Virus record (IMG/VR): IMGVR_UViG_3300032216_001883 | Coordinates: 1-36,184 of that record | Length of the DNA stretch: 36,184 nt | Reading direction: 5' to 3' (one strand) | Source of the DNA: a virus | Lineage: Duplodnaviria > Caudoviricetes | Shown: piece by piece, positions 1-36,184 of the stretch | Layout: the number at the start of each line of letters is the position of its first letter | How positions within the stretch are numbered: position 1 is the stretch's first letter | Made by a program: the position numbers and the translations under genes | The notes under the pieces: model-generated | Databases searched by the model: none | The model's input: the letters and a program-made list of their open reading frames with translations, nothing else | What the model was told of the DNA's origin: nothing

Positions 1-352
1 AGGCTGGAAATGGAGCTTAGAATGGGAAATGGATGGGGTATTATATACCCACGGCACAGGATCATCAGGACAAGCAGGTGCCATCAATAGAGCAAGAGAT
101 GCTCGTCAATCAACAGTTATTGGTCATATTCACTCCTTTGGTGGAGTACTTTATAGTAGCTCAGATAAGGATATGATATTCGGTATGAATGTGGGTTGCG
201 GTATAGACATAAACGCTTACGCAATGGAGTATTCACGACCTTTCCCCAAAAGACCAACATTAGGATGTGGAGTGGTTTTAGATAGCGGAAGAATTGCTAT
301 ATTTGTTCCGATGCCATTAGGAAGCAAGATAATAAGGCTGCCTAGAAAGTAA
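1..352 (+). CDS. C-terminal half of a calcineurin-like metallophosphoesterase (continues from 35830-36184)
   Basis: Frame is open from position 2 (GWKWSLEWEMDGVLYTHG...). Carries the HG and GHIH motifs that complete the DxH/GDxxD/GNH motifs at the right end. Confidence 0.85.
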   Translation, partial: GWKWSLEWEMDGVLYTHGTGSSGQAGAINRARDARQSTVIGHIHSFGGVLYSSSDKDMIFGMNVGCGIDINAYAMEYSRPFPKRPTLGCGVVLDSGRIAIFVPMPLGSKIIRLPRK

Positions 353-459
353 ACATTTAACAAACTCACTTTAGACAATTAACAAATAAGTGTGTATCAT
401 ATTGATAATCAATAAGGTATGCACTTTTTATTTCTGTAATAATTAAAACGTAAATTTGT

Positions 460-621
460 ATGGGCGAACAACATCCTGATGAAGTAATTAAGGCTTTAAA
501 AATAGAGCAGAAATTATTAGAAGATAGACTGAAAGATGTAGCAATGAAGCTTAGATTAATCATTATTAAAGAGAGTGCCAGAGATGTTACTGCAAATAGA
601 ACAGCTTACGGAAGACGATAG
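460..621 (+). CDS. Small hypothetical protein, 53 aa (MGEQHPDEVIKALKIEQKLLEDRLKDVAMKLRLII...), not in the ORF track
   Basis: Translated by hand. Coiled-coil-like, preceded by TAAATTTG (451-458), overlaps the next gene. Confidence 0.55.
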   Translation: MGEQHPDEVIKALKIEQKLLEDRLKDVAMKLRLIIIKESARDVTANRTAYGRR

Positions 622-850
622 CTATGAGTTTGGAGATGGAACCGAAGCGAGTAACGGATGGATCAACATTAATTTGGTTGAATCTGTTACCGAAGATGAT
701 GAATACGAAGACAGATGTTTTGTGTATATGCAATCCCAAGACTTCTTCTATGTGAATGAGAGCTCAGAATCTTTTATCAAAAGATATCAAGAACTTTTAT
801 ATGGAACTGTTCTGACAAGATTCTACGATAAAACGAATAGACAAACATAA
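584..850 (+). CDS. Acidic hypothetical protein
   Basis: ORF 575-850 with likely ATG at 584, followed by a terminator. Confidence 0.65.
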   Translation: MLLQIEQLTEDDSYEFGDGTEASNGWININLVESVTEDDEYEDRCFVYMQSQDFFYVNESSESFIKRYQELLYGTVLTRFYDKTNRQT

Positions 851-882
851 GAAGCTCTCTCATAGTTGGTGGTTTTTGGTTT

Positions 883-914
883 CACCCTCAGGTAAAAACT
901 GGGGGTGTTTTATT
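883..914 (+). terminator. Intrinsic terminator ending rightward transcription
   Basis: CACCCTCAG-GTAAAAA-CTGGGGGTG followed by TTTTATT. Confidence 0.75.
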
Positions 915-915
915 A

Positions 916-947
916 TAATAAAGCCCCATCGTAGAAACGACAGGGCT
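916..947 (-). terminator. Intrinsic terminator ending leftward transcription
   Basis: Minus strand AGCCCTGTCGT-TTCT-ACGATGGGGCT then TTATTAT, convergent with the plus-strand terminator. Confidence 0.6.
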
Positions 948-973
948 ACCTTTATTTCAAAAAAACACACAAA

Positions 974-1159
974 CTATTTCTTTTTATACTCTTGTAAGGC
1001 TAATGAAAAAATGACTATTATCGTTAAAACGTATAACGATCTAACAGTCCAATGCCAATCAAGAGGATTAAACTCATTTGCTATAAAAGCAAATGGTAAA
1101 TAAATACCTACTAACAAAATTAATAAATTAATTATAATATCCTTAATATTTGTTCTCAT
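974..1159 (-). CDS. Small two-TM membrane protein
   Basis: 61 aa, two hydrophobic stretches, basic C-terminus. Confidence 0.65.
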   Translation of the reverse strand: MRTNIKDIIINLLILLVGIYLPFAFIANEFNPLDWHWTVRSLYVLTIIVIFSLALQEYKKK

Positions 1160-1168
1160 AAATTAAAT

Positions 1169-1420
1169 TTAAAAAGGAAGGTCTTTTTTTGGTTTGCCAT
1201 CTGCCACCCAAGTATCTAGCTCAATATAGAAACCTGCTTCACCTGGTTTAGCATCTTTTTTGTTCTTAATAAGAATGTTTGCCCAACCATTGTTAGTTGC
1301 TGCGAAGTCATTCATTTTCTTTAAGTCATCTGGTCCGAATGATACTTTTTTAAATTCACCGAACGCTGTTTTCATTGTAAAAGACCTTCCTAAGAAGACT
1401 TTCTCTTTAGTTGCTGCCAT
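1169..1420 (-). CDS. Small putative ssDNA-binding protein
   Basis: Beta-rich 83 aa ending in the SSB-type tail DLPF, in the replication operon. Confidence 0.5.
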   Translation of the reverse strand: MAATKEKVFLGRSFTMKTAFGEFKKVSFGPDDLKKMNDFAATNNGWANILIKNKKDAKPGEAGFYIELDTWVADGKPKKDLPF

Positions 1421-1438
1421 TGTTTTTTGTTTTATTTA

Positions 1439-1651
1439 TTAAATACTATTTTTGAAGTTTTGTTTCAATTTTTCTAAGTAAAGAACTGCATCCATAAGTT
1501 CTTGTTGTAAATGTTCAATCCAATCCTTAGTGTTTAAATCTGTTCTATCTAGGTTAGTTCCGTACTTAGTTTGACCAACATTAGCTCTTGTCTTGTAATT
1601 GCCAATAACTGATTCAACTATGCTATCAAATTTATCTTCCTTGTCCAACAT
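1439..1651 (-). CDS. Conserved phage protein, possibly all-alpha NTP-pyrophosphatase-like
   Basis: GxxKYG...W..H.QQELMDA.LY pattern. Function uncertain. Confidence 0.45.
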   Translation of the reverse strand: MLDKEDKFDSIVESVIGNYKTRANVGQTKYGTNLDRTDLNTKDWIEHLQQELMDAVLYLEKLKQNFKNSI

Positions 1652-1757
1652 ACTTTTTGGGTTTAGGTGAATGTTTGTTAAAACTTTTCTTTGCTGAACC
1701 TCGTTTTCTACTTCCGAAGTTCACCTTTCTCGAATCTCCAGTCTTCGTTTTCGCCAT
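1632..1757 (-). CDS. 41-aa highly basic peptide MAKTKTGDSRKVNFGSRKRGSAKKSFNKHSPKPKKYVGQGR (not in ORF track)
   Basis: Translated by hand. Fills the gap between VRR-NUC and the next gene, overlapping both. Confidence 0.6.
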   Translation of the reverse strand: MAKTKTGDSRKVNFGSRKRGSAKKSFNKHSPKPKKYVGQGR

Positions 1758-2067
1758 CTTTAAAAATTGTTATTTTAATTGTTTCATCTCTTATTTGTTG
1801 ACATAACATCGCACATCCTCCAGCCATAGATAATTGTTCTAAGAATAACAATTGATCTGTTGTTGCCCTATCCCCTATGGCTTTCACTTCTACAGCTACA
1901 AAATACCCATACTTTTTATTGTAACCAATAATATCAGGAACCCCTCTCTTGCCAATAAATGCCCTACCTCTAATAGCAATATTATTATTTCTCCATACTT
2001 CATTGCCATTATCTTTCAAATAATCCAACATCATTTTAGTTAACTCACTTGCTGATTGATATGCCAT
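1708..2067 (-). CDS. VRR-NUC family nuclease / Holliday junction resolvase-like
   Basis: GVPDIIG...FVAVEVKA...T.DQ..FL is a PD-(D/E)XK motif. Confidence 0.8.
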   Translation of the reverse strand: MAYQSASELTKMMLDYLKDNGNEVWRNNNIAIRGRAFIGKRGVPDIIGYNKKYGYFVAVEVKAIGDRATTDQLLFLEQLSMAGGCAMLCQQIRDETIKITIFKDGENEDWRFEKGELRK

Positions 2068-2101
2068 CACCAAAATTACAATATATTTATTATATATATA
2101 G

Positions 2102-2830
2102 TTATGAAGTACACGAGCAATTAAAAGAAGGTGTCAAATCAGTTAAATCTTGTCCTTTAAATAAATCATTTTGTGCCATCATTAACAAGTGCCTATAAGT
2201 TGTATCCTGAAAGTATGTATGCCCCCCCCCTTTCTGTTTGCTAATATCTTCATCTTCAATCCATTCATCTGCTAATTCAGGAAAACTTCTAAGAATATTT
2301 ATTATAGCATTTTTGCCTTTAAGAAAACATAAAGTACAATTGCCTAATATAGCAGGTATTTCTAAGGTATAAGGTTTTTTACTCCAATAGTCATTTACTT
2401 TAGCCTTATCTATTCCTGCATCATATAAAGGGAATCTTGGGTGTATGTAAGCTTGTCTTTGTTCATATCCTTTTACTCTGCGTTCTTCATCTGACCTAAA
2501 TCCTACTAACCATTCATAATTTTGTTTGCCATAGTTCTTTCTTAAATATCTCTTGGCTGTTTTTATCTTTAATTCTAAAGTGCAAGACCTTTTAACTCTA
2601 TTAGGTATATGCTTCCATTTAGTATGCTCAAGCATACCTCTAAATCCACCTTCGTATTGTACTCTTATAACAGGAATATTTTCGTGGGCCTCAAAGTCAT
2701 TAATAAACTTATAAGTCTTACTATGCTCTCTACCAGTATCTGCAAATATTACTAAGTCACCTTCACGATAATTTAAAATTGTCATTAAAGCACTTGTCTT
2801 TCCTCCACTAAAATTAATTACTCTTTTCAT
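2102..2830 (-). CDS. PAPS reductase-family (adenine nucleotide alpha-hydrolase) protein with Cys ligands
   Basis: FSGGKTS PP-loop, DTGREH, CTLELK, GFRSDE, NCTLC and terminal CSC. Confidence 0.8.
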   Translation of the reverse strand: MKRVINFSGGKTSALMTILNYREGDLVIFADTGREHSKTYKFINDFEAHENIPVIRVQYEGGFRGMLEHTKWKHIPNRVKRSCTLELKIKTAKRYLRKNYGKQNYEWLVGFRSDEERRVKGYEQRQAYIHPRFPLYDAGIDKAKVNDYWSKKPYTLEIPAILGNCTLCFLKGKNAIINILRSFPELADEWIEDEDISKQKGGGHTYFQDTTYRHLLMMAQNDLFKGQDLTDLTPSFNCSCTS

Positions 2831-2839
2831 TTTGTTTAT

Positions 2840-3205
2840 TTAGTACCAGCGAATAAGTTCATCTGTTGGCATCTTAACATATTTTATTTTATCCTTCACT
2901 TTTATCTCACCAATCCTCCAATATCTTCTAGCTTTAACCCTTAAAAACTCTGCTCTTATAAATACTATTCTATCTCTTAGGTCTAAGTTAAAAGCAAAAA
3001 ACTCTACCCTTTCATCTGATATGCCACTAGGTTGACCATCATTCTCATACTCTAGCATAAAATAACCCTTCTTTAAAGCCTCTGTTTGATGTATGACTAA
3101 AACCTTGGTGCTCTTAGCAAATAGTCTAATGGCTTGGTAAGTACCATCTTTTGCTTTAGCTTCTTCAATCTCAAACTTCCGTCTATTTCTGTATCCTCTT
3201 GCCAT
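2840..3205 (-). CDS. Hypothetical protein (possible degenerate restriction-endonuclease-like fold)
   Basis: 121-aa ORF packed in the operon, with an EYE..GQPSGI motif. Confidence 0.55.
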   Translation of the reverse strand: MARGYRNRRKFEIEEAKAKDGTYQAIRLFAKSTKVLVIHQTEALKKGYFMLEYENDGQPSGISDERVEFFAFNLDLRDRIVFIRAEFLRVKARRYWRIGEIKVKDKIKYVKMPTDELIRWY

Positions 3206-3217
3206 AAAAGTTTACTA

Positions 3218-4555
3218 TTAGAAAACTTTATAATCTTCAAATGTCATTGTTTCAGGTAAGAATCTCAAAGCTAGATTTTTTGTGGCTCCGTGTCTATTCT
3301 TCTCCACCTTACAAACCACTAAATCACTTGGAGCATATTCCTTGCCACCAATCTCTACTGATTCAGTTTGTTCGTAGTAGCCTGGTCGCATAAGCATAAT
3401 CACAGCATCAGCATCTTGCTCTATTGATCCTGATTCTCTAAGGTCAGATAATTGAGGCATCTTATCTCCTCGTTCTTCTACCCTCCTAGATAATTGGGAT
3501 AGGGCGATAATAGGTACTTCCAACTCTTTGGCAAGTGCTTTAAGGCTCCTACTAATGTAGGATACCTCTTGCTCTCGGTTTTGGTTTGACTTGCCTGTGC
3601 CACTCATAAGCTGAAGGTAATCGATAAAGATAATCTTTATACCATACTTCTGTTTAAGAATAGTTGCTTTTGACCTTAGTTGGGTTACACTAATACCGCC
3701 CATATCCTCTATGTAGATGGGGGAAGTAAGTATTTTATCATCAGTTCGCAAAAGGTGAACTTTTTCGTTATCTGTCATTAAATTCATTCTAAGACGTTTT
3801 AAGGCTAGTCCTGAGCTTATTGACTCTAACCTTTCAACTAACTGATTGGAGCTCATTTCGAGGCTAAAAATGGCCGTAGCGATGCCTTCTTGAATTGCTA
3901 TCTGATATATACTAGAAAGCATAAAAGCAGTCTTGCCCATTCCAGGCCTAGCAGCTATTATTACAAAGTCAGGCTTAACCCATCCGCATAATGTGTTATT
4001 TAGCTCAATAAAGCCTGTGTTTATGCCTAGTAACTGACCTTCAGTTGCAGCATCTCTACTTTCATTTAGCTGTAAAATAATTTGATCTATAGTCTTTTCG
4101 TATATATTACCAAACTCTTGTAGTCTTAAAAGTTGTTTACCAAAAGTAGATAAAGTATCATCGGTAGATTCAGCACCATCAAAAGCAGCTACTTCCATTA
4201 ATCTGCCCAGGTTAGCTAACTTTCTACGCTTGTATAATTCTATTAGTACCTCTATATGAGTATTTAGGTGAGCAGTTGATACAACGTTGTTAGTTAATTT
4301 AGATAGGTAGTGAGCATTTACTTCTTCAGAATGTTTATTATCTATAAGTCGTTGAAATACAGTACTTAAATCTACTTGTATGTTCTTATCATACATCTGC
4401 TTAATAGTTCTGAATATTAATTGATGACGTAGATCGTAGAAGATTTCTTCAGTAAGATAGTTCACTACAAAAGGCAAAGCTTTTTTATCTAGTAGTATTG
4501 AGCCTAGTATATTCTCTTCTATCTCTAGGTTTTTAGGTAGGTTTATAACATCCAT
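3218..4555 (-). CDS. dnaB: Replicative DNA helicase DnaB
   Basis: AARPGMGKT Walker A, FSLEMS, IDYLQL, LSQLSR, SDLRESGSIEQDAD, KNRHG. Confidence 0.97.
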   Translation of the reverse strand: MDVINLPKNLEIEENILGSILLDKKALPFVVNYLTEEIFYDLRHQLIFRTIKQMYDKNIQVDLSTVFQRLIDNKHSEEVNAHYLSKLTNNVVSTAHLNTHIEVLIELYKRRKLANLGRLMEVAAFDGAESTDDTLSTFGKQLLRLQEFGNIYEKTIDQIILQLNESRDAATEGQLLGINTGFIELNNTLCGWVKPDFVIIAARPGMGKTAFMLSSIYQIAIQEGIATAIFSLEMSSNQLVERLESISSGLALKRLRMNLMTDNEKVHLLRTDDKILTSPIYIEDMGGISVTQLRSKATILKQKYGIKIIFIDYLQLMSGTGKSNQNREQEVSYISRSLKALAKELEVPIIALSQLSRRVEERGDKMPQLSDLRESGSIEQDADAVIMLMRPGYYEQTESVEIGGKEYAPSDLVVCKVEKNRHGATKNLALRFLPETMTFEDYKVF

Positions 4556-5172
4556 TATTTAAGCTTTATTTTAGTTTGTGTGTTAGGTTCAAAGTTTTTG
4601 CTATTCTTAATCCAAGTTCCTACTCTTCTGCCAATATCAAAGAATTTTTGATCTTGGTATCTCATCTTGCCTTTTGTATCTGCTTCAGTCCAGTAGTCTA
4701 AAAAAGATTGGTATTGGTTACCAAGTTTATCTTTATGTGTTTCTAGCCTATTGATAAAAGAATCCTTATCGTTATATATCTTATTAGGTATTATATCTTT
4801 GTTATTAATAACTATATTATTATGTGCCAGTTTTCTGGCTGAGGGGTTAGCCAGTTTTTCGGCTGAGGTAGTAGTTTTTTCTGGCCTAGGTATCTCTATA
4901 TTAATTACCAATGATCTGTACTCAAAATCACCATTTTCTTTTAACTTTATTATCCTTCCTAGGATTGTCATATCCTCTAGTTTTTTAAGGTGATCTTTAA
5001 TCGTAGATTCTGAACAATCAAGACAATCTCCTAAATACTTGTTAGATGCAAAACAATAACCTCTCTCATTGCTTAGATTAGATATTAAAGCTATTAATAA
5101 CTTTTGTTTATCTGTAAGTTCCTTGCTTAATAAAACCTTTGCAGGTAAAACTGCATACCAATTATGATTCAT
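4555..5172 (-). CDS. Replication initiator, N-terminal winged HTH (lambda O/DnaD-like)
   Basis: GYCFASNKYL...SESTI...L..LE HTH pattern, directly upstream of dnaB, contains iterons. Confidence 0.8.
   Translation of the reverse strand: MNHNWYAVLPAKVLLSKELTDKQKLLIALISNLSNERGYCFASNKYLGDCLDCSESTIKDHLKKLEDMTILGRIIKLKENGDFEYRSLVINIEIPRPEKTTTSAEKLANPSARKLAHNNIVINNKDIIPNKIYNDKDSFINRLETHKDKLGNQYQSFLDYWTEADTKGKMRYQDQKFFDIGRRVGTWIKNSKNFEPNTQTKIKLK
4770..4890. other. Putative replication origin: iterons plus AT-rich tract inside the initiator gene
   Basis: GCCAGTTTTYYGGCTGAGG at 4826 and 4850 (24-bp period), a degenerate third copy at 4871, and an AT-rich stretch at 4770-4825. Confidence 0.65.
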
Positions 5173-5178
5173 AATAAT

Positions 5179-5269
5179 AAAAAAAGGGCTTCAGACTTAC
5201 AGGTAATGCGACTACCTGTTCATCTTCCACCCTATAAACTCTTTTTTTGTAATGTCGCATATTACAGAG
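5179..5269 (-). ncRNA. Structured 5' leader (two hairpins with complementary 7-nt loops plus terminator) upstream of the initiator gene
   Basis: TGTAAT-ATGCGAC-ATTACA and ACAGGTA-GTCGCAT-TACCTGT. Outer stem AGGGT/GCCCT followed by a U tract. Confidence 0.7.
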
Positions 5270-5277
5270 CAAATATA
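5270..5277 (-). promoter_or_regulatory. Bacteroidota-type -7 promoter box for the replication operon
   Basis: TATATTTG immediately before the structured leader. Confidence 0.65.
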
Positions 5278-5505
5278 CTAAGATTTAGATAGTATCCTAA
5301 AAGCTACTATTCTCTCTTTGTCTAAGTGAGTAACTTTAAACTTCTTTCTAGCAATAGGGTTTAATGACTCTCTGATAACCTGTGGTGGAACCCTGGCCTT
5401 CCTAGAAGCTGATGCTATAGATTTAAAATGTATCTCTTCTTTGGTATCAATAAACACCATCCTGATTGGTATGTTGTTCTCCATCCCCTTTATTTCTTGA
5501 CTCAT
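5278..5505 (-). CDS. Small DNA-binding protein, NUMOD1/HTH-like
   Basis: FKSIASASRKARV...IRESL pattern. Confidence 0.55.
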   Translation of the reverse strand: MSQEIKGMENNIPIRMVFIDTKEEIHFKSIASASRKARVPPQVIRESLNPIARKKFKVTHLDKERIVAFRILSKS

Positions 5506-5779
5506 TTGGTTTAAAGTGATTTTTTAGCCCTTTTATAAATTGTTGATTGGTTGTATCGAACTCTCTTTTTTTGAAGAATCCTTCATCGATGTTTCCTCCA
5601 TCCATTGCGTTGGGATACACGAGTATGTCATCATCGTAAAAATTACGGACTCTTCCTGTATCGTAACACACCACTTTCCATACGGTGTTAGTATCTCCTC
5701 CGTAATCAATCCAAGCGATTGCTTTGCCGTATCCGAGTGGTGTGTGAACATCTATGGTGGTTTTTAGTTGGTAAATCAT
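5447..5779 (-). CDS. Hypothetical protein
   Basis: 110-aa ORF coupled by ATGA overlap, with a TPLG.G.A..WIDYG motif. Confidence 0.7.
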   Translation of the reverse strand: MIYQLKTTIDVHTPLGYGKAIAWIDYGGDTNTVWKVVCYDTGRVRNFYDDDILVYPNAMDGGNIDEGFFKKREFDTTNQQFIKGLKNHFKPNESRNKGDGEQHTNQDGVY

Positions 5780-5898
5780 TTTGATTTTTTTAGATAGTGC
5801 TTAATCTCAAATGCTAACATTGTTATCGAATAAACACATAAAAAAACAGGTACTGCTATAAAAAAGAATCTAAGCATCCCAAAAGTATTTTTTATCAT
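5776..5898 (-). CDS. 40-aa single-TM peptide (MIKNTFGMLRFFFIAVPVFLCVYSITMLAFEIKHYLKKSK), not in ORF track
   Basis: Translated by hand. Exactly fills the gap, with an ATGA overlap onto the next gene. Confidence 0.6.
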   Translation of the reverse strand: MIKNTFGMLRFFFIAVPVFLCVYSITMLAFEIKHYLKKSK

Positions 5899-5899
5899 A

Positions 5900-6367
5900 T
5901 TATTTCTTTAATGATATTTTAAATGTTGTAGTAGATACTCTAGGAGCTGGATGTACCATCTCGCCAGTTTCAGGATCAACTACAGCAGAAGTAATACTTC
6001 TAAGCATCTTCTCTCTTTCTTTTAATGCATACTTTAAAGACTCAACTTCGTTATTAAGTTTAGTCCAAGCATAGTCCTGGTCATAGATGTACTTAATACC
6101 TGATTCAATCTTAGTAACCTCGCTACCTAACACATCAGCTTTGCCTAATGGATATTTTGCTAGTTCGTCTACAACTATATCTCTAAGTTCACCACGAACC
6201 CCTTCAAATAATTGAGCAATGGCATCCATACGTACTAATGTTTCTAGTGGAGACTCGCCTGTTTCCTTAAAATGTTCTACAATCGTTGTCTTAATAAGTT
6301 CATTATTAAACTTACTAGGCTCATAGGTGGATAGTTCTACTTTCGGTAAAAATATTTCTGCACTCAT
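5900..6367 (-). CDS. Hypothetical helical protein coupled to the annealase
   Basis: 155 aa, coiled coil, VDPETGE motif, TAATG coupling. Confidence 0.7.
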   Translation of the reverse strand: MSAEIFLPKVELSTYEPSKFNNELIKTTIVEHFKETGESPLETLVRMDAIAQLFEGVRGELRDIVVDELAKYPLGKADVLGSEVTKIESGIKYIYDQDYAWTKLNNEVESLKYALKEREKMLRSITSAVVDPETGEMVHPAPRVSTTTFKISLKK

Positions 6368-7068
6368 TATTTTTTTGTTTTAATTGTGAATGATTCTTTC
6401 TTTGATTTCAGCAACATAAGTAACGCTTGGTCACCATCGATGTATTGCTTATATCCATAATATAAATCTACTAGCTCCTTATTTTTAGTACACGCTGTAA
6501 TGTCCTTAATCAACTGAGTCCTATCAATTTCTTCTGCTACCTCTTCTGCAGCTAACTCAATAATCTTAGCCTTAGTATCAGTTTGTGGTGAGGTTTTTTG
6601 ATCTGTCTTAGAATGGTCAAAATCCATTTCTTCAGCAGGTGTAGCCTCGAATCCAGCAGCTTTCATCAGCCAAGCAAGTAAGTTCCTATAAGCCTTGCCA
6701 ATCGCCCTTGTTTGTGCCATACTAAGAATAGCATATTCGTCAAAGTATCTCTTAGTTTTTTCGGCATTCGTGCATAAGGCAATACCTGTAGCAACGAGCT
6801 GACCTGTATTAATATTGCGAACCTCACAAGTCGCCATATATTTAATAGTAGTTTCATTGGACAAATCTTTTGTATCTGTGATAATTGGCATTAATCCTAG
6901 TGAAGCTCCAGCGAACTGCCATCCTTCCACATTAACGAATTGCTTGCCTTGAATGTTTGAGCTTAATCCTTTCTCTTTGATAAGCTTAGATAGTTCTGAT
7001 GCTAATTGTAACATTGAGTCTTTGTTAATGAGACTGTACGAAGGGCTAGTTGTTTGTAACTGATCCAT
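6367..7068 (-). CDS. Single-strand annealing recombinase (Rad52/Sak-like)
   Basis: IQGKQFVNVEGW...ATG.A.C...E...SMAQTRAIGKA...ATPAEEM. Confidence 0.65.
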   Translation of the reverse strand: MDQLQTTSPSYSLINKDSMLQLASELSKLIKEKGLSSNIQGKQFVNVEGWQFAGASLGLMPIITDTKDLSNETTIKYMATCEVRNINTGQLVATGIALCTNAEKTKRYFDEYAILSMAQTRAIGKAYRNLLAWLMKAAGFEATPAEEMDFDHSKTDQKTSPQTDTKAKIIELAAEEVAEEIDRTQLIKDITACTKNKELVDLYYGYKQYIDGDQALLMLLKSKKESFTIKTKK

Positions 7069-7252
7069 AATTTAGGTTTTTTGTTTGTGTTTCTGTGAAA
7101 TAATAAGCTTCTCTAGTTGAATACTTTTGCCATATAGACAAGATAGATTCCATTAGTTCAAGATTAGCTTGTGAATAGTTGATTTGATGGATAATCTTAG
7201 CGACAAATAATCGCTTTTCTGAATCATCCCAAGATGCGAATTGACTTAGCAT
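7046..7252 (-). CDS. Hypothetical protein
   Basis: 68-aa ORF overlapping its neighbours in the operon. Confidence 0.6.
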   Translation of the reverse strand: MLSQFASWDDSEKRLFVAKIIHQINYSQANLELMESILSIWQKYSTREAYYFTETQTKNLNYGSVTNN

Positions 7253-7619
7253 AGTTTAGGTGTTTTTTGGTTGGTAAATTAAGTTTAAGTAAGAATCTTA
7301 TTTCTTCAAATTGCTCTGCATAGACATCGTTGTTCTTCATATCTTGTTTGTGCATACGAAGTCCGTGGAGTACAGTTGTATGGTCACGAAAAAATAACCT
7401 GCCTATTGAGGCTACTGTAGAGCCTACGTAGGTTTTTAGAATGGCATAGCACATATTCCTTGTAAGCACATAGATGCGTGATCTATCTTTAGATAGTACA
7501 TCTTTGTATCTCACATCCATTTCCTTACAAATAAATTGTATTATCTCCTCTCTGTCTAATTGTTGCTCAATAAATATTCCAGGCATAGTGTAGTAGTTTA
7601 GTTTATTCAGCGTAGTCAT
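7224..7619 (-). CDS. Stand-alone DnaA C-terminal (domain IV) DNA-binding protein
   Basis: DVLSKDRSR....R..C......IGRLF.RDHTTVLHG is the DnaA domain IV signature. Confidence 0.85.
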   Translation of the reverse strand: MTTLNKLNYYTMPGIFIEQQLDREEIIQFICKEMDVRYKDVLSKDRSRIYVLTRNMCYAILKTYVGSTVASIGRLFFRDHTTVLHGLRMHKQDMKNNDVYAEQFEEIRFLLKLNLPTKKHLNYAKSIRILG

Positions 7620-7797
7620 AAATTTGGTTTTTTAAATCCTCTATCTTCTTACGATAAAAGGCTTCTACAATTTCAATCATCTCTTCATCTGCTTTAGCTA
7701 ATCTTGTGCGAACCTTGTAAGGTGTATAGCCTGTTAACTCACAAATCTTTTTTACATCGCCATACTTAAGTAAGGCACGATAATCTTTAATCAGCAT
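7603..7797 (-). CDS. Small HTH-like (Cro-like) protein
   Basis: GDVKKICELTGYTPYKVRTRL helix-turn-helix pattern. Confidence 0.5.
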   Translation of the reverse strand: MLIKDYRALLKYGDVKKICELTGYTPYKVRTRLAKADEEMIEIVEAFYRKKIEDLKNQIYDYAE

Positions 7798-8029
7798 TTT
7801 TTAGTTTTTTATATAGTTTGTAATGTCTATCAATAGAACGCATAGCTCCTTCGATAGATGTAAAGTAATCTCCTCTCCAATAATAGAACTTATCTAGGGG
7901 TTTTTTGCTATCCCAATGAATAAACATACCACGATAAATGTAGTCCTTTTTAAGCCTATGGCTATCTATGGTTATCATAAAATAATCCTTAAGGCCTTTT
8001 TGTTTTAGATGGGTTGGTGTTGGGTGCAT
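7787..8029 (-). CDS. Hypothetical protein
   Basis: 80-aa ORF in the operon. Confidence 0.6.
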   Translation of the reverse strand: MHPTPTHLKQKGLKDYFMITIDSHRLKKDYIYRGMFIHWDSKKPLDKFYYWRGDYFTSIEGAMRSIDRHYKLYKKLKNAD

Positions 8030-8032
8030 AAA

Positions 8033-8236
8033 TTATTCTGTTGTTGAATAGATGGTTTCAATTACTTCCGTAGTAGCCTTTAAGGGCACCCCACTAGCAG
8101 CATTAATGAATCTGTTATAAGCTGTATCCTTGTTTGTAGAAATGGTGTAATCTACATAGGTACCATTCTTTTCAGTCCAATATCTAATGTCGCCTGTTAT
8201 TGGGTTAGTTTCTGTAATAAACTCGAATTTAGTCAT
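8033..8236 (-). CDS. Hypothetical protein (likely start MTKFEF at 8236)
   Basis: The ATG at 8236 abuts the upstream stop. The longer 8386 start overlaps another gene. Confidence 0.6.
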   Translation of the reverse strand: MTKFEFITETNPITGDIRYWTEKNGTYVDYTISTNKDTAYNRFINAASGVPLKATTEVIETIYSTTE

Positions 8237-8237
8237 A

Positions 8238-8456
8238 TTATTGGGATTTTTGGTTGATTTTATTAAGTTTAGTATGCCTTTCAAAATAGGACTGCATCCC
8301 ACTTGAATTGATTTGACTCTGTATATTCTCATAATACACAGGATCAAGGAAGGTTTTTGATAGGTAGTTGTAATAGACTTGCTCACCTGGTGAGAAGTTT
8401 TTGCCAGTCAGACTGCATCTGCAATCGTACTTGACGGTGATTAATTCAAATGACAT
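8238..8456 (-). CDS. Hypothetical protein, first gene of the middle operon (degenerate Zn-ribbon-like)
   Basis: KYDCRCSLTGK.F.PGEQVYY, with an A/C-rich leader. Confidence 0.6.
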   Translation of the reverse strand: MSFELITVKYDCRCSLTGKNFSPGEQVYYNYLSKTFLDPVYYENIQSQINSSGMQSYFERHTKLNKINQKSQ

Positions 8457-8460
8457 ATAT

Positions 8461-8640
8461 GGGTTTTTTGTTTATGTTTGACGAAGTTAAGGAGTTTTTG
8501 TTATTATCGAAGATTTTTAGTAGGTTTTTTGTTAATATTATCATAAAAGATTTTTGGTAAGGCAATCCTTCGTACAAGATTTTTTGCTGTGGGATTTTTA
8601 GATAGGGTTTTTGGCAGGTTTTTGTCGGGGGTTTTTTGTG
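8461..8640. repeat. Cluster of ~10 same-strand RRTTTTT tracts
   Basis: T tracts start at about 8464, 8495, 8514, 8525, 8551, 8580, 8595, 8608, 8619 and 8632. Confidence 0.75.
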
Positions 8641-8669
8641 GGTTTATTGGCGGTCATATAAAATATACT

Positions 8670-8759
8670 ATTAGTTGCATAAACAACTAATGTTTAAACA
8701 TTAATGTTATAACATTGATATATTGCAATATCCTAAGCTTATAACAGTATAAAAATACT
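8670..8759. repeat. Array of abutting palindromes (left array)
   Basis: ATTAGTTG-N6-CAACTAAT, TAATGTTTAAACATTA, AATGTTATAACATT, ATATTGCAATAT, TAAGCTTA, AGTAT-N4-ATACT. Confidence 0.8.
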
Positions 8760-8853
8760 ATTTAAAGCTATTTTAAAGCTCAATTTCGGCCTATCTTTTA
8801 CAATTGGTACAAAGGTATCAACAGAAAAAAACAGGCCCTAAAATTGGCTGTAA

Positions 8854-9045
8854 TTAGTTAGATAAAAAACTGTTCCAGCTTCTTTTATCCTTTTTTACCT
8901 GGTCCAGGTCCTGGCTAACTTTGTGAGCTATTTTTTCAAGTTCTTTGTTATAAAGGTCCTCTAAAAATATTAGCCAATATCTGTTTTTTGGATCATTGGC
9001 GGCCTGTAGTTTTTTAATCTTGTTTTTTAGTGCGTAGATATTCAT
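8854..9045 (-). CDS. Hypothetical early protein
   Basis: 63-aa helical ORF. Confidence 0.55.
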   Translation of the reverse strand: MNIYALKNKIKKLQAANDPKNRYWLIFLEDLYNKELEKIAHKVSQDLDQVKKDKRSWNSFLSN

Positions 9046-9065
9046 AAAATATTAATTTAATGAGC

Positions 9066-9113
9066 TGCTTCGCCTGGCTCCGATCCAGTTAATTAGTCAA
9101 TACTAACAAAGCA
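9066..9113 (-). ncRNA. 48-nt tRNA-like three-way junction
   Basis: 7-bp stem TGCTTTG/CGAAGCA (a G-U pair only on the minus strand), hairpin TTAGT-ATTG-ACTAA, and a T-arm-like CTGG-ATCGGAG-CCAG. Confidence 0.45.
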
Positions 9114-9114
9114 T

Positions 9115-9140
9115 AAAAAAAGGCCCCTATTACAGGGCCC
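9115..9140 (-). terminator. Intrinsic terminator after the gp88-like gene
   Basis: Minus strand GGCCCTGTAATAGGGGCC followed by T7. Confidence 0.8.
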
Positions 9141-9156
9141 TAAAAAATATTATTTT

Positions 9157-9867
9157 TTAATTAGTGTATGAATATTGAATTTTGCGAGCTTTTAAGTCCT
9201 TTATTGATTGACTGGCCTTTGATCCTTTTGGCTGCTGGCCGTGTATCAATAGAGCAAAGCTTTGTTTTGTCTTATAAGCTGCTTCGTCCGTGTGATCTAT
9301 TAAAAGGCCTAGCTTCTGGGCCTGCTCAGGACTATAAACTACTTTAGCGAATTTTAGGCCGTGCAAAGATATCTGTGCGTCTAATTTGCCGCCTTCGGAC
9401 GCGTTTAGTATTAAATTGGCTGGGATATCCTTTATATAATTCACCCAATAAACTAGGCTTTTAGTATACGCGTAAAAAATAACATTAGGCCTAGATATTG
9501 CCACCTGCAGCCAGGCCCCAAAATAGGACTCATTAAAAAAGTCTCCTGAAACGTGTATACGAACTATGCCAGCCTTTGCGGGTAAACTACTTAAAATTAG
9601 ATTGGCAGCCTCTGAGCTGCTTAAGTTTCTTAATAGCTCGAAATTGTGCCACCTGGCTAACCTAACAGCAGGATAAACAGCCTCAGCCGATGCAGCAAAG
9701 CACCTAAATTGGGTATTCGGGCCGTCTGTTAATTTACCTGTAATTCGGTCCGCTTTGCTTAAGCATTCATTGGCGAAGGGGCAGCTGTGACCAGCAGGAA
9801 GTGAGAAAGTATAAATTTCCTTTCCTAGTTTAGCGTTTCCGCGTTGAAATTTTAGTAATGTGCTCAT
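9157..9867 (-). CDS. Gp88-like protein (radical-SAM-like Fe-S fold)
   Basis: GNAKL, LPAGHSCPFANEC, CFAA, RIHVSGDF and YAYTK motifs, typical of the GP88 family. Confidence 0.75.
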   Translation of the reverse strand: MSTLLKFQRGNAKLGKEIYTFSLPAGHSCPFANECLSKADRITGKLTDGPNTQFRCFAASAEAVYPAVRLARWHNFELLRNLSSSEAANLILSSLPAKAGIVRIHVSGDFFNESYFGAWLQVAISRPNVIFYAYTKSLVYWVNYIKDIPANLILNASEGGKLDAQISLHGLKFAKVVYSPEQAQKLGLLIDHTDEAAYKTKQSFALLIHGQQPKGSKASQSIKDLKARKIQYSYTN

Positions 9868-9887
9868 AAAATAAAGGTTTTGTTTTG

Positions 9888-10127
9888 TTATTTAATTAGT
9901 GTTTTTAGTTCTTTTTTTAGTTCTTTAGCTTTAGACCCTCTGTAATTTGTCGCATTGCTTAGAAAGTATAAAATAATACTTTTAGCTGTATCCTGTCCGT
10001 ATTGTTCCTGCTCGTTATTTATTGTAAGCATAGCAGCCAGGTACGGACGTGCTGCGAAATGTGGAGCCGTCCAATCGTTTAAAATTTCCTCGGCAATTTT
10101 ATAAACAGGCCTTTTAATGTTTGTCAT
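9888..10127 (-). CDS. Conserved small early phage protein, function unknown
   Basis: RP.Y.IA.EI..DW....FAA.PYL.AM...YG.D.A.SI..YFLSNA...RG..A...K.ELK, a pattern I recall from other phage early regions. Confidence 0.7.
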   Translation of the reverse strand: MTNIKRPVYKIAEEILNDWTAPHFAARPYLAAMLTINNEQEQYGQDTAKSIILYFLSNATNYRGSKAKELKKELKTLIK

Positions 10128-10130
10128 ATA

Positions 10131-10214
10131 TTACTTTTTTAATAGTGTTTTAATGAAGGTATAAACGAAAATAAATAAACAGCTCAAAATTATGAGCTCT
10201 AAAAGAGTTATCAT
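10131..10214 (-). CDS. 27-aa TM micropeptide MITLLELIILSCLFIFVYTFIKTLLKK
   Basis: Translated by hand. 1-nt and 3-nt gaps to its neighbours. Confidence 0.6.
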   Translation of the reverse strand: MITLLELIILSCLFIFVYTFIKTLLKK

Positions 10215-10215
10215 T

Positions 10216-10350
10216 TTACTTTGCTTTACTAGTTATTAAATTAGATAATAATAAACAACAAAGGGCTAGGCTAGGGCCTAAGGTATCGGCTTTGTAATAG
10301 ATTGCCCCTATTAATAATAGGGCCAAGATCGTTTTAATTGACTGGTTCAT
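10216..10350 (-). CDS. 44-aa hydrophobic micropeptide MNQSIKTILALLLIGAIYYKADTLGPSLALCCLLLSNLITSKAK
   Basis: Translated by hand. ATG directly follows the previous TAA. Confidence 0.6.
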   Translation of the reverse strand: MNQSIKTILALLLIGAIYYKADTLGPSLALCCLLLSNLITSKAK

Positions 10351-10443
10351 TTAGTTTTCTTTTATAGTTAGTGATAAAATAAGGCGGCATACGTTTCCTA
10401 CGAATGCAGCGAATAAGCTTAATAAAATATAAAATAGTATCAT
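10351..10443 (-). CDS. 30-aa TM micropeptide MILFYILLSLFAAFVGNVCRLILSLTIKEN
   Basis: Translated by hand. First ORF of the leftward early operon. Confidence 0.55.
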   Translation of the reverse strand: MILFYILLSLFAAFVGNVCRLILSLTIKEN

Positions 10444-10632
10444 AATAAAGGGGCCAATTGTTTTTATATTGGCACAATAAAGATAGGTATAAATATCAAA
10501 CAAAGTAAAAGATTGTAAAGTAATTTAGTTAATAGATTGTTAAAATAGATTAACTTTTAACGTGTACTTAATACACTAAGCAAGTTATCTGGCATATAAT
10601 AGATAGTATACTTATATAGGTATTAAATAGAC

Positions 10633-10680
10633 TTATATAATATAGGTTATATTATATATTATATAATATAGGTTATATTA
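10633..10680. repeat. 22-bp direct repeat (x2), each copy containing TAATATA-GGT-TATATTA
   Basis: TTATATAATATAGGTTATATTA at 10633 and 10659. Confidence 0.8.
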
Positions 10681-10830
10681 CCTACTATATGTAAGTATAG
10701 TAAAGTAAATTGAATAGAAGTATTAAAGCTTAATTGTTAATTGGCGCAAAGGACTGCGTAAACAATCAATATAATAAAACTACATTAGTTTTGCATTGGA
10801 TAGGCAAAAGAATAAGAGGGTAGGGGAGGC

Positions 10831-10858
10831 ACTTAACATAATATAGATTATAAGAGTA
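10831..10858 (-). other. dif: dif-like XerC/XerD recombination site
   Basis: Minus strand TACTCTTATAA-TCTATA-TTATGTTAAGT versus E. coli dif GGTGCGCATAA-TGTATA-TTATGTTAAAT. XerD arm 10/11, spacer 5/6, inner ATAA of the XerC arm conserved. Confidence 0.75.
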
Positions 10859-11018
10859 AAATTGATCCGCTGGGCCTACCCCCTACCACTTTTTTTAGCG
10901 TAGAAATAAGGAGGAGTGCTTTGTGCCCTCCATTATTCTGATATAAAACAAAGACTTAACGATGTTTGACATTTGATTTTTTTTATTTTCCATATAACCC
11001 ATTACAATTAAATGTAAT

Positions 11019-11213
11019 ATGAAAGACACCGTACAAAAGAGAATATATAAGTGCAAATGTGGTACTTTGATAGAAGACTATGTTTGGTCAAGTTCCATTA
11101 ACGAACATACCATCAACTGCAGCAAGTGCAACAAATCGATTACCTACGATAATCTAGTCGTAAATAAAGTTGCTCAGTCAGCAGCCATTAGAACACCAAC
11201 TAAAAACCGATAA
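11019..11213 (+). CDS. Small zinc-ribbon protein
   Basis: YKCKCG...CSKC. Confidence 0.65.
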   Translation: MKDTVQKRIYKCKCGTLIEDYVWSSSINEHTINCSKCNKSITYDNLVVNKVAQSAAIRTPTKNR

Positions 11214-11214
11214 T

Positions 11215-11733
11215 ATGAACGCAGAATTCAGAGATATAACAAAAGAAGCTTTTATCATAGCTTACAAGGAGAACTTTGGTAATATAACCATCTCCTGTGA
11301 ATCAGCAGGGGTTTCTAGGGCCTCGTATAACGTATGGATTAAATCTGATCCTGAGTTTGCTAAGAAACTTGCTGAAATAGAGCCAGAAGAGATAATGCTT
11401 GACTTCGGTGAGCACAAACTGATGGAAAGGATTGCTAAAGGTGATACGTTAGCTACAATGTTCCTATTGAAGACTAAGGGCAAAAGAAGAGGTTACATCG
11501 AAAGACAAGAGGTTGCTCACGAAGGAGATGTGGTAAAACAAATTACTGTTAACGTACTAAAAGCTAACCACGTGGATGATATTAAGAAGTTAGATGGTGA
11601 TGAACATTTGCAAATAGAAGATAATGGTATGGTAGTTCCTGCTACTGAAGCTGGACACATACAAGATATTCCAGTTTATCAGTACGATAAAGAGGTAGAT
11701 GTACCAAATGAGATGGATGAATATGAGGAATAG
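11215..11733 (+). CDS. terS: Putative terminase small subunit (HTH)
   Basis: GNITISCESAGVSRASYNVW..DPEF HTH and FLLKTKGKRRGY, upstream of terL. Likely ATG at 11215. Confidence 0.75.
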   Translation: MNAEFRDITKEAFIIAYKENFGNITISCESAGVSRASYNVWIKSDPEFAKKLAEIEPEEIMLDFGEHKLMERIAKGDTLATMFLLKTKGKRRGYIERQEVAHEGDVVKQITVNVLKANHVDDIKKLDGDEHLQIEDNGMVVPATEAGHIQDIPVYQYDKEVDVPNEMDEYEE

Positions 11734-11840
11734 TGTTATTTAGCATTTTAAGACTAATACAGACACTTTAATTATAAAGTAGTACTATGTATTCAAAATG
11801 ACATAGAGTGTCTTAAATCGCTTCTAATTGATTTTTAGGT

Positions 11841-12008
11841 ATGTTACCAATTTGGTTACATTGTTATAAAGTAAAGGTATAATTTGACTTATGTTGTAAC
11901 AAAGTAAGTCAATAACTTGACTTTTTGACTTATATCAATCATAAAAGTTACCCAATAAGGCAACTTTGAGCCGATAATGATTGATAAACGACTCATTAAT
12001 GATTGATG
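11841..12008. repeat. Array of abutting, mutually different imperfect palindromes (right array) between terS and terL
   Basis: For example ATGTTACCAA-T-TTGGTTACAT, AAGTCAA-TAAC-TTGACTT, AAAGTTACC-N6-GGCAACTTT, TGAGCCG-N15-CGACTCA. Confidence 0.75.
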
Positions 12009-12078
12009 CCCCTACCTTCCTATAAAACCAAAAGGTTTAGCTTTGTCTTGAGCAAACCAAAAATTTTAATTTATTTCT

Positions 12079-13215
12079 ATGGAAGTAACCACCAATGTCG
12101 TCTTTGAGGTACTGAATAACTCTAAGAAAAGGATTTCTGTGATGCAAGGGGGTACAAGGTCAGGAAAGACTTACAATGTGCTTACTTGGTTTATAGTAAA
12201 ATTACTTCAGGAGAAAGGCAAGACATTAACCATTTGCCGTTCATCCTTACCGAGCATTAAAGGCTCCGTAATGAGAGATTTTATTGAGATATTGTCCAAA
12301 TATGGGCTATATTCAGAGGAAAAACACAATAAATCAGAGAATTTATACTTCCTAAATGGCAATACTGTAGAATTTGTATCTACCGACCAACCTCAAAAGA
12401 TTAGAGGTCGTAAAAGGCATTATTTGTTTATTAACGAGGCAAATGAGGTTAATTATGAATCTTGGATGCAATTAGCCCTAAGAACTACGGATAAAATCGT
12501 AATTGACTATAACCCTTCCGATTATTACTCCTGGATTTATGATAAGGTCATCCCTAGAGAGGATACTGACTTTACAATTACTACTTACAAAGACAATCCA
12601 TTTTTAGATAAAAATATTATTGCGGAGATTGAGAGGCTTAAAGAAGCTGACCACGAATATTGGAGGGTATACGGATTAGGCGAAAGAGCAATTTCAGAAG
12701 CTACGATTTATTCACATTGGAGAAGAAGAAGAAACTTTCCTGAAGGGGGAGAGATTTTTTATGGCCTTGACTTTGGCTATAACAATCAAACAGCTTTAGT
12801 AAGATGTAAAAACTTTGATGGCGATATTTACGTAGAACAATTAATCTATGACACAAAGATGTCAACATCACTTTTAATAGATCGTCTTAAATCGATGGGG
12901 CTTTCTCGTAGAGATGAAATATTTGCGGATGCTGCGGAACCAAAAACAATAGCAGAAGTCAATAAAGCAGGGTTTAATTTAAAATCAGCTACTAAAGATG
13001 TATTTGCAGGAATTAATAAAGTAAAATCTTTCCCATTATTTGTTAAATCAGAATCTTTAGACTTATTAGATGAAATTAAAAACTACAAATGGAAAACAGA
13101 TCATGATGGTAATATAATGGATGAACCTGTTAAGTTTAGAGATCATTTAATGGATGCTATGAGGTATGCTATTTATACTAAATATGCAAAACAGAAGCGT
13201 GGTTGGATTGTTTAG
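12079..13215 (+). CDS. terL: Terminase large subunit (PBSX/SPP1-like)
   Basis: QGGTRSGKT Walker A, FINEANE Walker B, DYNP, GLDFG, DHLMDAMRY. Confidence 0.95.
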   Translation: MEVTTNVVFEVLNNSKKRISVMQGGTRSGKTYNVLTWFIVKLLQEKGKTLTICRSSLPSIKGSVMRDFIEILSKYGLYSEEKHNKSENLYFLNGNTVEFVSTDQPQKIRGRKRHYLFINEANEVNYESWMQLALRTTDKIVIDYNPSDYYSWIYDKVIPREDTDFTITTYKDNPFLDKNIIAEIERLKEADHEYWRVYGLGERAISEATIYSHWRRRRNFPEGGEIFYGLDFGYNNQTALVRCKNFDGDIYVEQLIYDTKMSTSLLIDRLKSMGLSRRDEIFADAAEPKTIAEVNKAGFNLKSATKDVFAGINKVKSFPLFVKSESLDLLDEIKNYKWKTDHDGNIMDEPVKFRDHLMDAMRYAIYTKYAKQKRGWIV

Positions 13216-13228
13216 TCTAAAAATTTGT

Positions 13229-13242
13229 TACTTTTGTAAAAA
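13229..13242 (+). promoter_or_regulatory. TAnnTTTGTAAAAA promoter motif before portal
   Basis: TACTTTTGTAAAAA, one of five intergenic copies. Confidence 0.65.
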
Positions 13243-13251
13243 TATCTTATA

Positions 13252-14658
13252 GTGAATTTAAAGGACATACTATCCGCTACGACTAATTTGTTTACAACAA
13301 AATCTAGTCCAGCATTAAACGCTTCTAATAATCCACTTCCCAATTTCGGAGGTATTATTGGTGGAAGAGCAATTTATCCAAGTTTAGGTTTTAAGAAATA
13401 TGTAGATGATTATTCAAACAATAGCGAAGTCTATGCAATAGTAAAACGTATATCTAAAACAATTTCTACAGTTCCATTTTATGTATATCAAGTAAAAAAT
13501 ACTAAACAACTTCAAAGATATAAAGGCATGGTGGATAATGCTAGTAGTACCAAAGATTTAGCAGCAGCTGAATTGATTCGTATTAAAGCAATTGACCAAG
13601 TAGCAGATTCCCCATTAAATAAATTATTAGAACAACCTAATGAATATCAATCTTTTTCAGAGTTAATGGAAAATGTTATTGGGTATAAACTTATTACAGG
13701 AAATTCTTATTTATGGGCTAATAGAGTTGGCAATAATAAAGTTTCTGAACTTGTTTGTCTACCATCCCAATACATCGCAATTATAAGCGATGGCACTATT
13801 TATGGGGTTGAAGGATATAGATTCACACTTGTTGGATGGGACAAGATTGCAAAAGAGGATGTGATTCATTTAAAGTACTTCAACCCTTACTTCAATACTA
13901 ATGCACAGCAATTGTATGGATTATCTCCATTACAAGCGGCTTATAGAACAGTACAACGTTCTAACGATGCAAAAGATACAAGTGTAGCAATGTTACAAAA
14001 TCAAGGACCACGTGGTATTTTATATGCAGACGAAGGAAGTGATTTTGGTCCAGAACAAGCAGGTAAAATGAAAGAAGATTTCTATCAACAATACGGAACT
14101 AAATTAGGGGGAATTAGTAATAATGCTGGTAATTTAATTATTGCTGGTGCAAAACTTGGCTGGGTTAACATGGGACTAAGTCCTATCGATTTAAATATCC
14201 TTGAATCAGAGAAAATTACTTTGCGTGAGTTATGCAATGTATATGGAGTTAACTCAGCATTGTTTAATGATCCTGATAATAAGACCTATAACAACATGAA
14301 AGAAGCCAAAAAAGAAATGCTTACACAAGTAGTTCTTCCAGAGCTTATTATGATTCGTGATGCTTTAAACAGATTCTTTGCCAATGAAATGGGTAGAGAT
14401 TTTTATATAGATTTTGATATTACAGTTTTCCCCGAGCTTCAAGAAGATATGAAAGAAACAAGTGCTATTTTATCTCAATCATGGTGGATTACACCTAATG
14501 AAAAAAGAGCAGCTATGCGTTATGATATTATTGATGAACAAACAATGGATGAAATTTATATTCCAGCAGGTTATTTACCAATAGCAGAAATAACCATGTT
14601 ACAAGATCCAACTTCTGCTCAACAACAATCAGATTACAATATTCCTCCAGCAAAATAA
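13252..14658 (+). CDS. Portal protein (HK97 family)
   Basis: LL.QPN..Q, GNSY, VIHLK, YGLSPL, TPNEKRA motifs and position. GTG start. Confidence 0.93.
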   Translation: MNLKDILSATTNLFTTKSSPALNASNNPLPNFGGIIGGRAIYPSLGFKKYVDDYSNNSEVYAIVKRISKTISTVPFYVYQVKNTKQLQRYKGMVDNASSTKDLAAAELIRIKAIDQVADSPLNKLLEQPNEYQSFSELMENVIGYKLITGNSYLWANRVGNNKVSELVCLPSQYIAIISDGTIYGVEGYRFTLVGWDKIAKEDVIHLKYFNPYFNTNAQQLYGLSPLQAAYRTVQRSNDAKDTSVAMLQNQGPRGILYADEGSDFGPEQAGKMKEDFYQQYGTKLGGISNNAGNLIIAGAKLGWVNMGLSPIDLNILESEKITLRELCNVYGVNSALFNDPDNKTYNNMKEAKKEMLTQVVLPELIMIRDALNRFFANEMGRDFYIDFDITVFPELQEDMKETSAILSQSWWITPNEKRAAMRYDIIDEQTMDEIYIPAGYLPIAEITMLQDPTSAQQQSDYNIPPAK

Positions 14659-14664
14659 AATAAA

Positions 14665-15030
14665 ATGGCAACATTCGTAGAGTTTATTTCACAATTACAT
14701 AGTGCTAAACAACAAGCAATCGTTTGGCATCATCAAACAGATGATTTATCTTGTCATAAGGCCTTAAATAACTTTTATGATGAGATTGTAGAAATAGTAG
14801 ATGGTTTAGTAGAAAGCGTAAGCGGTATTTACGGAAGACCTCAAGGTTATTCTGTTCAAACAATTAAAGACTATGTAGATTGCGATACAGTAATTCTATA
14901 TTTTCAAGATTTGTATAATTACATACAAACTCAAAGAGCAGGAGTTTATCAAGAGACTTGGGTACAAAATCAAATAGATGAAGTGGCTCAATTGGTATCA
15001 GAAACAATTTATCTTTTAACTTTAGACTAA
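14665..15030 (+). CDS. Ferritin/Dps-like four-helix protein
   Basis: WHHQT...HKAL..FYD...DGLVE..G.YGR...QNQIDE...YLL. Confidence 0.65.
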   Translation: MATFVEFISQLHSAKQQAIVWHHQTDDLSCHKALNNFYDEIVEIVDGLVESVSGIYGRPQGYSVQTIKDYVDCDTVILYFQDLYNYIQTQRAGVYQETWVQNQIDEVAQLVSETIYLLTLD

Positions 15031-15437
15031 TGGAATTTAAATCATTCGATGTTTTATTGAAAGCTGTTATAACCGACTTAGAACAAAAAAAGACAGATAA
15101 GACAAACCCTATCGGGATTGCCCACGCTAATTCTTTAATTGCTAGTGGTAATGTAATTCAACCATCTGCTTGGAATCATCCTACTACTCAAGAGGAAAAT
15201 GATTACATAGATGCTAATGGTATTGAAGCTTATGGTAAATGGCATTTAGGGATTAACAGTCAAGCTGATCCAAAAACTAAAGACCATTATCATTATGTTT
15301 TTACCTCTGATTACAAAAATGTAGATAGAGCAGGTCTTATTGCTATCAGACAACGTTCTGCACAGCAAGGCCTAGATGCTATTTTTATTGCAACAGGTAA
15401 AATGTTGGATAAAATTGATGCAAAAAGCAATGGTTAA
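15030..15437 (+). CDS. Hypothetical head-region protein
   Basis: 135-aa ORF translationally coupled on both sides. Confidence 0.7.
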   Translation: MEFKSFDVLLKAVITDLEQKKTDKTNPIGIAHANSLIASGNVIQPSAWNHPTTQEENDYIDANGIEAYGKWHLGINSQADPKTKDHYHYVFTSDYKNVDRAGLIAIRQRSAQQGLDAIFIATGKMLDKIDAKSNG

Positions 15438-16276
15438 TGCCAAAAATCATACAACCATTTCAGCAGTTCAACTTGCAACAAAAAATTGCAAGGAAATCTA
15501 TAACAGAGTTTAGGCCTAAATTACAGTTTGCTCTACAACACGATTTTAATAAGGCAGCACAATTGGTTCACGAGTTAGGCGCACAGCAAGTAGTAAATTT
15601 TAAGAAGACATTTTTCAGTCAAGAGAAAGTTTCTAATATTTTACGAACTTTGTATGAAGGAGTAGGAGGATACACAGCGATGAGGTATCAAAAGATATTT
15701 GACAGGTATAAAAAAGATGATTCCATAGATTTTAATACGGATTCAATCTTTAAGGATTGGTTAGCTTTTATGCTTTCTTATTGGACTTCTATTGGAGGGC
15801 CAAAAATGTATGGCATACAAAACACTACTGATAATGAAATTGCTAGATTATTAAAACAAGCAATTGATTATGGTAGAAAAAATAATCTTTCCAATGACGA
15901 GGTTAACAAAATGGCGATTCAGTTGTTAAAAGATGGATCAATAAACAACGCAAGAAGTTTAATGATAGCAAGAACTGAAACACATCAAGCTTTAAGCACA
16001 GGAGCATTAGGAGCAGCACAAAAAGTTAACATACCTTTGCTAAAACAATGGGTAGCTGCTGAATATCCGACAAAGACAGGAATGCCAAGATATTGGCACA
16101 AGGCTTTGGATAGTCAAACAAATCCTGATGTTGGCGGAGTAAGAATACCAGTAAATGAACCATTTATGGTAAACACTCCAAAATACGGTGTAATAGAAAT
16201 GCAATATGCACACGATGCAAGTGGAGGAGCAATGAATAATTGTAATTGCCGATGCTGCACGGTGTATGTTGACTAA
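15437..16276 (+). CDS. Head morphogenesis / minor head protein (Mu gpF, SPP1 gp7-like)
   Basis: RS.MIARTET, K.W, R.WH, NCNCRC. Confidence 0.85.
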   Translation: MPKIIQPFQQFNLQQKIARKSITEFRPKLQFALQHDFNKAAQLVHELGAQQVVNFKKTFFSQEKVSNILRTLYEGVGGYTAMRYQKIFDRYKKDDSIDFNTDSIFKDWLAFMLSYWTSIGGPKMYGIQNTTDNEIARLLKQAIDYGRKNNLSNDEVNKMAIQLLKDGSINNARSLMIARTETHQALSTGALGAAQKVNIPLLKQWVAAEYPTKTGMPRYWHKALDSQTNPDVGGVRIPVNEPFMVNTPKYGVIEMQYAHDASGGAMNNCNCRCCTVYVD

Positions 16277-16286
16277 ACAAATAAAT

Positions 16287-17018
16287 ATGAGTAATTTTTA
16301 TAACAAAAAATCGGTAGAAGGTGCTCCCATAGATATGGTAGACAGCAATAGAACCATTATGGTTTATTATTCTGCTTTTGGTAATGTAGATAGCGATGGC
16401 GATATAATTACGCCAGGTGCTTTTACTAAAACGTTAAAGGAAAATGGTCCTCAAGCTAAAAACAGAGTGTGGCATCTAATGAACCACTCTACTGACAAGC
16501 CAATTGCTAAACCTTTCAGTATGGAAGAAGATGCTTTTGGCTTAAAAGCTCAAGTTAAACTACCTAATACTACATTAGGTAATGATTTGTATGAACTATA
16601 CAAAGCAGGTCACATTACTGAACACTCTATTGGATTTCAGACTGTAAAGTCACAATCTAAAGGGCAGTTCAATGAAATCACGGAAATTAAATTGTTTGAA
16701 GGTTCTTCAGTTTTATGGGGAGCCAATCCTAATACTCCAACAGTAAGTGTAAAATCAGAAGAAAAACCTGAAATAATTGATGAAATCAATAAAACGATTA
16801 AATCTTTAAGAACAGGAAATTTTACAGATGCTACATTTGAATTGCTAGAATTAAGATTAAAGCAATTACAACAATATCTATCAGAAATCGAAAACAAAGA
16901 TTCAATTATCGAAGGTTCACAACCGCTTGAAAAAGCATTGGAAGAAGTCGAAAATCCGAATGTTAAGGTTGAGATGGAAATTGTCAATTATTTACAATCA
17001 TTTAAAATTTTTAACTAA
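16287..17018 (+). CDS. HK97-family prohead protease
   Basis: FGNVDSDGDII.PGAF.KT, NH, SIGF, L.EGS.V.WGAN. Confidence 0.92.
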   Translation: MSNFYNKKSVEGAPIDMVDSNRTIMVYYSAFGNVDSDGDIITPGAFTKTLKENGPQAKNRVWHLMNHSTDKPIAKPFSMEEDAFGLKAQVKLPNTTLGNDLYELYKAGHITEHSIGFQTVKSQSKGQFNEITEIKLFEGSSVLWGANPNTPTVSVKSEEKPEIIDEINKTIKSLRTGNFTDATFELLELRLKQLQQYLSEIENKDSIIEGSQPLEKALEEVENPNVKVEMEIVNYLQSFKIFN

Positions 17019-18160
17019 TGAACTTAGAAGAAGTAAAAGGTGCCTTTGACGGAGTTAAAACCGATGTTAAAGAAGCATTTGAATCTGCAAAAGCAGAAAA
17101 CAATAAAGCAATCGAATCAGTAAAATCTGAGATTGCTGTATTAAAAGACGAATTGGATAAATTCCAAGCAAAAAATAATTCAAAAATGAATAATCAAGAA
17201 ACAAAATCATTTAATAGTTCTTTGGCTATTGAAATTGAAAAAAATGCAGATTCTATTGCTAGATTTGCAAGAAAAGAATCTAAAAGCTTTGGCTTTGAAT
17301 TAGACACTAAAGCAACAGTAATGACTGAAACAGCAAATTTGACTGGTTCTATTCCTCGTGAATATGCTAATCAAGTTTATGCTTATCCAACTCGTAAAGT
17401 ACACGTTAGAAATTTATTGCCAATCGGAAGTATTTCTAATGGTATTTTTACTTTCCCAGTAGAAACTGGTGAAACAGGAAGCGCAGCAGTACAAACAGAA
17501 GGTAGTGCAAAATCTTTTATGGATATGTCTGTAACAATGACAGATGCTCCTGCTCGTTACATTGCAGGTTATTTACAAGTTTCTCGTCAAATGTTAGAAG
17601 ATATTCCAGCAATGACTTCTTTCTTACAAGCTCGTCTTTTAGAAAGATATTTATTAGCTGAAGATGCTCAATTATTAAATGGTACTGGAAGTGGTATTAA
17701 CTTAAAAGGTTTAACAGTTGCTGCTTCTGCTGCTACTGGTACTTCTACAGTCGATGTAGAACAATTAGTTGATGCTATTGCACAAGTTGCTACTGCAAAC
17801 TATAGTGCTAATGGTATTTTGATTAATCCAACAGATTGGGCTGCTATCTTAAAAACTAAAACTTCATCTGGTCCTTATTCAGTTCCAGGTTCTATTGTAA
17901 TTGACAATCAAGGTGGTGTTCAAATTGCTGGTATTCCTGTTTATCAATCTACAGCAATCGATGTTGATAAATTTTTAGTTGGTGATTGGCAAATGGGTGC
18001 TCAAATTATGCAACATACTGGTATTGGTGTTCAATTTGCTGAATTTGATAGTGATAATTTCCAAAAGAATTTAATTACAGTTCGTGTTGAGGCTAGAATT
18101 GCATTCCCAATTTATTATGGTGGAGCATTCGTTTACGGAGATTTCGGTAACGTAGCTTAA
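17018..18160 (+). CDS. Major capsid protein (HK97 fold, N-terminal coiled-coil delta domain)
   Basis: EG..K, VSRQMLED, ED.QLLNGTG, INP.DW, F..NL...RVE.R. Confidence 0.95.
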   Translation: MNLEEVKGAFDGVKTDVKEAFESAKAENNKAIESVKSEIAVLKDELDKFQAKNNSKMNNQETKSFNSSLAIEIEKNADSIARFARKESKSFGFELDTKATVMTETANLTGSIPREYANQVYAYPTRKVHVRNLLPIGSISNGIFTFPVETGETGSAAVQTEGSAKSFMDMSVTMTDAPARYIAGYLQVSRQMLEDIPAMTSFLQARLLERYLLAEDAQLLNGTGSGINLKGLTVAASAATGTSTVDVEQLVDAIAQVATANYSANGILINPTDWAAILKTKTSSGPYSVPGSIVIDNQGGVQIAGIPVYQSTAIDVDKFLVGDWQMGAQIMQHTGIGVQFAEFDSDNFQKNLITVRVEARIAFPIYYGGAFVYGDFGNVA

Positions 18161-18181
18161 TCCTAACATTTAGATAAATAT

Positions 18182-18210
18182 AAGGGGTAGTTAATAGCTA
18201 CCCCTTTTTT
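18182..18210 (+). terminator. Intrinsic terminator after the capsid gene
   Basis: AAGGGGTAG-TTAATAG-CTACCCCTT followed by TTTT. Confidence 0.85.
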
Positions 18211-18213
18211 GTG

Positions 18214-18227
18214 TATTTTTGTAAAAA
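18214..18227 (+). promoter_or_regulatory. TAnnTTTGTAAAAA promoter motif
   Basis: TATTTTTGTAAAAA directly after the terminator. Confidence 0.65.
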
Positions 18228-18235
18228 TTATAAGG

Positions 18236-18784
18236 ATGCAAATAATAAGAGATGTTGCTACAATTTCAGAATCAACTACGGAAGTTGTAACATTGGCTGA
18301 AGCAAAAAACTATTTGAGAGTTGATTTTAATGATGATGATATTTTAATACAAGGTATTATTGATTCTTCAATCAAAAGACTTGAACAATATGGATCATTT
18401 TCAATGACTCCTAAAACATTACAAACAATTGCTTATGTTGATAATATCATAGAATTACCATATACTCCAATTGGATATATAGTTCAAGTTGAATATTTTA
18501 ATGGTTCAGATTGGATTAACTTAACTGAAGGCGGTGATTACGTAGTTTATGGAACAAACTATAAAAAAGTTAGAATAATATCTTATCCTCGTTCTGATTA
18601 TAGATTTACTTATACTTGTGGGTTTGATACGCTTCCACATATCATTAAACAAGCCACTTTAAAGCTAATTGCCGACCTTTATGATTACAGGCAATCAGAA
18701 AGCCCATCTACTCATGTTAGTGAAAATATGATGACCGCATACGAAATGATAGAGCCTTATAAACGTACAACTATATTCTTATAA
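18236..18784 (+). CDS. Head-tail connector (HK97 gp6-like)
   Basis: VTLAEAKNYLRVD..DDD.LI...P..IKQA.L..IA..Y..R. Confidence 0.88.
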   Translation: MQIIRDVATISESTTEVVTLAEAKNYLRVDFNDDDILIQGIIDSSIKRLEQYGSFSMTPKTLQTIAYVDNIIELPYTPIGYIVQVEYFNGSDWINLTEGGDYVVYGTNYKKVRIISYPRSDYRFTYTCGFDTLPHIIKQATLKLIADLYDYRQSESPSTHVSENMMTAYEMIEPYKRTTIFL

Positions 18785-19104
18785 TGATTAGCCAATTTAG
18801 ACAAAGGATAGTTTTTAATAGTAAAACAGGTGTTTCAGATGGATCTGGGGGGTTTGTTAATACTTTGACACCATATTACACTTGTTGGGCTCAAATAGCA
18901 AAAGAAACAGGTGGTAAAACCAATATATCTGGGAATGATTCAATGAAAGATGATATTATTTTTAGAATAAGATGGGCTCAATCATTAGTACTTGATAATA
19001 AATTAGTAATAACATTCAATAATCAGAAATATTTAATAAATTCAGTTATCATAGAAGATAATGATTATAAATATTATCTAATATATTGTGCATCAATGAG
19101 TTAA
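18784..19104 (+). CDS. Head closure / head-tail adaptor (SPP1 gp16-like)
   Basis: DGSGG.......WA.I, FRIR, Y.I.SV, and position. Confidence 0.85.
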   Translation: MISQFRQRIVFNSKTGVSDGSGGFVNTLTPYYTCWAQIAKETGGKTNISGNDSMKDDIIFRIRWAQSLVLDNKLVITFNNQKYLINSVIIEDNDYKYYLIYCASMS

Positions 19105-19592
19105 TGGCATTTATAGATTTTAAATTAGAAGGATTAAGTTCACTTCAAACATATTTTACTACAGCCCCTGAAAGGTTATTAGTTAAAGTTTCTAAAGAAG
19201 TAGATAAAACACTTGCTGCGATTGAGAAAGACGCTAAAATAAAAGCTCCTTATGATACAGGTGCTTTGCGAGAAAGTATTAGAAGCTATAGATTAAATGA
19301 AATTGATGCATTAATTGTTGCTGGTGATCCAAATAGAAGTAATAGTAAAGGCCATTTGGTAAATTATGCTGGATACCAAGAATTTGGTGTTGGTGCAGGT
19401 GGTTTTGGAAGAGGTTTTGGTATACCTTCTTTTAATTTTATAAGTGGCACAGAAGTAGCGGATTATGCTTCAAAATTTAGAAAAGGAAGTAGCAACAAAA
19501 AAATTAGGGTGCCATCAACTTCATTTATGTTTACATCATTTGACAAGCATTATGGCAAGATGGTTGAAAACATAAAGAAGATCAAAATATAA
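19104..19592 (+). CDS. HK97 gp10-like tail completion protein
   Basis: AK..AP.DTG.LR.SI and YA.YQEFG. Likely ATG at 19104. Confidence 0.85.
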   Translation: MAFIDFKLEGLSSLQTYFTTAPERLLVKVSKEVDKTLAAIEKDAKIKAPYDTGALRESIRSYRLNEIDALIVAGDPNRSNSKGHLVNYAGYQEFGVGAGGFGRGFGIPSFNFISGTEVADYASKFRKGSSNKKIRVPSTSFMFTSFDKHYGKMVENIKKIKI

Positions 19593-19608
19593 TATAAATA
19601 TTATTCGT

Positions 19609-19622
19609 TAAATTTGTAAAAA
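19609..19622 (+). promoter_or_regulatory. TAnnTTTGTAAAAA promoter motif abutting the ATG
   Basis: TAAATTTGTAAAAA-ATG. Confidence 0.6.
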
Positions 19623-20051
19623 ATGAAGGACTGCGGATACGCTATAAGAAAGGGATATTATGATAAACTTATTGGCGCTTCTTATTCACTTGGGGTTTAT
19701 GATACCATAGCACCTGACGAACAAGAGCCACCTTTTTTGATTATCAGTAGTCAGACTTCATCAGAGGATAGTGACAAGACAAGTTTTAACTTTAATGTTT
19801 CTATTCAATTTGATATAATTTATAGGACTTTTAAAGCAGGTGAAGTAGGTCAAAAAAGTGTAGATACCTATGCAAATCAACTACTTACTATAATAGGAGT
19901 TGGAATGTTAGATTATCCTAATACTTCGCCTGATTTTAAAATAGTTACTAGAAAAATGATAAAGAATGATGCAGCATTTGATTATATCGATGAGGCTTAT
20001 ATTTTTAGAAGGGTAATAATAATGAATCATTTCGTGAATCAAATAACATAA
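19623..20051 (+). CDS. Tail terminator protein
   Basis: VYD..P.....PF..I, size, and position before the major tail gene. Confidence 0.75.
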   Translation: MKDCGYAIRKGYYDKLIGASYSLGVYDTIAPDEQEPPFLIISSQTSSEDSDKTSFNFNVSIQFDIIYRTFKAGEVGQKSVDTYANQLLTIIGVGMLDYPNTSPDFKIVTRKMIKNDAAFDYIDEAYIFRRVIIMNHFVNQIT

Positions 20052-20067
20052 AGTAAAATAAAATAAA

Positions 20068-20502
20068 ATGGCAACAACAAACGTATTTAACGGTACAAAC
20101 CTCGTAATTTTAGTAGGGACTGAGGTTGTAGCACACGCAAAAAACTGTTCTTTAAGCGTAAAAGCTAACTTACCAGATGCATCTACAAAAGATAGCTTAG
20201 GTTGGGCAGAACATATTGGTGGACAAATGTCTTGGTCTTTAAAGACTGATGGCTTAGCTACAGTACAACCAACTGCGGCTACTTATATCGTAGGAGATAT
20301 TTTTACTGCATTAACTGCAAGAACTGCTGTAACCGTTAAGTTTACAACTTATAATGGTACAACTACAATTGCTGGTGATTTAGTTTGGTCAGGTAGTGCT
20401 TTTATTGAAAGTTTAGATATGACTGGAGATATGGAAGCTCCTGTTACATTCTCTGCTTCTTTCACAGGTACTTCTACTTTGACTCAAGGAACTAATGCCT
20501 AA
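20068..20502 (+). CDS. Major tail tube protein (TP901-1-like)
   Basis: NGT.L, STKDS.GW.E.I.G..SWS...DG, SG.AFI.SL, FS.SF.G. Confidence 0.88.
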   Translation: MATTNVFNGTNLVILVGTEVVAHAKNCSLSVKANLPDASTKDSLGWAEHIGGQMSWSLKTDGLATVQPTAATYIVGDIFTALTARTAVTVKFTTYNGTTTIAGDLVWSGSAFIESLDMTGDMEAPVTFSASFTGTSTLTQGTNA

Positions 20503-20529
20503 TATAACCAACCAAAAAAACAAACCAAA

Positions 20530-20904
20530 ATGAGAGGACAATTTGAATTAACTCTTTCCGATGGGAAGAAGATACCGATGCGTTTTTGTACGTGGAGTCT
20601 TAAAAGATTCTGTCAATTACAAGGTATTGGCCCAGGAGAAATAGGGATAGCGCTTTCTGGAGATAACTCTTTAGACGCTGTTGTTAACTTGTTAAGAGCA
20701 GCTGCAGAATATCCAATATATAAAGATGGGATTACCCCTTCTTTTACAGAAATAGAAATCTGTGATTGGGTAGATGATATGGGTGGCATAACTGGGAAGA
20801 AATTTCAAGATGTTATGACAGTTTTATCAGAAAGTTTATCAAGCGGAATAGAAGCACCCTCTGACTCTAAGAAAGGAAAGAAGGATGAAGTAAAAAAAAA
20901 TTAG
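20530..20904 (+). CDS. Tail assembly chaperone (gpG-like)
   Basis: Lies between tube and tape-measure genes and ends in an A9 slippery run. Confidence 0.8.
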   Translation: MRGQFELTLSDGKKIPMRFCTWSLKRFCQLQGIGPGEIGIALSGDNSLDAVVNLLRAAAEYPIYKDGITPSFTEIEICDWVDDMGGITGKKFQDVMTVLSESLSSGIEAPSDSKKGKKDEVKKN

Positions 20905-21218
20905 AGTGGATTGATATAGAAAGATATACAATGGGGGAGTGCCAAATACTTCCCCATTTGTTTTGGGAGATGACAATGGCTGAGTTAGATTTTGTTTGGT
21001 ATGGGTATAGGCATAAAGAGGAACAAGAATGGGTTAGAACAAGGTGGATGACAACATTGTTAATTAATATCCAGCTACCAAAGGGTAGCCAAGTTAAACC
21101 ATCTGATTTAATTGAACTTGATTGTGATGTTAGGAACTTTAAGAAACCAGAAGTAATGACTGATGAGGAGTTGATGAAAGTTATAAAGTCTTACGAAAAT
21201 GTTAAACCTATAAAATAA
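20901..21218 (+). CDS. Tail assembly chaperone -1 frameshift extension (gpGT-like)
   Basis: The -1 frame is open from 20901 (LEWIDIERYTMGECQILPHLFWEMT..E). FWEMT is a typical motif. Confidence 0.8.
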   Translation, partial: LEWIDIERYTMGECQILPHLFWEMTMAELDFVWYGYRHKEEQEWVRTRWMTTLLINIQLPKGSQVKPSDLIELDCDVRNFKKPEVMTDEELMKVIKSYENVKPIK

Positions 21219-21219
21219 A

Positions 21220-23265
21220 ATGGCAGAAGAGCAAATTAAGATACGGATACAGGCGGATGCAGCTGATTTTAAGACCATTATGGATGCTGTTAATGCAAAA
21301 CTTGCTGAAACAGGTAAAACGGCTACGATTGTTTCTGGTAGTGTTAAGATATTACAAAAAGAATTAGATAATACAGCAAATTCATTTGCTAAAGTAGGAA
21401 ATGCTGCTCAATCTTCTGCAGATAAGATGAAAAGCTCTAATCAAGTTTATACTCACTTTGCCTTAGTTTTACAAGATTTACCTTATGGATTTAGAGGTAT
21501 TCAAAATAACCTTCCTGCATTAATAGGAGATTTTGCTGGTTTAGCTGGTCCTATATATTTAGCAGGTTCTGCAATTATAGCATTTTTTACAGCTTGGGAT
21601 ATGGGGCTTTTTAAGTCTAAAGATGGCGTAGATGAATTAAAGAAAAAAACAAAAGAACTAAGGGATGAAATTATAGGTTCATCACAAAGCGCTAGAGAAC
21701 AAGGCATAACATTATTAGCTTATGTAAAGATAGCGCAAGATACTACTGAAACAGAAAAAGTTAGAACAGAAGCTTTAAAAAAAGCCAATATAATTTATGG
21801 CGAACATAATGAAAAATTAACCCTTGCAAATATTAATACAGAAAAGGTTAAAAAAGGCCTTGATGGTTATATACAAAGTTTAATACAATTAGCTGTAGCT
21901 CAAAAATATGCTGGTCAAATTGCTGATAATATTATAGAACAAAATAAAATTCAAGCAGATATTGATGAAGCTAATATTAGAAGACAAAAATTATTAGAAG
22001 AAATAAGGGGGAAACAAACAAATAAATCAAGAGATTTAGTTGATGTATATAATGATTATTATAAAGTTTTAGATGAAATAGCTGGACTAGAAAAAAATAA
22101 TAAAACATCATTAGACATAGGTACAAAAACTATGGAAGAACATTCTAAAGCCGTAAAAAAAGCAATAGAATTGTCTTCTGAATTTGGTAAAACTCAAAAG
22201 GTTAAAGAAGATAAGCCAAAAGTATCTAATTATTATGAAAAAGATGCTCAAGCAACATTTGATTATTATAAAGATAATTTATTCCAAGCAGAATTTTATT
22301 TTAATCAACTAAATGAAATTAGAAAGAATAACGCTTTAATGACTGCTATTATTAATAAAGCTTCTGCGGAAGAATTATCAACTATAGAGCATACATATGA
22401 ACAAAATTCATTAAATTTTCATCAAGAAATAGAAAATAAGAAATTTTCTATTAGAGAACAAAGCTCAAATAGGCAAAAACAATTATCTGAAGCAGATTTA
22501 AGAGATAAGAAAAAAATATTAGATAGAGAATTCCAGAATGAATTAGATGCTATTCAAAATAAATTAGATGCAGAATTAAAAGGACACAAAAAAGAGCCTT
22601 TAAAACAACAAGAAGATTATAAACAAGCCATTGCTGGTTATGTATTAATGGCAATGCAATTAGGTCTTACAGCTGAGGAAGTAGATAAATTACAAGATAA
22701 AATAAATAAATTAAATTCTACAGCAGAAGGTGCAGCTGCTGCATTTACTCCATTAGGTGATATACTAAATAATTTGGCTACAAATGTTTTAGTAGAACTA
22801 GGGACACAAATTGGAGGGTTATTAACAGGAGCTGAATTTTCATTATCTGGTTTTTTTGGTTTAATAGCAGATGCTTTAATTAAAATTGGTACTCATTTAG
22901 TTTTAATATCTCAATTATTTTTAACTGTTGATGCATTATTCGCTAGTGGTGGCGCATTAGCTCCATTTGCAATACCAATAGGTATAGCTGCTATTGCGGC
23001 AGGTATTGCATTAAAAAGTTCATTAGGCTCATCAAAAAATGATACTAAGAAATTTGCAAATGGTGGCGTTATATCTGGTCCTACTTATGGGCTAATGGGT
23101 GAATACCCTGGTGCTAAATCAAATCCTGAAGTAGTTGCTCCTTTAGATAAACTTAAGTCAATGATTGGAGGAGTGGGTAATGGTGAGTTTGTATTAAGAG
23201 GAAGTGACTTGGTTTTAGCATTAAATCGTTCAAATTCATCATTAAATCTTAGAAGAGGCTCATAA
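21220..23265 (+). CDS. Tape measure protein (681 aa)
   Basis: Helical and Ala/Lys/Glu-rich, QDLPYGF..I.NN, C-terminal FANGG...GPT..LMGEY...PEVV.PL. Confidence 0.9.
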   Translation: MAEEQIKIRIQADAADFKTIMDAVNAKLAETGKTATIVSGSVKILQKELDNTANSFAKVGNAAQSSADKMKSSNQVYTHFALVLQDLPYGFRGIQNNLPALIGDFAGLAGPIYLAGSAIIAFFTAWDMGLFKSKDGVDELKKKTKELRDEIIGSSQSAREQGITLLAYVKIAQDTTETEKVRTEALKKANIIYGEHNEKLTLANINTEKVKKGLDGYIQSLIQLAVAQKYAGQIADNIIEQNKIQADIDEANIRRQKLLEEIRGKQTNKSRDLVDVYNDYYKVLDEIAGLEKNNKTSLDIGTKTMEEHSKAVKKAIELSSEFGKTQKVKEDKPKVSNYYEKDAQATFDYYKDNLFQAEFYFNQLNEIRKNNALMTAIINKASAEELSTIEHTYEQNSLNFHQEIENKKFSIREQSSNRQKQLSEADLRDKKKILDREFQNELDAIQNKLDAELKGHKKEPLKQQEDYKQAIAGYVLMAMQLGLTAEEVDKLQDKINKLNSTAEGAAAAFTPLGDILNNLATNVLVELGTQIGGLLTGAEFSLSGFFGLIADALIKIGTHLVLISQLFLTVDALFASGGALAPFAIPIGIAAIAAGIALKSSLGSSKNDTKKFANGGVISGPTYGLMGEYPGAKSNPEVVAPLDKLKSMIGGVGNGEFVLRGSDLVLALNRSNSSLNLRRGS

Positions 23266-25169
23266 TGGCATACGCAGATAAATATAAAATAACATATGCT
23301 ACCAAAACGAGTAAGACAGTTTATTTGTATTTACAAGAAGATGGTTATAGTGGAAGCGTTATAGAATATCCTGGAACATCAATTCAATTGCAATATTTAC
23401 CAACCTCAGATGATCCATTTGATCCAATATTTGCTAGTCAGCTAAACGTAGGAATTGATATTACTGATAATTTATCAAATATGCCTGATTTTGTAACAAC
23501 AGATGATAGGAAATATTTTGTTAAGTTATATTTGGGTACTGATTTAGAATGGACTGGTTTTACTTTAAATGATAATGTGCAAGTATCATTTTCAACAGGC
23601 AGAAAACAATTATCTTTTAATTGTGTAGATGGCTTAGCTATGCTTAAAGGTATATTATTACCTATATCAACAAGCGTTAATATTAATAATTATCAATCTG
23701 TATTATATTATATAACACTTTGTTTAAATAAAATATCATTCCCAACTAATCCAAATATTGTAACAGCTTGTTCTTTTTATGCCGTAGGAATGGTTGATAG
23801 AACTACAAGTACAAATAATGAGCCATTCTCTCAATCATATCTTCCATATAGAACATTTTTAGATACAGCTAATACGTATTTAAATTGTTTTGATATTTTA
23901 TCAAATATAGTAAAATCATTTGGATGTAGAATATTTATGGCTAATGGTAAGTGGTGGATTGTATCTATTAATGAATCTGCAAAAACAAATGTTTATTATA
24001 CAGAATATTCTTATACAAGTACAGTAGTAGGAAGTGGTTTATTTACAAAAGGAAGTCAAATTCAAGGATATACTGGAAATACAAGTAATGTTTATTTTAA
24101 TGGCAATAGTCAATTAAAGATATTAAAAAAAGGATTTAATAAAATAAATTTAAGTCATTCTTTTAGTGGAGCTGCAAATTATCTATCAAATGGTAATTTA
24201 AAACCAAATGCTTCTAATCTTGCAACAAATTGGACAACAACAAGTGGTGGCTCTGGATCAACTTATAGCATTATAAATAATGCAGGAGAAATATCTGCTC
24301 AATATAGAATGACAGCTGGTATTGGTGCTGGTTCTTATGTTAGAATTAATGCAAATGGTATGCCTTATGTTAATGGTGGAGAGTTAATCACATTTAGTTG
24401 GGATTATTATGCTCAAGACATTACTGGATATAGAGGAAATATTTATGTAAAAATAGTAGGTAGTTCAAGTACTTATTATTATGGGGGAACTCCAGCAGGA
24501 TGGAATACAAGTTCTTTTACTAACTTTTTTCCAATACCATCTGTAACTACAGATAATTACAATACATATTCAATAACTCTTCCTGCGGCTCCAACCTCAG
24601 GTTTATTATCATTTGGCTTTGCATTAGAAGACGGCACAGTTAGATATGTTATAGTTGGTAATTTTGGGTTAAATGTAACTCCATTTGAAAAGCAAATAGA
24701 TTATACTTCTTATATAAATAGCAATACCCAATATACTAAGACAATTGATTTTCCTTATGGAGATTATGCTAGTACTACTTACACAACTCAATTAGGCACT
24801 TTATCTAATAGTGCTGGTATTACTTGGTCAACCTGGTATCAATATGGGAAATCAACAAATTATGCTGGTTTAAGTGGTTTGTTAATGCAGATGTATATTA
24901 ATATTTTTGCTAAAAAGCTAATTAATATTGATGGTTCTTTAACAAGCTTTGTGACAAGTAATGGTTATATAAATGGGGCTAAGACATTTACTGCTACAGA
25001 TACAGATCCATCGCAAATAAGTGTAAGTTCAAGTCATTATTTAATAGGCAATTCAACTATTGATTATGTAGCTGATTCTTCTAGTGTAACTTTGCTAGAT
25101 ATATCAGATACTGATATTACGGCAACAAACTCATACGTTATAACATATAACAATAATTATAAACAATAG
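23265..25169 (+). CDS. Tail tip / baseplate hub protein
   Basis: Follows the TMP. W.GF, DGLA.LK and FG.RI....G.WWI motifs. Confidence 0.65.
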   Translation: MAYADKYKITYATKTSKTVYLYLQEDGYSGSVIEYPGTSIQLQYLPTSDDPFDPIFASQLNVGIDITDNLSNMPDFVTTDDRKYFVKLYLGTDLEWTGFTLNDNVQVSFSTGRKQLSFNCVDGLAMLKGILLPISTSVNINNYQSVLYYITLCLNKISFPTNPNIVTACSFYAVGMVDRTTSTNNEPFSQSYLPYRTFLDTANTYLNCFDILSNIVKSFGCRIFMANGKWWIVSINESAKTNVYYTEYSYTSTVVGSGLFTKGSQIQGYTGNTSNVYFNGNSQLKILKKGFNKINLSHSFSGAANYLSNGNLKPNASNLATNWTTTSGGSGSTYSIINNAGEISAQYRMTAGIGAGSYVRINANGMPYVNGGELITFSWDYYAQDITGYRGNIYVKIVGSSSTYYYGGTPAGWNTSSFTNFFPIPSVTTDNYNTYSITLPAAPTSGLLSFGFALEDGTVRYVIVGNFGLNVTPFEKQIDYTSYINSNTQYTKTIDFPYGDYASTTYTTQLGTLSNSAGITWSTWYQYGKSTNYAGLSGLLMQMYINIFAKKLINIDGSLTSFVTSNGYINGAKTFTATDTDPSQISVSSSHYLIGNSTIDYVADSSSVTLLDISDTDITATNSYVITYNNNYKQ

Positions 25170-25174
25170 AATAA

Positions 25175-25882
25175 ATGGCAAGTGTAATTAATGGAACGAA
25201 CATAGTATTGTATTATTTTGATCCAACTACAAGTACTGGTGTTGCTTTTGGCGCAGCTACAAGTTGTTCGTTTACGGCTAGTGTATCTCAAAAAGAAGTT
25301 ACTTCTCAAACATCGGCATATTTTAAAGAATTTAAGAATGATGTTATAACCTGGACTGTTAATTGTGATGGGTTTGTAGCATTGACCAGCAATTATAATT
25401 ATGCTTATTTAACACAATTGGTTTTAAATGGGACACCAATTACTGTCAAATTTTCAATTAATAATGATAATGGCAATGGTACTCATACATTAGGATATAC
25501 AATCCTTACAGGGCAAGCCAATATAACATCTCTAACCCTAACAGGACCAGTTGAAGGATCATCTACTTATAGTGTGACATTACAAGGCACAGGAGGCTAT
25601 TCTATCGATGGGGTAGTAGTTACCCCAACAGGGTTATTAATTGGCAGCCAAGTGGTTAAAATGTACGATTACACGGCAACTGGAGGAGAAACCTATGTAA
25701 CTTGGGCAGGAGCTATAGGATTTACTTGTTTTGATGTAACTAGGGGCGGTATAGAAGTTCATAATATAATAACTTCTGGTACTCCAGGAGTAAATGATGT
25801 TAAATTTAATACAACAACTGGTACTTTAACATTTGGCTCTGCATTGGGTGTAGGGGAGTTTGTTAGGGCATTATTCAAATAA
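25175..25882 (+). CDS. Second tail-tube-fold protein with C-terminal extension
   Basis: N-terminal ~140 aa parallel the major tail protein (NGTN.V, CS, W....DG, G.A.I.SL..TG..E...T.S....GT). Confidence 0.7.
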   Translation: MASVINGTNIVLYYFDPTTSTGVAFGAATSCSFTASVSQKEVTSQTSAYFKEFKNDVITWTVNCDGFVALTSNYNYAYLTQLVLNGTPITVKFSINNDNGNGTHTLGYTILTGQANITSLTLTGPVEGSSTYSVTLQGTGGYSIDGVVVTPTGLLIGSQVVKMYDYTATGGETYVTWAGAIGFTCFDVTRGGIEVHNIITSGTPGVNDVKFNTTTGTLTFGSALGVGEFVRALFK

Positions 25883-25887
25883 TAACT

Positions 25888-28800
25888 ATGAGTCAATTAC
25901 AGGTAATAAATACAGCACAATTTAGTGCTTTATCAGGTTCAAGCAATGTTCTTGCTGGAGGGGATAATACTGGTTTATTAGGCAAGGTTACAATAGGATC
26001 AAACCTTACTTTAGTTAGTGGAGTATTATCTGCTATTGGTGGTGGTTCAGGTTCTGTAACTTCGGTAGGTTTAACTGCTCCATCAGCTTTTAACGTTTCA
26101 GGTTCTCCAATAACAACTTCAGGCACTTTAGCATTAACGGCAGCAGGGAATGCATCTCAATATATTCGAGGGGATGGTACTTTAGCAGATTTGCCAACTT
26201 CGGGTGGAGGCGGTTCTGCGGTATCTTATTATCTTAATGGTAGTGTAAGTCAAGGAACAATCGGTGGTGTAGTTTATAAGCAATTAAGTAAAGTACCAGT
26301 AATTGGAACAGGAACTAATTTTAGTGTATCTGCAAATGGTTTAATTGCTAGTTTTATTACAGATGCTGGTGATCCTAGTTTACTTTCTATACCAGGAGGT
26401 AATTGGAGTACAGCATTTTATTTTAGTTCAAGTTCAACAGGTGGTAATCCATCTTTTTATTCTGAAGTTTATAAATATGATGGTACTACATTTACTTTAT
26501 TAGGTACAAGTGTTGCAACTCCAGAAGTAATTACAAATGGTACATCTATAGATATTTATTATACAAATGTAGCTATTGCTAGTGCTTCTTTAACAGTAAC
26601 TGATAGAATAGCTATTAAAGTTTATGTAACTACATCAGGTAGAACAATTACTTTATATACAGAAAGCAATCATTTAAGTCAATTATCAACAACTTTTGCA
26701 ACAGGTTTAACTGCGTTGAACGGCTTGAGTGCTCAAGTACAATATTTTGCAACTGGTACAACTGGAAGTAATTTTAATATCTCTAGTACAGGCTCTACGC
26801 ATACCTTTAATATCCCTACGGCAAATAATGCAAATAGGGGGCTATTATTGGCTGCAGATTGGATTTCTTTTGATGCTAAACAAAACTCTTTAGGAACTGG
26901 AACAACTTCTCAATATTTAAGAGGAGATTTAACTTGGCAGACTCCTGTTTTTACGACTTCATTGAGTGCTTTAACTGATGTAAGTTTAACGGCTTTAAGC
27001 AATGGTCAATATTTAAGATACCAAGCAGGAAGTTGGATTAACGCTACACCTACTTGGGTAACATCTAATTTATATACTGCTGACGGAACTTTAACAAGCA
27101 ATAGAACAATATCTTCAGGTGGTTATACCTTAGGTATAGCCCCTAAAACAACTTTTAATGCTTCAATAACTGCGGCAAGCGCTTTGGCTCAAGGAAGTAT
27201 TTTTTCTCCTACTTTATTGGCAGCGGCTAATAATGATATTCTTGTAGGGGTAGATATTTCTCCAACATTTACTAATGGTTCTTTTACTGGAGTTTCAAAT
27301 ATAGCATTAAGGGTTGTTGGTTCTGTTAATGCAACTTCATTTATAAAAACGAGTGGTACTTCAAGTCAATTCTTAAAAGCCGATGGAAGCGTTGATTCAA
27401 GTGTTTATATAACTAGATCAGGGATAAGCGCTAGTTCTCCAATAGTATATAGCAGTACTACTGGAATTATTTCTATTCCTGTTGCTACGCTTACTGTTTC
27501 AGGGTATCTTAATAACTCAGATTGGGGGGCATTTAATGCTAAACAAAATAGTTTAGGTACAGGTACTACCAGTCAGTTTCTTAGAGGCGATTTAACTTGG
27601 CAAACAGTTCCATACCCTACTGCTTTAAGTCAATTAAGTGATGTAACTATTACAACTCCTGCTAATGGTCAGTTATTAAGATACACTGCTGGGGGATGGA
27701 TAAACTTTACCCCAACTTATGTGGCAGCAGGATTCTTTAGTGCAACTGCTCCTTTGACTTATAATTCAAGTACAGGTGTTTTTGCTATGGCTGCCGCTAC
27801 TACTACTGTAGATGGTTATTTAACCGCTGCAAATTTTACTACATTTAACGGAAAACAAGCTGCCTTAAATGGAACAGGTTTTATTAAAGCTACAGGTACT
27901 ACAATCAGTTATGATAACTCAACTTACTTAACAACAACTTCTGCGGCTTCAACTTATTTGCCATTAGCAGGTGGTACTTTAACAGGTGCATTGAGTGGAA
28001 CAAGTGCTACGTTTATTACAAATTCTAATAGTACAATTGTTAATTCATTTCAAAATACTAACACTACAAACACAAATAGTAGAAATATGCTTAATGTAAC
28101 TGCTGGAAATGTTACATTGCAATTTACAGCAATTCACGGAGATAATGTTTATATATCACCTTCAACTGCTGTAAGTACTTATTTAGGATATAATAATACA
28201 GTACAAATAGCCTCAACAGGAGCAGCTACATTTTCAGGTTTAATTACAGGTACTAATAGTATATATCAATCAAATGCTTCAGGTCAAATAGCATCAAATA
28301 ATTGGAGTGTTTATAACGGTGGAGCTACTGATATGAATTTTGCATATAATGCTAGTGGAACATTTACAGTTCAAAATGGTACAAATAGATTTCAAGTAGC
28401 TTCAACAGGGAATGTATTAATAGGATTTACAACAGATTCAGGTTACAAATTAGATGTTAATGGTACTGCAAGAATTGTAGGCACAACAAGTATAGTATTA
28501 ACTACTACTAATACATCTGCTTTAGCAGTCACTCAATATTCAATAACAGGAGCAAACGCACAATCTTTACTTGACCTTGCAGGTACTTGGAATACAACAG
28601 GGAACCCTACTGCAATAAAATTAAATATTACAAATACCGCTTCAGGTGCTAGTTCTAACTTGATGGATTTACAAGTTGGTGCAGTTTCTAAATTTAAAGT
28701 TGATAAAGCTGGTTTAGTTACAGGGGCTTCATTTTATGAATCATCAGATAAAAGACAAAAAACATTAATTGAAGATAACTTTCAAGCTAAAGGCATAGAA

Positions 28801-29022
28801 AATATAACTCCTAAACTTTACACTAAAAATGATAAAGTTGAGTTAGGATATTATGCTCAAGATGTACAAGGCATTTTAGATGGTGCAGTAAGTGAGGATG
28901 AAAAAGGTATGTTTAGTTTATCTTATCGTGAAGTGCATACTGCTAAAATATATGCTTTAGAATTAGAAATAAAAGAATTAAAAGAACTTATTAAATCTAT
29001 TATAGATGGCAATAGGAACTAA
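25888..29022 (+). CDS. Tail fibre/spike 1 with C-terminal intramolecular chaperone (peptidase S74-like)
   Basis: Gly/Ser/Thr-rich 1044 aa, SDKRQK..I...G..AQDV, terminal coiled coil. Confidence 0.8.
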   Translation: MSQLQVINTAQFSALSGSSNVLAGGDNTGLLGKVTIGSNLTLVSGVLSAIGGGSGSVTSVGLTAPSAFNVSGSPITTSGTLALTAAGNASQYIRGDGTLADLPTSGGGGSAVSYYLNGSVSQGTIGGVVYKQLSKVPVIGTGTNFSVSANGLIASFITDAGDPSLLSIPGGNWSTAFYFSSSSTGGNPSFYSEVYKYDGTTFTLLGTSVATPEVITNGTSIDIYYTNVAIASASLTVTDRIAIKVYVTTSGRTITLYTESNHLSQLSTTFATGLTALNGLSAQVQYFATGTTGSNFNISSTGSTHTFNIPTANNANRGLLLAADWISFDAKQNSLGTGTTSQYLRGDLTWQTPVFTTSLSALTDVSLTALSNGQYLRYQAGSWINATPTWVTSNLYTADGTLTSNRTISSGGYTLGIAPKTTFNASITAASALAQGSIFSPTLLAAANNDILVGVDISPTFTNGSFTGVSNIALRVVGSVNATSFIKTSGTSSQFLKADGSVDSSVYITRSGISASSPIVYSSTTGIISIPVATLTVSGYLNNSDWGAFNAKQNSLGTGTTSQFLRGDLTWQTVPYPTALSQLSDVTITTPANGQLLRYTAGGWINFTPTYVAAGFFSATAPLTYNSSTGVFAMAAATTTVDGYLTAANFTTFNGKQAALNGTGFIKATGTTISYDNSTYLTTTSAASTYLPLAGGTLTGALSGTSATFITNSNSTIVNSFQNTNTTNTNSRNMLNVTAGNVTLQFTAIHGDNVYISPSTAVSTYLGYNNTVQIASTGAATFSGLITGTNSIYQSNASGQIASNNWSVYNGGATDMNFAYNASGTFTVQNGTNRFQVASTGNVLIGFTTDSGYKLDVNGTARIVGTTSIVLTTTNTSALAVTQYSITGANAQSLLDLAGTWNTTGNPTAIKLNITNTASGASSNLMDLQVGAVSKFKVDKAGLVTGASFYESSDKRQKTLIEDNFQAKGIENITPKLYTKNDKVELGYYAQDVQGILDGAVSEDEKGMFSLSYREVHTAKIYALELEIKELKELIKSIIDGNRN

Positions 29023-29554
29023 TTACCTTGTTACTTATGACCAAGTAAAAAATTCATTATATATCCCTATAAATGCAGCATATTCAGGTGATATTACAAA
29101 AATAATGACCAAACAAGACCTTATAACTTATTTTTATGTTGATTCATCTTATCTTACTGGGTATAGTTCTTTGCAATGCGTAATGTATCAAGATATACAT
29201 ATACAACCTGCTGTAACAGTTACTATTAATGCTCAAAAGATTTTAGGAACTGGAACATTCTATTTATATTATGGTATTCAAGATACTACTTTAGTATCTC
29301 CTATAAATTTAGCGGCAATACCAAGACCAGGTGCAACAATAGGCACTATTTCGGTTAATCCAGGTCAAACTTTAACTTTGACTACTTCTGATGTAAGTGG
29401 TCCACATGGAACTAATGGCTCAAAACCTACAACGGCTCAAACTGGAAGTTACCCTGCATCTGCGGCAAGTTGTACAGGCTATGTTACTTTTACAATAACT
29501 GCGGCTACAACTTATTATGTCACTTGTAATAACGGATATGTAGGATGGTGTTAG
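29006..29554 (+). CDS. Tail-associated hypothetical protein
   Basis: Thr/Tyr-rich 182 aa, overlapping the fibre gene. Confidence 0.6.
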   Translation: MAIGTNYLVTYDQVKNSLYIPINAAYSGDITKIMTKQDLITYFYVDSSYLTGYSSLQCVMYQDIHIQPAVTVTINAQKILGTGTFYLYYGIQDTTLVSPINLAAIPRPGATIGTISVNPGQTLTLTTSDVSGPHGTNGSKPTTAQTGSYPASAASCTGYVTFTITAATTYYVTCNNGYVGWC

Positions 29555-29564
29555 GAATAATTAG

Positions 29565-29578
29565 TAAATTTGTAAAAA
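29565..29578 (+). promoter_or_regulatory. TAnnTTTGTAAAAA promoter motif
   Basis: TAAATTTGTAAAAA in an intergenic gap. Confidence 0.65.
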
Positions 29579-29587
29579 ATATAAATA

Positions 29588-29953
29588 ATGGCTTCTTACG
29601 CTAATGCCGACTTTAAACCTGCACAATATAACATCCAAATGTGGAAAAATGACACTTGGAACAATACTTTCACTTTATTAAAAGATACAACTCCTATAGA
29701 TTTAACAGGTTCTGTTGTGGAAATTCAAATAAGGAAACAAGCAAATTCTTCAGATGCTTTGGCCACATTAACAATAGGTAATGGTATAACTGTCTCAGGA
29801 ACAAATCATAACATAATAACTGTAGCTTATAATGTTAATATTGATGCTGGTTCCTATGTTTACGACATGGCTATTGAGTTTTCAGATGGTACTGAAAAAA
29901 CATATATATGGGGTATTTTTATAATATATGAAGACGTAACTAAAATAAATTAA
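29588..29953 (+). CDS. BppU-N-like Ig-fold fibre adaptor
   Basis: PIDLTG......IR...G.YVYD.......G...T...G. Confidence 0.6.
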   Translation: MASYANADFKPAQYNIQMWKNDTWNNTFTLLKDTTPIDLTGSVVEIQIRKQANSSDALATLTIGNGITVSGTNHNIITVAYNVNIDAGSYVYDMAIEFSDGTEKTYIWGIFIIYEDVTKIN

Positions 29954-29958
29954 CTAGA

Positions 29959-32900
29959 ATGATAAATTTAACAGTTGTTGAGGATAATGTAACGATAACC
30001 GTTAGTGAAGTAGGGCCTACTGGTCCTGCTGGTCAAGGGGTTCCAACAGGTGGAACTACAGGTCAAGTTTTGACTAAACTAAGTGGCACAAACTATGCAA
30101 CAACATGGGCTAATAATGGTACTGGAACTGTTACAAGCGTAGGTATTACTGAATCAGTTGCTGCTTTAAATATTACAGGAAGTCCTGTTACTTCAAGTGG
30201 TAATATTAATATTGGCTTTGCTGGTACTTCTGTTCAATATGTGGCAGGAGATGGTTCTTTAATAACTTTTCCTACTACTTTTGATGAATCTAAAAGACTT
30301 GTCACTCAAGTAAGTAATAGAAGTGGTAATACTATGACTAAAGGCACTATTGTTTATATAAATGGTGCTCAAGGCAATTTGCCAACCATTGCTAAATCAC
30401 TTGCCACAAGCGATGCAACTTCTGCCCAAACTCTTGGTTTTTTACAAGCTGATATTGCAAATAACGCTTCTGGTTATGTAGTTATAAGTGGTAAATTAGA
30501 GAATTTAGATACAAGTACGATTGTAGAAGGCACGCAATTATATCTTAGTTCTACAATAGCAGGATCATATACTACAACTAAACAATACGCACCTGCGCAT
30601 TTAGTTTATGTAGGTGTAGTTACTAGGGCTCACCCAACTTTTGGAGTTATTGAAGTAAAAGTGCAAAATGGATACGAATTAGATGAAATTCATGATGTAT
30701 CAGCAAGAACACCTTCTAATAATGATGGTATATTTTTTAATACTTCTACTCAATTATGGGAAAATAAATCAATTAATACAGTTTTAGGTGTTACGCCAAT
30801 AGGGTTAACAAGTTTAAGCGGTCTTGGCCCAGTAAGCTATAACAATACGAATGGTCAAATTAGTATGGCAGCTTCAAATGGTACTGTTCCAGGTTATTTA
30901 ACCACTACAGATTTTAATACATTTAATAATAAAATAAGCAATACTAGAAGTATTCTTACTTCCGCACCTTTAAGTGGTGGAGGTAACTTAACCACCGATA
31001 GAACAATAAGTATATATAAATCAGATACAAGCACAGATGGCTATTTAGCATCTACTGATTTTACAAATTTTAATAATAAAGTTAGCTCAAGCAGACAAAT
31101 TAATACAACTGCTCCATTAAATGGAGGAGGAGATTTAAGTAATGATTTAACTATTAGTATACCGAAAGCGAGTACTTTAAATGATGGATATATTAGTTCA
31201 ATAGATTATGTAGATTTAAAAAACAGCATTAAACAATTAGGTAATCAAACTATTGGATATTATGCTTTATATAGTGGTACAAATCAAATTGGCAATAGTT
31301 CAGTTTACGAAAGTGATGGTACGCTTTATTTACCAGCTTCAGTTAATCAATTAGGCTTAGGCAATAGTAAAGCTGTAGTAACTGACGGAAATGGTAATAC
31401 TGTTTCTGCAACAATAGGAACAGGTTTATCATTAATAGGTGGTATTTTGACTGCAACAGGAACAGGTACAGGTTCTATTGGTGGCACAGGTACAATCAAC
31501 TATGTCCCTAAATTTAGTGCTACATCTTCAATAGGGAATTCTAATATACAAGATAGTGGTTCTTTGATTACTTTAGGTTCTAATACAACTATTTCAAGTG
31601 GTTCTTTAGGTATTGGTACATCAACATTGACAGCATATAATTTAAGAATTACATCACCATTAACAGGTGGTACTGCAGCTTTTGGTGTCAATATTTCAGG
31701 ACAAATACAATCAGATGTAACTTCAACTGCAAGAATATTTGGCACACAACCATCTACTATTGCATCAGCTTTTACATTAGGTTCTTTACAACATTTTACT
31801 GCAGGTACTACAACAATAGGTGCAAGTTCATCAATTACTAATCAATATGGATTTTTAGTTTTAGCTACTGCAATAGGTGCTACAAATAACTATGCTTTTT
31901 CAGGTCAATTAGCTGCTGCTACAAATACTTGGAATTTATATAATTCAGGTACTGCTAACAACTATATGGCAGGTTCATTAGGAATTGGTTCATCTAGTTT
32001 AGCAAATGTATCATTAAGAATTAGTAAAGGATTAACAGGTAGTACTTCTTCTATTAGTATTTTTAATGATGGAGCTATACAATCAGATTCAACAACTCAA
32101 GCTACATATTTTGCATCATCTGTTTCAACTACTGCAGCTTCTTTTACATTAGCTGATTTAATACACTATAGTGCTTCACAAAGTACAATTGGAGCAGGTT
32201 CAGCAGTAACAAATCAATATGGATATAGTGTTGCAGCTAACTTAATTGGTGCAACTAATAATTATGCTTTTAGAGGATTAATACCAAGTGGTACAGGTCG
32301 TTGGAATTTATATATGGCAGGTACTGCTGATAACTATTTAGCAGGGAATTTAGGTTTAGGATTAAATGCAAGTCCAAGTGCAGGTCCAATTACTTCTATT
32401 ACATTAACTAATGGTGGAAGTGGTTATGTAGATGGAACTTATACAAATGTAACTTTTTCTGCATCATTTCAATCATTATATGCTCAAGCAACTTTTGTTG
32501 TAAGTGGCGGAATAGTAACTTCTGCAACATTGGTTCATAGTGGTTCAAATTATTATGTAGGTCAAACTTTAACTACTGCAAATACTAACTTAGGTGGTAC
32601 AGGTAGTGGACTTGTGGTAACAGTTGCAACAGTAGATTCATCTGTATTTAGGATTCAATCTACATCAAGTTCTGATATAAGTTTGTTTAAATATAATATA
32701 AACTCATCTGCAGGTGATTCATTAGGTTCTATTAAATGGGAAGGTAATGATTCAAGTGCAGGTACATCAGGAATACAAGCAAAAATAGGAGCATATAGTG
32801 TAGGTACATTACTAGGTGGTTATTTATCATTTTTTACTAAGTCAAGTGCTACTTTTACTTCTTTAGTAGAAGCAATGAGAATAGGTGATAATGGTGCAGT

Positions 32901-33843
32901 TGGTATTGGTGCAACTACTTTGACAGGATATAGTTTAAGGATATCTAAGAATATAACAGGAGCAACAACTGCTTATGCTATAAGACAAGATGGTTCAGTT
33001 CAAAGCGATGTAACAGTAAGCGCTTCAAATTTTGCATCTTTCACAAATACTGCTGCTGCTTCTTTTACACTTGGTGCATATACTCACTTTTCTGCTCAAC
33101 AAGGAACAATAGGAGCAGGTTCAAGTATTACAACTCAATATGGTTTTTTAGTAACTTCTAACTTAATAGGTGCTACTAATAACTATGCTTTCTTTGGTAA
33201 TATTCCTGCTCAAACAAATGCTTGGAATATCTATATGAGTGGTACTGCTAACAACTATATGGCAGGTGCATTAGGAATTGGTACAAACACTTTAACAGGA
33301 TATTCTTTAAGAGTAAATAAAAATCCTACTGGTGCGACAGTTGCATATGGTATTAGTATGGAAGGAACAATTCAGTCAGATGTTACAAGTGCCTTTGCTG
33401 GTTATAGAACTCTAATAGCAACATTAAATTCTGCATTTACTTTAAGTGGATTAATACATTTTGATGCCTATCAAGGTACAATAGGTGCAGGTTCAAGTAT
33501 TACAACTCAATATGGTTTTGTTGCAGAATCTAATATGATTGGAGCAACTAACAACTACGGATTCTACGGAGCAATACCAAGCGGCACTAACAGATGGAAT
33601 ATTTATATGGGTGGTACTGCTGCTAACTATATGGCAGGTCAAGTTGCAATAGGTACTACAACATTAGTTGCAACTGCTGCTTTAAATGTAAGTTCAACAA
33701 CTCAAGGTTTTTTACCACCTGTAATGACTACAACACAAAAGAATGCAATTGCTTCTCCCGCAACAGGTTTAATAGTATTTGATTCAACATTAGGTAAACT
33801 ATGTGTATTTAGTACAACTTGGCAAACAATAACTTCAATATAA
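29959..33843 (+). CDS. Tail fibre/adhesin 2 (1294 aa) with four ~125-aa internal repeats
   Basis: Short collagen-like GPTGPAG, repeated IQSD..IGATNNYAF..WN.Y..GTANNY.AG units, C-terminal TTQGFLPPVMTTTQKNAI. Confidence 0.8.
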   Translation: MINLTVVEDNVTITVSEVGPTGPAGQGVPTGGTTGQVLTKLSGTNYATTWANNGTGTVTSVGITESVAALNITGSPVTSSGNINIGFAGTSVQYVAGDGSLITFPTTFDESKRLVTQVSNRSGNTMTKGTIVYINGAQGNLPTIAKSLATSDATSAQTLGFLQADIANNASGYVVISGKLENLDTSTIVEGTQLYLSSTIAGSYTTTKQYAPAHLVYVGVVTRAHPTFGVIEVKVQNGYELDEIHDVSARTPSNNDGIFFNTSTQLWENKSINTVLGVTPIGLTSLSGLGPVSYNNTNGQISMAASNGTVPGYLTTTDFNTFNNKISNTRSILTSAPLSGGGNLTTDRTISIYKSDTSTDGYLASTDFTNFNNKVSSSRQINTTAPLNGGGDLSNDLTISIPKASTLNDGYISSIDYVDLKNSIKQLGNQTIGYYALYSGTNQIGNSSVYESDGTLYLPASVNQLGLGNSKAVVTDGNGNTVSATIGTGLSLIGGILTATGTGTGSIGGTGTINYVPKFSATSSIGNSNIQDSGSLITLGSNTTISSGSLGIGTSTLTAYNLRITSPLTGGTAAFGVNISGQIQSDVTSTARIFGTQPSTIASAFTLGSLQHFTAGTTTIGASSSITNQYGFLVLATAIGATNNYAFSGQLAAATNTWNLYNSGTANNYMAGSLGIGSSSLANVSLRISKGLTGSTSSISIFNDGAIQSDSTTQATYFASSVSTTAASFTLADLIHYSASQSTIGAGSAVTNQYGYSVAANLIGATNNYAFRGLIPSGTGRWNLYMAGTADNYLAGNLGLGLNASPSAGPITSITLTNGGSGYVDGTYTNVTFSASFQSLYAQATFVVSGGIVTSATLVHSGSNYYVGQTLTTANTNLGGTGSGLVVTVATVDSSVFRIQSTSSSDISLFKYNINSSAGDSLGSIKWEGNDSSAGTSGIQAKIGAYSVGTLLGGYLSFFTKSSATFTSLVEAMRIGDNGAVGIGATTLTGYSLRISKNITGATTAYAIRQDGSVQSDVTVSASNFASFTNTAAASFTLGAYTHFSAQQGTIGAGSSITTQYGFLVTSNLIGATNNYAFFGNIPAQTNAWNIYMSGTANNYMAGALGIGTNTLTGYSLRVNKNPTGATVAYGISMEGTIQSDVTSAFAGYRTLIATLNSAFTLSGLIHFDAYQGTIGAGSSITTQYGFVAESNMIGATNNYGFYGAIPSGTNRWNIYMGGTAANYMAGQVAIGTTTLVATAALNVSSTTQGFLPPVMTTTQKNAIASPATGLIVFDSTLGKLCVFSTTWQTITSI

Positions 33844-33848
33844 ATAAT

Positions 33849-34163
33849 ATGGCAAATTTTCAATGGGTAATCCCACAAGATGCAATGATAACTGCTAAGT
33901 CAATAGATGGCTTATCAGATGTAGTAGTAACTATAAATGCTTACAGAGAAATTAATGATGGTACAACATCTACACAAATCCCTGTATGCATAGGCTTAAA
34001 TCCACCAGTAGAAGGATTTATTCCTTATTCAGAACTTACGCAAGAAATAGTAGAAAGTTGGTTATATGAAGGAACTAATTACGAGGCAATAGATGCTGAA
34101 TTAACTATTCAATTAGATAATATAATCAATCCTAAAGTTCAAGTTTTACCTAATCCATTCTAA
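33849..34163 (+). CDS. Fibre-associated small protein
   Basis: FIPYSELTQEIVESW motif. ATG at 33849 follows the fibre stop. Confidence 0.65.
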   Translation: MANFQWVIPQDAMITAKSIDGLSDVVVTINAYREINDGTTSTQIPVCIGLNPPVEGFIPYSELTQEIVESWLYEGTNYEAIDAELTIQLDNIINPKVQVLPNPF

Positions 34164-34202
34164 TTTGGTAAATCAATTAAACAAATCTTATATTTGTAAA
34201 AA
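34164..34202 (+). promoter_or_regulatory. Full Bacteroidota -33/-7 promoter for the lysis cassette
   Basis: TTTG (34164-34167), 21-nt spacer, TATATTTG (34189-34196), then TAAAAA. Confidence 0.72.
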
Positions 34203-34211
34203 ATCAATATT

Positions 34212-34364
34212 ATGATTCAGTTATCAGAAGAAAATTTAAAAGCATTAGAAGCTTATTTAATTGAAGTTCCATTTAAGTACTCTAATCCCATTATTCAGTT
34301 ATTAGCTAAATTGTCACAAGAGCAGAATCCACAAGTTCCTGAGGCCGAAGTTGTAGAAGGATAA
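34212..34364 (+). CDS. 50-aa hypothetical protein (MIQLSEENLKALEAYLIEVPFKYSNPIIQLL...), not in ORF track
   Basis: Translated by hand. TAATG coupling to the next gene. Confidence 0.65.
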   Translation: MIQLSEENLKALEAYLIEVPFKYSNPIIQLLAKLSQEQNPQVPEAEVVEG

Positions 34365-34957
34365 TGAGTTTCATTAAAAACAACATCTTGTTTATAGCCG
34401 TAATGCTCCTTGTGTTATGGCTATATTTTTTAGTTAAACCCAAGACTGAAGACAAGGTTGATTTTAGCGGTATTAAGTACAACAAAGTACTAACGCTTCA
34501 CGATACTACGTACAAAAAAGTCTATATCAGTACGTACAAAAAAGGAAAAGATATACCATTCTATACCATTGATTCAGTACAGATTCCTGTACACGATACT
34601 TTATACGTATTATCCGATTATATGCGTATATATGCGTATTCTGATACGATTAGAAAAGATAGTAATATCTTTGTAGTGAATGATACTATCAGTCAAAATA
34701 GGATTATTTCTAGGGGCTTCAATGCCAAATTAACCGAAAAAACCATAATTTTAAAAGAGTACTACGCTAATAAACCGACTAATACCCTTTATTTGGGCAT
34801 TAGAGGCTCATACAGCCAACTTAATGGATTAGAAGTACTAAGTCCTTCTTTAATGTTAAGTGTCAAAAATAAGGCTATAATAGGCATTAGCGTAGATATA
34901 AATAAAAATTATAATATTGGGTACTCTGGTGGTATCTACTTTAAAATAGGAAAATAA
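34364..34957 (+). CDS. Membrane-anchored lysis accessory, spanin candidate
   Basis: N-terminal TM, HDT/DT repeats, amphipathic C-terminal beta strands, position in the lysis cassette. Confidence 0.5.
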   Translation: MSFIKNNILFIAVMLLVLWLYFLVKPKTEDKVDFSGIKYNKVLTLHDTTYKKVYISTYKKGKDIPFYTIDSVQIPVHDTLYVLSDYMRIYAYSDTIRKDSNIFVVNDTISQNRIISRGFNAKLTEKTIILKEYYANKPTNTLYLGIRGSYSQLNGLEVLSPSLMLSVKNKAIIGISVDINKNYNIGYSGGIYFKIGK

Positions 34958-35172
34958 TGAATTTCTTTAGAAAAATGGTATCAGAAGACAAAGAGGTTTC
35001 TTCTAAAAGAGTAGCAGGAATCTTTGCCTTGGTAAATGGGGTAGTTTTAGCTTACCTATCTATTAAATACGATATTAAAGAGTGGTCATTTAATGGCTTA
35101 CTTACCTTCTCAGGTATTTCACTTGGCTTAACAACAATTAATCAAATCTTTGAAAAAAAGCCTAATGCATAG
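34957..35172 (+). CDS. Holin-like two-TM protein
   Basis: SSKRV followed by two hydrophobic segments. Confidence 0.6.
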   Translation: MNFFRKMVSEDKEVSSKRVAGIFALVNGVVLAYLSIKYDIKEWSFNGLLTFSGISLGLTTINQIFEKKPNA

Positions 35173-35359
35173 TATCACAGATTCTACTGAAATTTCTTCA
35201 GTTGGTATAGCTTCTACCGCTATCTCTTGGCTATCCTTTATGGAAGTTGTAAAGGTTAGTCCTTATACTCAGCTTATCGTTAACATTTTGTCCATTATAT
35301 GGTTGTCATTACAAATATATAACTTCGTTAAAACGAAGATTATAAAAAGTAAAAAATGA
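35165..35359 (+). CDS. Holin/antiholin-like membrane protein
   Basis: Hydrophobic with a basic C-terminus, ATGA overlap with the endolysin gene. Likely ATG at 35165. Confidence 0.55.
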   Translation: MHSITDSTEISSVGIASTAISWLSFMEVVKVSPYTQLIVNILSIIWLSLQIYNFVKTKIIKSKK

Positions 35360-35814
35360 AACTAACCGCACATTTTGATTTAGCTGAGTTTACTAGAAGC
35401 GAATCAGCTAAAAGAGAAGGACTAGATAACACTCCACCACCAGAACATTTAGAAAATATAAAAATACTTTGTGAGAAAGTATTAGAACCTATAAGAGCAA
35501 GGTTTGGACCTATTAATATCTCTAGTGGATATAGAGGAAAGATGCTTAACCATTTCATTGGAGGTGCAGTAAATTCAGATCATTGCGTAGGCCGTGCAGC
35601 TGACATAGATATGGATGACACAGGAGCAGGTATCACTAATACAGACATATTCAATTACATAAAAGATAACTTAGACTACGACCAATTGATATGGGAGTTT
35701 GGTACTAAAGAAAAACCTGATTGGGTGCACGTAGGCTATAGAGGTAAAGAGAATAGAAAGCAAACACTAAGAGGAATAAAGGTAAAGGGCAAGACTACCT
35801 ACGAAGCATACTAA
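35356..35814 (+). CDS. Endolysin, peptidase M15A family
   Basis: ISSGYR, SDH..G.AADI and WVHV Zn-peptidase motifs. Confidence 0.9.
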   Translation: MKLTAHFDLAEFTRSESAKREGLDNTPPPEHLENIKILCEKVLEPIRARFGPINISSGYRGKMLNHFIGGAVNSDHCVGRAADIDMDDTGAGITNTDIFNYIKDNLDYDQLIWEFGTKEKPDWVHVGYRGKENRKQTLRGIKVKGKTTYEAY

Positions 35815-35829
35815 CCAAAACCAACCAAT

Positions 35830-36184
35830 ATGGCTAAAACCAAAAACGTGGGTATCATTGGTGATACTCATTTTCCATTTTGTCATCCCAAGTACTTAGA
35901 CTTCTGTTATGAAGTATTCAACAAGTTTCAGGTTTCTGAAATTGTCCACATTGGAGATGAGGTAGACAATCATGCAATATCATTTCACGAGCATAATCCT
36001 AATGGAGAATCAGCTTCTAAGGAGGCTGTTATGGCTATGCAACAATTAAACATTTGGTACAAGCGATTCCCTAATGTTAAAGTATGTATTGGTAATCATT
36101 CAGCCCTTCATAAAAGAAAGGCAATAGCAAACGGATTACCAGATCGTTTTATTAAATCCTATGAAGATGCTTGGGAAGCTCCTA
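35830..36184 (+). CDS. N-terminal half of a calcineurin-like metallophosphoesterase (runs off the window end)
   Basis: Translated by hand: MAKTKNVGIIGDTHFPF...HIGDEVDNH...CIGNH...WEAP, with no stop. Confidence 0.87.
   Translation, partial: MAKTKNVGIIGDTHFPFCHPKYLDFCYEVFNKFQVSEIVHIGDEVDNHAISFHEHNPNGESASKEAVMAMQQLNIWYKRFPNVKVCIGNHSALHKRKAIANGLPDRFIKSYEDAWEAP

Follow-up and report, generated by a model that had tools for sequence, protein, structure and literature searches.

A Bacteroidota-type dif look-alike with an adjacent KOPS-type word upstream of the terminase genes of an integrase-less tailed phage

The 36,184-nt window (the whole stretch of DNA that was analyzed) is the circular, siphovirus-like genome of a freshwater phage, and it carries upstream of its terminase genes a 28-bp site that we confirmed to be a look-alike of Bacteroidota-type dif and that is predicted, from its sequence, to be a target of XerCD. 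We consider it probable (about 0.7) that the host XerCD recombines the phage DNA with itself at this site. This reading is favored by the free spacer between fixed arms, by the intact XerD arm and by the lack of any prophage among our searches. Indeed, fixed arms with a free spacer are what a site meeting only its own copy would require. The features that we discuss are the following:

3218-5172, minus strand: replication initiator (HTH) and DnaB helicase (PF13730, PF03796, phrog_428, phrog_19)
6367-7068, minus strand: candidate single-strand annealing protein (Sak/Erf/RecT-like), from BFVD structure matches
10760-10785, plus strand: left flanking block of a swappable cassette, seen in relatives with and without the site
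10817-10828, plus strand: KOPS-like cluster facing the XerD arm, GGGTAGGG overlapping AGGGTAG, GTAGGGG and AGGGGAG
10831-10841, minus strand: XerD-type arm (TTATGTTAAGT)
10842-10847, minus strand: 6-bp central region, TCTATA
10848-10858, minus strand: XerC-type arm (TACTCTTATAA)
10874-10888, minus strand: terS-side G-rich motif
10923-10942, plus strand: right flanking block, conserved in relatives with and without the site
11019-11213, plus strand: putative zinc-binding ORF of 64 aa, located between the site and terS (sub-threshold match to NF047912, E = 7e-4)
11215-11733, plus strand: terminase small subunit, terS (phrog_4044, E = 2.4e-6), extendable to a TTG at 11170
12079-13215, plus strand: PBSX-family terminase large subunit, terL (TIGR01547 above cut-off; PF04466)

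The sequence and coordinates given in the initial annotation (10858-10831, minus strand) are correct for the site, which presents an 11-6-11 core with partial dyad symmetry. One base separates its XerD-type arm from that predicted in Chitinophaga pinensis and others, and this arm is kept in relatives. The inner part of the XerC-type arm is conserved and its outer four bases are variable, with the column counts at positions 8-11 of this arm being fixed by the search pattern. The central region differs by a single base, in its XerC-side half, from TTTATA, the commonest spacer of Bacteroidetes dif (9 of the 19 predicted-dif rows in the supplement of PMC3025954, in part). Across the whole site, 23 of the 28 bases are equal to the dif predicted for C. 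pinensis in a by-eye comparison (PMC3025954, in part). The exact core ATAA-N6-TTATGTTAART was recovered in 0 of 500 shuffles of the whole window and in 1 of 5000 shuffles of the intergenic gap. The site is also non-coding, present in a single copy and conserved above background, as expected of a dif-type sequence, and its anatomy and conservation fit the XerCD target that had been suggested. The distance to terS, given earlier as ~360 bp, is 356 bp to the ATG at 11215, but the intervening 64-aa ORF, which is missing from part of the clade, had gone unmentioned. Contrary to a chromosomal dif, the site is not surrounded by converging polarity across the replicon and the genome contains one KOPS. 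The genome-scale G skew points away from the site, so that the local KOPS-type words oppose the background.

Other dif-like sequences were seen in the vicinity. Two tandem 26-nt AT-rich repeats lie at 10633-10684, and their 15-nt core matches the site itself at 10838-10852; these repeats are candidates for degenerate site copies, an origin or a packaging signal. In the 345-bp gap between terS and terL (11734-12078), a 28-mer with a weak likeness to dif occupies 11872-11899, and GGTAGGGG occurs on the minus strand at about 12009-12016. The site of the sister clade described below sits in the counterpart of this gap.

The octamer GGGTAGGG is found at 10818-10825 on the plus strand, 5 bp from the XerD arm and pointing at it, as first described, and it is the sole GGGNAGGG of the window. 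Chance alone would place about one GGGNAGGG in a 36-kb sequence (mean 1.25; present in 72 of 100 shuffles), and only the position of the octamer is therefore informative. Among phage sites, the GGGNAGGG words within 100 bp on the XerD side point 90 times towards the site and 0 times away, against 5 and 3 on the XerC side. All 18 plus-oriented sites and 30 of the 87 minus-oriented sites have the word on their XerD side, the exact XerD-side KOPS being missing in the other 57. Since it occurs on the XerD side in both orientations of the site, the octamer tracks the XerD arm rather than terS. This behavior when the site flips, together with the 90:0 polarity, agrees with the proposed reading of the octamer as a KOPS.

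To define polarity at chromosomal dif, we used metagenome dif loci with a TTTATA spacer: 120 of about 400 loci were taken, from which 3 phage and 11 duplicate loci were removed, leaving 106 loci and 620 kb. In this set, GGGNAGGG points 61 times towards dif and 9 times away (30 loci vs 3). The phage cluster at 10817-10828 overlaps four of the most skewed words of these loci, GGGTAGGG, AGGGTAG, GTAGGGG and AGGGGAG (respectively, 27:1, 59:10, 35:2 and 81:3 towards dif). AGGGGAG is the most polarized 7-mer of all (37 loci vs 1), and GGGNAGGG comes tenth in the ranking of degenerate octamers. Skew is a common property of G-rich words; of those with the composition of GGGNAGGG, several are as skewed and some hardly so (13:12). 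The chromosomal KOPS consensus is thus broad, yet it is not a matter of G content alone. That these loci are chromosomal is shown by gyrA, found no further than 10 kb from dif in 9 of the 31 long ones, and 2 of 10 proteins looked up from dif loci were named Bacteroidota or Bacteroidales, the others carrying no taxon. This KOPS polarity rests on metagenome dif loci, whose source may differ from the true host of the phage. The doubt first raised over GGGNAGGG as a KOPS in Bacteroidota is largely answered by inference, through the 61:9 ratio at loci with a Bacteroidota-type spacer, and is left standing in part by the taxon names (2 of 10). We did not find any paper in a literature search on KOPS with Bacteroidetes, and the accessible text of PMC3384302 and PMC13342612 does not give a KOPS motif for Bacteroidota. 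Judged by sequence polarity, GGGNAGGG and the more skewed AGGGGAG could represent the first candidate KOPS of this phylum.

We further analyzed the distribution of the site in related phages, a check that the initial annotation had called for. The close clade (terL 94-98% identical) was represented by the best 80 of 314 loci, 44 of which had at least 1 kb upstream of terS. A strict site was detected in 41 of these 44 loci, 153-773 bp upstream of terS and with nine different spacers; 27 sites are oriented as in the window and 14 are inverted. No match to the site was found in 295 kb downstream of terL in the same clade. For the sister clade (terL about 60% identical to that of the window; the best 80 of 225 loci), in which terS was recognized by eye from its N-terminal motif, the site was found in 69 of the 72 loci with enough DNA (58 strict), with 0 matches in 283 kb of control sequence, and 50 of the 51 distinct strict sites lie after terS. 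A third subclade (terL 84-87%) presented the site in all seven loci with enough upstream DNA. In 53 loci at greater distance (terL 42-63%), from a sample of 80 of about 7400, one strict site was found. The site is absent from 3 of the 44 close relatives and, given its rarity in these distant loci, is dispensable.

After pooling, 110 distinct sites contain 32 spacers. The arm invariance in this table is partly set by the search pattern; the presence, position and spacer variety are not. Nine of the spacers are TTTATA; 16 sites share with it the XerC-side half, 39 share the XerD-side half ATA and 64 share neither. The spacer of the window, TCTATA, agrees with TTTATA in the XerD-side half but not in the other. 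A chromosomal core was found to be identical to one of the phage cores.

The close clade contains cassettes of two types. TTACCA is the spacer in 23 of its 61 distinct sites, and 21 of these present an IHF-consensus box (WATCAR-N4-TTR) exactly 13 bp outside the XerC arm; of the other two, one is truncated and one is degenerate. None of the 23 has a XerD-side KOPS within 100 bp. The other 38 sites show a XerD-side KOPS in 28 cases and an IHF box in one (Fisher P = 4e-13 and 3e-9 for the associations, values inflated by kinship). At chromosomal loci, a XerC-side IHF-consensus box is found in 3 of 110. Placed on the terL tree, the two types are intermingled (18 changes among 43 rows), which indicates that cassette types are exchanged among close relatives, and no gene tracked the type in the 17-18 partial genomes inspected. 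The window belongs to the KOPS type and has no IHF-consensus box between 10100 and 12100. In the sister clade, IHF boxes are mostly on the XerD side (11 of 51 sites, 9 of them with a KOPS) and 27 of 51 sites have neither element, indicating that the split into two types, and the analogy with plasmids considered below, are not general. A likeness of the TTACCA spacer to the central region of psi was not confirmed in the accessible text of PMC11724359 and bioRxiv 10.64898/2026.02.23.706985.

The surroundings of the site also appear to be mosaic. In the three site-less close relatives (L003, L020 and L057), both flanking blocks are kept around a different middle, which indicates that the site sits within a swappable cassette and is dispensable. 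In two of these three loci, the cassette is replaced by GTAG-rich repeats, which are unpolarized in chromosomal loci. All four pairings of two left and two right flanks were seen around one spacer (L002, L013, L024 and L075), as would result from crossover at or beside the site. On the terS side, two near-KOPS words had been reported to point at the site. Both are present on the minus strand where they had been placed (TGGTAGGG, 10888-10881; GGGTAGGC, 10881-10874), but their role as KOPS found no support: neither is significantly polarized at chromosomal dif (respectively, 10:4, P = 0.18, and 3:4) and the motif that contains them survives without the site. This G-rich motif is present in 39 of the 49 close loci with a site, and the exact motif or a one-base variant is present in 3 of 3 site-less loci. 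It contains GGTAGGG and GTAGGGG and may, on these words, have a weak role in FtsK loading. We infer that it is a separate conserved element and a candidate packaging or promoter signal.

Sites of this kind are not restricted to this lineage. Of the 120 loci (about 410 estimated) covered by an exact-pattern scan of viral contigs, 80 had flanking sequence; they comprise 34 members of this lineage and, outside it, 10 sites within ORFs and 36 in non-coding DNA. For thirty of these 36, the neighboring genes were annotated. Four sites lie 23-144 bp after terS and two lie within about 800 bp of terS or terL; the remaining loci comprise a microvirus, an inovirus, an ICE-like element and unexplained cases. 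In other viral groups (L088, L115, L134; L093, L116, L151; L094), non-coding dif-like sites lie near groEL, RusA-like or exonuclease genes instead of terminase. Unannotated intergenic dif-like 28-mers also occur in cultured phages: Escherichia phage Seurat (KM236243, ~49.3 kb), Rheinheimera phage Barba21A (NC_048191, ~30.5 kb), Pseudoalteromonas phage H101 (~60.7 kb) and Salmonella phage SalP219 (647-674). The spacer of Barba21A is that of the window. No exact KOPS was found within 150 bp of these four look-alikes. The site of Seurat lies about 7.5 kb before terS, with an IHF-consensus box 3 bp beyond its XerD arm, and is unmentioned in the genome announcement. The cultured phages nearest by terL (FpV9, BU2-2 and PM116P4; 35-36%) have no site, nor does the left terminal repeat of T5 at two mismatches; the T5 preprint mentions neither Xer nor KOPS.

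Besides the PBSX-family terL, the HTH initiator and DnaB, the window encodes a head module of the HK97 type. The ends of the record fall within a metallophosphoesterase gene at which the circle was opened, and the two end pieces of this gene match residues 1-118 and 120-235 of the 236-aa protein of a relative; the junction (36184/1) is one base short at the junction codon, and the source contig exceeds the window by 31 bases. The family of terL suggests headful packaging, and the initiator and DnaB suggest replication from a circular template. No recombinase gene had been recognized at first, and all searches agree: a six-frame search (E ≤ 1) of the window detected neither a tyrosine (PF00589) nor a serine (PF00239) recombinase, and searches against Pfam (57 ORFs) and PHROGs (56 ORFs) yielded no integrase. 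PF00589 was likewise absent from 50 of 50 relatives, only 3 of which are at least 90% complete. The same databases gave no match to FtsK-gamma or a Xer activator among the window ORFs and no partition gene among the annotated ORFs. No close plasmid relative was found, the best being at 33%.

The ORF at 6367-7068 is an unannotated core gene with more than 3000 relatives. Its named BFVD matches are mostly Sak3, Erf, RecT and Bet (best named E = 5e-4; model pLDDT 53), the Atlas leads score 0.84-0.90, and Pfam and PDB sequence searches returned no match; a single-sequence fold was discarded (pLDDT 39). The low-confidence model suggests that it is likely an annealing protein of the Sak/Erf/RecT type missed by Pfam. 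Such a protein would likely offer both a second route to circular DNA and a source of multimers. A stand-alone protein with the C-terminal (DNA-binding) domain of DnaA is encoded at 7224-7619 on the minus strand; it is kept in all relatives covering the region, and the sister clade has such a protein upstream of terS as well.

The host is probably a member of Bacteroidota, judging from the best cultured terL matches (Bacteroides, Flavobacterium and Parabacteroides phages; 34-36%), one DnaB relative labelled Bacteroidota and the likeness of the site to predicted Bacteroidetes dif. A DnaB search of cultured phages named no host. The lone terL match in GTDB comes from a MAG labelled Bdellovibrio, in which it occupies a 9-kb contig, and was taken as a binning passenger.

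A mechanism for recombination of the phage DNA with itself can be proposed. The host XerC and XerD would bind the arms of the phage site, FtsK would load at the adjacent KOPS-type word and activate XerD, and two identical phage sites would exchange strands. If pac lies upstream of the site, DNA of the first headful is predicted to hold the site twice, and the terminally redundant injected DNA would then be closed into a circle. This would parallel phage P1, whose loxP lies in the terminal redundancy and is used by Cre for circularization, except that the enzymes would be borrowed. The TTACCA/IHF cassette of about a third of close relatives is probably, by analogy with plasmid sites, an FtsK-independent switch for the same reaction. 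Closing the injected DNA is the job that we favor for the site, tentatively and at somewhat less than even odds. It is ranked first because it alone among the jobs considered needs a place near the packaging start (pac lies inside terS in P22 and SPP1), and this place recurs in unrelated phages. Several points count against it. The site would be duplicated only in molecules from the first headful. With the site upstream of terS in the close clade, circularization would need a pac further upstream; the terS-side G-rich motif, as a pac candidate, would be on the wrong side if packaging proceeds rightwards. The predicted annealing protein weakens the idea further, as it could likely close the DNA without Xer. 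FtsK acts at the septum of pre-divisional cells (PMC11724359, in part). Control of the cer/psi kind needs supercoiled DNA (bioRxiv 10.64898/2026.02.23.706985, in part), so that sites of the IHF type, if cer/psi-like, could not close a linear molecule. The negative result for the T5 left repeat and the distance between the site and terS in Seurat are also unfavorable. A much broader proposal, which we consider unlikely, is that lytic tailed phages widely outsource circularization to XerCD through a dif mimic at the packaging start, with KOPS/FtsK or an FtsK-free IHF switch on the XerC side, and with spacers diversified against host and rival phages.

Alternatively, the site could resolve dimers and catenanes of circular phage DNA arising from theta replication and annealing crossovers, which would matter most in a carrier or pseudolysogenic state. 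All the evidence for recombination of the phage DNA with itself applies equally here, and the window encodes the initiator, DnaB and the likely annealing protein. The two cassette types—mutually exclusive in the close clade and scattered on the terL tree—mirror control by FtsK/KOPS versus XerC-side accessory factors in plasmids (PMC11724359, in part). This two-type pattern is a better fit to multimer resolution than to circularization, but the position is a worse one: the repeated placement beside terS goes unexplained. The lack of partition genes among annotated ORFs and the distance of the best plasmid relative (33%) also weigh against it, as do the mostly XerD-side IHF boxes of the sister clade, often with a KOPS, and a single IHF box is not a topological filter of the PepA type. 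We regard this role as doubtful. The opposite role, in which the site builds multimers (concatemers for headful packaging) or docks FtsK/XerCD to move or hold the phage DNA, would work whichever side pac is on, and FtsK does stop at XerCD-dif (PMC3130261, in part). In plus-oriented loci, flank linkage drops across the site (rho 0.14 vs 0.78 on either side), as exchange between phages would give. However, this drop is based on a handful of events, does not appear in minus-oriented loci (0.49 vs 0.70 and 0.41) and would look no different after homologous crossover in the shared core, and an accessory-type site would not act between molecules (bioRxiv 10.64898/2026.02.23.706985, in part). Such a role seems decidedly improbable.

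Of the three jobs suggested in the initial annotation, integration is the least favored, while circularization and multimer resolution were not separable. Under the integration hypothesis, the site would be an attP and the phage would integrate at the host dif through XerCD, as IMEXs do. The phage has no integrase, nine of the 110 sites carry the TTTATA host spacer, 39 share its ATA half and one core is shared with a chromosome. In addition, gokushoviruses integrate at dif despite variable spacers (PMC7062461, in part) and VGJphi needs spacer identity on one side only (PMC5357621, in part). Against this, 64 of the 110 sites share neither half with TTTATA, although hosts may have other spacers, and the XerD arm is intact here and divergent in TLCphi and GGI (PMC5357621, in part). 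The 120 metagenome dif loci contained no chromosome-phage junction: three are phages of the clade and the others have no match to the window proteins. None of the listed assembly joints or loose ends, which derive from contigs and not reads, falls at the spacer (10842-10847). Three contigs that end at or in the site (L014, L021 and L056) were rejected as junctions, as assemblies can break at a word of 24-28 bp that is also present in chromosomes. The GTDB match is confined to 9 kb and the longest contigs holding DnaB relatives do not exceed 66 kb. These prophage negatives carry little weight, the host being uncultured, and it is the spacers and the XerD arm as well that lead us to view integration as improbable. 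Finally, the site could be a promoter, an operator or a chance AT-rich palindrome. A sigma-70-like match overlaps it (10833-10862) and the region is one of divergent control, but promoter matches across the region are at chance level (4 vs 4.6). Moreover, the site inverts relative to terS (27 vs 14), moves past it in the sister clade and keeps its asymmetric XerC/XerD pattern, which makes this explanation very improbable.

The phage site can be compared to several known systems. It shares with chromosomal dif, XerC/XerD and FtsK-KOPS the 11-6-11 core and the inward-pointing KOPS, a motif at which FtsK is known to load (PMC3130261, in part); it differs in being carried by a 36-kb phage, in its freely varying spacer and in the lack of genome-wide polarity. 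In the phages, about 5-60 bp separate the KOPS from the XerD arm; in the 106 chromosomal loci, the closest KOPS pointing towards dif are at 113 and 529 bp. Plasmid sites, namely cer/psi and the FtsK-dependent xrs (PMC11724359, in part), likewise use the host XerCD on a mobile replicon under two control modes, and the TTACCA type resembles cer/psi in its extra element on the XerC side. However, cer/psi involve about 200 bp with ArgR/ArcA and PepA (PMC11724359, in part), whereas the TTACCA type presents a single IHF-consensus box at 13 bp, and the window has no such accessory element, which is found only in its TTACCA relatives. This phage further differs from plasmids in that it is a virion-producing tailed phage without partition genes, and both modes alternate at one locus. 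As with IMEXs (CTXphi, VGJphi, TLCphi, GGI and enterogokushoviruses; PMC5357621 and PMC7062461, in part), there is no dedicated integrase and there is a dif-like site. In contrast, the element here is a dsDNA tailed phage with an intact XerD arm—differing from the chromosomal pattern at one base, unlike the divergent arm of the TLCphi/GGI type—an adjacent KOPS, many non-host spacers and no prophage found. P1 is similar in having a single loxP near the packaging genes of a likely headful phage, but the present phage does not encode the recombinase, and a place within the terminal redundancy is a prediction.

Hijacking of Xer is known for integration (filamentous phages, gokushoviruses and islands) and for the resolution of plasmid dimers. 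In open-licence PubMed Central and bioRxiv (outside subscription papers and bioRxiv supplements), we found reports for filamentous, tailless and microviral phages and for plasmids, and none on a dif beside the terminase genes of a tailed phage. Our analysis adds a KOPS that follows the XerD arm, a Bacteroidota-type KOPS polarity, two exchangeable cassettes and a census of spacers. It also supplies a candidate IHF-controlled Xer site. Similar sites in cultured phages of E. coli, Salmonella and Rheinheimera make the idea testable. If the host-dependent recombination step is true, XerCD and FtsK would join the host factors of integrase-less tailed phages, and a dif in a phage should not be read as a sign of lysogeny.
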